Origin: Solirubrobacteraceae bacterium
Lineage (GTDB): Bacteria; Actinomycetota; Thermoleophilia; Solirubrobacterales; Solirubrobacteraceae
Assembly: GCA_035552235.1 (NCBI GenBank)
Contig: DASZLT010000040.1
Coordinates: 10,412 to 74,411 of the forward strand
Direction of reading: 5' to 3'
Length of the DNA stretch: 64,000 bases
The notes under the pieces were generated by a model. It was not told the DNA's origin, made no database searches, and was given only the letters and a program-made list of their open reading frames with translations. The position numbers were made by a program, and so were the translations under genes. Shown piece after piece: positions 1 to 64,000 of the stretch; position 1 is the first letter of the stretch, and each line of letters begins with the position of its first letter.

Positions 1-234
1 CCGATCTCGGCGATCAACGAGCGCAGCCTCGTCTGGATCCTCGACGCCCAGGAGCCCTCGATCGACGATCAGATCCGCGCCACCGGTGCGCGCCTGATCC
101 GCGGCGAGGGCGACCCGCTGGCCGAGCTGGTGCGTATCCACCGCTTCGCCGAGGGCCTCGTCAGCCTGCGCGGCATCAACCCAGACCAGCCGCCGCACAT
201 CTCGCGGTCGGTCGTACTGGCAGAGGACCGGTAG
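1..234 (+). CDS. SIS-domain sugar-phosphate isomerase/deaminase (AgaS/GlmS-like), 5'-truncated by window edge
   Basis: Frame 1 reads PISAINERSLVW...DPLAELVRIHRFA...RGINPDQPPHISRSVVL..*, the typical SIS C-terminal GxNPDxPxxLSRSV motif; sits upstream of a PfkB kinase. Confidence 0.8.
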   Translation, partial: PISAINERSLVWILDAQEPSIDDQIRATGARLIRGEGDPLAELVRIHRFAEGLVSLRGINPDQPPHISRSVVLAEDR

Positions 235-238
235 CGAA

Positions 239-1195
239 TTGTCGCCGGGCGCTGCTCGCGTAATCGTCACTGTCACCGCCAACGTTGCGATCGATCGCAC
301 CTACTTGGTCGACCATCTTGAGGTCGGCGCGGTGCACAAGGTCACCAGGGTCTACACCCTGATCGGCGGCAAGGGCGTCAATGTCTCCCGCTGCGTCCGC
401 AGCCTCGGCGGTGAGACGCTCGTCGTCGGGCTAATCGGGCGCGCAGGCCTCGACGACGCCACCAAGGAGCTCACCGGCGCCGGCCTGAATTCCAGCCTCG
501 TCGCCGTTGATGGGCCGCCCCGCCAGACGGTCACGGTCACGGCTCACGACGGCACCTCGACCGCCTTCGACGAGGCCGGCCCGACGGTCACCTCTCGCGA
601 TTGGACCGATTTTGAGCGTCACATCGCCGGCCTGCTCGAGGAGGCCGGCCTGCTGGTGATCGCCGGCAGCCTGCCGCCTGGGACGCCCGAGCAGTCACTC
701 GCGAACCTCTGCGAACAGGCCAACCGCCACCGCGTCCCCGTCATCCTCGACGCCCGCGGCGCGGCCATGCGCGCCGCACTGGACAGCAAGCCTCTGGTCG
801 CCAAGCTCAATCGCAGCGAGCTTGCCCAGACGCTCGGCCGCGAGATCACGGGCGAAGACGAGGTGATCGAAGGCGCGATCGAGCTGCGCTCGCTCGGCGC
901 CGCATCTGTGGTTGTCACCCTTGGCGAGCACGGCGCGATCGGCGTAGATGGTGACGTCTGGAGAGTTACGCATCCAGCCGCGGACGGCAATCCGATCGGT
1001 GCCGGAGATGCCTTCTCCGCGGCCCTGGCGCTTGGCATCGGTACGGGCAAGCGCCCTCACGAGCTGTTGAGGGATGGAGCGGCCGCAGCGCTCGCGAGCC
1101 TCAAGGCCCCGACCGCGGGTGCGCTCGACGCAAACGACGTCGAGGCAGCGCTCGCGACCGTCCAACTCACTCACATCGGAAGGGCACCAGGATGA
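239..1195 (+). CDS. 1-phosphofructokinase/tagatose-6-phosphate kinase family (PfkB) hexose kinase
   Basis: TVTANVAIDRT, GGKGVNVS, AGSLPPG, KLNRSEL, VTLGEHGA, NPIGAGDAF motifs. Confidence 0.9.
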   Translation: MSPGAARVIVTVTANVAIDRTYLVDHLEVGAVHKVTRVYTLIGGKGVNVSRCVRSLGGETLVVGLIGRAGLDDATKELTGAGLNSSLVAVDGPPRQTVTVTAHDGTSTAFDEAGPTVTSRDWTDFERHIAGLLEEAGLLVIAGSLPPGTPEQSLANLCEQANRHRVPVILDARGAAMRAALDSKPLVAKLNRSELAQTLGREITGEDEVIEGAIELRSLGAASVVVTLGEHGAIGVDGDVWRVTHPAADGNPIGAGDAFSAALALGIGTGKRPHELLRDGAAAALASLKAPTAGALDANDVEAALATVQLTHIGRAPG

Positions 1196-1976
1196 ACGTG
1201 TTCATCCTGGCCGTCGACCACCGCAACTCTCTGCGCGGCTGGCTCGCTTCACTCGGCGTGCCGACCAGCGAGACCGACGCGACCGTCCGCAAGCTCAAGA
1301 GTCTCTGTGCAGAGGCACTTGCACAGGCCCGCCCGCAGCTCCACGCGCGCGAGATGCCGATGATGTTGCTCGACGAGGAGTAAGGGTGGACGCGATCCCC
1401 GCCGCAAAGGCTCGGGGCCTGCAGGTCGTGATCCCGGCCGAGCGCAGTGGCCAGACCGAGTTCATCTTCGAGCACGGCGATGACTCCGGCGACGCGATCG
1501 AGCGTGCCGACCCGGACGCAGTCAAGGCACTCGTCGGCTACAACCCCGTCGCGGACGCCCAGCGCCCACAGCTTGCGGCCGAAGCGATCGACCAGCTGGC
1601 AGCCGACGGCCTGCGGCCCGACTGGTGGAAGCTCGAGGGCAACAACGACCCCCGACGGCGCCGCGGTGTCGCTACGGCGGCGGCACCAGCCGCGGAGATC
1701 GGCTGGCTGGTACTGGGCCGCGGACAGGACCGCGAGAGCGTGACCCCCTGGGTTAAGGCCGCAGCAACCGCCGGTGGTTTCATGGGCTTTGCCGAGGGCG
1801 GGACCCTGCGGACGGACTCCTTCACCGCGCTGCTCAGAGGAGAGATTGACGACCGCGAGGCCGTCAACCGGATCGCCAACGCGTACCTGGACATCGTGTC
1901 CGCCTACCGGAGGGCGGCACTCCCTCGACAGCTCCGTCGCAAGGAGTGTCGGGTGAGCACGGAGGGGCCCAGGTGA
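1192..1976 (+). pseudogene. DUF2090 / IolC-associated class I aldolase-domain protein, disrupted
   Basis: FILAVDHRNSL...LLDEE then TAA at 1381 where YG is expected; continues in another frame (ERSGQTEFIFEHG, PDWWKLEG, LVLGRG, GFMGFA); a central segment appears deleted. Confidence 0.75.
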
Positions 1977-2752
1977 GCGAGGCCGAAGCCCACGGTCGCA
2001 ACGAGCGCCTGCGCGCGGTCGTCGAGCTGGTCGAGGCGGCCGAGCACCCGGTCGCCGTCGAGTGGCTGGCCGAACGGCTCTCGGTCGCGCCGGCCACGAT
2101 CCGCCGGGACGCCAAGGTGCTCGAGCAGCAGGGCGCGGTTGCGCGCTCGTGGGGCCGCGTCGGGCGTCCGGGCGGTTTCGTCGAGCAGCCGATCGGCGAG
2201 CGCGCCTCCCAGCACCCGGCCGAGAAGCGCCGCATCGCCAAAGCGGCGGCGCGGCTCGTGCACGACGATTCGCTGGTCGGGCTGACCGGCGGCAGCACCA
2301 CGCTGGCGGTCGCCCGGGCGATCGCCGGGCGCCGGCGCCTGACGGTCGTCACCAACAGCCTCAGCATCGGCATGCAGCTCGCGCCGCGCAGCAACATCCG
2401 GCTGATCCTCTCCGGCGGCGAGGCCCGCAACGCCTCGTTCGAACTCTCGGGGCCGCTCTCGGTTTCAGCAATCGAGGCCTTCAACCTCGACCTCGCGATC
2501 CTCGGCGTCGACGGGATCGATGTGCGCACCGGCCTTACGACCTACGACCACGCCGAGGCGATCACCAACGCGACGCTGGTGCGGCGCGCCTCGCGGACGG
2601 TCGTCGTCGCCGACTCGAGCAAGCTCGGGCGCACCGGCTTCGCCCGCATCTGCGATCTGGTCGCCGTCGAGACGCTGATCACCGACGACGGTGCCAGCGA
2701 CGACCAGATCGCCGGGCTCACGGCGCTGGGAGTGAACGTAGTCCGTGTCTGA
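1973..2752 (+). CDS. DeoR/GlpR (AgaR-like) transcriptional regulator
   Basis: VAPATIRRD HTH, EKRRIA, GLTGGSTT, VVTNSL, ADSSKLG; GTG start with GGAGG RBS overlapping upstream stop. Confidence 0.9.
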   Translation: MSEAEAHGRNERLRAVVELVEAAEHPVAVEWLAERLSVAPATIRRDAKVLEQQGAVARSWGRVGRPGGFVEQPIGERASQHPAEKRRIAKAAARLVHDDSLVGLTGGSTTLAVARAIAGRRRLTVVTNSLSIGMQLAPRSNIRLILSGGEARNASFELSGPLSVSAIEAFNLDLAILGVDGIDVRTGLTTYDHAEAITNATLVRRASRTVVVADSSKLGRTGFARICDLVAVETLITDDGASDDQIAGLTALGVNVVRV

Positions 2753-2801
2753 GACCGCGAGCAGCAGCGGCATCCAACGGACCGAACGCGGTCAACACCG
2801 T

Positions 2802-4328
2802 CTATTGCAGGGACATCCGCTCGTAGGACAGGTAGAGGTGCGCGGCCCACGACTCCGGGTCGGCGGCGAAGTAACGCTGCAGCGCACCACCGTTCAGCGC
2901 GTCGTCGAGGGCGGCCATGATCATCGATTGATCGAGCACAAGGCGCCGGTGGCCGATCGACCCGGTGGTCGGGTTGACCGCGTCGTAGAAGCCGCCGTCG
3001 CTCGTATAGATGCCGGGGTAGTCGGCGCGCAGCGCGACCAGGTTGGCGTAGGCCTGCTCGGGCACGACCGGCAGCGCGATCGCTGAGGCATGCGGTGAGA
3101 CCGTGTCCTCGGTGGCACAGGTCGTGCACCAGGCGAGCGGTTCGTTGGCTCCGAACACCAGGCCCTCGACGCCGAACCCGCCGTAGCCGCCGGTGTCGTC
3201 CGCCGTGCTCGAGGGCGACAACCCCCACACCGGGTATCCCAGCGCTTCAGTCGCGTACCTGATCTGCACCTGCGCCCAGCGGAGGTCATCGAGGCCGAAG
3301 CTGTGCGGCCCCCAGGTCGTTTCGGGCACCACGAGGTTGGCCATCAGCCCCTCGAACATGCCGCCGGCGAAAGTCGGCACGAACGTCAGCGAGGTCCCGG
3401 GATAGGTGTAGTGGCCCTCCCAGACGCGGAACTGCTTGCCCGATTGCGGGTCGGTGTAGGTCTGCCAGTAGCCCGTCCCCGTGTAGGGGAAGGCCGGGTC
3501 GCTCGCGCACTGCTGTGGCGGCCAGGTGCGCCAGGTGCGCCACCACACGTCGCCCGGCATCTGGCGGCGCCCCATGCCGATGTACATGGAGATCCGCGGG
3601 TCGCTGTAGAGCGCGCCGTTGTGATAGCCGGCCGGTCCCTGGTCGACGTAGTAGCCGCCATACTGCTGGCCGGTCGGGGGGTTCCCGGGCAGGGATGCGT
3701 TCACGTTGCAATCGGTCTGCGCCCGGTTGTCATAGAAGATACTGAAGTCCATCGGCGCCAGCAGCCGATCGGCGAGCCCGCGGACCCCCGGCAGCGCCTG
3801 CCGAACCTCGATCAGGCCCGACGCGTACCAGCCGTTGTCGACCGCCGAGACGAACCAGCAGTTGTCCTGCGAGGGCGTCGTCTCGGTGCAGTCGCCCTGG
3901 CCAGGGTTGAGCAGCACGTTGCCGTTGTCGGTGTCGTACCACTGGTAGAGCATCCCGCCGAAGCGCTTGAGCGTCGTCACCTCCTCAAGCGTCGCGCTGG
4001 CGAGCTGATCGGCCCTCGCCGTGTCGATCAGCCCGAGATCGTGGGCCGCAACCACCGCCCACAGGTAGACGCCGATGTTGGCGGCCGAGGTGTATGTGCC
4101 GCGGACCGAACCTGGTCCGAGGTTGTCAAGCGGCAGATGGGTGACGGGGTCGACGTCGGCGCCATAGAACCTCCACGTGTCGGCGGCGATCTGGTGCAGC
4201 ACAGCCGCCTGGCCTGCCGTCCAGGTGGTCTGCTGGGCAGCCGCAGTTGCCGGTGCCCCCACGCTCACCGCGACCGCGATCCCGAGGATCGCGATCGCGG
4301 TCACGCACAGACGCGCGCGCAGGCGCAT
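2802..4328 (-). CDS. Secreted glucoamylase-like (DUF3131/Glycoamylase; Cgs-transglycosylase/GH144-like) beta-1,2-glucan-active enzyme
   Basis: Signal peptide; TSAANIGVYL, LYQWYDT, VSAVDNG, GGMFEGLM, WGLSPS, GFYDAVN, DQSMIM motifs. Confidence 0.75.
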   Translation of the reverse strand: MRLRARLCVTAIAILGIAVAVSVGAPATAAAQQTTWTAGQAAVLHQIAADTWRFYGADVDPVTHLPLDNLGPGSVRGTYTSAANIGVYLWAVVAAHDLGLIDTARADQLASATLEEVTTLKRFGGMLYQWYDTDNGNVLLNPGQGDCTETTPSQDNCWFVSAVDNGWYASGLIEVRQALPGVRGLADRLLAPMDFSIFYDNRAQTDCNVNASLPGNPPTGQQYGGYYVDQGPAGYHNGALYSDPRISMYIGMGRRQMPGDVWWRTWRTWPPQQCASDPAFPYTGTGYWQTYTDPQSGKQFRVWEGHYTYPGTSLTFVPTFAGGMFEGLMANLVVPETTWGPHSFGLDDLRWAQVQIRYATEALGYPVWGLSPSSTADDTGGYGGFGVEGLVFGANEPLAWCTTCATEDTVSPHASAIALPVVPEQAYANLVALRADYPGIYTSDGGFYDAVNPTTGSIGHRRLVLDQSMIMAALDDALNGGALQRYFAADPESWAAHLYLSYERMSLQ

Positions 4329-4331
4329 CGT

Positions 4332-6731
4332 CTAGCTCAGCGTGAAGGTGGTATGCAGCCCCGGCGAGTCGAGGCCAACCCCGACCGAGCTGTCACCCAC
4401 CCACAGGTCGAATGGGCCCGGCTGTACGACGAACTGACCCGCGTCGTTGTAGTAGCCGAGGTTCTGCGGCCCGAGCGTGAACGTCACCGTCTTGGTCTGG
4501 CCGGGCGCGAGTGTGACGCGCTGGAAGCCCTCCAGCTTCTTGACCGGCTGGAGCAGGCTCGTGTCGCTCTCGTGCAGGTACAGCTGCACGACGTCGGTGC
4601 CGGCCACCGAGCCGCTGTTCGTGACATCGGCTGTGACGTGGAACGTGCCGGTGCTCGATACGGTGCTCGGCGCGCTCAGGTTCGCGAACGAGAACTTCGT
4701 GTACGAGAGCCCGTAGCCGAACGGGTACTGCGGGGCGTTCGGGGCGTCCAGATACCTCGAGGTGTACTTGTTGTTCGGGTCGTATGGCCGGCCGGTCGGC
4801 AGCTCGTCGTAGGAGATCGGGATCTGACCGACGTTGACCGGGAACGACATCGGCAGCTTGCCGCTCGGGTTGACCTTGCCGAACAGCAGGTCGGCGACGG
4901 CGTCGCCGCCCGCTGTGCCCGGATACCACGCCTCGAGCAGCGCCGGGGCGTTGTTGGCCAGCCACGGAATCGTCAGTGGCCGCCCGTTCATCAGCACCAC
5001 CACGTAGGGCTTGCCGGTCGCGGCGATCTGCCGCACGAGCGCGAGCTGCTGCCCGGGAAGCCCGAGCGAGGTGCGTGACGAGGCCTCGCCGCTGTCGCCT
5101 GCCGGCTCACCGACCACCACGACCGTGACGTCGGCCGCCTGCGCCGCCGCCACCGCGGCGGAGAAGCCCGTCGTCTCGTTGCACGGATCACTGACAGTGA
5201 ATGTCGTGCAGCCGGGCACGGTGGTTACGTTCGCGCTCGGGTCCGCGTTCTTGATGCCGTCCGCGACCGTCACGATCTTGTCGGTTGTTTTGAGGTCGGC
5301 GGTGGTGGTGTCGTAGCCGCCCGGCACATCCGGACCGAGCTGGTCGAGGGCATTGTCGGCCAGCGGGCCGACGACAGCGATGTTCGCCGTGCCGGTACTG
5401 AGCGGCAGTGCACCGCCCGAGTTGTTGAGCAGCACCATCGACTCGTCGGCCATCGAGCGAGCTGCATCGATGTGCGCCGGCGTCAGCTCCTCGCTGGCGA
5501 CCCGGGCGGCGCTGCCCTGGTACGGGTGGCTGAACATGCCCGCCAGGTACTTCAGCGTCAGCACATGCCGCACGGCAGCGTTCAGCTCGGTCATCGTGAT
5601 CTTGCCATCACTCAGCAGCTGTGGGCCGTAGGTCTCGTAGGTCGAGTAGATCGGGTTGCCGGGAGTCGGCCCCATAGTCACCGCCATCTCGATGTTCTCG
5701 CCCGCGGTCAGCGCCAGACGGGCAGCGTCGGCGCCGTTGGCGGCGTAACCGAAGTCCTCGAGCTCCTGTACCGCCTGGTAGTCGCTGATGGTGGCGCCGC
5801 CGAAGCCCCACTCGTTGCGCAGGATCTTCGTGAGCAGATATGGGTTGGCGGTGTTGGGCACGCCGTTCAAGGAGTTGAACGAGCTCATCACGGTCGCAGC
5901 GCCGGCATCGACGGCCGCCTTGTAGGGCGGCAGGTAGTCGTTGAACAGCTGCTGGGTCGACATATCGACCGTGTTGTATTCGCGGCCTGCCACCGGGGCG
6001 CCGTAGCCGCCAAAGTGCTTGATCGTCGCGGCCAGCTTGTCCGGGGCGGAGAAATCAGAGCCCTGATAGCCCTCCACCTTCGCGGCCGCGATCGCCGAGC
6101 CGAGGAACGGGTCCTCGCCCGCGCCCTCGACCACGCGACCCCAGCGCGGGTCGCGGCTGATGTCGACCATCGGGTTGAAGGTCCACTTGATGCCGTCAGC
6201 GCTTGCCTCGTCCGCGGACACCGACTCGTCCTGTGAGACGAGCGCGGGATCCCAGCTCGCGGCCTCGCCCAGCGGCACCGGGAACATCGTGCGGTAGCCG
6301 TGGATCACGTCGAGCCCGAAGATCAGTGGTATGTGCAGTCGCGAGTTGTTGACGGCGGCGGCCTGCACGGCGTTGATGTTGTTGACGCCGGTCAGATCGA
6401 GGACCGACCCGATCTTGCCCTGCTCGGCCAGCGGGATCAGGTCGCTGCCCGTGGCTGTGCCGGGCCCCGCCATCTCGAGCTGACCGAACTTCTCCGCCAC
6501 CGTCATCTCACCCAGCAGGTGGTTGACGTTGGCGCTGATCTGGGCCTGACTCAGTGACGCTGTCCGGGCGTCGGCGCGATGGCTGCTGCGGCCCCTCGCC
6601 GCTGCACCCGGCGCCCCGGAAACCGCGATCACCAATACCACGCTGGCGGCGACCAGCGCCGCAACACCAATCAAGAAGCCGAAGCTGCGCCTGGGCTCCT
6701 CGCGCACTACACGAGCGATCCGCTCCGCCAT
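4332..6731 (-). CDS. bglX: GH3 beta-glucosidase, secreted/anchored, with C-terminal FnIII-like domain
   Basis: DVIHGYRT, RDPRWGRVVEGAGEDP, KHF, SDY nucleophile, PFGYGLSYT; ATG at 6731 with GGAGAAGGA RBS. Confidence 0.92.
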   Translation of the reverse strand: MAERIARVVREEPRRSFGFLIGVAALVAASVVLVIAVSGAPGAAARGRSSHRADARTASLSQAQISANVNHLLGEMTVAEKFGQLEMAGPGTATGSDLIPLAEQGKIGSVLDLTGVNNINAVQAAAVNNSRLHIPLIFGLDVIHGYRTMFPVPLGEAASWDPALVSQDESVSADEASADGIKWTFNPMVDISRDPRWGRVVEGAGEDPFLGSAIAAAKVEGYQGSDFSAPDKLAATIKHFGGYGAPVAGREYNTVDMSTQQLFNDYLPPYKAAVDAGAATVMSSFNSLNGVPNTANPYLLTKILRNEWGFGGATISDYQAVQELEDFGYAANGADAARLALTAGENIEMAVTMGPTPGNPIYSTYETYGPQLLSDGKITMTELNAAVRHVLTLKYLAGMFSHPYQGSAARVASEELTPAHIDAARSMADESMVLLNNSGGALPLSTGTANIAVVGPLADNALDQLGPDVPGGYDTTTADLKTTDKIVTVADGIKNADPSANVTTVPGCTTFTVSDPCNETTGFSAAVAAAQAADVTVVVVGEPAGDSGEASSRTSLGLPGQQLALVRQIAATGKPYVVVLMNGRPLTIPWLANNAPALLEAWYPGTAGGDAVADLLFGKVNPSGKLPMSFPVNVGQIPISYDELPTGRPYDPNNKYTSRYLDAPNAPQYPFGYGLSYTKFSFANLSAPSTVSSTGTFHVTADVTNSGSVAGTDVVQLYLHESDTSLLQPVKKLEGFQRVTLAPGQTKTVTFTLGPQNLGYYNDAGQFVVQPGPFDLWVGDSSVGVGLDSPGLHTTFTLS

Positions 6732-6764
6732 TTCCTTCTCCTTCGTCTGGTGGCCGCCCGGCAC

Positions 6765-6789
6765 CTACCCAGGTCGCGACGCGCAAAAC
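6765..6789 (-). promoter_or_regulatory. SigB/SigF-type promoter (GTTT-N15-GGGTAG) upstream of bglX
   Basis: Minus strand reads GGTTTTgcgcgtcgcgacctGGGTAG about 35 nt upstream of the start codon. Confidence 0.5.
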
Positions 6790-6903
6790 CGGGCCGTCAA
6801 CCGAACGAGTGAAGGGCTTGCGGGCCTGCAGTATGTCGGCGGGCGATCTAGGCCTGGATCCGGGCCAGCGCTGCACGCATTACGAAGTTTTCCGAAGTGT
6901 GCT

Positions 6904-8487
6904 GTGAGGTCTATCCTGTTCGCGCCAATGGTCCGACGGCTGAACCATCATCCGCACCGCGCCGCGAGGGGGGCTCGCAGGCTTGGTCCGCGAGTACTGG
7001 GAGCGACGCTGATCGTGGCGCTGCTCGGCGCCGTGGGCGCATCAGCGTTCTCGGGGCGCGCCGCGCCGGCCTCGTCGCGCCACGTGGCCACACCGTCGAT
7101 CACGGTCTCGCTCGCCGGCGCCAGCGTCGGTCCGCCGCTGCCGGCCGGATTCGTCGGCCTGGCGACCGAGTACTGGAACGTCGAGATGGAGGTCGGCACC
7201 AATCCCAAGAAGCCGGACGCGGCGTTCGAGCAGGTGCTGCGGAACCTCGCGCCCGGCGGCGGCTTCAACCTGAGGATCGGCGGCGACAGCACCGACTGGA
7301 CCTGGTGGCCGATCGCCGGCCTGAAGCAGCCGCCGTGGGTGCGGTGGACGATGACGCCGGCGTGGGCAGCGGTGACCGACCGGCTCGTGGACGACCTCCA
7401 CGCGCACCTGATCGTGGGGATCAACATGGAGGCCGGCAGCCTCAAGGTCGCGAGCGCCGAGATTCATGAGATCCGTTCGGCCATGGGCGCGACGCCGACG
7501 ACCTTCGAGCTCGGCAACGAGCCGGAGCTCTACTCGCACTTCCCCTTCTACCACGGCACCGCGGGCCAGGCGGTGCTCGGCCGGCCGAAGGCCTACTCAC
7601 TGCTGAACATGGCCTCGCAGTGGAACGAGATGGCCAACGCGCTGCCCGACGTGCGCTTCGCCGGTCCCGGCTACTCGGGGCTGAACGCGCTGCCCGACGT
7701 CGGCCCGTTTCTGTCCCAGAGCCGACGGCTCTCACTGGTCACGGTGCACACCTACCCGCTCAAGTCGACGCGCTGCACTGCCGGCGTGCGGCCGCAGGAG
7801 AGTGAGCTCTTCAGCACGCACTCGCTGCAGGAGCTGGCCGCCGGAATCGGCAGCTGGACGAGCCTCGCCCACCAGAACGGCGTCGGGGTCCGGGTCGATG
7901 AGATGAACTCCGTCACCTGCGGCGGGCAGCCGGGCTTCACAAACACCTTCGGGCCGGCGCTATGGGCGCTGAACATCCTGCCGCTCTACGCCGAGGCCGG
8001 CGTCAACGGGGTCAACTTCCAGAGCCGCCCATACACGGCGCAGAACCTGATCCAGACCGTCCACACGCGCGCCGGCTGGCGCGTGCGGGTCCAGCCCGAG
8101 TACTACGGACTGATGGAGTTCGCGCAGCTGACGCCCCCCGGATCGAAGATGCTGACGGTCGGGGCGATGCCGAGCGGGCTCTACGCCTGGTCCGACAGAA
8201 CCCCGCTGGGGCAGACGCACGTCGTCGTCACCAACGTCGGCACCACCTCAGTCACCGTCGCGATCCCCGCCAAGGGCGCGACCGGCCCGGCGAGCGTCGA
8301 GACCCTGAGCGACGGTGCGGGCGGGCTCTGGGCCACCGGCGGGATCAGGCTCGGCGGGCAGATGATCTCCCCAAGCACCGGCCAGCTGACAGGCACCCCG
8401 GTTACAAAGAGCTTGCCCGCCACGGCCGGCGCCTACGACGTCACCGTGGCCCCGGACAGCGCCGCGATCCTCACCCTCCGGGGCTAG
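6904..8487 (+). CDS. Secreted GH79 glycoside hydrolase (beta-glucuronidase/heparanase-like)
   Basis: LRIGGDSTD, FELGNEPELY acid/base, VDEMNSVTCGG nucleophile, ALWAL, PEYYG; N-terminal signal/TM; start may be ATG 6928. Confidence 0.82.
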   Translation: MRSILFAPMVRRLNHHPHRAARGARRLGPRVLGATLIVALLGAVGASAFSGRAAPASSRHVATPSITVSLAGASVGPPLPAGFVGLATEYWNVEMEVGTNPKKPDAAFEQVLRNLAPGGGFNLRIGGDSTDWTWWPIAGLKQPPWVRWTMTPAWAAVTDRLVDDLHAHLIVGINMEAGSLKVASAEIHEIRSAMGATPTTFELGNEPELYSHFPFYHGTAGQAVLGRPKAYSLLNMASQWNEMANALPDVRFAGPGYSGLNALPDVGPFLSQSRRLSLVTVHTYPLKSTRCTAGVRPQESELFSTHSLQELAAGIGSWTSLAHQNGVGVRVDEMNSVTCGGQPGFTNTFGPALWALNILPLYAEAGVNGVNFQSRPYTAQNLIQTVHTRAGWRVRVQPEYYGLMEFAQLTPPGSKMLTVGAMPSGLYAWSDRTPLGQTHVVVTNVGTTSVTVAIPAKGATGPASVETLSDGAGGLWATGGIRLGGQMISPSTGQLTGTPVTKSLPATAGAYDVTVAPDSAAILTLRG

Positions 8488-8604
8488 CCGCGGCCGGGCG
8501 ATCCGCGCGGTCAAGCGCGACCGCGCGGGAGGGCAATGCTTCATCCACGTGGGCAGTTTGACGAGTTCGTCATGCTGTGTGGACACGACTTCAGGAGGCC
8601 GATC

Positions 8605-8922
8605 ATGGCTGTCTGCTCGCACCTGGACCAGGTGCAGATAACCGAACTGCCCGCGTCGGTCGATGGCTGCGAAGACTGCCTGCGCGACGGCGGGAAGTGG
8701 CTGCACCTGCGCATCTGCTTGACCTGCGGGCACGTCGGCTGCTGCGATGACTCGCCGGCGCGTCACGCCAGCCACCACGCGCGTGAGACCGAGCACCCCG
8801 TGATCCGCTCACTCGAGCCGGGCGAGGAGTGGAGCTACTGCTACGTCGACGACGTGGGAATGCTGATCCCCGAGGTCCGCGGGAGCACGCGGATCCCGCC
8901 GTCGCCAATGATGTACTCATGA
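8605..8922 (+). CDS. UBP-type zinc finger domain protein
   Basis: CSH..GCEDC..WLHLRICLTCGHVGCCDDSPARHASHH..HP..RSLEPGEEWSYCY; AGGAGG RBS. Confidence 0.92.
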   Translation: MAVCSHLDQVQITELPASVDGCEDCLRDGGKWLHLRICLTCGHVGCCDDSPARHASHHARETEHPVIRSLEPGEEWSYCYVDDVGMLIPEVRGSTRIPPSPMMYS

Positions 8923-10499
8923 GCGGCGCGACGACACGTCCGATCCTGTCGGACTCGCAGTTCGAGAAGCTCCGCGGCCGCGGCGAGGAGCGCACGGCCG
9001 CCGTCGGCGACGTGCTCTACCGCGTGGGCGACCAGCGCTACCCGCTGATCGCGATCCTCGAGGGGGAGGCTGCGATCCGCAATGGAGACGGGACGGAGAT
9101 CATCCGCCATGGCACCGGCGGCTTCCTCGGGGAGATCAACCTGCTCTCGGGGCAGACCGTCTACCTGACAGCGGTCGTGACCGAGCCGATGCGCTACATC
9201 GCGGTCGAGCGCGAGGCCGTGCGCGAGCTGATGGCCGACGACGAGCCGCTCGCCGAGCTGATCATCAGCACCTTCATCGCCCGCCGTGAGGTGCTGCAGG
9301 AGGTCGACGGGGTGGGGCTCGAGATCCTCGGGCCGTGGTCGGTCGAGGAGACCCGCTCGCTGGTCGAATGGGTGCGCCGGGCACGCCTGCCGTACTCCTT
9401 CTCCGACACCGATCGCGATGAGACCGCGCGGGCGAGCGTCGCGGCACTCGGCGGTGAGCCGCTACCGCTCGTGCGCCTGCCCGGCGGGGAGGACCTGTGG
9501 GGACCGACGCCCGGGCGGCTGTTTCGCGCACTCGGGATCGGGCTCGAGCTCGCGCCGCGCGAGACCGTCGATCTGCTGATCGTCGGCGGCGGACCGGCCG
9601 GCCTCGGCGCTGCGGTGTACGGCGCCTCGGAGGGGCTCAACACGCTCGTGATCGAGACTGGGTCGCTCGGCGGCCAGGCGGGCACGTCACGGCGGATCGA
9701 GAACTACCTCGGCTTCCCCGCGGGCATCTCGGGCGCGGAGCTGACAATGCGCGCGATCGCGCAGGCGCGCAAGTTCTCGGCGCGCACGGCCACGCCCTAC
9801 CGCGCGGTCGCGCTGGAGCCGGGGGAGGAGCGGCACGTGGTCCGCTTGGAGGATGACCACTGCATCGAGGCGCGCGCCGTGCTGCTGGCGACCGGCGCGC
9901 AGTACCGGCGCCTGCCGGTCGAGGATCTGGCGCTGTACGAGGGTCAGAGCGTGTTCTACGCCGCCGGCCCGCCCGAGGCGAAGCTCTGCGGAGGGACCGC
10001 GGTCGGTGTCGTTGGCGGCGGCAACTCCGCCGCGCAGGCGGCGGTCTGGCTGGCCCGCGGCGGCGCGAGCGTGACGCTGGTGCACCGTCGCGGCGACCTG
10101 CGCGAGACGATGTCTGATTATCTGATCCACGAGTTGGACCGCTACGGAGTGACCGTGCGCGACCGCAGCGAGGTCGATGCGCTGCACGGCGAGGACGGGC
10201 GACTGGAAGCGGTCACGCTGCGCGACGGCTCGCGCATGGAGCTGCGCTTCCTGTTCCTGTTCCTCGGCGCGAGCCCGTGCACCGAGTGGCTCGACGAGAC
10301 GGTCGCGCGCGATGAGCACGGCTTCGTGCTGACCGGCTCTGCCGCCGGTGCGGATGGGCTGCTCGAGACGAGCGTGCCGGGCGTCTTCGCCGCCGGCGAT
10401 GTGCGCTCGGGGTCGGTCAAGCGCTGCGCCACCGCCGTGGGCGAGGGCGCGATGGTGGTCGCCTACGTCCACGAGTGGATGTCGAGCATTCCCGCTTAG
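8919..10499 (+). CDS. cNMP-binding-domain FAD-dependent oxidoreductase (thioredoxin-reductase-like, no CxxC)
   Basis: N-terminal cNMP-binding (GFLGEINLL); GGGPAGLGAAVYGASEGL, IENYLGFP, GGGNSA, GVFAAGDVR; ATGA overlap with ZnF gene. Confidence 0.88.
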   Translation: MSGATTRPILSDSQFEKLRGRGEERTAAVGDVLYRVGDQRYPLIAILEGEAAIRNGDGTEIIRHGTGGFLGEINLLSGQTVYLTAVVTEPMRYIAVEREAVRELMADDEPLAELIISTFIARREVLQEVDGVGLEILGPWSVEETRSLVEWVRRARLPYSFSDTDRDETARASVAALGGEPLPLVRLPGGEDLWGPTPGRLFRALGIGLELAPRETVDLLIVGGGPAGLGAAVYGASEGLNTLVIETGSLGGQAGTSRRIENYLGFPAGISGAELTMRAIAQARKFSARTATPYRAVALEPGEERHVVRLEDDHCIEARAVLLATGAQYRRLPVEDLALYEGQSVFYAAGPPEAKLCGGTAVGVVGGGNSAAQAAVWLARGGASVTLVHRRGDLRETMSDYLIHELDRYGVTVRDRSEVDALHGEDGRLEAVTLRDGSRMELRFLFLFLGASPCTEWLDETVARDEHGFVLTGSAAGADGLLETSVPGVFAAGDVRSGSVKRCATAVGEGAMVVAYVHEWMSSIPA

Positions 10500-10982
10500 G
10501 AGTCGGGGACGTCGTCGGCCTGGTCGGCGGCGTCGGTCGCGGGCGCGTAGGGGATGAAGGCGCGCGGCCCGACCTTCGGCGACGACGGCGGCGCTCGGCA
10601 GGCCGAGGCCGTCGCGCATGCCGGCGATGCGCATCAGGAAGCAGACGACGGCTCCGACGATCGGGAAGACGATGCTGTGATCGCCCGCGCGGTAGGCGGT
10701 CACGACGATTCCTGAGCCGCAGAGCGCGGGGATCGCGTAGAAGCCGCCGCGCAGGATCATCGGAATCTCGCGGACGAGGATGTCCCGGATGGTGAAGCCC
10801 GCGATGCCCACGACGACCGCGAGCAGCATCGCGCCGAACAGGTCGAGCTGCCCGCGCACGCCGGCCATGCCGCCGCTCAGACCGAACACGAACACGCCGC
10901 TCAAGCTGAGCACCAGGATCAGCGTCGCATTGATGCCGGGAACCACGGAACCGGTCAGCTGATGGATCGGGCCGGTGGTCAC
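10496..10982 (-). pseudogene. TRIC cation channel / UPF0126 (YadS-like) membrane protein with internal deletion and 3' frameshift
   Basis: FGLSGGMAG..LDLFG..GIAGFTIRDIL fused directly to REIPMILRGGFYAIPA; natural-looking end AFIPYAPATDAADQADDVPDS* lies in another frame. Confidence 0.7.
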
Positions 10983-11037
10983 GGTCGCGTGAGTCTATGC
11001 CGCACAATGGGGCGGTGATGGCTGACGGAGCGGTGCC

Positions 11038-12303
11038 TTGGAGCTGACCAACTGGGCTGGAAACCACCGCTACCTCGCCACCGTCCTGCACCGGCCCGAG
11101 ACGCTCGATCAACTGCGGCGGCTCGCGTCGGAGGCTCGCTCGCTGCGGGCGCTGGGCACGCGGCACACGTTCAATGCGATCGGCGACAGCGACGAGCTGG
11201 TGGCGCTCGATAGGCTCGCCGGTGCCGAGGAGATCGTCCTCGACCGCTCGGCGCTGACGGTGACGGTTGGTCCGGCGGTCACCTACGCGCAGCTGGCGGA
11301 CGCGCTCGAAGCCGGCGGCCTGGCGCTCGCGAACATGGCCTCGCTGCCGCACATCTCGGTGGCCGGCGCGGTCGCCACCGCCACCCACGGCTCCGGTGAC
11401 GCGCTCGGGAACCTGTCGACGTCGGTGCGGGCGATGCGGCTGGTCACGAGCGCGGGAGAGCTGCTCGACTTCGCTGCCGGCGACCCGCGCCTTGCCGGTG
11501 CCGTCGTGCACCTCGGCGCGCTCGGGATCGTCACCCGGGTTACGCTCGCGGTGGAGCCGTCCTACACGTTGAGTCAGCGGGTCTATCTCGACATGGAGTG
11601 GGATCAGCTCGCTGGGCACCTCGACGCGATCACCAGCGCCGGGCGCAGCGTCAGCGTCTTTCACCGCTTCGGTGAGCGCGTGCGCGAGGTCTGGGTGAAG
11701 GGCGCCGCGGCGGGTTCCGGGCCGTCGAGCCTGTTCGGGGCTCTCGCCGCGGCCGAGCCGCGCAACCCGGTGCCCGGCGCGGACCCCGCCTTCAGCACCG
11801 CTCAGCTCGGTGAGCCGGGGCCCTGGTGCGATCGCCTACCGCACTTCCGCGCGGCCTTCACTCCGAGCGCCGGTGAGGAGATCCAGTCGGAGTGGTTCGT
11901 CGCGCGCGCGGACGGGATCGCGGCGATCACGGCGCTGCGCGACGAATTGGGGCCACGGATAGGGCCGCTTCTGTACGTCTCGGAGATGCGCACGATCGCG
12001 GCAGACGAGCTCTGGCTGAGCCCGCACTACCGGCGCGACTCGATCGGGCTGCACTTCACCTGGCAGCGTGAGCCCGAGGCGGTGCGGGCCATCTGTATGG
12101 AGGTTGAGCGCGTGCTCGAGCCGTTCGCGCCGCGGCCGCACTGGGGCAAGGCCTTTGCGTCCGGAGCCGCTGGTCTCGCTGGTCTGTATCCGCGGATGGC
12201 GGACTTCCTGGCGCTGCGCTCCGAACTCGATCCGCGCGGCGCCTTCATCAACACGTGGCTTACGGAGAAGCTGCTCGGCGATGCCGCGGATCCGTCCGTA
12301 TAG
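11038..12303 (+). CDS. FAD-linked alditol/xylitol oxidase (AldO/XyoA family)
   Basis: TNWAGNH, GTRHTFN, NMASLPHISVAGAVATATHGSG, FTPSAGEEIQSE, HFTW, RPHWGK. Confidence 0.9.
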   Translation: MELTNWAGNHRYLATVLHRPETLDQLRRLASEARSLRALGTRHTFNAIGDSDELVALDRLAGAEEIVLDRSALTVTVGPAVTYAQLADALEAGGLALANMASLPHISVAGAVATATHGSGDALGNLSTSVRAMRLVTSAGELLDFAAGDPRLAGAVVHLGALGIVTRVTLAVEPSYTLSQRVYLDMEWDQLAGHLDAITSAGRSVSVFHRFGERVREVWVKGAAAGSGPSSLFGALAAAEPRNPVPGADPAFSTAQLGEPGPWCDRLPHFRAAFTPSAGEEIQSEWFVARADGIAAITALRDELGPRIGPLLYVSEMRTIAADELWLSPHYRRDSIGLHFTWQREPEAVRAICMEVERVLEPFAPRPHWGKAFASGAAGLAGLYPRMADFLALRSELDPRGAFINTWLTEKLLGDAADPSV

Positions 12304-12877
12304 GCCGGGCGATGAGCCCGAGCTAGCGTCGGTCTGCCTGCGGACGGCGGCATCGGGTGCTGATGCGACCGGGATGCTCGACGACGACGAGCTCTGGGCC
12401 AACCTGTTCGTGCTGCCGTACGTCACCCACGATCCGGAGCTCGCGTTCGTGGCCGAGGCCGACGACGGCCGCGTGGCCGGCTACATCGTGGCGACCGCGG
12501 ACACGGGTGGCTTCGAGGAATGGTTCCGGAGCGGCTGGTGGCCGCGGTTTGCTGGGCGCTGGCCCGAGCCGGTTCACGGGCTCAGTGAGCAGGATCGACT
12601 GCTGCGCTACGCCTACGGTCGCGGGAGCGAATCGATCCCCTATGCGGCCGAGTATCCCGCGCACCTGCATATCGATCTGCTGCCGGAGCTCCAGCGCCAG
12701 GGCTGGGGGAGGCGTCTGACCGCGGCGCTCACGGAGGCGCTGCGCGAGGCCGGTGTCCCGGGATTGCATTTGATAGCGCGCGCCGAGAACGTCGGCGCGG
12801 TGGCGTTCTACGAGCGGCTCGGTTTCTTGGAACTTGGGCGTGACCCGTCGATGGTCGCGTTCGGGATGGAGCTCTGA
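12281..12877 (+). CDS. GNAT family N-acetyltransferase
   Basis: IRPYRPGD, YPAHLHIDLLPELQRQGWGRRL, NVGAVAFYERLGF. Confidence 0.88.
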   Translation: MPRIRPYRPGDEPELASVCLRTAASGADATGMLDDDELWANLFVLPYVTHDPELAFVAEADDGRVAGYIVATADTGGFEEWFRSGWWPRFAGRWPEPVHGLSEQDRLLRYAYGRGSESIPYAAEYPAHLHIDLLPELQRQGWGRRLTAALTEALREAGVPGLHLIARAENVGAVAFYERLGFLELGRDPSMVAFGMEL

Positions 12878-12904
12878 CCCAGCGGCAACGAGCGCCGGGC
12901 TCGA

Positions 12905-13864
12905 TTAGCTCACGCCGTGGATGCAGCCGCTGCCAATGCCCGGGTCCGCGTTGCGCGGAGCCCCGTGGTGCCTGAAGGTGTGGCTTGAAAGGCTGACGAG
13001 CTTCGGGCCGTGCCACGCGTATACGGTCCTGGTCTCCGACCACCAGCCGTAGATCGTCGGACCGATGAGCTGATAGGCGCTTTGAATCAGCCGGGGCGGG
13101 TTGCCCGCCACACAGTTGAAGCCGGCTCTGGTTGCCGAGTCCCCACCGTAGGAGAGCATGCCGGCTGCAACCAGGCGGCCGCCCTGGAGGCCGTAGGCGA
13201 CTCCGGTCGCGCCGCTCGAGATCCGGGCGACCTCGAGGAAGATCTCGTCGCCCGGGTCGTCGTTGACATGGGCGATCGCGTCGAGCGCCGCTGCGTGCGT
13301 CAGCCGGATGGACTGCGCGATCGGAGTCGAGACGGTCCTACCGCCGGCGAAGACGACCTCCAGATAGGCACGCTCGGCGAAGAACTCCTTGAGCAGCTGT
13401 CTGGGTTCGCCGTTGAAGTAGCTCGGGTGCTTGCGGCTCAGCGTCGAGTAGACGATCACCAGATCGGGCCGGCGATCGCCGTTGATGTCGGCTCGCCTGA
13501 CGGTGACACACCCGGAACGCGCCGGCAGGTAGCGATCAGGTGCGGCCAGCGGGCACACGTCGGCTTCCACGCCGTAGCTGTCGGCCTGTGTGACAGGCGC
13601 GCCGGGGAACGCGGTGTTGGCGCTCGCGGGCGCGCCGCCGCCCGGGCCCGCTCCTGTCGGCGGTGCCCCGCGCCGCTGACCGCCCCCGGAGCCTCCGTGA
13701 CCCGCGGCCATGCCGGCGAGCAGCACGCCGGCCGCAAGCGCCGCGATCAGCAAGGCGCCGAACTGGCGGTGGCGCTGCTGGCGCCGGCGCGCGTCCTCGA
13801 TCACGCCGGCATCGACCTCGGAGTCAGGCGCGACGGTGGGCGGGGGAGGAGCCTGGGCGACCAT
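12905..13864 (-). CDS. Membrane-anchored/secreted hypothetical protein with FG-GAP-like Ca-binding loops
   Basis: VIEDARRRQQRHR + TM helix, Gly linker, ADINGDRRPDL and HVNDDPGDEIF motifs, paired Cys; strong promoter upstream. Confidence 0.65.
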   Translation of the reverse strand: MVAQAPPPPTVAPDSEVDAGVIEDARRRQQRHRQFGALLIAALAAGVLLAGMAAGHGGSGGGQRRGAPPTGAGPGGGAPASANTAFPGAPVTQADSYGVEADVCPLAAPDRYLPARSGCVTVRRADINGDRRPDLVIVYSTLSRKHPSYFNGEPRQLLKEFFAERAYLEVVFAGGRTVSTPIAQSIRLTHAAALDAIAHVNDDPGDEIFLEVARISSGATGVAYGLQGGRLVAAGMLSYGGDSATRAGFNCVAGNPPRLIQSAYQLIGPTIYGWWSETRTVYAWHGPKLVSLSSHTFRHHGAPRNADPGIGSGCIHGVS

Positions 13865-13869
13865 CGCAA

Positions 13870-13904
13870 TGTGCCAGTCTAGTTAGCACAATACCCTGTG
13901 TCAA
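13870..13904 (-). promoter_or_regulatory. Sigma70 promoter TTGACA-N17-TAGACT with overlapping palindromic operator TGTGCTA-N7-TGGCACA
   Basis: Consensus -35, 17 nt spacer and -10 on minus strand; palindrome at 13870-13890 covers the -10. Confidence 0.75.
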
Positions 13905-13950
13905 TCGGTTGGACGGGTTGGCATCGCGTGAGGGGTGTAGAACCACACGC

Positions 13951-14310
13951 ATGGACGACAAGATCAATCTCGCCGAGAAGTTCGCGCTGCTGGCCGGCCC
14001 GTACCAGCCGGGAGTCATCGGTTACATCAACGACTACAAGCTGCAGATCGTCAAGGTCGACGGCCCGTTCGTGTGGCACAAGCACGACGACACCGACGAC
14101 TTCTTCCTCGTGATCGAGGGCAGGCTGAGGATCCAGCTACGGGACCGCAACGTCGACCTCGGGCCGGGCGAGCTGTTCGTGGTGCCGGCCGGTGTCGAGC
14201 ACTGCCCGACGGCCGATGCGGAGGCTCTGGTGCTGTTGATCGAGCCGCGCGACACGGTCAACACGGGTGACGCCGGTGGTGCGCTGACCGTCGAGCCGGT
14301 CGAGCTCTGA
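13951..14310 (+). CDS. Cupin domain protein
   Basis: KVDGPFVWHKHDDTDDFFLV...GELFVVPAGVEHCP. Confidence 0.9.
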   Translation: MDDKINLAEKFALLAGPYQPGVIGYINDYKLQIVKVDGPFVWHKHDDTDDFFLVIEGRLRIQLRDRNVDLGPGELFVVPAGVEHCPTADAEALVLLIEPRDTVNTGDAGGALTVEPVEL

Positions 14311-14316
14311 GCGCCG

Positions 14317-14640
14317 TTAGCGTCGCGCGCGGTGGAGCAGCGCCCAGTGGCCGCCAAGCAGCAGCGCCGCCGCCACCACCTCGAGCCAGATCAGTGGGTT
14401 GCCGAGCGACAGCGCCCGCGCTCGAACCCAGATATGCGACGAGTAACCGGCCACGGTGGTCCACGAGAAGCGTCAGAGGTTGACGCGTGTCGCGCCGGCG
14501 GCGTAACCGAGGAATGCAAAGGGAACGACCGGGATCAGCCGTCCGGCGAGCAGCAGCGAGACACCGCCGCGTGTGACCCTCTCTTCGAGCTGGGCACAAC
14601 GCTCGCCCAGCAGCGCGCGCAGCAGTGGGCCGCCGTGATG
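14317..14640 (-). pseudogene. TVP38/TMEM64 (VTT/DedA-like) membrane protein remnant
   Basis: LLLAGRLIPVVPFAFLGYAAGATRVNL*RFSWTTVAGY (TGA replacing Trp); LVAYLGS in another frame; 5' half missing. Confidence 0.7.
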
Positions 14641-14808
14641 CCGGCGCCGGCGCCGACTCGCTGCTCCGGCGGCTCGGGCCGTTCGGTCGTCTCGGCATCC
14701 ATCGACGGAACAGCATGGCAAGGCGCGAGCTGCAAACTTGTGAAGGAGCCGCTACGGGCGTGCGTCACACCGACCGGCGTGAAGCCGGTCGTTCGGCCCT
14801 GTCGTTAT

Positions 14809-15000
14809 CTACGGCTGCCTGGGCGGGCGCTTGAGCGCGCTGGCCAGCCGCCGCAGCAGGCGCCGCGGGTGCGTCTCGATCGGGTAGTCGGTCTCCGGGT
14901 GCAGGTGCGCGTACTCAGCGGCCTTGTGCTCCAGCTCGTGCTCACGCTCGCGCGCCACCTCGTTGGCCAGCGTCGGCTGCACGGGAGGGATGAACGACAT
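14809..15000 (-). CDS. Small hypothetical protein (63 aa)
   Basis: ATG start with GGAG upstream, GC3-biased codons, fills an otherwise empty gap. Confidence 0.5.
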   Translation of the reverse strand: MSFIPPVQPTLANEVAREREHELEHKAAEYAHLHPETDYPIETHPRRLLRRLASALKRPPRQP

Positions 15001-15278
15001 GCCGACAAGCTACTCCCGCCGGCGGCAGCTGTACAGAGATCCGGGCTCAGGTCGGTTCAGAGATCCGAACTAGGGGTGACGTGCCGGGCAGTTCCGGCAA
15101 ACAAAAGTAAGTCGATTGCTCCACTCCAGATGCCCTGCTCGGCTCTAGACTGCGGTGGCAGCACAACCGTACGCCAGAGTCGCGCGATCCGCGGATCCGG
15201 CGCCTGACCGCCTGCATCGGGAGCCAGACCGGCACCGATACCAGGTCACTGACCCGCAACAACACCGGGAGAAGAATC

Positions 15279-16676
15279 GTGCCCTTCGAGCAGCCTGAAG
15301 TGAAACCCAAGATCCATGACTCGATCCTCGAACTCGTGGGTGACACGCCGCTGGTTCGGCTCACCCGGCTGCGTCCGGGCCTGACCGCTCAGCTGCTGGC
15401 CAAGGTCGAGTACTTCAACGCCGGTGGGTCGATCAAGGACCGGGTGGCGATCGCGATGCTCGAGGCGGCCGAGCGCGACGGACTGCTGAAGCCGGGCGGC
15501 ACGATTATCGAGCCGACCTCTGGCAACACCGGTACCGGCCTCGCGATCGCGGCACGCCTGAAGGGCTACAAGGTGATCGCGGTGATGCCGGACAAGATGT
15601 CGCGCGAGAAGATCGACCTGCTGCGCGCCTACGGCGCCGAGGTCGTGCTGGCCCCGACCAACGTCCCGCCCGATTCGCCGCGCTCCTACTACCGCGTCGC
15701 CGACCGGCTGGCCGAGGAGATCCCGGGCGGGTTCCAGCCCAACCAGTACCGCAACCAGGCAAACCCGCAGGCCCACTACGACTCGACCGCCCCGGAGATC
15801 TGGGAGCAGACCGGTGGCCGCATCACGCACCTGGTCGTCGGCGTCGGCACGGGCGGCACGATCACCGGCACCGCGCGCTACCTGCGCGAGCGCAACCCCG
15901 ACCTGGTGGTCGTCGGCGTCGATCCCGAGGGCTCGATCTACTCCGGCGGCGAGGAGAACGTGCGCCCCTACCTGATCGAGGGCGTAGGCGAGGACTTCTG
16001 GCCGGAGACCTTCGACCCGACCGTGGTCGACCGCTGGATCATGGTCTCCGACAAGGACGCGTTCCTGACGACGCGGGCGCTGGCCGAGAGCGAGGCGATC
16101 CTCACCGGTGGCTCCGGCGGCATGGCCGCCCACGGCGCCGTCCAGGTGGCCGCCGAGCTCGACGACCCCAGCGCGATGGTCGTCGTGATCCTCCCGGACG
16201 GCGGGCGCTCCTACCTATCCAAGGTCTTCTCCGACGCCTGGATGCAGCAGCACGGATTCCTCGAGCGCACCCAGGACCTGCTCGTCGGCGACGTGCTCAC
16301 GCAGAAGCTGCACGGCGGCCAGACGCCGACCTTCGTGAGTATCGAGGCCGACCACCTCGTGCGCGAGGCGGTGACGCTGCTCCATCAGCACGGGCTCTCG
16401 CAGCTGCCCGTGATCAGCGCCGGCAACGGCGGGCACGTGATCGGCGCCGTCGGCGAGCGCGGCCTGCTGCGCCACGCGGCCAGCAACCCCAACCTGCTCG
16501 ACGACGCGATCGAGCACGTGATGGAGCCGCCATTCCCGTCGGTGTCAGTCGACGATCCGGTGCGGGCCGCGATCGAGTTGCTGGTCGGCGAGCAGCAGGC
16601 GCTGCTCGTGACCCGCGACGGAACCCCCGAGGGGATCGTCACCCGCACAGACCTGCTCGAAGCGCTGGCCTCCTGA
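15279..16676 (+). CDS. cbs: Cystathionine beta-synthase with C-terminal CBS domains
   Basis: KVEYFNAGGSIKDR, EPTSGNTG, GVGTGGT, EGVGEDF, PDGGRSYLSK, CBS pair. Confidence 0.95.
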   Translation: MPFEQPEVKPKIHDSILELVGDTPLVRLTRLRPGLTAQLLAKVEYFNAGGSIKDRVAIAMLEAAERDGLLKPGGTIIEPTSGNTGTGLAIAARLKGYKVIAVMPDKMSREKIDLLRAYGAEVVLAPTNVPPDSPRSYYRVADRLAEEIPGGFQPNQYRNQANPQAHYDSTAPEIWEQTGGRITHLVVGVGTGGTITGTARYLRERNPDLVVVGVDPEGSIYSGGEENVRPYLIEGVGEDFWPETFDPTVVDRWIMVSDKDAFLTTRALAESEAILTGGSGGMAAHGAVQVAAELDDPSAMVVVILPDGGRSYLSKVFSDAWMQQHGFLERTQDLLVGDVLTQKLHGGQTPTFVSIEADHLVREAVTLLHQHGLSQLPVISAGNGGHVIGAVGERGLLRHAASNPNLLDDAIEHVMEPPFPSVSVDDPVRAAIELLVGEQQALLVTRDGTPEGIVTRTDLLEALAS

Positions 16677-16680
16677 GACG

Positions 16681-17808
16681 ATGAGTAGCGAAGCCAACAA
16701 CTACGGATTCGGCACGCGCGCGGTCCACGCCGGCCTGACCCCGGACCCGAGCTACGGCTCGGTGATCCCAGCGATCCACCAGACCTCGACCTACCGGCAG
16801 CCGCGACCTGGCACCTTCGTCGAGGACTACGACTACTCGCGTTCGGCCAACCCAACGCGCAAGGCGCTCGAGGACGCGCTCGGTGAGCTCGAGGGCGGCC
16901 GCGCGGTCGCCTTCTCCTCGGGCCTGGCCGCCGAGCACGCGGTGATCACCGCGACCTGCAGGGCGGGCGCGCACATCGTGCTGCCCAACGACCTCTACGG
17001 CGGCACCTATCGGCTGATCGACAAGGTGCTGACCAGATGGGGGCTCGGGTACACGCTGGTCGACCAGACCGATCCCGAGGCGCTCGCCGCCGCAATCACC
17101 GACGAGACCAGGCTGATCTGGGTCGAGACCCCCACGAATCCGCGGCTCGACGTCGTCGACATCAAGCAGGTCGTCGCCGCCAAGCGGCACGCGCTGGTGG
17201 CGGTCGACAACACCTTCGCGACCCCCGCCAACCAGAACCCGCTGGCCGACGGCGCGGACTTCGTCGTGCACTCGACGACCAAGTACCTCGGTGGGCATTC
17301 GGACGTCGTCGGCGGCGCCGCGATCACCAACAGCGACGAGGCCTACGAGCAGCTGCGCTTCGTGCAGAACTCGATCGGCGCCATGCCCGGCCCGTTCGAT
17401 TGCTTCCTCGTGCACCGCGGTCTGCGCACCCTGCACCTGCGCATGCAGGCCCACGCGCGCAGCGCCGAGGCGGTCGTCGAGTTGCTGCGCGTGACACCGG
17501 AGGCGAGTGATGTCCGCTGGCCCGGGTTCAGCGGCATGGTCAGCTTCCGCCATCCGGCGGCGCTCGAGATCGTGACCCGCACCAAGCTCTTCACGCTGGC
17601 CGAGTCGCTCGGCGGCGTCGAGTCGCTGATCGAGGTTCCGCAGGCGATGACGCACCAGTCGGTCGAGGGCTCAACCGCCGCCGTGCCGCCGGACCTGGTT
17701 CGCCTCAGCTGCGGAATCGAGGATCCCGAGGACCTGGTTGCAGACCTGCGCCAGGCGCTCGCCGTTGCGCGCTCGGTCGACGCGCCGGCTGTCGGCCTGC
17801 CGAACTAG
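16681..17808 (+). CDS. metB: Cystathionine gamma-synthase/gamma-lyase
   Basis: YSRSANPT, DLYGGT, VETPTNP, DNTFATP, HSTTKYLGGHSD, LAESLGGVESL. Confidence 0.92.
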   Translation: MSSEANNYGFGTRAVHAGLTPDPSYGSVIPAIHQTSTYRQPRPGTFVEDYDYSRSANPTRKALEDALGELEGGRAVAFSSGLAAEHAVITATCRAGAHIVLPNDLYGGTYRLIDKVLTRWGLGYTLVDQTDPEALAAAITDETRLIWVETPTNPRLDVVDIKQVVAAKRHALVAVDNTFATPANQNPLADGADFVVHSTTKYLGGHSDVVGGAAITNSDEAYEQLRFVQNSIGAMPGPFDCFLVHRGLRTLHLRMQAHARSAEAVVELLRVTPEASDVRWPGFSGMVSFRHPAALEIVTRTKLFTLAESLGGVESLIEVPQAMTHQSVEGSTAAVPPDLVRLSCGIEDPEDLVADLRQALAVARSVDAPAVGLPN

Positions 17809-17815
17809 ACAGGCC

Positions 17816-18279
17816 TCAGCTTCTGGGCGCCCCGCCGCTGCTGGGGCGCCCGAATCGCAGCTGGTTGCTATCCGGGTCGCGGATGCTGAACTCGCGGACG
17901 CCCCAGCGCTTGTCCAGTACCCGCTCGCTGATCATGCCCATGGCGTCCCCAGCCGCCCGGCGGCGGCGCGGTTCGGCGTTCATGTCGGCGGTGATCATCG
18001 TCCGGACCGGAATCGGTCGAGCGGACGCCATTGCGCGTGCAGTTCGTCGACCTCTGTCGTTTCCACATACACCTCGGAGTACGAGGAGAACAGGTCGAGC
18101 TCGGGGCTCGCCCGCAGGTGGATGCGCAGGCCCTCGCCTTCGGCGTATCCGTAACCGACGTCATGGCGCCGAACGCCGAAGCCGAGCAGCTCATAGAAGC
18201 GCATCGCCGTCTCCAGGCTGTGCGCCGGGAACACGGGGTCGGCGGATCCGATCCCGCTCTCGTGCTCCGCTCCTAACAT
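17816..18279 (-). pseudogene. VOC/bleomycin-resistance family protein, frameshifted near 18020
   Basis: N-half (PVFPAHSLETAMRFYELLGF..VDELHAQW) and C-half (DKRWGVREFSIRDPDSNQLRFG) are in different frames. Confidence 0.75.
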
Positions 18280-18339
18280 GGGCAGCCAGCCTAACCAGTC
18301 TGGCGCGGGGCGCGGGACTATGGTGCAACGGGCGGCAAG

Positions 18340-18444
18340 ATTAGGCTGCAGTCTTAATCATGAGAAGAATTAAGCTGCGAGCTTATGACGAGCTAAATGA
18401 AGGAAAATCCTTAATTTTGTGCTAGATTAAGCTGAGAGCATAAT
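18340..18444. repeat. Array of four 19-bp palindromes, consensus ATTAAG-N7-CTTAAT, period 29/28/29 bp
   Basis: Copies at 18340 ATTAGGCTGCAGTCTTAAT, 18369 ATTAAGCTGCGAGCTTATG, 18397 ATGAAGGAAAATCCTTAAT, 18426 ATTAAGCTGAGAGCATAAT; last copy overlaps the satD ATG. Confidence 0.85.
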
Positions 18445-19108
18445 GACTGAGGGCGCACATCAATTGCCCGTCACCCTCTTGGGAGACGTCGTCGAGTCCA
18501 AATCGCATCCCGACAGGGCACGCCTGCAAGCCGATCTGCGGGCGGCGCGCGTCGTCGTCGAGCGCTGCGTTGCTGCGATCCAGCCCCCCTATGTCACGGC
18601 GGGGGATGAGTTTCAGGGCGTCTACGCGAGCGTCGCCGATGCGGCCTTCGCGAGCATGCTCATGCGGCTTCAGTTGCTCGGAAGCGAGCTGCCTGCAGAC
18701 ACCAGGTACGGCCTCGGCATCGGCGAATTCACGGTCTTCGAGGGAGACTCGCCAACGATTGAGCAGGACGGTCCCGGCTGGTGGGCAGCCCGTGCGGCGA
18801 TCGACCAAGTCAAGCGGCTCGAGAGCCGTTCGCGCAGCGCGTCGCCGCATACCTGGGTCCGCCGCTGGGACGGTGATGATCCTCAGGTGAACATGGCCAA
18901 CGCGTTCTTGCTCACCAGGGATGCACTGATCGACGGGCTAAGCCCGCGGCAATGCCGGCTGATCGTCGACCTGATTCGCGGCAGCACCGCCGCACAGGCG
19001 GCCGCAAACGAGGGGATCACCGCGCCGGCGGCCTCGCAGACACTCAACACGAGTGGCGCCTACGCGCTGCTCGATGCCCATCGCGCGTTCGCCGAGGCCT
19101 ACGCATGA
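18443..19108 (+). CDS. satD: SatD family protein (nucleotidyl-cyclase-like palm + C-terminal HTH)
   Basis: LLGDVVES, TAGDEFQG, RYGLGIG, DGPGWWAARAA, and HTH TAAQAAANEGITAPAASQ. Confidence 0.85.
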   Translation: MTEGAHQLPVTLLGDVVESKSHPDRARLQADLRAARVVVERCVAAIQPPYVTAGDEFQGVYASVADAAFASMLMRLQLLGSELPADTRYGLGIGEFTVFEGDSPTIEQDGPGWWAARAAIDQVKRLESRSRSASPHTWVRRWDGDDPQVNMANAFLLTRDALIDGLSPRQCRLIVDLIRGSTAAQAAANEGITAPAASQTLNTSGAYALLDAHRAFAEAYA

Positions 19109-19854
19109 GCGTCGTCTCGATCGTGCTGCTCGGCTTCGGCCTCGCCGATCTCGTTAGCGCTTCGCTCCCAGCGCGGGCGCGCCCGATGACCGTCGCGGCG
19201 GTCATCGCGCTATGGCTGGTGGCGTGGGCCTACGTGCTTGGCCTCGTCAGCTGGCAGCCATGGGCCTTGGGCGCGGCGATGCTGCTGCCGCTCGGCGCCT
19301 GGCTGGTCGCTGAGGCAGATTCGGCAGCCAACGCGGGCGGGGGCGTCGTTGCTCCCCGCCGCCAGCTCGCGCTCGTGTCGGGTGTGATCGCGCTGTCACT
19401 GATCCTGGCGGGCCGCTTCCCCGACGTCGACGGACCCTTCGCCCGTTGGTTCGCCCGCCTGCCTCTCAACGTGATCCACCAGGTGAGCCCCGCTCAGGCG
19501 GCGCTGGCCCTCGCAGCAGCCGTCTTCATGCTGCATGCCACCAACCGCATCATCCGACTGGTCCTGGCTGTGGTCGGAGCCGAGATCGAAGCCGGTCAGA
19601 ACAAACTCAAGGGCGGGCGCTACATCGGACCGATCGAGCGCCTGATCGTCGCGGCGCTGATACTGGCGGGCAGCCTCGAGGGCGCCGGCCTGATCATCGC
19701 CGCGAAGGGCTTTATCCGCCTCCCCGAGATCCGTTCTGAGACCGAGAAGAAGGACGGGGCCGGCGACTCGGTCGCCGAGTACTTCCTGATCGGAACGCTC
19801 ACGAGCATCGCGATCGCGGCGGCGCTGGCCGCGCTGATCCTGGCAGCCTATTAG
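19105..19854 (+). CDS. DUF3307-like multi-pass membrane protein (SatD partner)
   Basis: GRYIGPIERL, IIAAKGFIRLPE, AEYFLIGTLTS; ATGA overlap with satD. Confidence 0.75.
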   Translation: MSVVSIVLLGFGLADLVSASLPARARPMTVAAVIALWLVAWAYVLGLVSWQPWALGAAMLLPLGAWLVAEADSAANAGGGVVAPRRQLALVSGVIALSLILAGRFPDVDGPFARWFARLPLNVIHQVSPAQAALALAAAVFMLHATNRIIRLVLAVVGAEIEAGQNKLKGGRYIGPIERLIVAALILAGSLEGAGLIIAAKGFIRLPEIRSETEKKDGAGDSVAEYFLIGTLTSIAIAAALAALILAAY

Positions 19855-19856
19855 CG

Positions 19857-20138
19857 GTGGCCGCCGGTCTCGAGATCATCCTTGACCGCCTACGGCGCGT
19901 GCCCGAGGGCTTCGTGACCACCTACGGCGACCTCTCGCCGGGGGCGCCGCGCCAGGCCGGCCGTGCCCTGGCCGTCTCCACCGACGAGAGCCTGCCGTGG
20001 TGGCGTGTGGTCCACAGCGACGGCAGCTGGGCCAAGGGCGAGCGCCAGCGTCAACTGCTCGAGGCCGACGGCATCCCCATCAGCGGCGAGCGCGTCGTGA
20101 TGAAGGCGGCCCGGATCGACCCCGAGGCCATCCTCTGA
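19857..20138 (+). CDS. Alkyltransferase-like protein (MGMT family, Atl/YbaZ type)
   Basis: VPEGFVTTYGDL, PRQAGRAL, LPWWRVV (Trp replaces catalytic Cys), QRQLLEADG. Confidence 0.88.
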   Translation: MAAGLEIILDRLRRVPEGFVTTYGDLSPGAPRQAGRALAVSTDESLPWWRVVHSDGSWAKGERQRQLLEADGIPISGERVVMKAARIDPEAIL

Positions 20139-20183
20139 GCGAGGCAGCGGCCTGACAGCACCTGGATCGAGCGGCTGAGCCCG

Positions 20184-20543
20184 CTAGCGGGTGTCCCATC
20201 CGAACGGGCGCCGCGACCGGGACAGCGTGTTTACGACCAGGTCGTATGAGTCCTCGATCATGTCCACGAGCATCCGCTCGGGCAGCGAGCCGCCGACGAT
20301 GACGGTGTTCCAGTGCCGCTTGTTCAGGTGATAGCCGGGGATCACCTCTGGGTGTGACTCGCGCAGCTGCTCGGCGAGCGTGGGCTCACACTTGAGACTG
20401 ACACGAAGTTCGTCGGTGCCGAGCCGCGAAAGGGCGAACACCTTGCCCGCGACCTTGAACACGGAGGTGTCGGGGCCGAACGGAAACGTCTCCTCGGCGC
20501 CGGGGAACGACAGCAGCTGCTCACGAAGCTCGGCTGCCTTCAC
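20184..20543 (-). CDS. MmcQ/YjbR family DNA-binding protein
   Basis: FPFGPDTSVFKVAGKVFA, LKCEP, PGYHLNKRHWNTV, IEDSYDLV. Confidence 0.92.
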   Translation of the reverse strand: MKAAELREQLLSFPGAEETFPFGPDTSVFKVAGKVFALSRLGTDELRVSLKCEPTLAEQLRESHPEVIPGYHLNKRHWNTVIVGGSLPERMLVDMIEDSYDLVVNTLSRSRRPFGWDTR

Positions 20544-20549
20544 AGCACC

Positions 20550-21563
20550 TCAGCGCGGCGGCAGCGTCCGCGGCAGCCCGAAGGCGCCGAGCACGCTGTT
20601 GTCGAAGCGTGTGATCGCCGAGATCGCGTCGCCGGACAGCGTGAACACGAGCACCCCGTAGGCGCGGAACAGGCCGGTGGCCTCGTCTCGCGGATACAGG
20701 CCGAAGGCTGGCTGCCCGTTGGCGCGCGTGGGCAGCAGGCGGAACTCGCGGCCCGGGCGGAAGGCGACGGCGGTCATGAAGTCGCGGGTCAGCTCGCGGC
20801 CCTGGTACTCGAGCGGCACCGGCGGCATCCGCATCCAGACATCCTCGGTCAGCAACTCGACAAGCGCGTCGATGTCCGCGGCCTCATAGGCGATCGTCAG
20901 CTTGCGCAGCAGTTCGCGCTCCGCGGGCGAGCCCGGTAGCGGTGGTGGCGCGTTGCGCAGCTCGTCGTCGTCGGCCAGCGTTGCGCGGGCCCGCTTGAGC
21001 GCGCTCGTCACCGACTCCTCGGTGGTCTCGAGCATCTCGGCGACCTCGCTGGCACGGAAGCCCATCACGTCGCGCAGGACCAGAACCGCGCGCTGGCGCG
21101 GCGGCAGCGTCTGCAGGATCGTGATGAAGGCGAGTGAGATCGACTCGCTTGCCGCGTACACCGCGTCGGGTCCCGGCCCCGAGTCGGGCAGCCCCTCGAG
21201 CAACACGTCGGGGTAAGGCTCGAGCCAGATGATCTCGGTCTCCCGGGTCGCCGGCGGAACCGGCAGCCCATTGAACTCAGGCTCCATCGGGATGCGCCGG
21301 TCGGCGGCGCGCAGGCTGTTCAGGCAGCGATTGGTCGCGATCCGGTAGAGCCAGGTGCGCAATGAGGCGCGCTGTTCGTAGCCGTCCAGCCCGCGCCAGG
21401 CTGCGAGCAGCGTCTCCTGCAGCGCGTCCTCGGCGTCCTGCAGTGAGCCCAGGATCCGGTAGCAGTGGACGTGCAGCTCGCGCCGGAACGGGTCGGTCAG
21501 GTCGGCAAAGGCCTGCTCGTCGCCGGCTCGGGCGCGATCCAGGAGCAGCTCGGTCACGGTCAC
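20550..21563 (-). CDS. ECF sigma factor with C-terminal SnoaL-like domain (SigG/ECF56-like)
   Basis: ELHVHCYRILGSLQDAEDALQET, WLYRIATN, WLEPYPD, LPPRQRAVLVLRDV, MPP, ANGQPA. Confidence 0.9.
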   Translation of the reverse strand: MTVTELLLDRARAGDEQAFADLTDPFRRELHVHCYRILGSLQDAEDALQETLLAAWRGLDGYEQRASLRTWLYRIATNRCLNSLRAADRRIPMEPEFNGLPVPPATRETEIIWLEPYPDVLLEGLPDSGPGPDAVYAASESISLAFITILQTLPPRQRAVLVLRDVMGFRASEVAEMLETTEESVTSALKRARATLADDDELRNAPPPLPGSPAERELLRKLTIAYEAADIDALVELLTEDVWMRMPPVPLEYQGRELTRDFMTAVAFRPGREFRLLPTRANGQPAFGLYPRDEATGLFRAYGVLVFTLSGDAISAITRFDNSVLGAFGLPRTLPPR

Positions 21564-21590
21564 ATCCTCTCATCTCGGTCTCTCTGGATG

Positions 21591-21661
21591 TACTGACACC
21601 GCACGCGCCCAAAACTGGGCGCTCCGGAACCGCCCAGTTTTCGACCGGCCCCGTGTCTGCA
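21591..21661. promoter_or_regulatory. Back-to-back mirror-image ECF promoters CGCCCAGTTTT-N11-GTGTCWGYA
   Basis: Same bipartite motif and spacing on both strands: 21631-21661 (+, toward yciI) and 21621-21591 (-, toward sigma). Confidence 0.7.
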
Positions 21662-21713
21662 TTGACGTAACCCACAAACCGGCGCCGTGTGGCGCCAGCA
21701 CCAGGAGGCACAC

Positions 21714-22013
21714 ATGCCCAATTACGTCTTCACCTACCGGCAGGCCAAGGGCGCGTCCCTGAATATGGACGAGACCGACTCGTGGTTCAAGTGGTTCGAT
21801 GAGATCGGCGAGCACATCACCGAGCGCGGCTCCGCGGTCGCCAGCTCGCGGCAGGTCGGCAACGTCGGCGGCGACCAGAGCGTCAGCGGTTTCACGGTGA
21901 TCAGCGCCCGTGACATGGATCACGCAGTCGAGCTCGCCCATGGCTGCCCCGCGATCGCCCTGGGCCACGGGCTCGAGGTCGGCGAGCTGCTCGTGATTCC
22001 GGCGGCGGCGTAG
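21714..22013 (+). CDS. YciI/DGPF family protein
   Basis: WFKWFDEIG, SGFTVISARDMDHAVELAHGCP, LEVGE; AGGAGG RBS. Confidence 0.8.
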   Translation: MPNYVFTYRQAKGASLNMDETDSWFKWFDEIGEHITERGSAVASSRQVGNVGGDQSVSGFTVISARDMDHAVELAHGCPAIALGHGLEVGELLVIPAAA

Positions 22014-22038
22014 CCGGCGCGGACAAGGGAGCAGCACG

Positions 22039-23517
22039 ATGACAACTGAAACCCGCACCCGGCCGGCGACGGGGAGCTCGCGCCTGACGCTCACCGTGCT
22101 GCTCACCTGCGTCGCCAACTTCATGGTCACGCTCGACGCGCTCGTGGTCGTGACCGCGTTGCCGTCGATCCACCGCTCGCTGGGCGGTGGGATCACCACC
22201 CTGCAGTGGACGATCACGGCGTACACGATGTCCTTCGGCGCGGGCATCGTGACGGCCGCGGAGCTCGGCGACCGCTTCGGCCGCCGACGCGTCTATCTGT
22301 TCGGATTGACAGCGTTCACGCTCGCCTCGGCGATCTGCGCGCTGGCGCCCAACACCGGCGTGCTGATCGGCTTCCGTGTGCTGCAGGGTGTCGGCGCTGC
22401 CTGCGTGATGCCGCTCGGCATGACGCTCCTGACCTCGGCCTTCCCGGTCGAGCGCCGTGGCGCGATCCTCGGGATCTGGCAGGGGATCGCCGGGCTGGCG
22501 GTGGCCTCGGGCCCGCTCGTCGGGGGCGCGCTGACTCAGGGCGCCAGCTGGCACTGGATCTTCTGGATCAACGTGCCCGTCGGCGTGGTCGCGGCGATCG
22601 GCGCGCGCCTGCATCTGAAGGAGAGCTACGGCGCCCGCCAGCCGCTCGATCTGCCCGCGCTGGCGCTCGTCACAAGCGGCGTCGGCCTGCTGATCTGGGG
22701 CGTCGTCTCCGGCGGCCAGGACGGCTGGGGAGCGACGGCAAACGTCGCCGGCATGGTTGCCGGTCTGGCGGCGCTGGGGGGCTTCGTCTATCGCGAGGCC
22801 AGGACGCGCTACCCGATGATCCCGCTGAGTCTGTTCAGCAACCGGACGTTCTCCTCGGCCGTCGGCGCCCAATTCATGTTGAGCGCGGCGATCTACGCGG
22901 CGGCCTTCATCACCAGTGAGTTCTTCCAGCTGGGCCTCGGCAACTCACCGCTGACCGCCGGCCTGAAGTTCCTGCCGTGGACGGCGACGCCGCTGCTCGT
23001 CTCGCCGTTCGCCGGGCTGCTGTTCGACAAGGTGGGAGCGCGCGTGCTGGTCGTGCCCGGGCTCGCGATGCAGGCCGGCGGCTTTGCCTGGATCGTCTCG
23101 CTGGCGGCCGATCACGCCTCGTACGGCAGCTACATCCCGCCGTTCGTGATCGCCGGCGTCGGGATCTCGATGGCGCTGCCCTGCGTCGCGGCCGCCGGTC
23201 TGAGCGCGGCTCCGCAGCGTCTGCTCGGCAAGGCGGCAGGCACGGTCAACACGCTGCAGCAGTTCGGCTCCGTGTTCGGCGTCGCGATCGCGACGGCCGT
23301 GTTCAACGCGCATGGCAGTCTCACAAGCCCGGAGCACGTGACCAGCGGCTTCAAGCCGGCACTCGGCGTGGCGGCCGGCCTCTCGTTGCTGGGCGCGATC
23401 GTCGCGATCGCGATGCGCAGCAACCGTGGCGTGGTCAGTTCGCTTGACGGCTCGAGCGTGCCCAATCGCGATGTTGAAGCGCTATCCGCGGTCGTGGGTG
23501 TTGCGAGTGGGAGCTGA
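22039..23517 (+). CDS. DHA2 (EmrB/QacA) MFS efflux transporter
   Basis: LDALVVVTALP, LGDRFGRRR, RVLQGVGAA, GPLVGG, WHWIFWINVPVG; about 14 TM. Confidence 0.92.
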   Translation: MTTETRTRPATGSSRLTLTVLLTCVANFMVTLDALVVVTALPSIHRSLGGGITTLQWTITAYTMSFGAGIVTAAELGDRFGRRRVYLFGLTAFTLASAICALAPNTGVLIGFRVLQGVGAACVMPLGMTLLTSAFPVERRGAILGIWQGIAGLAVASGPLVGGALTQGASWHWIFWINVPVGVVAAIGARLHLKESYGARQPLDLPALALVTSGVGLLIWGVVSGGQDGWGATANVAGMVAGLAALGGFVYREARTRYPMIPLSLFSNRTFSSAVGAQFMLSAAIYAAAFITSEFFQLGLGNSPLTAGLKFLPWTATPLLVSPFAGLLFDKVGARVLVVPGLAMQAGGFAWIVSLAADHASYGSYIPPFVIAGVGISMALPCVAAAGLSAAPQRLLGKAAGTVNTLQQFGSVFGVAIATAVFNAHGSLTSPEHVTSGFKPALGVAAGLSLLGAIVAIAMRSNRGVVSSLDGSSVPNRDVEALSAVVGVASGS

Positions 23518-23670
23518 CAGCTGTTGGGTGCACATTCAGACAAATTGCCCACCCTGTCTGGTGATTTGTCTGTAGGCGTCCGCTGAGCAGCACTATTTGG
23601 AATAAGTACCAGCCACGGGCCTGACTTGTCTGATTACGAGCCCTGAAAACCGGTGTGTCGCGGGTGGGTG

Positions 23671-23735
23671 GGCGGCGAGGCGTCTGCCCGCCCGCGGCGG
23701 CACAGGGTGGGGCGGCGAGGCGTCAGCCCGCCCGC
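23671..23735. repeat. Two ~25-bp direct repeats, each hairpin-forming with its flank (REP-like/terminator), between convergent MFS genes
   Basis: ggcggcgaggcgtc(t/a)gcccgcccgc at 23671 and 23711, each preceded by gggtg(g). Confidence 0.65.
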
Positions 23736-23736
23736 C

Positions 23737-24927
23737 TCAGCTCGCCGCGGCGTCCGCGAGTCCGTCTCCCGCGGCATCCGCTGCCTGGCCTGACAGCGAC
23801 CCCTGCGACACAAAGCGCAGGACCCCCACAGCGATAGCCGCCATCAGCAGGAACGCGACAGTCGGCTGGTGAACGACGATCTGCACCAGGATCGCGATCA
23901 CGATCCCGCCGGCGTTCCCAGACAGCCAGATCAGAGCGGTCGCGCTGGTTCCCGCGGAGCCGGCGCGCCGCTCTGAGATCTCGAGGATCACCGGCAGCGA
24001 GGCGAGCATCAGAAAGCCGATCACGGCCGCGCCGGCCGCGATCGCCGGCACCCACCTCCAGACGGCGAACAGCACGCACGCGCCGCAGGTTCCGACGCTG
24101 GCGGCACGGAACAGCAGGTGATCCTGGCGCGCACGGATGATCGCGGTTGGCAGGATCACCGAGCCGATCACGCCGGCGATGACGGCGCCGACCAGCACCC
24201 AGCCGGCCGTCGAGGCCGAGACCCCGGCGGGCTTCAGCAGCGTCTGCAACCAGGTCGTCAGCGCCACGAACAGCCCGAAGCCGATGAACGAAACCATCGC
24301 CAGCCGGCGGATCCCGGGCTCGCGCCAGACGGTGCCGAGGCCGAACACCCCGGTCACGTCGCCGCTGACCTGCATCCCCGGGCTCAGCGCGAACATGGTC
24401 AGCATCGCGATCGTCGCCACCACGCCGAACACCGCGTCGATCACGAGCAACGTGTGCAGGTGCGCGGCGCCGATCGCCGAGCCGAGCGCCAGCGACAGCA
24501 GCATCCCGAGGAAGATCCCGGCCGAGCCGATCGCGATCCCCACCGGGCGCGAGCGCGCGCTCAAGTAGCCGCTCGCGAGGCCCGTGACGACGTTCAGGAT
24601 CAGCGGCTGCGCGACAGCGATCAGCGGCTGCGCGACCGCGATCAGCACCTGCCCGGCCAGCGCCCAGGCGAACGTGTCGCCACCGAGCCGCAGCACGCCG
24701 ATCGCGGTCAGCATCGCTCCCGCCGCCAGCACCGGCCGGAACCAGCGGTCGAGCAGCGAGGCCGCCGGCACCGCCAGCAGCACATAGAGCAGCGGGAAGA
24801 TCTCGGCCAGCCAGCCGATATCGTCGGAGCTCACGCGGTAGTGATGTGCCGATGGCGTGGTGATCGGCGTGAACGTCAACCACAGCATCTGGTTGGCGGC
24901 ACCGACCAGCGCGTAGGTGGCGATCAC
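23737..24927 (-). CDS. MFS transporter (FLVCR-like), start uncertain
   Basis: NQMLWLTFTPI, LLDRW, AGQVLIAVAQP, GNAGG; about 12 TM; contains a 7-aa tandem duplication. Confidence 0.82.
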   Translation of the reverse strand: MIATYALVGAANQMLWLTFTPITTPSAHHYRVSSDDIGWLAEIFPLLYVLLAVPAASLLDRWFRPVLAAGAMLTAIGVLRLGGDTFAWALAGQVLIAVAQPLIAVAQPLILNVVTGLASGYLSARSRPVGIAIGSAGIFLGMLLSLALGSAIGAAHLHTLLVIDAVFGVVATIAMLTMFALSPGMQVSGDVTGVFGLGTVWREPGIRRLAMVSFIGFGLFVALTTWLQTLLKPAGVSASTAGWVLVGAVIAGVIGSVILPTAIIRARQDHLLFRAASVGTCGACVLFAVWRWVPAIAAGAAVIGFLMLASLPVILEISERRAGSAGTSATALIWLSGNAGGIVIAILVQIVVHQPTVAFLLMAAIAVGVLRFVSQGSLSGQAADAAGDGLADAAAS

Positions 24928-24933
24928 CGGCCA

Positions 24934-24973
24934 ACGGTCCCGTCCCGACTCACTTATACGGTTCCGTCCCGAC
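24934..24973. promoter_or_regulatory. Paired operator-like repeats ACGGT(C/T)CCGTCCCGAC flanking a TATAAG -10
   Basis: 16-bp direct repeats at 24934 and 24958, each with an ACGG-N2-CCGT palindrome, at the MFS 5' end. Confidence 0.55.
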
Positions 24974-24978
24974 CGAAT

Positions 24979-25075
24979 TCACAGGAAGCACTGCCGCTCG
25001 CCGCGGTAGGTCGGCACCTCGTCGACGATCGCGTCGCCCGAGACGAGCTAGAGCGTGTTGAAGCGCTCCTGAGGG
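24979..25075 (-). pseudogene. 3' remnant of amino acid deaminase/aldolase (alanine racemase-domain) gene
   Basis: Reads QERFNTL*LVSGDAIVDEVPTYRGERQCFL*, matching the recalled ..ERF...VPTYRGEG..FL C-terminus of this actinobacterial family. Confidence 0.6.
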
Positions 25076-25329
25076 CCTGTTCGCCAACGCCGAGCTCGGT
25101 CGCGTACTCGGACCGGTTGGTTGAGCATCGGTCCCGGTCGAGCGTCGGGTGCGGTCGAGCATCGGCCGAGCGCCGGCGCCCAGCATGCTCATCCAAGCAC
25201 ACTGGCGCGGGCGCTGCTGAAGTGCTCGGATCTGCACGAATAGCGACCGCGTTTAAGCAAAGTTCCGGGCGAGCCCGCGATTTGCTCGTTGAAGCATGCT
25301 CTCAGCCCGCAATACGCTGTCAGTCAGCG

Positions 25330-26172
25330 ATGGCAGTCACGCCCTCATCACCGCCGCGCCGCGAGGAGTTGCGCGCGTTTCTGCGCTCGCGCCGCGCGCG
25401 CCTGAGCCCGGTCGACGTCGGCCTGCCAGATGACGGGGCCCGGTGCCGCACGCCCGGGCTGAGGCGCGAGGAGCTCGCGTCACTCGCCGGCGTGGGCGTG
25501 TCCTGGTACACGTGGCTCGAGCAGGGGCGCGACATCCATCCCTCGCCCGACGTGCTCGAGGCACTGGCTCGCGCGCTGCGGCTCGACGGCGCCGAGCGCG
25601 CGACGCTGTTCGCCCTGGCCCGCACCGAGCTGCCGCTGCCGTCCGCCGATGCGGACGCCCCCGAGAGCGACCACGCGCTGCTGATCGCGCTGGTGCAGAG
25701 CCTGCACCCGACGCCCGCCTACCTGCTCGGCCCGATGACCCGGATCCTCGCCTGGAACGACGCGGCCGGCGCGCTGTTCGGCTCGCCCCATCACATCCCA
25801 GAGGAACGGCGGTCGCTGCTGTGGATGCTGCTCGTCGATCCCGGCGACGATCGCGACAACCCCGGCCGTCGCGGCACCGCCCGCAACCAGGTCGCCCGCT
25901 TCCGCGCCGAGTACGCCGAGCATGCCGGCGAGCCCGAGTACGAGCGGTTCGTCGAGGGGCTGAAGGCAAACGGCGCCTGGTTTCGCCAGTGGTGGGGTGA
26001 GCACCAGATCTCAGGCACCCAGCGCGGTACCAAGACGATCGATCACCCGAGCCTCGGGCACCTGCGCCTGCATCACGCGCAGACCATCCCCACTGGGTCA
26101 CCCGACCTGCGGCTGACGATCTACGCCCCCGCCGACGAGGCCACACGTACGGCGCTCGCCACCCTCGGGTGA
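25330..26172 (+). CDS. XRE-family HTH regulator with MmyB ligand-binding domain
   Basis: ELRAFLRSRRARLSP, TPGLRREELA, VSWYTWLEQGR, LAWNDAA, HPSLG. Confidence 0.92.
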   Translation: MAVTPSSPPRREELRAFLRSRRARLSPVDVGLPDDGARCRTPGLRREELASLAGVGVSWYTWLEQGRDIHPSPDVLEALARALRLDGAERATLFALARTELPLPSADADAPESDHALLIALVQSLHPTPAYLLGPMTRILAWNDAAGALFGSPHHIPEERRSLLWMLLVDPGDDRDNPGRRGTARNQVARFRAEYAEHAGEPEYERFVEGLKANGAWFRQWWGEHQISGTQRGTKTIDHPSLGHLRLHHAQTIPTGSPDLRLTIYAPADEATRTALATLG

Positions 26173-26225
26173 GCGCCGCCGCGATCGGAGACCAGCCGGC
26201 GGGCCGCCGGGTAAGCTGCGCGTCC

Positions 26226-26837
26226 GTGAGCCTCTGGAACTCGACTGCGGACGAGCTGTTGCAGCGCGCTTCATCCGCCGACCCGACGCCGGGCGGCGGT
26301 TCGATCGCCGCGGTAGCGGCCGCGTTTGCGCTGAGCCTGGTGCGAATGACGGTCGAGATAACCCTCTCCGCTCCCGTCAGTGACGCCGCTGGGGAGGCGC
26401 AGCTCGCCGATGCGCAGGGCCGGGCACGCGAGCTACAGGCGCAGATGGTCGCGGCGGCGGATCGCGATATCGCCGAATTCGAGGCGCTGATGGTCGGCTA
26501 CCGGATGCCCCGTGAGAGCGACGAGCAGCGGGCGGCGCGCCGCCGCGTCATCGACGACGCCACGGTGACCGCCACCCGCGGCCCACTCGGCATCGCCGAG
26601 GCGTCCGTCTTCGGGATGGCGCTGTGCGACGAGATCGAGCCGCTCGTCAAGGCGACCGTCGTCAGCGACGTGCAGGCCGGCCGCGACCTGCTGCGAGGTG
26701 CCGCGCTCGCAGCCCTGCGCACCGCCGACATCAACCTTGTCGCCCTCGAGCGGTCCGGACACCCGGAGGCGCCAATCCTGCGCGAGCGCCGAGATAGCGC
26801 CCAGCGTGCCGCCACCAGCGGTGGGGGGCACGGTTGA
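26226..26837 (+). CDS. fchA: Cyclodeaminase/cyclohydrolase family (FchA-type methenyl-THF cyclohydrolase)
   Basis: ASSADPTPGGGSIAA, DRDIAEF, YRMPR, VVSD, INL. Confidence 0.82.
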   Translation: MSLWNSTADELLQRASSADPTPGGGSIAAVAAAFALSLVRMTVEITLSAPVSDAAGEAQLADAQGRARELQAQMVAAADRDIAEFEALMVGYRMPRESDEQRAARRRVIDDATVTATRGPLGIAEASVFGMALCDEIEPLVKATVVSDVQAGRDLLRGAALAALRTADINLVALERSGHPEAPILRERRDSAQRAATSGGGHG

Positions 26838-27751
26838 CGGCGCGGGTGATCGACGCCGCGCAGGTCGCGGCGCCCTACCGCGCGCAGACGCGTGAGTGGG
26901 TGGCGCGACTCGGGCGCGAGTTCCGGGTCGTCGGGCTGCTCAGTCAGTCGGAGGGCCCGGCCTACACGTATGCGCAGTACGCGCGGCGTGGGGCCGAGGA
27001 TGCAGGCATCACGATGGACCTCCGGCGGCCGGATCCCGAGCGCGCGGAGGAGGCGATCCGTGAGGCGAACGCCGACCCGGCCGTGGACGGAATCTTCCTG
27101 TACTACCCGCTAGTCGACCCGACCGAGGACCGCTGGCTGCGCGAGCTCGTCGACCCACGCAAGGACATCGAGGGGATGCACAGCTTCTGGAGCCGGCTGC
27201 TCTACGAGAACCGCCGCTACCTGGACGAAGGGGGCTCGCTGCGGGCGATCCTGCCCTGCACACCGCTGGGAATCCTGAAGCTGCTCGAGGAGGCAGGGCT
27301 GCGGACTCGCGGCCGCGGTAACCAGGCGCCCCTGGAAGGGGTCCGAGCCTGTGTCATCAACCGCAGCGACATCGTCGGCCGGCCGCTCTCGGCGATGCTG
27401 GCCAACGACGGCGCCACGGTGATCTCGCTCGACCTCACCGGCGCCGTCGTGTTCGAACCGGCGATCGGGCGCCATGCCCACGTTGTGCGTGACACCGAGC
27501 TCGACCGTGGCGCTGCCCTGCGCGAGGCCGACGCGGTGATCACGGGCGTGCCGTCGCGGGAGTTCCAGCTGGTCACCGGAGCGGAGATCAAGCCCGGTGC
27601 GATCTGCGTGAACTTCTCCCAGTTCCGCAACTTCGACGACTCGGTGCTCGACGTGGCCTCGGCATTCGTCCCCCGTGTGGGGCCGATGACCGTGGCGATG
27701 GCGACCCGCAACCTAGTCCGGCTGAACGCGGTGCGCAAAGCGGCCGGGTAG
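26834..27751 (+). CDS. Methylenetetrahydrofolate dehydrogenase, Mtd1-like monofunctional type (FolD superfamily)
   Basis: KDIEG, ILPCTPLGILKLL, INRSDIVGRPLSAMLANDGATV, ITGVPS, VPRVGPMTVAM..RNL; no YxxxK lysine. Confidence 0.85.
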   Translation: MTARVIDAAQVAAPYRAQTREWVARLGREFRVVGLLSQSEGPAYTYAQYARRGAEDAGITMDLRRPDPERAEEAIREANADPAVDGIFLYYPLVDPTEDRWLRELVDPRKDIEGMHSFWSRLLYENRRYLDEGGSLRAILPCTPLGILKLLEEAGLRTRGRGNQAPLEGVRACVINRSDIVGRPLSAMLANDGATVISLDLTGAVVFEPAIGRHAHVVRDTELDRGAALREADAVITGVPSREFQLVTGAEIKPGAICVNFSQFRNFDDSVLDVASAFVPRVGPMTVAMATRNLVRLNAVRKAAG

Positions 27752-27774
27752 GGGCCGGCCAGCGGGCCGGCCCC
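27751..27774. terminator. Hairpin between convergent genes
   Basis: ggggccggcc-agcg-ggccggcccc perfect 10-bp stem. Confidence 0.65.
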
Positions 27775-27780
27775 ATCACG

Positions 27781-28668
27781 TCAATGCGTGGCGAGCGGGT
27801 CGCCCAGCTGCCTGGCCTCGTCGAGGCGCGCCATCTCCTGGGCGTCGAGCTCGATCTCGCCGGCGGCCATGTTCTGCTCGAGGTGGCCGACCGAGCTCGT
27901 GCCCGGAATCAGCAGGATCCGCTCGGAGCGGTGCAGCAGCCAGGCGAGCGCGACCTGCGAGGGGGTGACGCCGTGCCTGTCTGCCACCTCGGCGACGGCC
28001 GGGTCGGCGGCCAGCTGCTTGGGGCCGCCGCTGAAGGCCGAGCCGAGTGGGAAGAACGGCACGAAGGCGACGTCGCGCTGCTCGCAGAGCTCGAGTTCGT
28101 CCTCGCTGGCGCGGTTGACGACGCTGTAGGCGTTCTGCACGCAGGCGATCTCGACCAGGTCGAGCGCGCGGCGCACGGTCTCGGTGCTGGCGTTGGAGAT
28201 CCCGATCAGCTCGAGCTTGCCCTCCCTGCGCAGGTCCTCGAGTGCGCCCAGCTGCTCCTCCATCTTGCGCTCGGAGTCGTGCTCGTCCATGAGGCGCAGA
28301 TTGACGGCGCCGACGCGCTCGATCTGCAGCGTCCGCAGGTTGTCCTCGACTCCCTGGCGCAGGGCGGCGGGGTCGTCCCACTGCAGCCAGGCGCCGGCGC
28401 CGTCGCGGCGGGCGCCGACCTTGGTGACGAGGATGAGGTTGTCCCGGTATGGATACAACGTCTCGTGGATCAGCTCGTTGACCACGTCGGGACCGTAGTA
28501 CTGGGAGGTGTCGATGTGGTTGACGCCGAGCTCGATCGCGCGGCGCAGGACCGCGCGGGCGGCGTCGGGGTCGCGCGGCGGGCCGAAGACGCCGGAGCCG
28601 GCGAGCTGCATCGCGCCGAAGCCGATGCGGTTGACGGGCCTATCGCCCAGAAGTGATGTCTTGCTCAT
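27781..28668 (-). CDS. Aldo/keto reductase (YdbC/PdxI-like)
   Basis: RIGFGAMQLAG, IDTSQYYGP, VTKVG, IGISN, VQNAY, IPGTSSVGHL. Confidence 0.92.
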   Translation of the reverse strand: MSKTSLLGDRPVNRIGFGAMQLAGSGVFGPPRDPDAARAVLRRAIELGVNHIDTSQYYGPDVVNELIHETLYPYRDNLILVTKVGARRDGAGAWLQWDDPAALRQGVEDNLRTLQIERVGAVNLRLMDEHDSERKMEEQLGALEDLRREGKLELIGISNASTETVRRALDLVEIACVQNAYSVVNRASEDELELCEQRDVAFVPFFPLGSAFSGGPKQLAADPAVAEVADRHGVTPSQVALAWLLHRSERILLIPGTSSVGHLEQNMAAGEIELDAQEMARLDEARQLGDPLATH

Positions 28669-28794
28669 GTCAGACAGCTTGCTCCTGTGCGGCCGATCGG
28701 ACAAGAAGTCGGCCGGTCCTGTGACCGCCACCACCAGGCTGGTTTGCCGGACGCGGGGAGAGTGCGACTCCGGCGTCCCGCAGGTGATCTGTCG

Positions 28795-29099
28795 TCAGCC
28801 GCCCGACGAGCGGCGCTTCTGGCCGACGGAGCGGATCAGTTGCGCCTTGCCCATCTTCGAGCGGCCACCGATGTCGAGGCGGGCGGCTCGCGACGTAGCT
28901 CCGTGACCGTCAATGCCCCGGCGCCGGTACCGGTCCCGCTCGAGTCGCCCCGTTTACGTGCCGCCGCCTTCGCGCCCTCACGCCCGAGCGCCGAACGGGT
29001 CTCGGCCGTCAGATGGCTGATCGTCTGTTTGTCGCGGGCGCCCGCCTGGGCCTTCTTGACATTGCGCCGCGCCGCCTCGCGTTGTCTCTCAGTAGCCAT
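28795..29099 (-). pseudogene. Small basic stress protein with Rho-N-like C-terminal domain, 1-nt frameshift at ~28887
   Basis: MATERQREAARRNVKKA...TVTELRR; one added G restores EAARLDIGGRSKMGKAQLI..*. Confidence 0.7.
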
Positions 29100-29204
29100 T
29101 CCCTGGCCCTACCCCGAAACGTTCGCTGGTAGCTGCGCCGTCACCGCCGTGAAGCGCGGCTCCATGCCGGGCGTGAGCATCCGCGGCTCGGGTAGAGAGG
29201 CGGC

Positions 29205-29489
29205 ATGTACCCAGGCCTCGTTCTAACCGCCCTCGCAGTCGTATTCCTGATTCCCGGGATCGCCGCGGGCGGCGCCTTCACGTTCGTACTCGTTCTCATG
29301 GCGGCGATCGCAGTCGTGGGCGCTGCGGCCACCTTGCCGAGCGCACGTGCGGCCGGGATCACGCCGGCGCCGGCCCAGCAGCCCGAAGCGCCCGCCGGTG
29401 GGCCGTTAGGGCGCGGCGCCGAGCCACCGCCGCGCGAGGTTCCGGTCACGCCCGAGGAGTACCTCGAGGCTCGCCAGCAAAGCCAGTGA
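29205..29489 (+). CDS. Small membrane protein (2 TM), hypothetical
   Basis: Hydrophobic N-terminus, GAGG RBS, GGGTAG -10 just upstream. Confidence 0.6.
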   Translation: MYPGLVLTALAVVFLIPGIAAGGAFTFVLVLMAAIAVVGAAATLPSARAAGITPAPAQQPEAPAGGPLGRGAEPPPREVPVTPEEYLEARQQSQ

Positions 29490-29533
29490 ACGGGGTGGCC
29501 CTGCACTCCAACTACGAAAGGACTTGGAATCAG

Positions 29534-30046
29534 ATGTCGAGTACAGACAGTGCTGTCAGCATCCTCGACGACTCGCGCGATGACGAGCGAGAGCACATCG
29601 TCGAGCTGCTGACCAAGGCCTACTGGATGGAGATCGAGACGGTGATGAACTACGTCGCCGGCTCGATCAACCCCGATGGCGTGCGCGCCCGCCGGATCGC
29701 GGCGTCATTGGAGGAGGACATCCAGGAGGAGCTCGGTCACGCAAAACTGTTCGGGCAGCGCATCAAGGAGCTCTACGGCGTCGTCCCGAGCTCGACCGAG
29801 TTCAACGCCGAGCAGGAGTTCATGCGGCCCCCGGTCCATCAGACCGACGTCGTCGGGCTGATAAGGGGTGTGATCGCGGCCGAGAGCGGCGCGATCGAGC
29901 ACTACACCCAAATCATCGCCGAGACCGAGCGGATCGACCCGGTGACGCAGGACATGGTGATCGACATCCTCCATGACGAGGAGGGCCACCGCCGCCTGTT
30001 CGAGGGGTTTCTCCGCGAATACGCGCGGGAGGGGAGCGCCTCATGA
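29534..30046 (+). CDS. Ferritin-like (bacterioferritin/rubrerythrin-like) protein
   Basis: YWMEIET, EELGHA, AESGAIEHY, DEEGHRR di-iron motifs. Confidence 0.88.
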   Translation: MSSTDSAVSILDDSRDDEREHIVELLTKAYWMEIETVMNYVAGSINPDGVRARRIAASLEEDIQEELGHAKLFGQRIKELYGVVPSSTEFNAEQEFMRPPVHQTDVVGLIRGVIAAESGAIEHYTQIIAETERIDPVTQDMVIDILHDEEGHRRLFEGFLREYAREGSAS

Positions 30047-30594
30047 GTGGCGAGTTGAACGGCAAGAAGGTTGCGTTCCTGGCGACCGACGGCGTCGAGC
30101 AGATAGAGCTCGACGAGCCCCGCAAGGCCGTTGAGGAAGCGGGCGCCGAGACGGTGATCGTCTCGCTCAGCGCGGGAGAGATACAGGCGTTCAACCACCT
30201 CGATCATGGCGACAAGATCAAGGTGGATGTGACCGCCGACAGCACCGACCCCGCAGAGTTCGATGCCCTGGTGTTGCCGGGTGGCGTGGCGAACCCCGAC
30301 GTGCTGCGGGGTGATGAGGACGCCGTGTCCTTCGTCAAGGGGTTCTTCGAGCAGAACAAGCCCGTGGGCGTGATTTGCCATGGACCCTGGACGCTGGTTG
30401 AAGCCGATGTCGTTCGTGGGCGCACGCTCACCTCGTGGCCGACGCTCCAGACCGACCTACGCAACGCCGGCGCCGAATGGGTCGACGAGGAGGTGCACGT
30501 CGACGGCCGGCTGGTCTCGAGCCGCAAGCCCGATGACCTGCCGAGCTTCAATCGGAAGCTCGTGGAGGTCTTCGCCGGCGGAGGCGGGTCATGA
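30043..30594 (+). CDS. pfpI: PfpI/DJ-1 family type 1 glutamine amidotransferase-like protein
   Basis: DGVEQIE, LPGGVANPD, ICHGPW, SSRKPDDL. Confidence 0.92.
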   Translation: MSGELNGKKVAFLATDGVEQIELDEPRKAVEEAGAETVIVSLSAGEIQAFNHLDHGDKIKVDVTADSTDPAEFDALVLPGGVANPDVLRGDEDAVSFVKGFFEQNKPVGVICHGPWTLVEADVVRGRTLTSWPTLQTDLRNAGAEWVDEEVHVDGRLVSSRKPDDLPSFNRKLVEVFAGGGGS

Positions 30595-31577
30595 AGCTCG
30601 GCTACTTCCTCTCCTCCGAGGAGTTCGGCCCCCTTGAGCTCGTGGCGCAGGCGGTGCAGGCCCAGGAGGCGGGCTTCGAGGACCTCTGGATCTCGGATCA
30701 CTTCCACCCTTGGAACGACGAGCAGGGACACAGCGGTTTCGTCTGGGCGACGATCGGAGCGATCGCGCAGGCCGCCCCGGGCATGGGTGTGACAACGGCC
30801 GTCACGTGCCCCACGGTCCGCACCCACCCGGCCGTGATCGCACAGGCGGCGGCGACCGCGGCGGTACTGCTCGGCGGCAGGTTCGTGCTTGGGGTCGGCA
30901 CCGGCGAGGCGCTCAACGAACACATCCTCGGCGACCGCTGGCCCTCGGCGCCGGAGCGGCGCGAGATGCTAGAAGAAGCCGTCTCGATCATCCGCCAGCT
31001 CTGGCTCGGCGGCGTGCAGAGCCACCGCGGCAAGCACTACCAGGTGGACCGCGCACAGGTCTACGACCTGCCCGAGCAGCTGCCCAAGATCCTCGTCTCC
31101 GGATTCGGGCCGCGCTCGGTCGAGCTGGCGGCAAAGATCGGCGACGGCTTCGTCACCGTCGAGCCCGACACTGAATCGGTGGCGCAGTTCCGCGCGCAGG
31201 CCAAGCGCGGGCAGCTCGTGGGTGGCGGACTCAAGGTCTGCTACGACGCCGATGAACAGCGTGCACGCGAGACGGCCTACCGGCTCTGGCCCAACGAGGC
31301 GCTCCCCGGCGAACTGGCGCAGATACTGCCGACGCCGGCGCACTTCGAGCAGGCCTGTGAGCTGGTCAGCCAGGAGGTGGCGACCGAGAACGTGCCCTGC
31401 GGCCCCGACCCCGAGCATCACATCGCCGCGATCCGCGCATACGAGGAGGCAGGGTTCGACGAGCTCTACGTCCAGCAGATCGGCCCCAACCAGGACGCCT
31501 TCTTCGAGGCATATCGCGAGCACGTCCTGCCGCATTTCGACGCGGACCGGCAGCTGACGCACAGCGGCGGCAGGTGA
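30591..31577 (+). CDS. F420-dependent LLM class oxidoreductase (TIGR03557-like)
   Basis: GYFLSSEE, ISDHFHPW, VTCPT, GTGEALNEH, PCGPDP. Confidence 0.9.
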   Translation: MKLGYFLSSEEFGPLELVAQAVQAQEAGFEDLWISDHFHPWNDEQGHSGFVWATIGAIAQAAPGMGVTTAVTCPTVRTHPAVIAQAAATAAVLLGGRFVLGVGTGEALNEHILGDRWPSAPERREMLEEAVSIIRQLWLGGVQSHRGKHYQVDRAQVYDLPEQLPKILVSGFGPRSVELAAKIGDGFVTVEPDTESVAQFRAQAKRGQLVGGGLKVCYDADEQRARETAYRLWPNEALPGELAQILPTPAHFEQACELVSQEVATENVPCGPDPEHHIAAIRAYEEAGFDELYVQQIGPNQDAFFEAYREHVLPHFDADRQLTHSGGR

Positions 31578-31598
31578 GCCGGAGATGCGACGCCGACG

Positions 31599-32048
31599 AT
31601 GACCAGAGGCCGGAGCGCGCTAGTCGGACTACTGATCGCGGCGCCGTTCTACTGGCTGCTGGTCGACACGGGGTATGAGCCCGACCTGATCGCCGGCGCT
31701 GTCGCCGTGCTGATCGCGGCGGGCGCCTACAGCGCCGCGCATCTGGAGCCGACCGCAAGTGCCCGGATCAGGCTGCGGTGGATGGGCTTTGCGCTGCGAG
31801 AGATCGCCAAGGTCCCGTCGGGCGTGCTGATCGTCTGCCGTGAGATCCTCGCCCAGACACTCGCGCCCCGGCGCGCCCGCGGCGTGCTCGAGGCCGAGCC
31901 GTTCCCGGCCGCTGACGGCGATGCCTTCGATCTCGGACGGCGCGCGCTGGGTGAGTGCTTCAGGTCGTTCGCGCCCAATACGGTCGTGATCGGCGTGGAT
32001 CCCGACTCGGGCAGGCTGATCCAGCACCGCATCGGTCCGCAGCGATGA
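31599..32048 (+). CDS. mrpE: Na+/H+ antiporter subunit E
   Basis: WLLL, SFAPNTVVIGVD..LIQH; first gene of mrp cluster. Confidence 0.72.
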   Translation: MTRGRSALVGLLIAAPFYWLLVDTGYEPDLIAGAVAVLIAAGAYSAAHLEPTASARIRLRWMGFALREIAKVPSGVLIVCREILAQTLAPRRARGVLEAEPFPAADGDAFDLGRRALGECFRSFAPNTVVIGVDPDSGRLIQHRIGPQR

Positions 32049-32296
32049 ACGTCTGGCTGCTCGCCGCGGTCGTGCTGGTGCTCGCATGGCTCCCATGTCT
32101 GGGCGTCTGCCTCTTGGCCTCGGAGTTCGACGCGCTGGTCGCCGTGGAGCTCGGCTCGACGCTGCTCACCAGCGTGCTGATGCTGCTGTCGATCGCGTTC
32201 GGGCGCCAGCCGCTAGTCGACCTGGCGCTTGCCTTCGTGCTCGTCTCGATCGTCGGCTCGCTCGCCTTCGCACGGATGATGGAGGAGCAGATATGA
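32045..32296 (+). CDS. mrpF: Na+/H+ antiporter subunit F
   Basis: 3 TM, DALVAVE, VDLAL, GSLAFAR; ATGA overlap. Confidence 0.8.
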   Translation: MNVWLLAAVVLVLAWLPCLGVCLLASEFDALVAVELGSTLLTSVLMLLSIAFGRQPLVDLALAFVLVSIVGSLAFARMMEEQI

Positions 32297-32655
32297 GGGA
32301 CGCGATCGCGTATCTGCTGCTGGCGCTCGGCGTGCTGATCGAACTGTTCGGCGTGCTCGGCATCTGCGTGATGCGCAACACGCTCGATCGGCTGCACTGC
32401 GCCTCGCTCGCAAGCTGGGGCGCATTGCTGATCGGGCTCGCGATTCTCGTTCGCGAGTCGTTCTCGCTGCTCGGTGACAAGGCGCTGTTGACGGGTGCGC
32501 TGGCGGTGCTGCTGAGCCCCGTGCTGATGCATACAACGGCTCGCAGTTTCAGGGTCCGCACACGTGGGGATTGGCGGGCGATGGATGACGCACAGATCGT
32601 CGGAGCCGGCGGGGAGATCGTCGGAGCCGGCCAGACCGAGGAAGCGCAGCGGTGA
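32293..32655 (+). CDS. mrpG: Na+/H+ antiporter subunit G
   Basis: DRLH, SPVLMHTTAR. Confidence 0.82.
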   Translation: MRDAIAYLLLALGVLIELFGVLGICVMRNTLDRLHCASLASWGALLIGLAILVRESFSLLGDKALLTGALAVLLSPVLMHTTARSFRVRTRGDWRAMDDAQIVGAGGEIVGAGQTEEAQR

Positions 32656-32975
32656 CGGCGCTCCAGGTCTCGGCGCTGGTGATCGTCACGCTGTGCGGGA
32701 CCGCGATCGTGCTGACGCCCTCGCCGCTGCGTCAGACGCTGCTGATGGCGATCTTCGGTTTCGCGCTGACAGCGCTCTTCTTCGCGTTCCAGGCCCCGGA
32801 TGTCGCGCTCTCCGAATTGGTCGTCTCCGGGATCGCGCTGCCGCTGATCGTGCTCTCGGCCCTGCGGCGGCTGGCCGATCAGAAGCGGCACGCATCAGGG
32901 CAGGATACGACCGATCCGGCTGGTTCGGATGAGCCCGGTGCGAGCTCTCCGGGTGGCGAGCGGAGTGAGCGTTGA
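32652..32975 (+). CDS. DUF4040 / MbhD-like antiporter subunit (stand-alone MrpA C-terminal module)
   Basis: FQAPDVALSELVV. Confidence 0.8.
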   Translation: MTALQVSALVIVTLCGTAIVLTPSPLRQTLLMAIFGFALTALFFAFQAPDVALSELVVSGIALPLIVLSALRRLADQKRHASGQDTTDPAGSDEPGASSPGGERSER

Positions 32976-33739
32976 GCACCCGCGCCCGCACAGCGCTGTT
33001 TCTGGTCGCAGGTGCGGGGCTGCTGGCGGTGCTGCTGATCGGCCTGCACGGGTTGCCCGCCTTTGGCGACTTCCGCGGAAGCCTCAGTCACGCGATCACC
33101 ACGCGCGAACTGAAGGCACGGCACGCGACCGACTACGTCACAGCGCTGAACTTCGACCTGCGCGCCTTTGACACTGTGGGGGAGGAGGCGATCCTGTTCG
33201 CCGCGGTCGCCGGCGTCGTGCTGCTGATGCGCAACATCCGCGAGGAGGACCAGTCGCAGCGCCGCCGCCGCCGCGACCAGCATCGCTTCCAGGGCGCCAG
33301 CCAGGCGCTGCGCGCGCAGGCGCTGCTGATGGTCGCGCTGACCGTCGCCTTCGGGATCTACCTGGACCTGCACGGCGCGCTGACACCAGGCGGTGGTTTC
33401 CAGGCCGGCATCGTGCTGTCCGCCGGCCCGGCGGTGTTGATGCTCGCGGGTCGCTACCTAACGCTGAAGCGGATCGCGCCGGACTGGGTCGTCGAGCTGC
33501 TTGAGTCAGGCGGCGCCGCCGGACTGACGCTGATCGGCATCGGCGGGCTCGTCTTCGGCGGGGTCTTCCTACAGAACTTCCTGCCCTACGGCACACCAAA
33601 CGAGCTGCTGTCGGCCGGGATCATGCCGGTCGTCAGCATCGCAGTCGGGCTCGAGGTGACCGGCGGGCTGCTGCTGATCTTCAGCGAGTTCCTCGACCAG
33701 TCGCTGCTCAACACAACGCGTGAGAGCGAGCAGCAATGA
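32972..33739 (+). CDS. mrpB: Na+/H+ antiporter subunit B
   Basis: VTALNFDLRAFDTVGE, HGALTPGGGFQAG, VGLEV. Confidence 0.88.
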   Translation: MSTRARTALFLVAGAGLLAVLLIGLHGLPAFGDFRGSLSHAITTRELKARHATDYVTALNFDLRAFDTVGEEAILFAAVAGVVLLMRNIREEDQSQRRRRRDQHRFQGASQALRAQALLMVALTVAFGIYLDLHGALTPGGGFQAGIVLSAGPAVLMLAGRYLTLKRIAPDWVVELLESGGAAGLTLIGIGGLVFGGVFLQNFLPYGTPNELLSAGIMPVVSIAVGLEVTGGLLLIFSEFLDQSLLNTTRESEQQ

Positions 33740-34080
33740 GCTTCCTGCCGTTCGCCGTCGGCGCCTGGCTGTTCATCGTCGGGCTCTGGGGCGTGGTCAC
33801 CAGCGCACACCTGGTGAGGACGGTGATCTGCCTGGGTGTGGTGCAGTCATCGACCTATCTGATCCTGCTGGCCATCGGCTACCGCACCGGTGGCAGGGCA
33901 CCGGTCGTCGCCGACATCTCGCCGCATTCGCGCCTGGTCGACCCGGTCGTGCAGGTGCTGGTGCTCACCGACATCGTGATCGAGGCGACCGTCGCGGCGC
34001 TGCTGCTGGCACTGGTCGTGCAGGCCCACCGGCGCTTCGGCAGCGTCAATCCCGCGAAGCTGCGGGCACTGCGGCACTAG
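33736..34080 (+). CDS. mrpC: Na+/H+ antiporter subunit C
   Basis: DPVVQVLVLTDIVI. Confidence 0.88.
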   Translation: MSFLPFAVGAWLFIVGLWGVVTSAHLVRTVICLGVVQSSTYLILLAIGYRTGGRAPVVADISPHSRLVDPVVQVLVLTDIVIEATVAALLLALVVQAHRRFGSVNPAKLRALRH

Positions 34081-34124
34081 TGGTCTTGGAGACCACCAGT
34101 CGGCGGCGAGTGCGGAGAGCCTGA

Positions 34125-35960
34125 ATGACAAGCCTTGCCGCGCTGCCGATGGCCGCTCCCTTCCTCGGCGCGGCCGTGCTCGTGACCGCCGGAGCGGTGC
34201 TTCCGCGCTGGCTCGAGGACGGCCTGGCGGCCGGTCTCGCGCTGGCCGTGCTGGTCTTCTGCGTGCTGCTGGCGCACGCCGCCGGCGCTCACGCGATCGT
34301 GTACTGGCTGGGTGGCTGGAGGCCCCGCGCTGGGGTCCCGCTCGGGATTGCGCTTGACATCGATCCGCTCGGCGCCGGCCTGGCCGCCTTCGCCGCGCTG
34401 ATGGTGCTGGCGGCGTTCGTGTACTCGCTGCACTACTTCGATTCGGTGCAGGGGCTGTTCCACGCGCTGATGCTGATGTTCCTGATGGGCATGGCCGGCT
34501 TCGCGCTGACCGGCGACCTGTTCGATCTGGTCGTGTTCTTCGAGCTCATGAGCGTTGTCGCCTACGCGCTCACCGCCTACCGGATCGAGGAGCGCGCCCC
34601 GATCCAGGGAGCGATCAACTTCGCGATCACCAACAGCATCGGTGGCTACGCGATGTTCATCGGCACCGCGCTGCTTTACGCGCGCACCGGGGCACTCAAC
34701 CTCGCACAGATCGGCGCGGCGCTCGACGGTCGCCACGCCGATGGGCTCGTGATCGTCGCGATGGTGCTGCTGTTCCTCGGCTTCTTGACCAAGGCGGCGA
34801 TTGTGCCGCTGCACTTCTGGCTGGCCGACGCGCACGCGGTCGCGCCGGTGCCCGTGTGCGTGCTGTTCAGCGGGGTGATGGTCGAGCTCGGCCTCTACGC
34901 CGTCGCCCGGCTCTACTGGGTGGTGTTCGCGGGTGTGCTCGGCCCGCATGCGGTCGCGCTGCGGGTGATCCTGGTGTCCACGGGCGCGATCACGGCGCTC
35001 GTCGCCAGTTGGATGTGCTTTTTGCAGCGTCATATCAAGCGGCTGCTAGCGTTCTCCACGATCAGTCACGTCGGCCTGGCGCTCTGCGGCGTCGGCCTGC
35101 TCGATCCGCGGGCATTGGCCGGGGTGATCGTCTACGTGGCCGCGCACGGACTCACCAAGGCGGCGCTGTTCATGCTCTGCGGGACGCTGCTTCATCGCTT
35201 CCGCACGGTCGACGAGTTCGACCTGCACGGTCGCGGTCGCGCCGACCGGACGATGCGGATCGTCGGCATGCTGTTCCTGATCGGAGGCCTGCTGCTCGCG
35301 GCGCTGCCGCCGTTCACCCTGTTCCATGGCAAGTCGGAGATCGAGGGCGCAGCCTCGGCCGCCGGCTACGGCTGGCTGGCTCTGCTGTTCATGCTGGTAT
35401 CCGGCGCAACCGGCGGCGCGGTGCTGCGCGTGGCCGGGCGGGTTTTCATGGGCTGGGGGCCGAGGCAGGGCGCCGATCCCGCCCAGGCGCGCGCCGCTGA
35501 GGAACGCGTCGACGAGGAGCGCGACGAGCGCGCACACACGCCGCCGCTGATGGTGATCGTGCCGGCGGTTCTGCTGCTGCTCGCCGCGGGGCTGAACTTC
35601 GTGCCGGGTGCTTTGGATTGGGCGCAGCGCGCCGCCGGGCTGATGGCCGATCACCGCGCCTACGCAGCCTGGGTGCTGCACGGCGCACACGTTCCGCTGC
35701 CGCCCGCGCCGCAGGACCACGCCTCGCTGACCGAGGCGCTAATCGGTTGTGCCGGCATCGTGCTGGCGCTTGGCCTGGCGGCGCTCGGCCTGTTCGGGCG
35801 GCCGCTGCGTGAGCGGCTGCCCGCGAGCGTCAGCAATTTCGCACGGCGGGTGGTGGTTGCCGTCCGCGGTGCTCACTCCGGCCACATCGGCGACTACATC
35901 GCCTGGTGGACGGCTGGAGCAGCGAGTCTTGGGGCAGTCTGTCTGCTGGCGCTGCGATGA
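34125..35960 (+). CDS. mrpD: Na+/H+ antiporter subunit D (NuoL/M/N-like)
   Basis: [58 protein letters not shown]. Confidence 0.88.
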
Positions 35961-35997
35961 GCGCTCAGCGCAAAGGGGAACTGCCGTTCACTGGATC

Positions 35998-36026
35998 TTC
36001 ACAAGTGCGGTAAAGGACTGTACGTT
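35998..36026 (+). promoter_or_regulatory. Sigma70 promoter for a likely leaderless mgtC (TTCACA-N17-TACGTT)
   Basis: -10 ends 6 nt before ATG 36033; no RBS. Confidence 0.5.
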
Positions 36027-36032
36027 AGACCA

Positions 36033-36752
36033 ATGCATTTCTCCGAATGGGGCCTGCTCTGGCGACTCGGGCTGGCGCTGTTGCTGTCCACGGTGATCGG
36101 GGTCGAGCGCGAGGTCCGCCAGAAGAACGCGGGCATGCGCACCTATGCGCTGGTGGGAACGGGCGCCGCGCTGTTCATGCTGGTCAGCACCTACGGGTTC
36201 GCCGACGTCCTCCAGAACAGACTGATCGTGCTCGACCCGTCGCGAGTCGCCGCGCAGGTCGTCTCCGGCATCGGCTTCATCGGCGGCGGTCTGATCTTCG
36301 TGCAGCGCAGCAACGTACGCGGCCTGACCACCGCAGCGGGCGTTTGGGCAACGGCCGGAGTCGGGCTCGCGGCGGGCGGTGACCTACCCGTCCTCGCCAC
36401 CGGCGCGACGGCCGCCTACCTGCTGGTCTCGGTCGGCTATCCGTACATCACCCGGTACATCCCCGGCACCGAGGCGCTGATCTCGCCGCTGCTGGTGACC
36501 TACGTCGACGGCGCCGGCGTACTGCGCAAGCTGGTCGCCGCATGCTCCGCCCACGGCCTCGCCATCTCCGACCTGTCGGTCGAGCGCGAGAGTACGCACG
36601 CCGAGGGCGGGGACCAACGCACGGTCACGGTGAAGCTGGCGCTGCGCGGTCGCGGCTCGGTCGCGCAGTTGACAGCAGAGCTGGAAGGACTCGACGGCGT
36701 CCACAGCGTGCGCGCGGCAGACGCGAACGTGAGCTCGGCCGCCGAGGGCTGA
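36033..36752 (+). CDS. MgtC/SapB family membrane protein with C-terminal ACT-like domain
   Basis: IGVERE..AGMRTY, DPSRVAAQVVSGIGFIGGG, GLTTAA. Confidence 0.92.
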   Translation: MHFSEWGLLWRLGLALLLSTVIGVEREVRQKNAGMRTYALVGTGAALFMLVSTYGFADVLQNRLIVLDPSRVAAQVVSGIGFIGGGLIFVQRSNVRGLTTAAGVWATAGVGLAAGGDLPVLATGATAAYLLVSVGYPYITRYIPGTEALISPLLVTYVDGAGVLRKLVAACSAHGLAISDLSVERESTHAEGGDQRTVTVKLALRGRGSVAQLTAELEGLDGVHSVRAADANVSSAAEG

Positions 36753-36760
36753 CCGCGGCG

Positions 36761-36948
36761 ATGTGGCTGCGTCGTGCCGACTGCTCGGGCCCCGGGCTCC
36801 AGCGCATCCGCCGCGGGCGTGGCTTCTCGTACTTGGACGCTGCCGGCCGGCCACTCGCCGACGAGCAGACACTCGCGCGCATCAATGCGCTGACGATCCC
36901 GCCCGCCTGGCGCGAGCCGAGCTCGCGCTGCTGCGGATGCTGGAATGA
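36761..36948 (+). pseudogene. DNA topoisomerase IB remnant (N-terminus joined to C-terminal tail)
   Basis: LRRADCSGPGLQRIRRGRGFSY..RINALTIPPAW, then AELALLRMLE* in another frame; catalytic core absent. Confidence 0.8.
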
Positions 36949-37002
36949 CGCACCCCCCCAGTCATGACGCGCCGGTGTGGTCCGTGGCCGCGCGCGGGCG
37001 CT

Positions 37003-38091
37003 TCAGGTGTGCGCGGGATGCGCCAGGCCGCCCATCGGCGTCAGCTCGTGCAGCTCACGCTCGAGCAGGTCCACGCGCCGGGCGGCCGTGTGCTCATGCA
37101 GCACGCGCTGACGCGCCCGGGCGGCGAGTGCCAGGCGCGCCTCGATCCCGGTCTCGATTAGCGCCCGCAGGACGTCGTCGGCTGAACGCGCGACCAGGAT
37201 CTCCTTCTCCGGCGTGAAGAAGTCGTCAAGCCCGGGCCAGGAGTCGGAGATGATCGCGGTACCGCAGGCCGCGGCCTCGAACAGGCGCACACTCGGCGCC
37301 CAGCCCGCCTCGCGCATTGCCGCGCGTGTGAGGTTGAGTGTGAAGCGCTGTGCTCCGTAGAAGACCGGATGACGGCCAGGGTTCACGTGCTGGATGCGGG
37401 CGACGTTCGCCGGCCAGGACATGTTCTCGGGGTATTGCGGCCCCGACACGACGAAACGGCGTGCCCGCAGGGCCCGCGCGGGCGCCAGCATCAGCGACTC
37501 GAGGCTGGACTGACGGTCCGGGCTGTAGCGGCCGAGGTACCCGAGGTCCCAGCAGGGACGGCTCGCGACCGCGACGTAGCCGCGCGGGTCGACCATCGCG
37601 TAGAACGGGATCACGCGGCGGGCGCCGAATCCCTCCAGCGCGCCCAGGTTCGGCCCACCGCTGGATGAGAGGTAGAGATCGAAGCGGGGGACAAGCGCCG
37701 GGGTCAGATACTCGAGATCCCCGGCCGTCAGCTTGGCGATCGTCTCCGGTGTCTCGATGTCGTAGAAGGCTGTGTGGCCCTCGGTGGTGGCGAGCACATA
37801 TTCGGCCACCGCCACGCCCTCGGGTATGTGCGAGCCTACGATCACCAGATCCGCTTCGGCGATCTGTCCGCCCGCGTTGTGCACGAGCTCATCGAGTGAG
37901 CCGTAGAGCAGCAGCCGAGCACCACGAAGCTCGCACAGATCACGCGTGTTCTCATACCATGGCGCATCGCGCTCGCAGAACAGCACCTCGTTTCCACGCG
38001 AGGCCAGCTCCCGCACGAGCCCGCGATAGTTGGTGGCATGGCCGTTGCCCCACGAAGACGTGATTGACAACCCCAGAACTACGACCTTCAA
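37003..38091 (-). CDS. CgeB-family glycosyltransferase (Glyco_trans_1_2)
   Basis: GLSITSSWGNGHAT, ERDAPWY, DLGYLG, TLNLTR, SVRLFEAAACG, HTAARR. Confidence 0.88.
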   Translation of the reverse strand: MKVVVLGLSITSSWGNGHATNYRGLVRELASRGNEVLFCERDAPWYENTRDLCELRGARLLLYGSLDELVHNAGGQIAEADLVIVGSHIPEGVAVAEYVLATTEGHTAFYDIETPETIAKLTAGDLEYLTPALVPRFDLYLSSSGGPNLGALEGFGARRVIPFYAMVDPRGYVAVASRPCWDLGYLGRYSPDRQSSLESLMLAPARALRARRFVVSGPQYPENMSWPANVARIQHVNPGRHPVFYGAQRFTLNLTRAAMREAGWAPSVRLFEAAACGTAIISDSWPGLDDFFTPEKEILVARSADDVLRALIETGIEARLALAARARQRVLHEHTAARRVDLLERELHELTPMGGLAHPAHT

Positions 38092-38446
38092 GTCATGGCC
38101 TCCACTGCGCATCCATCCTGTCTACCTGGCTCCGACTTCTCGGGCGGAACCATAGTGAGAATCATGTCGATTCTCCCCTGATTTGCGGGGAAACGCACGG
38201 ATTCGTGCAGGCCGCCGGTGATCGGCCCGCGCGGATGTCCGGCGTGGCGGGTCGCAGTGACCTCACGATCGCCAAGGGCTCGTAGACCCAGTCGTAGGTC
38301 TTCCGGGTGTCGACGATTGAGGTATCCGCAACTGCGTGTCTCCAATATCGAGGGAAGGCTGCCTCTGAGTTATCCGCCTGGGACGTCGGCGACACGGCGA
38401 CGGTGTGTCCTCCATGGGCTCGCGCCGCGCCGCGGTGCGGGACGGA

Positions 38447-40231
38447 TCAGTCGCGTGGCGGCGGGCCAGCGGGATCGCGAACCAGGTGCCGCCGAGCACG
38501 AGGAACGCGCAGATCCCGACGGCGATCGCGCATCTTCTGGCCGGCCTCACGCGGTTGCAGGGATCTGGGTCTCTCGGTGGCGCTGACGCGCTTGTCGCCG
38601 AGCCGCTCGGCCAGTCGGCTGGCCAGGGCCATGATCGTCAGCGCCGGGTTGGCGGATCCCTGGGTTGGCATCACGCTGCCGTCGCAGACGAATAGGTTGG
38701 GGATCCCCCAGACTCGGTGGTCGCTGTCGATCACGCCTGAGTCCGGATCGCCGGACATGGCGCAACCCCCGACGAGGTGGGCGTAGCGGTCGATCGTCAG
38801 GAGGTCCTGCGCGTCCACGGCCTGCAGGATCGAACGGACCTTGTTCTTCGCGTAGGCGATGTTCGCGCGGTCGTTCTCGCACTGCGTGTAGTCCAAGCGT
38901 GCCACGGGGATGCCGTTGCGATCGCGCTGATCGCTCAACGTCACGCGGTTCTCCGGACGCGGCAGCAGCTCGCAGAGGACGCCGATCGTGGCCCAATGGT
39001 TGTAGTCGCGCATGTACTCGCGTAGCGCCTGTCCCCAGTGCCCGTCGGCCTGCACGTGCTCTGCCCATCCGATCGGCAGCGGCCCGACCGTCTGGATGGA
39101 GAAGCCGCGCGCGAAGCCGCGCTCCGGGTCGGTTTCATAGAACTGTTCGGAGCTGATCTCGGGTGGAGGCGCCTTGTACATACGCATCTCCTCGGGGAAG
39201 CGGCCGGCGACCTGGGGCGCGCCCTGGACCATGATCCCGCGCCCGACGAGGTCGTTGTCGTTACCCAGCCCATGCGGATATCTCGTACTCGTCGAGTTCA
39301 GCAACAGCCGGGGCGTCTCGATCGAATAGCCGGAGACGGTGACCGCCTCGGCCGCCTGGGAGCATTCGCGGCCGTCGTGGACATAGGTGACGCCGGTGCA
39401 GCCGCCGGACGCATCGGTCTCGATCCGGGTCACCATGCAGTCCGCTCGTACCTCCACACCATGGGCCAGGGCGTCCGGGATGTGGGTGACCAGTGGCGAG
39501 GCCTTGGCGCCGACCTTGCAGCCCTGCAGACAGAAGCCCCGGTAGATGCAGTGCGGCCTGTGTCCGAACGAACCGTTGGCGATCCCGACCGGCCCCACGC
39601 GCATCTGGATCCCCAACTGCTTGGCGCCCTCCCAGGCTCGCCGTGCACCGGCACCGATCGGATGGGGCCCGTGTGGATAGCCGTGCGGGTCTCCCCACGG
39701 CCAGAACTCACCGGCCACCGGCAGTTCCTGCTCGAGCCGCTCGTAGTGCCGCTTGAGATCCTGGTAGCCGATTGGCCAGTCGGCGGCGGCGCCGTCGCGC
39801 GTGCGGACCTCGAAGTCCGAGGGATGGAAGCGCGGGGTGTACCCGGCGTAGTGGATCATCGACCCGCCGACGCCGCGGCCGGAGTTGTTCTTGCCGAGCT
39901 CGACGGGGTCCTCACCGCCAATGACCCTCTCCTCGGTCCAGTAGAGCGAGTGCGCGCCGGCCTCGTCTGAGACCCAGTCCTCGTCCGGGTCCCAGAAGGG
40001 GCCCGCCTCGAGCACCAGCACCGTCCACCCGCGCCGTGCGAGCCGCTGGGCGAGCGTCGCGCCACCCGCCCCGGCCCCGATGATGAGCATGTCGACCGCG
40101 TCGTTCGGCTCGTATCGCCGCATCTGCTCGCGGCCGGGCGCCCCGGGGTGGTGCGGGTCCAGCAGGAAGGCCGAGTCGTTCTCCGGCGGATGGAGCGCAC
40201 CCTTTAGCGCGAGCTGCAGCCGACGCTTCAT
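38447..40231 (-). CDS. GMC family oxidoreductase
   Basis: IIGAGAGG, GRGVGGS, CIYRGFCLQGC, ETPRLLLNS, HLVGG, GSANPALT. Confidence 0.92.
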   Translation of the reverse strand: MKRRLQLALKGALHPPENDSAFLLDPHHPGAPGREQMRRYEPNDAVDMLIIGAGAGGATLAQRLARRGWTVLVLEAGPFWDPDEDWVSDEAGAHSLYWTEERVIGGEDPVELGKNNSGRGVGGSMIHYAGYTPRFHPSDFEVRTRDGAAADWPIGYQDLKRHYERLEQELPVAGEFWPWGDPHGYPHGPHPIGAGARRAWEGAKQLGIQMRVGPVGIANGSFGHRPHCIYRGFCLQGCKVGAKASPLVTHIPDALAHGVEVRADCMVTRIETDASGGCTGVTYVHDGRECSQAAEAVTVSGYSIETPRLLLNSTSTRYPHGLGNDNDLVGRGIMVQGAPQVAGRFPEEMRMYKAPPPEISSEQFYETDPERGFARGFSIQTVGPLPIGWAEHVQADGHWGQALREYMRDYNHWATIGVLCELLPRPENRVTLSDQRDRNGIPVARLDYTQCENDRANIAYAKNKVRSILQAVDAQDLLTIDRYAHLVGGCAMSGDPDSGVIDSDHRVWGIPNLFVCDGSVMPTQGSANPALTIMALASRLAERLGDKRVSATERPRSLQPREAGQKMRDRRRDLRVPRARRHLVRDPAGPPPRD

Positions 40232-40959
40232 TCCAGGCCTCGCTCGGACACGTCACTGACCGGGTCAACCGAGAATTCAGGCGGCGCCTCCCAGTGCTCA
40301 CGCTGGCCGGGGCCCAGGCGGGCGTAGCCGCGCGGGTAGGCGGGACCACCGAACCCGATCTCGTTCCAGGCCCACGGGTGTGAGTAGAAGGCGCCGAGCA
40401 CACCGCGCATGACGACGCCCCATGCCAGCTTGGCGGGGATATCCATGGCCAGCTCGCCGCGTGAGAACGCATCGACGATCTGGTGCTGGGCCTCGCTGTC
40501 AAGATCGGCAAAGTCCGCACCTTGTTCGCACGCGCGGGCGGCACTGTCGAGCGCGGCGGCAACCTGCTGCCAGGTCTCCGGATCCGACGGCATGTCCGCG
40601 TAGCGGTACCCGTCGAGCTTGCCCGTGTAGAGCTTTGCGTCGACCATCTCGAGCGCTGGGATCCGTGGGTCGGAGTCCTGACCCATGACCACGTCGCAGA
40701 ATGCGCGTAGGGTGCGCTCCTGCTCGGCCGCGAAGAAGCGGATCTCCGGGGGCTGCGCCACGCGGTCGAAGACGACACGGCGGGTCAGAGGATCCCAATG
40801 ATCGGCGGCGGCAAGCACGTCATAGTCCGGGTATCGGCCCTGCATCTGCGGGGTTGTCCCGCGACGCTGGGTCGGCAGGCCCGGCGGTGGGCCGGGACCG
40901 GTGTCCCCACCCTGCTTGGGCAGATGGCTGGCATCCGCCGAGCGGTTCGATGTGCCCAT
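40228..40959 (-). CDS. Gluconate 2-dehydrogenase subunit 3 family protein
   Basis: RYPDYDVL..HWD, FYSHPWAWNEIGFGGPAYPRGY. Confidence 0.85.
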   Translation of the reverse strand: MGTSNRSADASHLPKQGGDTGPGPPPGLPTQRRGTTPQMQGRYPDYDVLAAADHWDPLTRRVVFDRVAQPPEIRFFAAEQERTLRAFCDVVMGQDSDPRIPALEMVDAKLYTGKLDGYRYADMPSDPETWQQVAAALDSAARACEQGADFADLDSEAQHQIVDAFSRGELAMDIPAKLAWGVVMRGVLGAFYSHPWAWNEIGFGGPAYPRGYARLGPGQREHWEAPPEFSVDPVSDVSERGLE

Positions 40960-40963
40960 CGGG

Positions 40964-41383
40964 CTACTGTTCCCGATCCGCCAGCGCCGCGGCGAGCCCG
41001 ATGCCGCCCACCAGCGCGAGCGATCCCGGCGCGAGCAGCGGCGGGCCCATCACCAGGTTGTAGAGCGGCTCCGAAAACCCGCCGGGCCGCTTGCGCACCC
41101 CCTGGAGGTGTGTGTACACGCCGATCAGGCCGTCCAGGCAGTACAGCCCTGAGAACAGCGGAAGCGCCGTCCTCGCCGCCCGAGTCGAGCCAACCGCCGC
41201 GAGGCCCGATGCGGTGAGCAGCGGAGAGAGCACCACCGGCGTCCACATCCACTTGTCACCGAACGAACCTCGGAAATGTTCAAGGTAGATCTCGAATCCG
41301 AGCGGAAGTGCGCTGAACGCGGTCACGGCGGCGAGCGTTCGCTGCGCACGGCCATGCCGCAGGTTCGGCCAGAGCCCGCTCAT
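40964..41383 (-). CDS. Membrane protein associated with the GMC operon
   Basis: EHFRGSF..WMWTP, G..H..G, GPPLLAP; 4 TM with conserved His. Confidence 0.75.
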   Translation of the reverse strand: MSGLWPNLRHGRAQRTLAAVTAFSALPLGFEIYLEHFRGSFGDKWMWTPVVLSPLLTASGLAAVGSTRAARTALPLFSGLYCLDGLIGVYTHLQGVRKRPGGFSEPLYNLVMGPPLLAPGSLALVGGIGLAAALADREQ

Positions 41384-43170
41384 CGGCCGTGGATGAAGTC
41401 GGGCAGCTTCTGGCGCAGCGACTGCGAGATGATTCGTCCGCTCGCCGGGTCACCGTGGCGGATCGCGGAAGCAAGCGATCTTGCCTGCTCGATCGTGATG
41501 TGGGGAGGAAGCGGTGGCACCTCGGGATCGCAGACGACGTCGAGCACGGTCGGTCGATCGCTGCTCAGCGCTTCGTCCCACGCCTTGCCGATCTGGCTCG
41601 GATCATCGACGCGAATGCCCTTCAGGCCGAGTAGCTCCGCCCAGCGCGAGTACGGCACATCCGGCAGCTCCTGGGACTCCACGAACTTGGGATCGCCCGA
41701 CATCGCCCGCTGTTCCCAGGTCACCTGGTTGAGGTCGCGGTTGTTGAGCACCACCACGATCAGGCGCTGGTCGCTCCAGCGCGCCCGGTATTTGGCGACG
41801 GTGATCAGCTCGGCAAGTCCGTTCATCTGCATCGCGCCGTCACCGACCATCGCGATCACCGGCCGGTCGGGGTGCGCGAACTTCGCCGCGATCGCATAGG
41901 GGACGCCCGGCCCCATTGTCGCCAGCGTGCCGGAGAGCGAAGCCATCATGCCCTTGCGCAGGCGGACGTCGCGTGCGTACCAGTTGGCCGACGACCCGGA
42001 ATCGGAGGACAGAATCGCGCCTTCCGGCAGACGCTTGGAGAGCTCATGAAAGATGAGCTGGGGGTTGATCGGCTCGGCGGGCTCGTGGGCTCGCTCTTCG
42101 ATCACCTTCCACCACTCGGAGACGCCCTTCTCGATCTGCTCGCGCCACGAGCGGTCCTGTTTGTGCTCGAGCAGCGGCAGCAGTGCCCGCAGCGTCAGGG
42201 CGCTGTCGCCGATGAGGTTGGCCTCCATCGGGTAGCGGATCCCGATCATCTTGCCGTCAAGGTCGATCTGTACGCCGCGTGCCTTGCCCTCCTCGGGGAG
42301 GAACTCGGAGTAGGGGAAGCTCGAGCCAACCATCAGCAGCGTGTCGCAGTCGTTCATCATGTCCCAGCTCGGCCGCGTGCCGAGCAGGCCGATCGATCCG
42401 GTGACGAACGGCAGGTCATCCGGGACCGCGGCCTTGCCGAGCAGAGCCTTTGCCACGCCGGCGCCGAGGGTGTCGGCGACCTCGATCACCTCGTCGGTGG
42501 CGCGCAGGGCGCCGGCCCCCACGAGCATCGCGACGCGTTCACCGGAGTTGAGGATCTCGGCCGCCTGCCGCAGTTGATCCTCGGACGGCGTGATGCGCGG
42601 GGGTTCATAGCCGGGTCCCGAATGGACGGTCCCGTGGGCCCGTGGCGGCGTCGGCACGGCCGGCTCCATCTGCAGGTCGTTGGGCACGATCAGGCAGGTA
42701 ACGGTGCGCTCCGAGAGCGCGATCCGCAGGGCGCGGTCGATCAGGTGCCGCATCTGACCCGGTTGGGTCGCCATCTGTACGTACTCGTGGGCCACGTCCT
42801 TGAACAGCGTGGTCAGGTCGACCTCCTGCTGGTAATTGCCACCGAGTCCCAGCATCGCCTGCTGTCCGACTATCGCGACCACCGGTTGGTGGTCGAGCTT
42901 GGCGTCGTAGAGCCCGTTGAGCAGATGGATCGCGCCGGGTCCGGAGGTCGCCAGGCAGACACCCACCTCTCCGGTGAACTTTGCGTGCGCGCAGGCCATG
43001 AAGGCCGCCATCTCCTCGTGCCGGACCTGGATGAACTCCGGACGATTGTCGGCCCGCCCAAACGCGCCGATGATCCCGTTGACCCCGTCACCGGGAAATC
43101 CGTAGATGCGTTTCACCCCCCATTCATTGGACAGGCGGTGAAGTAGGAAGTCGGCAACGGACTGGCTCAT
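41380..43170 (-). CDS. Thiamine pyrophosphate-requiring protein (pyruvate oxidase/PoxB-like)
   Basis: GFPGDG, VRHEE, TSGPGAIHLLNGLYDAK, GDGAMQMN, NNRDL. Confidence 0.92.
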   Translation of the reverse strand: MSQSVADFLLHRLSNEWGVKRIYGFPGDGVNGIIGAFGRADNRPEFIQVRHEEMAAFMACAHAKFTGEVGVCLATSGPGAIHLLNGLYDAKLDHQPVVAIVGQQAMLGLGGNYQQEVDLTTLFKDVAHEYVQMATQPGQMRHLIDRALRIALSERTVTCLIVPNDLQMEPAVPTPPRAHGTVHSGPGYEPPRITPSEDQLRQAAEILNSGERVAMLVGAGALRATDEVIEVADTLGAGVAKALLGKAAVPDDLPFVTGSIGLLGTRPSWDMMNDCDTLLMVGSSFPYSEFLPEEGKARGVQIDLDGKMIGIRYPMEANLIGDSALTLRALLPLLEHKQDRSWREQIEKGVSEWWKVIEERAHEPAEPINPQLIFHELSKRLPEGAILSSDSGSSANWYARDVRLRKGMMASLSGTLATMGPGVPYAIAAKFAHPDRPVIAMVGDGAMQMNGLAELITVAKYRARWSDQRLIVVVLNNRDLNQVTWEQRAMSGDPKFVESQELPDVPYSRWAELLGLKGIRVDDPSQIGKAWDEALSSDRPTVLDVVCDPEVPPLPPHITIEQARSLASAIRHGDPASGRIISQSLRQKLPDFIHGR

Positions 43171-43212
43171 GAAGGACCTCTGCGATCGGGCACGCGGTGG
43201 TGTTGGTTGGTC

Positions 43213-43239
43213 CTACCCGACGACTTCGGGGCGCGAAAC
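43213..43239 (-). promoter_or_regulatory. SigB/SigF-type promoter GTTT-N17-GGGTAG
   Basis: Minus strand cGTTTcgcgccccgaagtcgtcGGGTAG about 45 nt upstream of the ThDP enzyme ATG. Confidence 0.65.
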
Positions 43240-43370
43240 GACGCGTCGCCAGCAGTCAACCGGCGGGCGTCGCGGGGGTCGCCGACCCTGAGGCCGGGTA
43301 GGGAGCGTTTCGTGCCCCGACGCTCGCTCATCCTGCAGATGACTCCACGCACGGGCGGGGGGTAGGGCCG

Positions 43371-44363
43371 ATGGGTCCGCTTGTCGTTGCCGTCACCGGC
43401 GCCAGCTCAGGTGTGGGGCGTGCCACCGCGCACGCCTTCGCCCGCGGAGGAGCCACCGTCGGCCTGATCGCCCGTGGCGAGGAGGCGCTGGAGGCGACCG
43501 CCGCCGAAGTGAAGGCTCTCGGCGGCACACCGGTCCGGCTGGTGTGCGACGTCGCCGATGCGGGCGCGGTCGAGGCTGCAGCTGAAGAGCTCGAACGGCA
43601 TGCTGCGATCGATGTCTGGGTCAACAACGCGATGGCGAGCGTCTTCGCGCCGACCTGGGAGATCAGCGCAGCTGAGTTCAAGCGCGTGACCGAGGTCACC
43701 TACCTCGGTGTGGTCAACGGCACGCTCAGCGCTCTGGCCCGGATGCGAGCCCGGGACCGCGGCGTGATCGTGCAGGTCGGGTCGGCGCTCGCCTACCGGG
43801 GCATCCCGCTGCAGAGTCCCTATTGCGCGAGCAAGCACGCGATCCAGGGGTTCAACGAGTCGCTGCGCTGCGAGCTGATGAGCGAGCACAGCGGCGTGAG
43901 GGTGACGATGGTACAGCTACCGGCACTCAACACTCCGCAGTTCGACACCGTACGGACGCGGCTGCCGCGCCACCCGCAACCGGTGCCGCCGATCTACCAG
44001 CCGGAGGTCGCCGCGCGGGCGATTGTCACCGCAGCAAGGCACCCGGCCCGGCGCGAATGGTGGGTCGGCGGCTCGACCATGGTGACGTTGCTGGGCAACG
44101 CGATCGCACCAGGTCTCGGGGATCGATACCTGGCGCGAACCGGAGTAGATGCACAGCAGACCGACCAGACGGTCCAGAAGGACCGACCGGACAATCTGGT
44201 CGAGCCCGTCCCCGGACCCGGCGCTACGCATGGGGACTTCGATCAACGCGCCACCGACCGCAGCCTGCAGTGGCTTGCGACTCGACACCGTCGAGTCCTG
44301 GCCGCCGTCGTCGGCACCGTAACGACCATGGGGACCGCGGGCGCGCTCACGCGGAGGCGATGA
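43371..44363 (+). CDS. SDR family oxidoreductase
   Basis: TGASSGVG, VNNA, YCASK, PPIYQPEVAA. Confidence 0.92.
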   Translation: MGPLVVAVTGASSGVGRATAHAFARGGATVGLIARGEEALEATAAEVKALGGTPVRLVCDVADAGAVEAAAEELERHAAIDVWVNNAMASVFAPTWEISAAEFKRVTEVTYLGVVNGTLSALARMRARDRGVIVQVGSALAYRGIPLQSPYCASKHAIQGFNESLRCELMSEHSGVRVTMVQLPALNTPQFDTVRTRLPRHPQPVPPIYQPEVAARAIVTAARHPARREWWVGGSTMVTLLGNAIAPGLGDRYLARTGVDAQQTDQTVQKDRPDNLVEPVPGPGATHGDFDQRATDRSLQWLATRHRRVLAAVVGTVTTMGTAGALTRRR

Positions 44364-46165
44364 CCGAGCTGCCACCAATCGTCGGCTACGGGATGATCGG
44401 CGACTGTCACACCGCTGCGCTGGTCTCATCGGACTGCTCGATCGACTGGTGCTGTCTGCCGCGGTTCGACAGCGGAAGCCATTTCGGTCGCCTGCTCGAC
44501 GCGGATCGCGGAGGCTTCTGCGCGGTCACGCTCGACGGCGGGACGATCTCGCGAAGCTGCCGTTATGTCGAGGACACGATGGTGCTCGAAACCCTGCTGG
44601 AAGGGCGTGGGGGGACGGCCAAGGTGACCGACTTCTTGGCGGTGCGCGAAGGTGGGCGAAATGATCCACGCCGCGAGTTGATTCGGATCGTCGAGTGCGT
44701 TCGCGGTAGCGCGGAAGTGGCGATCGAGGTCGCGCCGCGCTTCGACTACGGGGCGGTGCGCCCCTGGTTACGGCGCTTGACGGCGGAAGCGTTCGCCGCG
44801 ATCGGGGGCGATGACGGCCTTCTGGTGTGGAGCGATGCGCCGATCGCGGCCGAGCAGGACAGCCTCGTTGCCCGCAAGCGACTCAGCACCGGCGCGCAGA
44901 TGCGGCTACTGATCCGATTCGTTCGCCCGCACGTGCTGGCGCACGAGCCGAGCAGCATTGACGGGGCCGACGTGGACGCTCGCCTGCAGGAGACAATCGC
45001 CTGGTGGCAGGACTGGCGCGCTCGCATGAAGAGCGACGGACCCGACCAGAAGGCCGCCGTGCGCTCGGCGATGGTGCTGAAGGCCTTGAGCTATGCCCCG
45101 ACGGGCGCCTTCGTGGCGGCGGCGACCACATCGCTGCCCGAGACGCTCGGAGGGGAACGGAACTGGGATTACCGCTATAGCTGGGTGCGGGATTCGAGCC
45201 TGAGCGCGCGGGCGCTCGCCGAGATCGGTTGCGAGCGCGAGGCCGACGGCTTTCGCCGCTTCATCGTCCGCAGCGCCGCCGGGCACGCGGAGGACCTTCA
45301 GATCATGTTCGGGATCGGCGGTGAGCGGCGCATCGGCGAACAGCAACTGGACCTGGCCGGCCACCGCGGCTCGCAGCCGGTGCGAGTCGGCAACGACGCG
45401 GTCGGCCAGCTTCAACTGGACGCCTACGGCGAGATCCTCAACCTGGCCTGGCGCTGGCACCAGCGCGGCCATTCGCCTGACGACGACGAGTGGCGATTCT
45501 TCGCCGACCTGGTCGAGGCGGCGGTGGAGCGCTGGCGTGAGCCCGACCGTGGGATCTGGGAGTGGCGCGGCGACCCGCGGCACTTCGTCCACTCCAAGGC
45601 GTGCTGCTGGGCCGCCGTCGATCGCGGCCTGCGGCTCGCCGATGAGTGCGCTCGGCAAGCGCCCACGCGGCGCTGGCAGCGGGCACGCACCGAAATGCGC
45701 GAGGTGATCGAGGCCCATGGCTATGACCAGGATCGCGGCGTGTTCGTGCAGTGTCTCGACGAAACCCGGCTCGACGCCGCGCTGCTGCTGCTGCCCGTCG
45801 TCGGGTTTGTCGACTTCGACGACGAGCGGATGCTGCGCACCGCCGATGCGATCCGCGACGAGCTCGGTGCAAACGGATTCCTCTACAGATACCGGGAGAA
45901 GGACGGGCTCGGCGGCCCCGAGGGCGCGTTCCTGTCGTGCTCGTTCTGGCTCGCGGAGTGCTACGCCCGGCAGGGCCGGCTCCAGGAAGCACGGGCGGTG
46001 TTTGATCGAGCGCTCGGCGCAGCCACGCCCCTGGGACTGTTCTCGGAGGAGCTCGATCCCGCCAGCGGCGAGCTGCTCGGCAACTATCCACAGACCCTGA
46101 CCCACCTTTCGCACATCACCGCGATGTTCGCGTTGACCGAGGCCGAGGCGCAGGTGATGTCCTGA
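44360..46165 (+). CDS. GH15 glycoside hydrolase (trehalase/glucoamylase-like)
   Basis: IGDCHTAALV, AAATTSLPE, RNWDYRYSWVRD, QLDAYGE, GIWEWR, GNYPQ. Confidence 0.92.
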   Translation: MTELPPIVGYGMIGDCHTAALVSSDCSIDWCCLPRFDSGSHFGRLLDADRGGFCAVTLDGGTISRSCRYVEDTMVLETLLEGRGGTAKVTDFLAVREGGRNDPRRELIRIVECVRGSAEVAIEVAPRFDYGAVRPWLRRLTAEAFAAIGGDDGLLVWSDAPIAAEQDSLVARKRLSTGAQMRLLIRFVRPHVLAHEPSSIDGADVDARLQETIAWWQDWRARMKSDGPDQKAAVRSAMVLKALSYAPTGAFVAAATTSLPETLGGERNWDYRYSWVRDSSLSARALAEIGCEREADGFRRFIVRSAAGHAEDLQIMFGIGGERRIGEQQLDLAGHRGSQPVRVGNDAVGQLQLDAYGEILNLAWRWHQRGHSPDDDEWRFFADLVEAAVERWREPDRGIWEWRGDPRHFVHSKACCWAAVDRGLRLADECARQAPTRRWQRARTEMREVIEAHGYDQDRGVFVQCLDETRLDAALLLLPVVGFVDFDDERMLRTADAIRDELGANGFLYRYREKDGLGGPEGAFLSCSFWLAECYARQGRLQEARAVFDRALGAATPLGLFSEELDPASGELLGNYPQTLTHLSHITAMFALTEAEAQVMS

Positions 46166-47262
46166 CGCCGCCGGTCGTCCAACGTCTGGTCGCGCGAGCG
46201 TTCAAAATCCCGACCGACAGCCCCGAGGGGGATGGCACCTTCAACTGGGATTCGACCACGGTGGTGGTGGCCGAAGCCACGGCTGACGGGCACACCGGGC
46301 TCGGGTACAGCTACGCGTCGGCTGCCTCGGCGCGGCTGATATCGGAGATGCTCGCCGATCTCGTCGTGGGACATGACGCACTGTCACCTCCCGCCGCATG
46401 GGAGCGCATGCGCCACCAGGTTCGCAACATCGGTTATGCCGGAGTCGCCTCGAGCGCGATCTCGGCGGTCGATATCGCGCTCTGGGATCTCAAGGCACGG
46501 CTGCTCGGGGTCGACCTGTCATCGCTGCTTGGCCGGGTCCGCGATCGGGTGCCCATATACGGCAGCGGTGGTTTCACCACCTACACGCCGGAGCAGATGC
46601 GCACGCAGCTGAACGGTTGGGTGTCAGACGGGATCCAGGCCTTCAAGATCAAGGTCGGGGCGGAGCCGGAGCGCGACCTGGCGCGGGCGCTGCATGCACG
46701 CGATGTCATCGGGCCAGACCGCGCGCTGTTCGTCGACGCCAACGGCGCCTACTCGCGCAAGCAGGCGCTCGAGTTCGCAGAGCTGTTCAGCGAGCAGGCG
46801 TACGTCACGTGGTTTGAGGAACCGGTCCCATCCGACGACCTCGAGGGGTTGCGGTTGCTGCGGGACCGCGCGCCCTCTGGGATGGAGATCGCCGCCGGCG
46901 AATACGGCTACGACCTCTTCTACTTCCGCAGGATGCTTGAGGCCGGCGCCGTCGACGTGCTTCAGGCGGACGTGACGCGGTGCGGAGGGATCACCCAGAT
47001 GCTGCAGGTGAGCGCCCTTTGCGCCGCCCGAGGTATGCAGCTCTCGGCGCACACCAGCCCGGCGATCCACGCCTATGTCGGCGCGGCGCTACAGCCGCTC
47101 GTTCACGTCGAGTACTTTCATGACCACACCCGGATCGAACGGCAGCTGTTCACCGGCGCCGAGCTGCTGCAGGATGGAATGCTGGTGCCGGCGCGCGCTG
47201 CTCTGGGGATGGGACTGGCGCTGCGCGAGGAAGTGGCCGAGCACCACGAGATCGGCGCATAG
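46162..47262 (+). CDS. Mandelate racemase/muconate lactonizing enzyme family enolase (probable CTG start)
   Basis: Conserved N-terminus FKIPTDSPEGDGTFNWDSTT is in frame upstream of the ORF-track start; KIKVG, DANG, WFEEP, GEY. Confidence 0.85.
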   Translation: MTPPVVQRLVARAFKIPTDSPEGDGTFNWDSTTVVVAEATADGHTGLGYSYASAASARLISEMLADLVVGHDALSPPAAWERMRHQVRNIGYAGVASSAISAVDIALWDLKARLLGVDLSSLLGRVRDRVPIYGSGGFTTYTPEQMRTQLNGWVSDGIQAFKIKVGAEPERDLARALHARDVIGPDRALFVDANGAYSRKQALEFAELFSEQAYVTWFEEPVPSDDLEGLRLLRDRAPSGMEIAAGEYGYDLFYFRRMLEAGAVDVLQADVTRCGGITQMLQVSALCAARGMQLSAHTSPAIHAYVGAALQPLVHVEYFHDHTRIERQLFTGAELLQDGMLVPARAALGMGLALREEVAEHHEIGA

Positions 47263-47304
47263 CGCGCGAGGTCGTTCGGCGACGCCGGTTGGCTTCGATC
47301 TCAC

Positions 47305-47356
47305 GGCATCCTGCTGCGCCGCTCCGTTTCGGCATCCTCGTGCGCCGCTCCGTTTC
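47305..47356. repeat. 26-bp tandem duplication upstream of tal
   Basis: ggcatcctgctgcgccgctccgtttc / ggcatcctcgtgcgccgctccgtttc; second copy ends in the -35 of GTTT-N16-GGGAAG. Confidence 0.75.
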
Positions 47357-47389
47357 ACCAGGCAGGCGCTCGGGAAGGGTCACGTCCGT

Positions 47390-48499
47390 ATGCCCACACA
47401 GCTGCAGGCCCTCAGAGAGCAAGGCCAGAGCCCCTGGATCGACTTCATCACCCGCAGGTTCCTCGAGGACGGCGAGCTGGCCGGCCTGATCCGAGAGGGG
47501 GTGGTCGGCGTGACCTCGAACCCCACGATCTTCCAAAAGGCGATCGCCGATGACGACCTTTACGACGAGCAGTTAGAGACCCTCGCCGGCCGCCACACGG
47601 ACCCCTACGACTCGTTCATCGAGATCGCCCGCGACGACATCCGCAGTGCTTGCGATCAGCTCGCGGACACATATGCCGAACCAGGCCTCGACGGCATCCG
47701 CGACGGCTGGGTGTCGCTGGAGGTCGATCCGCGGCTCGCGCACGACACCGAACGCACGGTCGCCGAGGCGCGAAGGCTGCACGAGCTCGTCGACCGGCCC
47801 AACCTGATGGTCAAGATCCCGGGAACCGAGGAGGGGCTCAGCGCCATCGAGTCCGCCGTCGCGCTGGGAATTCCGGTCAACGTCACGTTGCTGTTTTCCC
47901 TAGATCGCCATCGCCAGGCGGCGGAGGCGTACCTGCGTGGCCTGCAGCGCCTACATGCCGCAGGCGGCGACCTCAGCACTGTCGCGTCAGTAGCGTCGTT
48001 CTTCATCTCCCGTGTCGACACCGAGGTCGATCGCCGGCTCGATGAGATCGGAGGCCACGCCGATCTCAAGGGGAAGCTTGCGATCGCCAACGCGCGTCTC
48101 GCCTATCAGACCTACGGCCAGGAGTTTTCGGGACTCTGGTGGGAGGAGCTGGCCTCCTTCGGGGCCACGCCACAGCGCTGCCTCTGGGCGTCGACCTCAA
48201 CCAAGAATCCGGAATACCGCGACGTCGTGTACGTCGAGCAGCTGATCGGCCCGGGCACGGTCAACACGATGCCGCCCGAGACGATCGAGGCCTTCAACGA
48301 TCACGGGGACATCGCGCGCACGATCGACAGCGACGTGGACCGCGCCCGGCGGACCCTGCAGGCCGTGGCGGACGCCGGTGTCGACTACGACGACGTGGTC
48401 GCCACGCTCGAACGCGAGGGTGTGCAGAAGTTCGCCGACTCCTTTCAGGAACTGACCGAGGCGGTTGCAGCAAGCCTCCGTGGCGCGGCATCGCGTTGA
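47390..48499 (+). CDS. tal: Transaldolase (actinobacterial type)
   Basis: GQSPWID, GVTSNPTIF, VSLEVDP, VKIP, NVTLLFS, ASFFISRVD, LWASTSTKNP. Confidence 0.95.
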   Translation: MPTQLQALREQGQSPWIDFITRRFLEDGELAGLIREGVVGVTSNPTIFQKAIADDDLYDEQLETLAGRHTDPYDSFIEIARDDIRSACDQLADTYAEPGLDGIRDGWVSLEVDPRLAHDTERTVAEARRLHELVDRPNLMVKIPGTEEGLSAIESAVALGIPVNVTLLFSLDRHRQAAEAYLRGLQRLHAAGGDLSTVASVASFFISRVDTEVDRRLDEIGGHADLKGKLAIANARLAYQTYGQEFSGLWWEELASFGATPQRCLWASTSTKNPEYRDVVYVEQLIGPGTVNTMPPETIEAFNDHGDIARTIDSDVDRARRTLQAVADAGVDYDDVVATLEREGVQKFADSFQELTEAVAASLRGAASR

Positions 48500-48697
48500 C
48501 GGTTTCGCCGGCTTCAGGCGGAAGTTCGGGGTCCACCCGCGACGCGGCCTGCGCAGCGGTCGCCGGCGGGCGGAGAGCTCGTGATCGGCCGGCTACGAAC
48601 AGCGGCTCGCGCGGGGCGGGGTCAGGCAGGCGCTCGACTCGGGCGTTGCCGGTACGGTCGAACCGCAGCTCACGGGGCTGCGCGAAAGGGGAAGGCG

Positions 48698-48958
48698 ATG
48701 AGCGAGGTCCCGACAGAGCCGGCTGAGCCCGCTACACCGATAGTTCCCGATGCTCCGGTCACGCCGGTGGTGCCCGATCCCGGCACGCCCGGCGATCCGG
48801 CGATCCCGTCATCGGTCCCGACGCCTGACGAGCCGGCGGAACCGATCGTGCCCGAGCCGGCACAGCCTGACAACCCCGATATGCCGCCCGCGCCGGAGCG
48901 GCCCGATGATCCTGTTACCCCCGAGCCCGGCAGCAAACTGAGGTGCTCAGATGACTGA
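48698..48958 (+). CDS. Pro/acidic low-complexity hypothetical protein
   Basis: GGAAGG RBS; PxxP-rich acidic sequence. Confidence 0.55.
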   Translation: MSEVPTEPAEPATPIVPDAPVTPVVPDPGTPGDPAIPSSVPTPDEPAEPIVPEPAQPDNPDMPPAPERPDDPVTPEPGSKLRCSDD

Positions 48959-49130
48959 ACACGACAACGCGCACGATCCGCAGAGCGATCCGCCGGCCGC
49001 CGTCTCCAATCAGAACGGTGAGGAGGCGCAGAGTGGGCATCGCGAGGACGGCACCCATCCCGAACCGCGAACCGCAGGGGAAAGGTCGGGCGAGCACGAG
49101 TCTCCGGAGCCCGACACTCGGAGGAGCTGA
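48951..49130 (+). CDS. Small hydrophilin-like protein (59 aa, below ORF-track cutoff)
   Basis: GAGGTG RBS; MTEHDNAHDPQSDPPAAVSNQNGEEAQSGHREDG...DTRRS*; overlaps upstream stop. Confidence 0.5.
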   Translation: MTEHDNAHDPQSDPPAAVSNQNGEEAQSGHREDGTHPEPRTAGERSGEHESPEPDTRRS

Positions 49131-49317
49131 GCAGCGTTTTCAGGATCTTGACGGCCGCTCGAGCGTCATCGCAGTTGCGCTGAACGTTCGCCACCAACCT
49201 CACGAGATGCGGAGCCAGGGGTATGGCCTTACGCCAGGTCAACTGCCGGCGACCTGGGTGCCGGGGGCTCTTACGTGCCTCTCATGATCGGCGCTTAGGC
49301 TCGGCGCCCAAGACGCT

Positions 49318-49980
49318 ATGACAGGACCCACGCATCTTTGGTCTGGAGACTGGGAGACGCAGTCGCGGCAGCCGGCCGCGGTGCAACCGCCCGCGCCGCC
49401 CCAGGAGCCCGAAGCCCAGCCCGTGCCCGTCCCCACGCCGGGGCGTTTCACGAGGCGCCAGCTCGCGATCGCGCTCAGCACCGGTGTCGCCGCGGCGGCA
49501 GTCGCCGTCACGCTGGTGGCGACGCTCGGCGGCGGCTCCCACAAACCCGCCTCCCACCGGGGCACGAGCTCGGCCTCGGCGTCTCACCCCCGCGGGCGGC
49601 CGCACGGCTCCGGTGGCGGCGGCCTCATCACCCCCAGCCAGAGCTGCCAGCAGAACCCGAGCGGGTGCTCGCCGACCACGACGATCCCGACGGCGACCGG
49701 CCCGAGCGCAGATTGGCTGGGTATGCAGATCGTCACGAGCCCCTCCGGCGTGGTGGTCAACACCGTCAGGCTCGGCAGCCCCGCCGACCAGGCCGGCTTT
49801 GAACCCGGGGACCAAATCATGTCGGTTGACACGCACGTAATCGGCGCCGTCTCAGAGCTGCGCTCCGACACGAGCGGTCTCAAGATCGGCTCGCCGGTCA
49901 CGATCGCCGTCCTGCGCTCCTCGGTGCGGCTGACGTTCGCGTCGATGCGGATGACGCAGCACCCCATAATCCATCCGTGA
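49318..49980 (+). CDS. Membrane-anchored PDZ domain protein
   Basis: One TM, linker, WLGMQI..GSPADQAGFEPGDQI. Confidence 0.82.
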   Translation: MTGPTHLWSGDWETQSRQPAAVQPPAPPQEPEAQPVPVPTPGRFTRRQLAIALSTGVAAAAVAVTLVATLGGGSHKPASHRGTSSASASHPRGRPHGSGGGGLITPSQSCQQNPSGCSPTTTIPTATGPSADWLGMQIVTSPSGVVVNTVRLGSPADQAGFEPGDQIMSVDTHVIGAVSELRSDTSGLKIGSPVTIAVLRSSVRLTFASMRMTQHPIIHP

Positions 49981-50936
49981 GCTTCGCCACACCCATCGTC
50001 CTGCTCGGCCTGGTCGCGCTGCCGGCAGCGCTGTGGCTCTACCTGGCCGAGCACCGGCGCCGCACGCACACGCTGATCGCCCTGGTCGACGCGAAGATGC
50101 ACCCCTCGCTGGCGCCCCGCGTGCCCGGCTGGCGTCGTCATGCGCCCTACGTGCTGTTCGGGCTCGGGCTGGTGGCGCTGATCCTGGCCGCCGCAGGGCC
50201 GCGGCATGCGGTCCTGAAACCGGTCAAGGGCGCGACGGTGATGCTGGTCAACGACACCAGCGCGTCGATGACCTCCAACGACGTGAGCCCGTCGCGACTG
50301 GAAGCGGCCAAGGAGGCCGCTTACAGCTTCCTCTCGCACGTGAGCCCGTCGACACAGGTGGGCTCGATCGCGTTCGCGCGGCGCGTGCTGCTGCTGCAGT
50401 CACCGACCACCGACCACTCCCTCACCCGCGCCGCTGTGGCCAGCATCAAACCGGGCGGGGGCGGGACCGCGATGGGCGACGCCCTGGCGGAGGCGCTGCG
50501 CGCGGTCCGGGCGGCGCCCAAGCTCGGCGGCAAGCGCCCGCCCGGCTCGGTGATCCTGATCTCCGATGGTGCCGGCAACATCGGCGTCAATCCGGTCAGT
50601 GTCGCCGCCCAGGCCAAGCGCGAGAAGATCAAGATCTTCACGATCTCAATCGGGACCCCCAATGGGAGCGCCGAGATCCCGCACCCGAGCGGCGCGGTGC
50701 TGACGGCCGTACCGGTCGACCCGACCGAGCTCTGGCAGATCGCGGAGACCTCAGGCGGTGCTCGTTACGATGCCGCCGACTCGGCGACGGTGACCTCGAT
50801 CTACAACGACCTGGCCCAGGTGGTTGCTCACGAGCGCCTCGAGAAGCTGCTCACCGGGTTCTTTGCCGGAGCGGGGCTGCTGCTCATCGCGCTCGGCGTG
50901 GCCCTGTCGCTGTGGTGGTTCGCGCGGCTGGCATGA
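49977..50936 (+). CDS. VWA domain protein (BatA-like)
   Basis: DTSASM MIDAS, GTAMG, ISDG; N- and C-terminal TM. Confidence 0.88.
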   Translation: MSFATPIVLLGLVALPAALWLYLAEHRRRTHTLIALVDAKMHPSLAPRVPGWRRHAPYVLFGLGLVALILAAAGPRHAVLKPVKGATVMLVNDTSASMTSNDVSPSRLEAAKEAAYSFLSHVSPSTQVGSIAFARRVLLLQSPTTDHSLTRAAVASIKPGGGGTAMGDALAEALRAVRAAPKLGGKRPPGSVILISDGAGNIGVNPVSVAAQAKREKIKIFTISIGTPNGSAEIPHPSGAVLTAVPVDPTELWQIAETSGGARYDAADSATVTSIYNDLAQVVAHERLEKLLTGFFAGAGLLLIALGVALSLWWFARLA

Positions 50937-50976
50937 AGCTCGGACACGTGAAGCGGAAACAGAACTGGAGGGACCC

Positions 50977-52002
50977 ATGACTGAGATGGATGCGATCCAC
51001 CGCTCGCGTGACGAGGCGCGCAGCGCTCTGCAGGAGGCACTCGGGGAGATCAAGCGCGTGATCGTGGGTCAGGACGCGATGCTCGAGCGCGTGCTCGTGA
51101 GCCTGCTGGCCGGCGGACACGTGCTGCTCGAGGGCGTGCCCGGCCTCGCCAAGACGCTCACCCTGAAGACGCTTTCGTCGGTGCTCGGGGGCAGCTTCGG
51201 GCGGATCCAGTTCACCCCCGACCTGGTGCCCGCCGACCTCGTCGGCACGCGCATCTGGCGGCCTGACACGAGCCGCTTCGACACCGAGCTCGGCCCCGTG
51301 TTCCACAACTTCATCCTCGCCGACGAGATCAACCGCGCGCCCGCGAAGGTGCAGTCGGCGCTGCTGGAGGTGATGCAGGAGCGCCAGGTCACGATCGGCG
51401 GCACGAGCTTCCCGGTGCCGCATCCGTTCATCGTGATGGCGACCCAGAACCCGATCGAGTCTGAGGGCACCTACCCGTTGCCCGAGGCTCAGGTCGACCG
51501 CTTTCTGATGAAGATCGTGGTCGACTACCCCACGCCCGGAGAGGAGGCGGCGGTCGTCGGCCGCAGCCTGCAGCCGCCGGTCGAGGTGCGCGAGTGCGTC
51601 AGCCTCGCCGACCTCGAGGCCCACAGCGCCGCCGCGGCCACGGTCTCCGCCGACCGCGAGGTGATCGCCTATGCGGTCTCGCTGGCCGATGCGACGCGCC
51701 ACCCTGAGACCCACGGCCTGAGCGAGCTCGCGCCGCTGATCGAGTTCGGTTCGAGCCCGCGCGGCCCGATCGGCATGGTGCAGGCGGCCCGCGCGCTGGC
51801 GCTGCTGCGCGGCCGCTCACACATCGCCCCCGAGGACATCACCGACCTCGCGGCCGACGTCCTGCGCCATCGCATCGTGCTCTCCTACGACGCGCTGAGC
51901 GAGGGCGTGACCGTCGACTCGCTGCTCGAGCGCATCATCGCCGCGGTGCCCGGGCCCGACGCGCGCCTGATCCGGCACGCCGCCGGTGATGCCCGGCGTT
52001 GA
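50977..52002 (+). CDS. moxR: MoxR family AAA ATPase
   Basis: LLEGVPGLAKT, RIQFTPDL, ADEINRAP, ATQNPIE, SPRG. Confidence 0.95.
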   Translation: MTEMDAIHRSRDEARSALQEALGEIKRVIVGQDAMLERVLVSLLAGGHVLLEGVPGLAKTLTLKTLSSVLGGSFGRIQFTPDLVPADLVGTRIWRPDTSRFDTELGPVFHNFILADEINRAPAKVQSALLEVMQERQVTIGGTSFPVPHPFIVMATQNPIESEGTYPLPEAQVDRFLMKIVVDYPTPGEEAAVVGRSLQPPVEVRECVSLADLEAHSAAAATVSADREVIAYAVSLADATRHPETHGLSELAPLIEFGSSPRGPIGMVQAARALALLRGRSHIAPEDITDLAADVLRHRIVLSYDALSEGVTVDSLLERIIAAVPGPDARLIRHAAGDARR

Positions 52003-52036
52003 GCGTTCGGCGGGCTCGGCCGGAGGGGGTGGGCGC

Positions 52037-52984
52037 ATGGTAACCGGCCGCCCGCCGACCACAGGCCTGCGGCCGCCGGATGCCCGCCAGGGACCGGGAC
52101 CGATTCCCGCTGGGCTGCTCGACGCGCTCGATGTCGCGATCCAGCGGCTGATCGCCCGCACGCTTGCCGGCAGTCGCCGAGCGGCCGGGGTCGGGCTCGG
52201 CACCGAGCTGGCGCAGCTGCGGGCGTATGAGCCCGGCGACGATGTCCGCCACATCGATCCGGCCGCCAGCGCCCGCACCGCCACGCTGCACGTGCGCGTG
52301 CACGTCCCCGAGCGCGCGCTGACCACCTGGATCGTGCTGGACCTCTCGGCGTCGATGGCGTTCGGCACCGCGGAGCGGTTGAAGGCGGATCTCGCCGAGG
52401 GCGCGACCCTGGTGTTCGCGCGCATGGGTGTGCGCCGAGCGGGCAGCGTGGGCGTGGTGGCGTTCGGTATCCCGGGAGAGCCCGGGGGTATCCACGTGCT
52501 GCCGCCACGCGGTTCGAAGCCGGGACTGGTGGCGGTGCGCAAGCTGCTCGAGCAGGGCGTCGCGCCCGACGGCGAGCGGGGCGAGGGTGGCGAGCCGGGC
52601 TCGCTGGCCGACGCGCTCGCGCGCACCTTCAAACTCTCAAAGCTGCCGGGCCTCGTGGTCGTCATCTCGGATTTCCGCGACCAGCGCGACTGGGAGCGGC
52701 CGCTCGGGGCGCTGCGGCTGCGCCACTCCGTGGTCGCGGTCGAGGTCGGCGACCCCGCCGAGGCCGAGCTGCCCGCCGTCGGGCGGCTCGCGGTGGTGGA
52801 TCCAGAGACCGGGGACCTCGTTCGCGTCGACAGCTCGAGCAGCCGCCTGCGTGAGCGCTTCGCCGCGCTCGAGCGCGAGCGCCGTGAGGTCGTCGCCACC
52901 GAGCTCCGCCGCCTCGGGATCAAGCACATCCCACTGTTCACAGACCAGGACTGGCTGGTCGAACTGGGGCGCCGGATCCGATGA
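52037..52984 (+). CDS. DUF58 domain protein
   Basis: RAYEPGDDVRHID, DLSASMAFGT, ISDF. Confidence 0.9.
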   Translation: MVTGRPPTTGLRPPDARQGPGPIPAGLLDALDVAIQRLIARTLAGSRRAAGVGLGTELAQLRAYEPGDDVRHIDPAASARTATLHVRVHVPERALTTWIVLDLSASMAFGTAERLKADLAEGATLVFARMGVRRAGSVGVVAFGIPGEPGGIHVLPPRGSKPGLVAVRKLLEQGVAPDGERGEGGEPGSLADALARTFKLSKLPGLVVVISDFRDQRDWERPLGALRLRHSVVAVEVGDPAEAELPAVGRLAVVDPETGDLVRVDSSSSRLRERFAALERERREVVATELRRLGIKHIPLFTDQDWLVELGRRIR

Positions 52985-53928
52985 GCGTTGCCGACCCGCT
53001 CTGGCTGCTCGCACTTGCGCTGCTGCCGCTGGCTCTGATCGCGCAGCGGCTCTCGCACCGGCGCACGCGCACCTACGCGGTGCGTTTCCCGGCCGCCGCA
53101 ACGCTACGACAGGCACTGGCCGAGGGTGCCGACCGGCGCCTGCGGCGGCACCTCGCCGTCGGAGCGCTGCTCGCTGCCCTGGCCTGCCTGGCGGTGGCGC
53201 TCGCAGCACCGCGCGTCACGCACCGCGTGCCGATCCGCGCCGCGTCTTTGATGCTGGTGCTCGACCACTCGGGCTCGATGGATTCAAACGACGTGAGCCC
53301 GACGCGGCTGCAGGCAGCGATGCGCGCGGCCAACACCTTCATCGACCAGCTGCCCGCGAGCGCAAGGGTGGGCGTCGTCGCGTTCTCCACCGCTCCTGAC
53401 ACGGTGCAGCAGCCGACGACCGACCACAGGGCCGCGCGCACCGCGATCGACAGCCAGCAGGCGAACGGAGGCACCGCCACCGGTCCGGCGCTGCTGCTCT
53501 CGCTGCAGCTGCTGCACGGCGCCGAGAAACACCACCCGCCGGCGGCGATCGTGCTGCTCTCGGACGGTGCCGCCAACCTCGGAATCAGCCCCGTGACGGT
53601 CGCCCAGGAGGCCCGCCGCGAGCACATCCCGATCTACACGGTCGCGCTCGGCACCCCCGGCGGCGTGCTCAACGAGGGTATCTTCGGTCCCACCGTTCCG
53701 GTCCCCCCCGACCCGGGCCTGATGCAGCAGATCGCGCAGTCATCGGGCGGGCGCGCCTACGACGCCAGGACCGAGCAGTACCTGCGCTCGGTCTACCAGA
53801 CGCTCGGGCGCAGCCTGAGCACCGTCGCCCGTAAGCGCGACATCAGCATCTACTTCCTGATCGCCGCCGGGGTGTTGCTGATTGCCGCGACGCTCGGCTC
53901 GGTTCGCACGGCGGCACGACTGCCCTGA
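52981..53928 (+). CDS. VWA domain protein (BatA-like)
   Basis: DHSGSM, GGTATG, LLSDG. Confidence 0.9.
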   Translation: MSVADPLWLLALALLPLALIAQRLSHRRTRTYAVRFPAAATLRQALAEGADRRLRRHLAVGALLAALACLAVALAAPRVTHRVPIRAASLMLVLDHSGSMDSNDVSPTRLQAAMRAANTFIDQLPASARVGVVAFSTAPDTVQQPTTDHRAARTAIDSQQANGGTATGPALLLSLQLLHGAEKHHPPAAIVLLSDGAANLGISPVTVAQEARREHIPIYTVALGTPGGVLNEGIFGPTVPVPPDPGLMQQIAQSSGGRAYDARTEQYLRSVYQTLGRSLSTVARKRDISIYFLIAAGVLLIAATLGSVRTAARLP

Positions 53929-54005
53929 CGCGCCCGCGGCTTCCTGTCCAACTCATAAGTTCCTCTCACATTTTTCACACATCCGGTCGGGATTCTTTGC
54001 CCTCA

Positions 54006-56243
54006 ATGTCGGGACCTGGGTTCCTCTCTCCCAAACCAGAGCGTGTCGTCGGGTCGGCCACCGGCGACGCGTCTCTGGCGCTTGCGACCCCCCGCCTGCG
54101 CTGGTCCGGCGGGCGTCCGCTGACCCAGGCCCGCGCCTGGTTGACGCGCAGCCTGCGGCCCGAGCTGGTCGTGCTGCTGGCAGTCGCCGCTTTCCTGAAC
54201 CTCTGGGACCTCTCGCGCAACGGCTGGGCCAACGGCTACTACGCAGCCGCCGTGCGCTCGATGATCTCGAGCTGGCACAACTTCCTCTACGGCTCGTTCG
54301 ACCCGAGTGGCGTCATGACGGTCGACAAGCCGCCGCTGGCCTTCTGGGTGCAGGCGCTCTCCGCCAAGCTGTTCGGCTTCAACTCGTGGAGCGTGCTCGT
54401 ACCGGAGGCGCTGATGGGGGTTGTCACGGTCGCGCTGACCTATGACCTCGTGAGCCGCCGCTTCGGCCGGGTGGGCGGTTTCGTCGCCGGTCTGACGCTT
54501 GCGATCACGCCCATCACGGTCGCGATGTCACGTCACAACAACCCCGATGCTGCCGTGATCCTGTGCTGCGTCGCCGCGCTCTGGTTCGCGGTGCGCGCCT
54601 TCGAGGACGGTCGCACGAAATGGATTCTGTGGTGCGGGGTGATGCTCGGGCTCGGCTTCGAGGCGAAGATGAGCACCGCGCTGCTCGTCGTTCCCGGCAT
54701 CACCGTTGCGTGGCTGTGGGCCTCGCCGAATTCGGTGTGCAAGAGCGTTCGCCAGCTGCTGGCGGGAGGCGCTGCGATGGTCGCCGTCGGCGGAGCGTGG
54801 CCGCTGCTGGTTGCGCTGACCCCGGCGGCCGACCGCCCGTGGATCGCCGGCACCGCCGATAACAGCATCTGGTCGCTGATCACCAACTACAACGGCGTGG
54901 GCCGCATCGCCGGCCAGTCCGGTGGCCCGGCCGGCACCGGCGGCTTCGGTGGCGGCGGCTCGACCTTCGGCGGCAGCTCGGTCGTCCTGCGTCTGCTGAA
55001 CTCGGCGCTCGGCGGCCAGGCCGGCTGGCTGCTCGGATTTGCGCTCGTGAGCGGCATCGGGGTGCTGGCCGCGACGCGTCTGCGGCGCCGCGACCCCGAC
55101 ACCGGCTGGATCCTGGCCGTCGGTGGCGCGGCACTGACCTCGGCTGCCGTCTTCAGCATTGCCCAGGGGATCTTCCATCCCTACTACGTCTCGTTGCTGG
55201 CCCCCTTCAGCGCAGCGCTGATCGGTGCCGGTGCCGCCCGGATCGTGCGCGGCGGGCTGCTGGCGCGGGCTATGGCGCCGCTCGCGATCGGCGCCGGCGT
55301 GGCGACCGAGCTCGCGGTCATGCACTCCGAGGATTCCTACAGGTGGCTCGAGCCGATCGTGATCACCGTCGCGATCGCGGCCGCGGTGGCGCTCGTCCTG
55401 CTGCGCCGCCGGCGGCTGCGGCTGATCGCGGTCTCCGCGGCGCTGGCCACGCTCTCGATCGCGCCCGCCGCCTGGGCGGTCGACACGCTCGGCCACGCGA
55501 CCTCGAGCACCTTCCCGTCCGGTGGTCCCGCGAACGCCGGCGGCGGCTTCGGCGGGCCCGGCGGCCGCGGCGGCTTCGGCGGGCCTGGCGGCCGCGGCGG
55601 CTTCGGCGGGCCTGGCGGCCGTGGCGGCTTTCCCGGCGGCCGCGCCTTCCGTGGCGGCGCGTCCAACGCGACGGCGAGCTCAGGTGGCATCGCCGGCCTA
55701 TTCGGTGGCTCGAACTCCGCCGGCGCCGCCACGACGCGCGGTGCCTCTGGCCGCCGTGGCGGTCTCCCTGATGGCGGCTTGTTCGGCCGCGGAGCCGGCG
55801 TCGCAGGTGGTGGTGGCGGATTCGCGGGCGGCGGTAGCGGCTTCGGCGGCGGTCAGTCGCTGACCTCGACGCTCAGCTACATCAGGGCTCACGGCGGCGG
55901 CACGCTCGCCATCTCAAGCCAGACATCGGCCGAGACGGCGGTGATCAATCATGGCGCGCACGTCGCCGGCATCGGCGGGTTCAGCGGGAACGAGTCCGAG
56001 GTCAGCGCCGGCTGGCTGGCGCAGGAGGTCCGCTCGGGGAAGGTCCGCTGGGTGCTCGATGACTCCGCGGGCGGCTTCGGCGGCGGGTTCGGCGGGATCT
56101 CGGGCGGCCGCGTCGGGAGCCGCGACGCGATGCAGTGGGTCAGCGAGGCCTGCCGTCGCGCGACCACGTCCGGCGGCTCGGTGCTCTACGACTGCTCCGG
56201 TCGTGCGGCCCGGATCCTCGCCGTCGCCGGCAAGAGTGGCTGA
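54006..56243 (+). CDS. ArnT/PMT-like GT-C glycosyltransferase (family 39, YkcB-like) with Gly-rich insert
   Basis: YYAAAVRSM, TVDKPP, NNPD, YNG..R, HPYY, GGFSG. Confidence 0.88.
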   Translation: MSGPGFLSPKPERVVGSATGDASLALATPRLRWSGGRPLTQARAWLTRSLRPELVVLLAVAAFLNLWDLSRNGWANGYYAAAVRSMISSWHNFLYGSFDPSGVMTVDKPPLAFWVQALSAKLFGFNSWSVLVPEALMGVVTVALTYDLVSRRFGRVGGFVAGLTLAITPITVAMSRHNNPDAAVILCCVAALWFAVRAFEDGRTKWILWCGVMLGLGFEAKMSTALLVVPGITVAWLWASPNSVCKSVRQLLAGGAAMVAVGGAWPLLVALTPAADRPWIAGTADNSIWSLITNYNGVGRIAGQSGGPAGTGGFGGGGSTFGGSSVVLRLLNSALGGQAGWLLGFALVSGIGVLAATRLRRRDPDTGWILAVGGAALTSAAVFSIAQGIFHPYYVSLLAPFSAALIGAGAARIVRGGLLARAMAPLAIGAGVATELAVMHSEDSYRWLEPIVITVAIAAAVALVLLRRRRLRLIAVSAALATLSIAPAAWAVDTLGHATSSTFPSGGPANAGGGFGGPGGRGGFGGPGGRGGFGGPGGRGGFPGGRAFRGGASNATASSGGIAGLFGGSNSAGAATTRGASGRRGGLPDGGLFGRGAGVAGGGGGFAGGGSGFGGGQSLTSTLSYIRAHGGGTLAISSQTSAETAVINHGAHVAGIGGFSGNESEVSAGWLAQEVRSGKVRWVLDDSAGGFGGGFGGISGGRVGSRDAMQWVSEACRRATTSGGSVLYDCSGRAARILAVAGKSG
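55542..55631 (+). repeat. 27-bp coding tandem repeat (GGFGGPGGR x3.3)
   Basis: ggcggcttcggcgggcc(c/t)ggcggccg(c/t) at 55542, 55569, 55596. Confidence 0.85.
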
Positions 56244-56278
56244 CGCGCCAAGCGCTCCCCGCGGACGCTCGGGCGCAT

Positions 56279-56302
56279 CCGGCAGCCCAGCGGGGCTGCC
56301 GG
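56279..56302 (+). terminator. Hairpin downstream of GT39 gene
   Basis: ccggcagccc-agcg-gggctgccgg 10-bp stem. Confidence 0.55.
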
Positions 56303-56507
56303 TGTCAGGACCTCGAGACGCTGGCGGCATCAGGCTGTAGCCGAGCCTGCCATCGAGCAATCGTTCGACGGTAGAGTCGGCGCTGGGCGAGGTGGGAACG
56401 GGCAATCGCCCTTTTCACCGGCGAGGCCTAGAAGTCAGCCGAAAAAGTACGCTTGCGACCGTAAGCTCCGGCCGCCGGGCAGCGGACCAACTACGAAAGG
56501 GATCGTG

Positions 56508-56873
56508 ATGGGATTCGGGGACAAGCTGAAGGGACTGCGCGACCAGGCACAGCAGGCCGTGGCGGAGAACAAGGACAGGATTCAGGGCGCCGTGCAGGTC
56601 GTCGGCGAGGCGGCCAACACCAAGACCGGCGGTAAGTACGCGACCAAGATCGCGAAGGTCGGCGACAGGGTCGAGCAGGGCGTCGACAAGTTCGCCCAGA
56701 GCGACAGCGCCGGCGACACCGATGCCGCAGCGGCGCCGATCGTCAACGAGCCGGCCAGTCCGGTGTCGCCGTCGATGGCGGACGAGGCAGCGGGAGGGTT
56801 CCCGACCGCCTCGGATGAGGCCACCGAGCCCGCTGCGCGCCCGGCGCCCTCCGCACCGCCGGAATTCGAGTAG
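56508..56873 (+). CDS. MT0933/Rv0909-like antitoxin family protein
   Basis: MGFGDKLK...NTKTGGKY..KI; acidic Pro/Ala tail. Confidence 0.72.
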   Translation: MGFGDKLKGLRDQAQQAVAENKDRIQGAVQVVGEAANTKTGGKYATKIAKVGDRVEQGVDKFAQSDSAGDTDAAAAPIVNEPASPVSPSMADEAAGGFPTASDEATEPAARPAPSAPPEFE

Positions 56874-56895
56874 TGGCAACCCCGCTGGAGCCTTG

Positions 56896-59664
56896 TTGAA
56901 GCAGGAGACCCCGGCGGGGCGCGCCCCGGCCATCACCGCGCTGCGCGACCTCGAGGCCGACCTCGAGCTGCTCGGCGCGACGCTCGATGAGGTCTGCCAC
57001 GCCGCCGGCGCCGCAGACACGCTGACGCTGCGGCAGCGAGCCGTCGAGCTCGCCCAGCACGCGCGGGCCGGCGACGGCGAGGCGGGCGACGCGCTCGCGC
57101 GCATGGTCGCCGAGCTGGACCTCGAGCAGATCGAGCTGCTGATCCGTTCGTTGACGCGCTGGTTCCAGCTGATCAACCTGGCCGAGGACAACGAGCGCGT
57201 ACGCCGCATCCGTGCGCGCGAGGCGCGCGAGTCGCCCGCACCACGGCGCGGTTCGATCGACGACGCGCTCAGCCAGATCGTGGGACGCGGGGTCAGCCCC
57301 GAGGCCGTCGGCGAGCTGCTGGCCGAGGCTGAGATCCGGCTGGTGATGACCGCCCACCCGACCGAGGCGCGCCGCCGCACGACGATCGACAAGCAGGCGC
57401 GCATCTTCCGCGAACTGCGTGCGCTCGATGAACAGCTGGGCCGCGATCCCGGCCTGACGCGGGAACGCATCCGCGCCACCGTGCAGGAATTGTGGGGCTC
57501 GGATGAGCTGCGCGCGATCTCGCCGACGGTGCTCGAGGAGGTCCGCGGCGGGCTCGTGCACTTCACGAGCACGCTCGTCGACGTCGTCCCCGATGTCTAC
57601 CGTGAGCTCGAGCGCGGGTTGCGCCGCGCCTATCCGGACGACGAAATCGCGGTGCCGCCGGTGCTGCGGTTCGGCTCCTGGATCGGCGGTGACCGCGACG
57701 GCAATCCCTTCGTGACGCCCGCGACGACGGTGCAGACGCTCGGCCTGATGCGCGAGCAGTGCCTGCGCTTCCTCGAGGGGCGGATCGAGCGGATCGCCGG
57801 AAGGCTCTCCTTCGCCGAGCAGATCGCACCACCGGGACCGGGGCTCGACGCGATCCTCCGGTTCGGCGGAGAGCTGTTCCCGGAGCTCGCGCGGCGGCTC
57901 GCCTTGCTGAATGCGGACGAGCCCTACCGTCGTGCGCTCACCTTCGTGCGCGAACGTGTCCGGGAGACGGCGGGCGAAGGCGACGGGGCCTATGAGTCGC
58001 CGGCGGCGCTGCTGGCGGATCTGCGTGACATCGGCGCCTCGCTGCGCGGCGACGGCGGCGAGTTCAGCGCTGCGGGCGACCTCCAGGATGTGGTCCGCCA
58101 GGTCGAAGTCTTCGGCTTCCACTTCGCCAAGCTCGATATCCGCCAGCACGTCAAGGTGCACCGCGCAGCGCTGCACGAGGTCTTCGGCGCGCTCGGCATC
58201 GCCGAGGGCTACACCGCGTTGCCCGAGCCCGAGCGCGCGGCCCTGCTGGGCGCCCACATCGCCGAGCGGCGCCCGCTGATCCCGGGCGACACCACCAGGT
58301 TCTCCGACGAGACGCGCGAGGCGATCGAGACCTTCCGCATGATCAGGCGTGCGCTCGACGGCCCGCACGGTGGTGCGATCGACGCCTACATCATCTCCGG
58401 CACCGAGGCCCCGTCCGACCTGCTCGAGGTGCTGTTGATGATGAAGGAGGCGAGCCTTGCGCAGGCCGGCGGCAGCGACGCCGTGCTGCGGATCGTGCCG
58501 CTGTTCGAGGCGGGCGTCACACTGGCGGCCGCCGACCAGACGCTGGAGACGCTGCTCGCGACGCCCGTCTACCGCGAGGCGCTGCGCGCCGTCGGTGACC
58601 ACCAGGAGATCATGATCGGCTACTCCGACTCCAACAAGGACGTCGGCTACGTCGGCTCGGGCTGGGGGACCTACCGTGCTCAGCGCCGGATCGCCGAGGT
58701 GTTGCGCCGCCACGACATCAGCTGGATCTTCTTCCACGGTCGCGGTGGCTCCATCGGCCGCGGCGGCGGCCGCACCAACGACGCAATCCTGGCGCTGCCG
58801 CCCGGCACGGTCGACGGGCGCCTGAAGATGACCGAGCAGGGCGAGGTGCTGACCGCCAAGTACAACGTCGGCGAGATCGCTCATCGCGAGCTCGAGCTCA
58901 CGACCAGCGCGACGCTGCTCGCATCAGCGGCGGCGCTGATCGACGAGCATCTGCGCCCCTCCAAGCCGCACCCCGAGCTGTATGAGCAGGTCGTCGAGGA
59001 GATGGCGCGCACCTCTGAGGGCGTGTACAGGTGGCTCGTGCACGAGGACCCGGACTTCGTCGAGTTCTTCCTGACCGTCACCCCGGTCGAAGAGGTCTCG
59101 CGGTTGCGGCTGGGCTCACGCCCGGCACGCCGTCAGCAGGCCGGCGGGATCGACGACCTGCGTGCGATCCCGTGGGTGTTCGCGTGGACCCAGTCGCGGA
59201 TCGTGCTGCCGGCCTGGCTTGGCCTTGGCACGGCACTGCGCGAGGCGCGCGAGCGCCACGGGCTCGAGACGCTGCAGGCGATGGCGGCCGATTGGCCCTT
59301 CTTCTCGGCGCTGATCGCCAACGCCGAGATGGGCGCCAGCAAGGCTGACCCCGGGATCGCGCGGCGCTACATCGCGCTGTGGGACAACGTCGAGGCGCGC
59401 GACCGCATCTGGGGCGGCCTCGACGCCGAGCTCGAGCTCACCCGCGCCGAGCTTGTCACGATCCGCGGCGGTAGCCGGCTGCTCGACTCAGAACCCGTGC
59501 TGCAGTCCTCGATCGATCGCCGCAACCCCTACGTCGATCCGCTCTCCTTCATCCAGATCGAGCTGTTACGTCGCCGCCGGTGCGGCGAGGGCAATGAGGA
59601 TCTCAACCGTCTCAGCCTGCTGGTGATCAACGGCATCGCGAGCGGTCTGCGCAATACCGGCTAG
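56896..59664 (+). CDS. ppc: Phosphoenolpyruvate carboxylase
   Basis: TAHPTE, GGDRDGNP, MIGYSDSNKD, FHGRGGSIGRGG, LRAIPWVF, GLRNTG C-terminus; start approximate. Confidence 0.96.
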   Translation: MKQETPAGRAPAITALRDLEADLELLGATLDEVCHAAGAADTLTLRQRAVELAQHARAGDGEAGDALARMVAELDLEQIELLIRSLTRWFQLINLAEDNERVRRIRAREARESPAPRRGSIDDALSQIVGRGVSPEAVGELLAEAEIRLVMTAHPTEARRRTTIDKQARIFRELRALDEQLGRDPGLTRERIRATVQELWGSDELRAISPTVLEEVRGGLVHFTSTLVDVVPDVYRELERGLRRAYPDDEIAVPPVLRFGSWIGGDRDGNPFVTPATTVQTLGLMREQCLRFLEGRIERIAGRLSFAEQIAPPGPGLDAILRFGGELFPELARRLALLNADEPYRRALTFVRERVRETAGEGDGAYESPAALLADLRDIGASLRGDGGEFSAAGDLQDVVRQVEVFGFHFAKLDIRQHVKVHRAALHEVFGALGIAEGYTALPEPERAALLGAHIAERRPLIPGDTTRFSDETREAIETFRMIRRALDGPHGGAIDAYIISGTEAPSDLLEVLLMMKEASLAQAGGSDAVLRIVPLFEAGVTLAAADQTLETLLATPVYREALRAVGDHQEIMIGYSDSNKDVGYVGSGWGTYRAQRRIAEVLRRHDISWIFFHGRGGSIGRGGGRTNDAILALPPGTVDGRLKMTEQGEVLTAKYNVGEIAHRELELTTSATLLASAAALIDEHLRPSKPHPELYEQVVEEMARTSEGVYRWLVHEDPDFVEFFLTVTPVEEVSRLRLGSRPARRQQAGGIDDLRAIPWVFAWTQSRIVLPAWLGLGTALREARERHGLETLQAMAADWPFFSALIANAEMGASKADPGIARRYIALWDNVEARDRIWGGLDAELELTRAELVTIRGGSRLLDSEPVLQSSIDRRNPYVDPLSFIQIELLRRRRCGEGNEDLNRLSLLVINGIASGLRNTG

Positions 59665-59716
59665 CGTTCCGATTCCACGCTGAGTTCCGATTCCCCCGCC
59701 CGCCACAGGAGCGCCC

Positions 59717-60634
59717 ATGCCATACGAAATCAGCATCGCCGACCCCGACACCGGCTTCGAGGCGACCTTCGTGCCGGAGGCGGGGATGATCGGCAATTCG
59801 CTGCGTCACGAGGGCGAGGAGCTGCTGTTCCAGGGGTCCGGGCTCGAGGCCTACAGGAGCCACGGCTCGACCTTCGCACTGCCGCTTCTGCACCCGTGGG
59901 CCAACCGCCTGAGCTCCTGGGATTTCGAGCTCGGCGCACAGCCGATCGCGCTCGATCCCGATTCGCCGATCACCCACCGCGACGCGGCGACGGGCACCGC
60001 GATCCACGGGCTGCTGACCGCGAGCCCCTACTGGACGGTGACGGACGCCGATCGCAACTCGCTCACGGCCGAGCTCGACTTCGGGCGCGTGCCCGAATAC
60101 ATGGCCGCCTTCCCGCTGCCGCACATCGTCCGCTACACGGCCAGCATCGAGGGCAACACGATGACGGTCGCCTTCGGTGTGCGAGCCACCGGTGAGGTCG
60201 ACGCGCCGATCGCGTTCGGATTTCACCCATACCTGACGCTGCCCGGCTCGGACCGCCGCGGCTGGCAGCTCGCGGTCCCTGTCGCGCGCCGGGCGCTGGT
60301 CGACGAGCGCATGCTGCCCACCGGCGATAGCGTCGCGATCGACCCGGGCGAGCTCGACGGCGCGCTCGGCGACCGTACCTTCGACACGAGCTATCCGGTA
60401 CTGCACGGCGACCAGCCGGAGTTCGTGATCGCCGACGATCGCCGCCGGCTGACGCTCAAGCACGTCGCCGGGTACCCCGTGAGCCAGGTCTATGCACCCG
60501 CGGCCTCGCAGTTCGTCTGTTACGAGCCGATGACGGCCCCGGTTGACGCGCTGATCTCGGGGGATGGGTTGAGGTGGGTCAGGCCCGGCGAGGAGTTTGA
60601 GGCAGTGTTCAGCATCTCGGTAGAGCAATCCTGA
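59717..60634 (+). CDS. Aldose 1-epimerase family protein
   Basis: LHPWANRL, IHG, GFHPY, CYEPM. Confidence 0.88.
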   Translation: MPYEISIADPDTGFEATFVPEAGMIGNSLRHEGEELLFQGSGLEAYRSHGSTFALPLLHPWANRLSSWDFELGAQPIALDPDSPITHRDAATGTAIHGLLTASPYWTVTDADRNSLTAELDFGRVPEYMAAFPLPHIVRYTASIEGNTMTVAFGVRATGEVDAPIAFGFHPYLTLPGSDRRGWQLAVPVARRALVDERMLPTGDSVAIDPGELDGALGDRTFDTSYPVLHGDQPEFVIADDRRRLTLKHVAGYPVSQVYAPAASQFVCYEPMTAPVDALISGDGLRWVRPGEEFEAVFSISVEQS

Positions 60635-60666
60635 GACCGGGACAGCCCTGAAAGAGGAGGTTTACG

Positions 60667-61185
60667 ATGGAGACCTGGGACGCAATCCGCTCACGCCGCA
60701 ATGTGCGGCAGTACACGGAAGAGCCGCTGCCGGCTGACGCCCTGGAGCACATCCTCGAGGCCGGCTGGCGGGCGCCGTCTTCGCGTAACTGGCAGCCTTG
60801 GGACTTCGTGGTCGTCACCGATCGCGCTCAGCTCGAGCGGCTCTCGACGGTGTGGCAGGGTGGCGGCCACATCGCTCGCGCCGCCGCCGCGGTCGGACTC
60901 GTGATCGATGACTTCGAGCTCGGCTCGCGCGACCGTGAGATCGCGCTCTACGACCTCGGCCAGGCCTCACTGCAGATGATGGTCGCGGCCGCCGATCTCG
61001 GCATCGGCTCCGGCCACTCGGCCGTCGGTGACCAGGACCTCGCCCGCGAGATCCTGGGACTGCCGCCGACCAAGATCCTCAAGTACGTGATCGATTTCGG
61101 CCATCCGGCCGACCGGCCGCTGAAGCCGATCAGGAAGCCCGACCGGCGGCCGTTCGACGAGGTGGTGCACCGCGGAGTCTGGTGA
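60667..61185 (+). CDS. Nitroreductase family protein
   Basis: IRSRRNVRQY, APSSRNWQPWDF, DLG. Confidence 0.9.
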   Translation: METWDAIRSRRNVRQYTEEPLPADALEHILEAGWRAPSSRNWQPWDFVVVTDRAQLERLSTVWQGGGHIARAAAAVGLVIDDFELGSRDREIALYDLGQASLQMMVAAADLGIGSGHSAVGDQDLAREILGLPPTKILKYVIDFGHPADRPLKPIRKPDRRPFDEVVHRGVW

Positions 61186-61202
61186 GAGATGCGAAGCGTC
61201 GG

Positions 61203-61244
61203 CGGAAGCCCGGCATTTTCGCCGGGTTTTGCCGGGGGCTTCCG
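61203..61244. terminator. Inverted repeat between convergent genes
   Basis: cggaagcccggca...tgccgggggcttccg imperfect stem. Confidence 0.55.
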
Positions 61245-61265
61245 TCCGACTGGATCCCCGAGCGC

Positions 61266-61796
61266 TCAGCCGCCCCGTGCCTGGCAGGCCTTGGCGGCCT
61301 TCACGAAGGCGGGCGACTGCGTGTTGATCGACTTCGGGATCGCGATGATGATCCCGCCCCCGGCCGAGATCGAGCTGTAGTTCGCCTGGTTCAGGTTCGT
61401 TGGCAGCTTCGTCGAGATGATCGGGTCTGGGTAGCCGGTGACGCCGTGGGCGCGCATGCACTGCGCGGTCTCGGTTGCCGCCCGGATCTGCTGCTCGCTC
61501 GCCTTGTGGCTGTTGGGGCCGCCGCCTGGCAGCAGCTTGAAGCACGTGCCCTGAGCCGCCTGGAACGCCGGCGACTGCGGGTTGATACCGGTGCCGGCGA
61601 TGTTGAGCCCCCCGCCGCCGCTCGGGTCAGGGAAGTTGGTGATCCCGTGGGTGCGCATGCACTTGCTGAACGCGATGAATGCGCTCTGATGGCTCGAGTG
61701 CTTGGGCTTCGAGGAACCGCCGCAGGCGGCAAGCGCGAGAATGCATGCCAGCGCGGCGAAGCCAGATAGCACACCCAGTTGCAGCCGCGCTGGCAT
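61266..61796 (-). CDS. Lipoprotein with two CMRxHG..PDP..C repeats
   Basis: Lipobox LAAC; CMRTHGITNFPDP..QSPAF..C and CMRAHGVTGYPDP..QSPAF..C. Confidence 0.8.
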   Translation of the reverse strand: MPARLQLGVLSGFAALACILALAACGGSSKPKHSSHQSAFIAFSKCMRTHGITNFPDPSGGGGLNIAGTGINPQSPAFQAAQGTCFKLLPGGGPNSHKASEQQIRAATETAQCMRAHGVTGYPDPIISTKLPTNLNQANYSSISAGGGIIIAIPKSINTQSPAFVKAAKACQARGG

Positions 61797-61870
61797 GGAT
61801 TGTCTTGTACGCGGCGCGCGGTAACAGGGGAGTTACGGCTGAAACCGCGGTGCTGCCTTGCGCGAACCGG

Positions 61871-64000
61871 TCAGGCCTTGCGCCAGCGCTTTTGCGCGCC
61901 GCCGGCCAGCGACGCGTCGGCGCCGGTGTCCATCGCGACCGCGTGCAGGTGCCGGAACGGCCTGCCCTCGCGCAGCTCACGCACGACGCCCTCGATCAGG
62001 CCGCCATCTGCCAGCTCGCGACCGTCGGTGACCGCGTCGATCACCTCGCGCTTGCGCTTGATCAGCCGCGCCATGGTCTCGTCGATCGTGTCCGCGGCCA
62101 GCAGATACCAGGCGGTGACGGCGTCGTGCTGGCCGATGCGGTGACAGCGGTCCTCGGCCTGATCGTGGATCGCGGGGGTCCACTCGAGCTCCAGAAAGCA
62201 GACGTTCGAGGCCCGCGTCAGCGTGATCCCCTGCGCGGCCGCGCGCGTCGCGCAGACGATCAGTTGCGGTCCATCCGGCTCCTGGAAGGCGCTGATCGCC
62301 GTCTGCCGCGCGGTCATGCTGTCGTCGCCGAAGAGATGCAGCGCGTCCGGGAAGCGCTCGAGCACGCCCTGCTGGACCTCGCGGTGGCGCGCGAACACGA
62401 CCAGTGCCTCACCCGAGGCCAGGAAGGCGTGGATCCAGTTGAGCGCCGCCGCGAGCTTGCCGCGGGCGGCCAGCCGCTGCAGCGTCGTCAGCTGCGCGAG
62501 CCGCTCCGCCCGCAGGGTCGCCGCGATCTTGGCGTCGAGCACCTTGAGATCGATCGGCTGGGTCTTCAGCCATTCGATCACGTCGTCCTCGGCGAGCCGG
62601 TACTCCTCCTCGTTGTTCAGCGACACCGGCACCACCACCTGGCGCTTGGCCGGCAGCTGCGGCAGCACCTCGGATTTCAGCCGCCGCACGAAGCAGCGAC
62701 GGCGCAGATGCCAGTGCAGCCGCTCCTCCGAGAGCTCGCCCTCGAACTGCCGGCTGAAGCTCGCGCCCGACCCGAACTCACCCAGCCGGCCAATCACCCG
62801 CAGCTGGGCGATCAGCTCGTCCGCGTGGTTCATCACGGGCGTGCCGGTGAGCGCCAGCCGCAGCCCGTCGCGCGGGACCGCGTCGGCCAGCCGCCGCACG
62901 GCCTTGGTGCGCTTGGCCTGGGGGTTCTTGCAGTAGTGGGACTCATCGGCCACCAGCGCTCGTGGCCCGCTGGCCACGAGCGCTGCCAGACGCGCCTGGA
63001 CGATCTCGTAGTTGAGGATCGTGATGTCCGCCGGCTCGATCGAGCCCTCACTGCGACCGCTGAGCACCTGTCGGGAGCGATGCGGCAGCCAATGCTCCGC
63101 CTCACGCAACCAGGTCAGCTTCATCGATGCCGGGCAGATCACGATCGCCGGGAACGCCTCGTCGGCCTCCAGCGTGGCGAGAGCCTCGACCGTCTTGCCG
63201 AGGCCCTGCTCGTCGGCGAGGAAGGTGCGTCGCGCGTCGAGCGCGTAGTGCACCGCGACCCACTGAAATGGCGCGAGCTCGCCGCCGAGCCGGGCCGCGA
63301 CCTCGGGCAGCGCCTCAGCCGTGGTCGCTCGTGAGGCGGCGACCGCGCGCTGCGCGGCACGGTACTGAGCGGCCATCAGCTCGAGTGCGTCGGCGGCGTT
63401 CGGAGTGACCTCGACGCCGTGCATGGCGATGAAGGCGTCGAGCTGGTCGACGATCCAGGCGTCGAGCTTCAGCTCATTGGCGGCGGCGCCCGGCAGCTGC
63501 TCGAAGGCGTATTGGATCTCGGGATCCCAGTAGGTCTCGAGCGTCAGGCGCTCGCCGGCGACGCCGCGGGTCAGGATCATCCGCGCCGGGGGCGGCTGTT
63601 CGCCGCACTCGAGCGCCTCGATGCAGCGGCGCGCACCGAGGCTGAGGCGGGGGTCGCGCAGCTCGACGATCGCGGCGGCGGCCGCGGGTGTGAGCGGTAC
63701 GAGCCAGCGGCGCTCGAGCTCGAGCGCCCCCTCGCGCAGCTGCTCGGGCGGCGTGCCAGCCAGCGTGTCGAGCGCGAACCAGCCCTGCCCGTCGTAACGC
63801 GTGGTGCGCACGTGCCCCACCCAGCGGTGCTCGGCGGCGGCCAGCCACTCGTCGAACTCCTCGGTGCGCCGCAGCTCCGGGCGGTACTTGAGGATCTCGG
63901 CGAGCTTGGCCGCGACCCAGCCGTCGGCCGGCGCCGACCACTCCCGGCGGTCCCAGTCAAAGCGGCGGCCCGGGAGGGTGCGGACCGCGGCGACGAGGTG
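61871..64000 (-). CDS. SNF2-family ATPase, HARP/SMARCAL1-like, 5' end beyond window
   Basis: LADEQGLGKT, DESH, LTGTP, RRLKSEVL, WTP..QAEDRCHRIGQ; frame stays open to 64000 with HLVAAVRTLPGRRFDWDRREW. Confidence 0.9.
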   Translation of the reverse strand, partial: HLVAAVRTLPGRRFDWDRREWSAPADGWVAAKLAEILKYRPELRRTEEFDEWLAAAEHRWVGHVRTTRYDGQGWFALDTLAGTPPEQLREGALELERRWLVPLTPAAAAAIVELRDPRLSLGARRCIEALECGEQPPPARMILTRGVAGERLTLETYWDPEIQYAFEQLPGAAANELKLDAWIVDQLDAFIAMHGVEVTPNAADALELMAAQYRAAQRAVAASRATTAEALPEVAARLGGELAPFQWVAVHYALDARRTFLADEQGLGKTVEALATLEADEAFPAIVICPASMKLTWLREAEHWLPHRSRQVLSGRSEGSIEPADITILNYEIVQARLAALVASGPRALVADESHYCKNPQAKRTKAVRRLADAVPRDGLRLALTGTPVMNHADELIAQLRVIGRLGEFGSGASFSRQFEGELSEERLHWHLRRRCFVRRLKSEVLPQLPAKRQVVVPVSLNNEEEYRLAEDDVIEWLKTQPIDLKVLDAKIAATLRAERLAQLTTLQRLAARGKLAAALNWIHAFLASGEALVVFARHREVQQGVLERFPDALHLFGDDSMTARQTAISAFQEPDGPQLIVCATRAAAQGITLTRASNVCFLELEWTPAIHDQAEDRCHRIGQHDAVTAWYLLAADTIDETMARLIKRKREVIDAVTDGRELADGGLIEGVVRELREGRPFRHLHAVAMDTGADASLAGGAQKRWRKA

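What the first reader, a model, noticed from the sequence alone, without database searches (positions are those of the whole stretch)
18340..19854. SatD (cyclase-like palm + HTH) and membrane partner behind a four-copy periodic palindrome array: candidate undescribed nucleotide-signalling module
Seen: an AT-rich 105-bp stretch in a ~70% GC region made of four 19-bp palindromes (ATTAAG-N7-CTTAAT, period 29/28/29). The last copy overlaps an extended -10 (TGcTAGATT) and the ATG. SatD keeps both acidic motifs of class III cyclase/GGDEF/Cas10-like palms (GDVVES, AGDEFQG) plus an HTH, and is translationally coupled to a DUF3307-like TM protein. Known: SatD function is unresolved beyond an acid-tolerance link in Streptococcus mutans. 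Inference: an autoregulated nucleotide synthase or sensor plus a TM effector, like second-messenger stress or defence systems, with SatD binding the array cooperatively.
Basis: partly seen in the sequence, partly recalled or inferred. Interest (0 to 1): 0.8.

Follow-up and report, generated by a model that had tools for sequence, protein, structure and literature searches.

The report
Self-regulated cyclase-fold SatD with membrane partner
A two-gene cassette encodes a DNA-binding protein built on a nucleotide-cyclase fold, which most likely shuts off its own promoter through four evenly spaced binding sites, together with an unannotated membrane protein; the layout is conserved across Actinomycetota but nobody knows its signal or its job.

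Summary
Four 19-bp near-palindromes (ATTAAG-N7-CTTAAT, 1-2 mismatches each) lie at 18340, 18369, 18397 and 18426. They are the only such sites in the 2.07-Mb assembly. They sit in a 36% GC island directly before satD (18443-19108), which overlaps a 249-aa membrane-protein gene by ATGA.

Phased palindromes 28-29 bp apart precede 38 of 80 actinobacterial satD genes, against 0 of 400 shuffles. Their half-sites differ between lineages, change on both arms together, and track SatD's recognition helix. In relatives one site holds the -10 box and abuts a leaderless start codon. SatD is therefore very probably its own repressor.

SatD residues 6-160 are predicted to fold as a class III cyclase/GGDEF-type palm (Z 11-12.7). 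Asp15 and Asp55 align with the two metal-binding aspartates.

The partner is not DUF3307. It belongs to a large family without a Pfam model and with no recognisable fold.

Nucleotide synthesis, an effector role for the partner and any defence role remain untested, and I found no computational support for defence.

This scan has already reported SatD cassettes with about 29-bp operator arrays in at least 40 other genomes. I found no paper on the mechanism.

The parts
18340..18358 (.). Operator site O1, ATTAGGCTGCAGTCTTAAT
   Evidence: The site is kept at the same position in relatives L083-L086.
18369..18387 (.). Operator site O2, ATTAAGCTGCGAGCTTATG
18397..18415 (.). Operator site O3, ATGAAGGAAAATCCTTAAT. 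It is the best conserved site in the clade and lies over the expected -35 region.
   Evidence: The overlap with the -35 region is inferred from spacing.
18426..18444 (.). Operator site O4, ATTAAGCTGAGAGCATAAT. It overlaps the -10 box, the likely transcription start and the ATG.
18420..18428 (+). Candidate extended -10 box, TGCTAGATT
   Evidence: Read from the sequence. TGnTA(G/A)ATT is kept in 4 of 5 close relatives. The consensus promoter scan found nothing, so this part is inferred.
18443..19108 (+). satD, 221 aa
   Evidence: Pfam PF16264, E 3e-12. 167 homologues. AlphaFold model with pLDDT 92.
18458..18922 (+). SatD palm domain (residues 6-160) with invariant Asp15, Gly54-Asp55-Glu56 and Arg117
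   Evidence: Foldseek E 2.6e-5 to GGDEF and class III cyclases. VIA Z 11-12.7. Rv1900c alignment. Invariant columns.
18938..19057 (+). SatD C-terminal helix-turn-helix (residues about 166-205), recognition helix TAPAASQTLNT
   Evidence: Model helices 168-178, 183-189 and 194-204. Weak sigma region 4 matches. Covariation with half-sites.
19105..19854 (+). Membrane partner, 249 aa, about 8 transmembrane helices, start overlapping the satD stop (ATGA)
   Evidence: Its family has 2754 clusters at E<=1e-10 and no Pfam model.

Best explanation
SatD is the dedicated repressor of its own two-gene operon. SatD dimers bind through a sigma-region-4-like helix-turn-helix to four 6-N7-6 operators set 28-29 bp apart. 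O3 and O4 cover the -35 region, the -10 box, the transcription start and the ATG, so a filled array keeps RNA polymerase off. The fixed spacing suggests contacts between neighbouring dimers, that is cooperative binding.

The N-terminal cyclase-type palm keeps its metal and phosphate-binding residues. It most likely binds a nucleotide plus a divalent metal, or turns one over slowly, and so sets how tightly SatD holds the DNA.

The translationally coupled membrane protein is the regulated cargo. Its conserved charged motifs appear to face the cytoplasm, so it may also feed information back to SatD.

Shown by comparative evidence: the array, its conservation, its privacy to this promoter, the fold, the conserved residues and the gene pairing.
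Inferred: repression, cooperativity, nucleotide binding and the partner's role.

Sub-odds: autoregulation by SatD 0.85; the palm binds a nucleotide 0.5; the palm is a true signal-making enzyme 0.2-0.25.
For: Array conservation:
- Two or more same-half-site palindromes 27-30 bp apart occur before 38 of 80 satD genes. The controls give 0 of 400 dinucleotide shuffles and 6 of 240 other windows.
- The spacings are 28 bp (79 times), 29 bp (15) and 30 bp (1).

Half-site variation:
- Half-sites differ by lineage: TGAAG, TTCAG, AT[CA]AG, ATTAG, ATAGG, GCAAG and TTAAG. Both arms change together.
- At orthologous positions L083 has ATGAAG..CTTCAT where the window has ATTAAG..CTTAAT.

Link to SatD's own helix:
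- Each half-site class has its own recognition helix.
- At 35-45% palm identity, helix identity is 0.67-0.69 for pairs with the same half-site and 0.49-0.50 for pairs with different ones. The adjacent linker shows no such gap, 0.39-0.40 against 0.37-0.38.

Privacy of the motif:
- It occurs only at this promoter in the window's own genome.
- In a complete 4.6-Mb Nocardioides genome there are three array sites and one stray.

Promoter overlap:
- In 28 of 62 arrays one operator's spacer holds TANNNT and an in-frame start codon follows, most often 6 nt after the box (24 of 28).

Distant relatives:
- Divergent SatDs at 21-26% identity keep the 28-29 bp spacing with quite different half-sites, and keep the same kind of partner.

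Fold and pairing:
- Fold and metal-binding aspartates.
- A homologous partner lies directly downstream in about 74 of 80 loci.
Against: - No binding, expression or ligand data exist. All evidence is comparative, and related loci are not independent samples.
- The window's own sites are imperfect, and its -10 box is read by eye; the consensus scan found no promoter.
- A spacing of 28-29 bp is not a whole number of helical turns, so simple same-face cooperativity does not follow.
- The residue at the position where cyclases carry the catalytic Asn seems to be Trp113. This is a motif reading from memory, not a structural alignment. It leaves the chemistry open.
- The partner's function is entirely unknown.
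Confidence: 0.6

Rival explanations
1. SatD is an active nucleotidyl cyclase or synthase. Its product is sensed by the membrane partner, which acts as receptor or effector, making a new second-messenger pair. DNA binding serves only for autoregulation.
For: - The palm fold has both metal-binding aspartates, the DxxGS phosphate loop and an invariant Arg117.
- These residues survive even in SatDs at 21-26% identity.
- The partner's invariant Arg, Lys and Glu residues cluster at the predicted cytoplasmic face.
- The pairing is strict.
Against: - No Pfam cyclase or GGDEF match even at E 10.
- The best structural neighbour is a hydrolase, GTP cyclohydrolase III, so the fold does not fix the chemistry.
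- The expected catalytic Asn seems to be replaced by Trp (motif reading).
- The partner shows no known nucleotide-binding domain.
Confidence: 0.2
2. The pair is a toxin-antitoxin-like or abortive-infection-like module. The membrane protein is harmful when overproduced. SatD is the tightly autoregulating repressor or antidote that keeps it low until a trigger arrives.
For: - Patchy distribution: full-length SatD in 4 of 201 genomes of the window's own taxonomic family and in none of 24 other genomes of its genus searched.
- The cassette sits in unrelated neighbourhoods.
- Regulator and membrane protein are translationally coupled behind a multi-operator promoter.
- Earlier notes place DUF3307-type cassettes inside restriction loci.
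Against: - No PADLOC or PHROG hit.
- No phage copy and a single plasmid copy.
- The flanks here are cysteine/methionine metabolism, an alkyltransferase-like gene and a sigma factor, and they are syntenic in L083.
- In L083 satD appears frameshifted while the partner is intact. That is unexpected if the partner were toxic, unless the frameshift is a sequencing error.
Confidence: 0.1
3. The palindromes are not SatD operators. They are bound by another regulator, or are a chance or structural feature of an AT-rich promoter.
For: No direct binding data. The window's sites are imperfect.
Against: - The motif is unique to this promoter genome-wide.
- Half-sites covary with SatD's own recognition helix beyond overall divergence.
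- No other DNA-binding gene is conserved at the loci.
- 0 of 400 shuffles reproduce the pattern.
- No Rfam family or tandem repeat explains the region.
Confidence: 0.05

Closest known systems
SatD family (Pfam PF16264), named after satD of the Streptococcus mutans ylxM-ffh-satCDE cluster (Kremer et al. 2001, cited in PMC12077213)
   Same: It scores above the Pfam cut-off, and all 120 listed homologues carry PF16264. The design matches: a palm domain plus an HTH, followed by a membrane protein. Earlier notes of this scan report operator arrays about 29 bp apart in other phyla as well.
   Different: The partner here is not DUF3307 but an unannotated family of about 250 aa. The Pfam model matches only SatD's N-terminal half (positions 2-114 of 211). 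No function or mechanism is published for the family in the library I could search. The S. mutans cluster is linked to acid tolerance through ffh.
Class III nucleotidyl cyclases (for example M. tuberculosis Rv1900c, PDB 1ybt; Rv1625c, 7yz9) and GGDEF diguanylate cyclases (for example DosC, 4zvf)
   Same: The predicted fold matches over about 140 residues (Z 11-12.7, rmsd 2.5-3.8 A). Asp15 in DVVxS aligns with the Asp of DIVGST, and Asp55 in GDEF aligns with the Asp of GD.
   Different: There is no Pfam-level sequence match. The domain is fused to an HTH. The first Gly of GG[DE]EF is absent. The catalytic Asn is probably replaced by Trp (motif reading). Activity is unknown.
PucR/CdaR-type regulators (a GGDEF-like domain followed by an HTH)
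   Same: They are transcription factors in which a cyclase-type fold serves as a regulatory or dimerisation module next to a C-terminal HTH.
   Different: I did not test this here. SatD is much smaller, keeps the acidic metal-binding residues, has a sigma-r4-like HTH, and always travels with a membrane protein.
Leaderless-gene promoters of Actinomycetota (-10 TANNNT about 6-7 nt before the start codon)
   Same: In 28 of 62 related arrays the -10 box sits inside an operator spacer, most often 6 nt before an in-frame ATG or GTG (24 of 28).
   Different: In the window the candidate -10 box (TAGATT) ends 14 nt before the ATG, so a leader of about 8 nt is expected (reading).

Membership tests
Pfam SatD (PF16264) | HMM score above the gathering cut-off | tested here: met
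   47.1 bits against 29, E 3e-12. The genome-wide scan gives the same single hit.
Pfam SatD (PF16264) | Full-length match including the C-terminal HTH half of the model | tested here: inconclusive
   Only model positions 2-114 of 211 are matched. Homologues align over the full length with each other.
SatD/DUF3307 cassette | Downstream partner is a DUF3307 (PF11750) protein with His/Asp motifs | tested here: not met
   No PF11750 hit for the partner or for 32 relatives. hhalign of A2 against A4 gives probability 0.15%. The motifs H..GD[FY].LQ, PH..QDD and DQ.FH of true DUF3307 proteins are absent from A2.
Class III nucleotidyl cyclase | Palm fold of the cyclase homology domain | tested here: met
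   Foldseek probability 1.0, E down to 2.6e-5. VIA Z 11-12.7 over residues 6-165. One side is a predicted model.
Class III nucleotidyl cyclase | Two metal-binding aspartates (strand 1 and the beta2-beta3 hairpin) | tested here: met
   Asp15 and Asp55 are invariant. They align with DIVGST and GD of Rv1900c at a borderline E of 0.024.
Class III nucleotidyl cyclase | Catalytic Asn/Arg pair on helix 4 and base-specifying residues | tested here: inconclusive
   Arg117 is invariant. Trp113 appears to lie where the Asn is expected, but this is a motif reading, because the HMMER alignment stops at position 98.
Class III nucleotidyl cyclase | Pfam Guanylate_cyc match | tested here: not met
   No such hit even at E 10.
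Class III nucleotidyl cyclase | Cyclase activity | not testable with these tools
   This needs an enzyme assay.
GGDEF diguanylate cyclase | GG[DE]EF signature | tested here: not met
   SatD has [AVI]-G-D-E-F, so the first Gly is missing. There is no PF00990 hit. The fold match is met.
Known anti-phage defence systems (PADLOC 2.0) | Match of either protein to a defence-system model | tested here: not met
   No hit at E 0.01.
Actinobacterial leaderless promoter | -10 TANNNT ending 6-7 nt before the start codon | tested here: not met
   In the window TAGATT ends at 18428 and the ATG is at 18443. The feature is met in 28 of 62 related arrays.

The most novel reading that the evidence does not exclude
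SatD is a nucleotide-converting enzyme scaffolded by DNA. The fixed 28-29 bp operator spacing places the palm domains of neighbouring dimers face to face, as cyclase and GGDEF domains need for catalysis. The filled operator array would then be the active enzyme, or the product would release it from the DNA. The unannotated membrane-protein family (about 2,750 clusters at E<=1e-10) would be the receptor. Together they would form an undescribed two-component nucleotide signalling system of Actinomycetota.
Probability: 0.1. Interest if true: 0.85.

Novelty: new variant of a known kind. Interest (0 to 1): 0.55.

Why it matters
- SatD is a database-named but unstudied family found in many phyla.
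- This locus gives a concrete, testable model: defined operators, a predicted promoter, residues to mutate (Asp15, Asp55/Glu56, Arg117) and a recognition code linking helix to half-site.
- In Actinomycetota the usual DUF3307 partner is replaced by a different, large, unannotated membrane-protein family with no known fold. The regulator, rather than one particular partner, therefore looks like the constant part of the module.
- If the palm proves to be an enzyme or a nucleotide sensor, this would be a new way of coupling nucleotide state to transcription and to a membrane function.

Tried and rejected
- DUF3307 identity of the partner: rejected.
- Fold of the partner: no informative match. Foldseek on PDB gives a best E of 1.1. 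VIA over 48,161 chains gives a best Z of 7.0 on helical fragments, which is noise level. The ESM Atlas returns only its own unnamed actinobacterial clusters.
- Defence or phage origin: no PADLOC, PHROG or phage hit.
- RNA element or tandem repeat as an explanation of the AT-rich stretch: nothing above threshold in Rfam. TRF does not see the 29-bp spacing because only the half-sites are kept.
- Consensus sigma-70 promoter and terminator scan: nothing found.
- A conserved third gene: none. In Nocardioidaceae glnE lies upstream, elsewhere other genes do.
- Fused, longer SatD forms: none found, which is weak evidence.
- An all-against-all BLAST of flanking ORFs timed out.
- Literature: nothing on SatD's mechanism in the searchable library. 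Kremer et al. 2001 is not held.
- The relaxed array criterion (up to 2 mismatches, two sites) was dropped because controls reached it often. Only the strict test is quoted.

Full report
**The observation.**
- The stretch 18340-18444 holds four matches to ATTAAG-N7-CTTAAT, at 18340, 18369, 18397 and 18426. They carry 1, 2, 1 and 1 mismatches and are spaced 29/28/29 bp.
- Dinucleotide-preserving shuffles of the window give 0.02 such matches.
- The same four sites are the only matches in the whole 2.07-Mb assembly. That assembly is a metagenome-assembled genome rated 57% complete.
- GC content drops to 0.36 here, against about 0.68 on both sides.
- TGCTAGATT lies at 18420-28, and site O4 overlaps the ATG at 18443.
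- satD runs from 18443 to 19108 (221 aa). The next gene starts inside its stop codon (ATGA at 19105) and runs to 19854.

**SatD.**
- Pfam SatD matches above its cut-off, but only over the N-terminal half of the model.
- 167 homologues were found. They are mostly from Actinomycetota, and some also carry sigma-70 region 4, GerE or other HTH models at the C-terminus.
- In a 39-sequence alignment Asp15, Ser19, Arg25, Gly54-Asp55-Glu56, Gln58, Arg88, Gly90/92/94, Gly110, Trp113-Trp114 and Arg117 are invariant.
- Asp15, GDE, the glycines and Arg117 stay invariant when two SatDs of only 21-26% identity are added.
- The AlphaFold model is confident, with pLDDT 92 and pTM 0.90.
- Foldseek places residues about 10-160 with GGDEF domains and class III cyclases: 80 hits at E<=1e-3, the best 2.6e-5.
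- VIA gives Z 11-12.7 over 117-147 residues. The matches are GTP cyclohydrolase III, Rv1625c, RhoGC, bPAC, mammalian adenylyl cyclases, a GGEEF domain and a Cas10 subunit.
- A profile of the N-terminal domain finds Rv1900c (1ybt) at a borderline E of 0.024. In that alignment SatD's D-V-V-G-S lies on D-I-V-G-S-T and its G-D-E-F lies on G-D-G-F. Asp15 and Asp55 are therefore the counterparts of the two metal-binding aspartates.
- From memory of the cyclase helix-4 motif, Arg117 would be the transition-state Arg and Trp113 would sit where the catalytic Asn is expected. I could not check this with a superposition.

**The array is a family-wide feature.**
- I fetched 80 loci encoding SatD relatives from species-representative genomes. 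All are Actinomycetota.
- I anchored each locus on the Asp15 codon. Most show two to four palindromes of the form 5/6-N7-5/6 in an AT-rich stretch before the gene.
- The strict test asks for two or more palindromes with the same half-site, at most 1 mismatch each, 27-30 bp apart, within 200 nt. It is met by 38 of 80 loci, 0 of 400 dinucleotide shuffles of the same regions, and 6 of 240 other windows of the same loci.
- In credible arrays the spacing is 28 bp (79 times), 29 bp (15) or 30 bp (1).
- Half-sites differ between lineages and always change on both arms. TGAAG/CTTCA is the commonest. Others are TTCAG/CTGAA, AT[CA]AG/CT[GT]AT, ATTAG/CTAAT, ATAGG/CCTAT and GCAAG/CTTGC. The window's clade has TTAAG/CTTAA.
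- In four close relatives the four sites lie at orthologous positions. In the syntenic locus L083 they read ATGAAG..CTTCAT where the window reads ATTAAG..CTTAAT.
- Two very divergent SatDs from the window's own taxonomic family keep the spacing with unrelated half-sites. One has GTTGCA-N9-TGCAAC at 29 bp and the other CACAAC-N7-GTTGTG at 28 bp.

**Who binds the array?**
- SatD is the only DNA-binding protein conserved at these loci.
- Each half-site class goes with its own recognition helix:
  - TGAAG with S[AP]SAVSQR.R.DG
  - TTCAG with KSAVSQ[QA]F
  - AT[CA]AG with TQSAVSQ[NAL]L
  - ATAGG with TQPSVAERL
  - GCAAG with SRQAVQQRR
  - TTAAG (the window) with TAPAASQTL
- Among pairs of loci with 35-45% identity in the palm domain, recognition-helix identity is 0.67-0.69 when the half-site is shared and 0.49-0.50 when it is not. 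The neighbouring linker shows no such difference, 0.39-0.40 against 0.37-0.38. These pairs are not independent, so the comparison is descriptive only.
- The operator motif is private to the satD promoter. It has no other copy in the window's genome. A complete 4.6-Mb Nocardioides genome holds three array sites and one isolated stray.
- A global regulator is therefore unlikely.

**Promoter logic.**
- In 28 of 62 credible arrays one operator's 7-nt spacer contains TANNNT, and an in-frame ATG or GTG follows, most often 6 nt after the box (24 of 28).
- This is the usual geometry of leaderless actinobacterial genes (established knowledge).
- In those loci one operator lies 28 bp upstream, over the -35 region. 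Another often lies 28 bp downstream, inside the first codons.
- In the window's clade the arrangement is shifted. The candidate extended -10 box (TGCTAGATT) straddles the left arm of O4, the start would fall near 18435, and the ATG sits in O4's right arm.
- In both arrangements bound SatD would occlude RNA polymerase. This is an inference.

**The partner.**
- A homologous membrane protein follows satD directly in about 74 of 80 loci, usually with a 4-nt overlap. It also follows the two divergent SatDs.
- Its alignment has invariant Asp15, Trp66, Asn147, Gly171-Arg172, Gly175, Glu178-Arg179, Lys201, Arg205 and Glu225. The motifs are LKGGRxxGPxER, AAKGxxRFPE and EYFLxGS.
- It is not DUF3307. Neither the partner nor 32 relatives hit Pfam. 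A profile-profile comparison with true DUF3307 proteins gives probability 0.15%. A real DUF3307 gene lies on another contig.
- The model is confident at pLDDT 91, but it has no meaningful match in the PDB. The ESM Atlas returns only its own unnamed actinobacterial clusters.
- The family is large: 5947 clusters at E<=1e-3 and 2754 at E<=1e-10.
- By hydropathy and the positive-inside rule the conserved charged motifs lie at the cytoplasmic ends of the last three helices. This is an inference.

**Context and distribution.**
- The flanking genes are cystathionine beta-synthase-like and gamma-lyase-like genes, a small divergent ORF, an alkyltransferase-like gene, YjbR, an ECF-type sigma factor and an MFS transporter. 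L083 shares this synteny.
- Other relatives sit in unrelated neighbourhoods.
- Full-length SatD was found in 4 of 201 genomes sampled from the window's family. It was found in none of 24 other genomes of its genus with the protein query. Many of those genomes are incomplete, so this means "not found in those searched".
- One plasmid copy and no phage copy were found. There are no PADLOC or PHROG hits.
- No claim here rests on the unpublished genome G041.

**Earlier notes and literature.**
- This scan has reported SatD cassettes with about 29-bp operator arrays in at least 40 other genomes, mostly with DUF3307 partners. A few actinobacterial cases have a partner of unknown fold.
- I treated these notes as leads. 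My tests agree with them.
- In the searchable literature SatD appears only as part of the S. mutans SatCDE-Ffh-YlxM cluster linked to acid tolerance (PMC12077213, citing Kremer et al. 2001), or as an annotation label (PMC10326533).

**Verdict.**
- Autoregulation through a phased operator array is strongly supported by comparison.
- The cyclase-type palm with intact metal-binding residues is supported.
- The DUF3307 label is wrong.

Noticed in passing
window 19857-20138 (+): A 93-aa protein with the MGMT DNA-binding domain (PF01035, E 1e-10) starts 2 nt after the partner's stop. It reads PWWRV where methyltransferases have PCHRV, so it looks like an alkyltransferase-like (ATL) protein without the active-site Cys. 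A DNA_binding_1 gene also follows the partner in L083, and a 73-aa gene with no Pfam look-up lies at the same spot in L086.
   Followed up: partly
L083:3337-4004: In the syntenic relative, satD is split into two overlapping frames (3337-3594 and 3543-4004). The partner gene and the TGAAG-type operators are intact. This is either a pseudogene or a long-read assembly error. No gene was called there.
   Followed up: partly
G000:C52:13873-14235 (L088): A true DUF3307 gene (132 aa; motifs H..GDY.LQT, PH..QDD, DQ.LH) lies 82 bp from a contig end and is unlinked to satD. Stand-alone DUF3307 genes of about 130 aa occur in 24 of 61 genomes searched (G000 included) that lack SatD.
   Followed up: partly
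window 17995-18279 (-): A 94-aa ORF with no Pfam hit is transcribed divergently. Its start lies 61 bp from O1, so the array might also act on its promoter. Small minus-strand genes lie upstream of satD in L083 (91 aa) and L086 (158 aa).
   Followed up: no
L115:1395-1475 and L116:1430-1476: Divergent SatDs (21-26% identity) in the window's taxonomic family have arrays with the same 29/28-bp spacing but other half-sites (GTTGCA-N9-TGCAAC and CACAAC-N7-GTTGTG). They are followed by shorter partners (205-231 aa) with the same GRxIGxxER / AAKxxxRxP / AEYxLxG motifs.
   Followed up: partly
L052, L040, L058 and others, first 10 codons of satD: In many TGAAG-type loci a third operator lies inside the coding sequence, 28 bp after the -10 operator. 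This explains the recurrent N-terminal M..MK....S peptide: here DNA-level constraint shapes the protein sequence.
   Followed up: partly
L052:119-2965 and similar Nocardioidaceae loci: In L052 satD lies immediately downstream of glnE (glutamine synthetase adenylyltransferase). About 18 loci share the same upstream gene end (...NDYLR..RRA..VV...FW*). This looks like lineage synteny, not a shared feature of the family; L040, for example, has an IF-2B-family gene there.
   Followed up: partly
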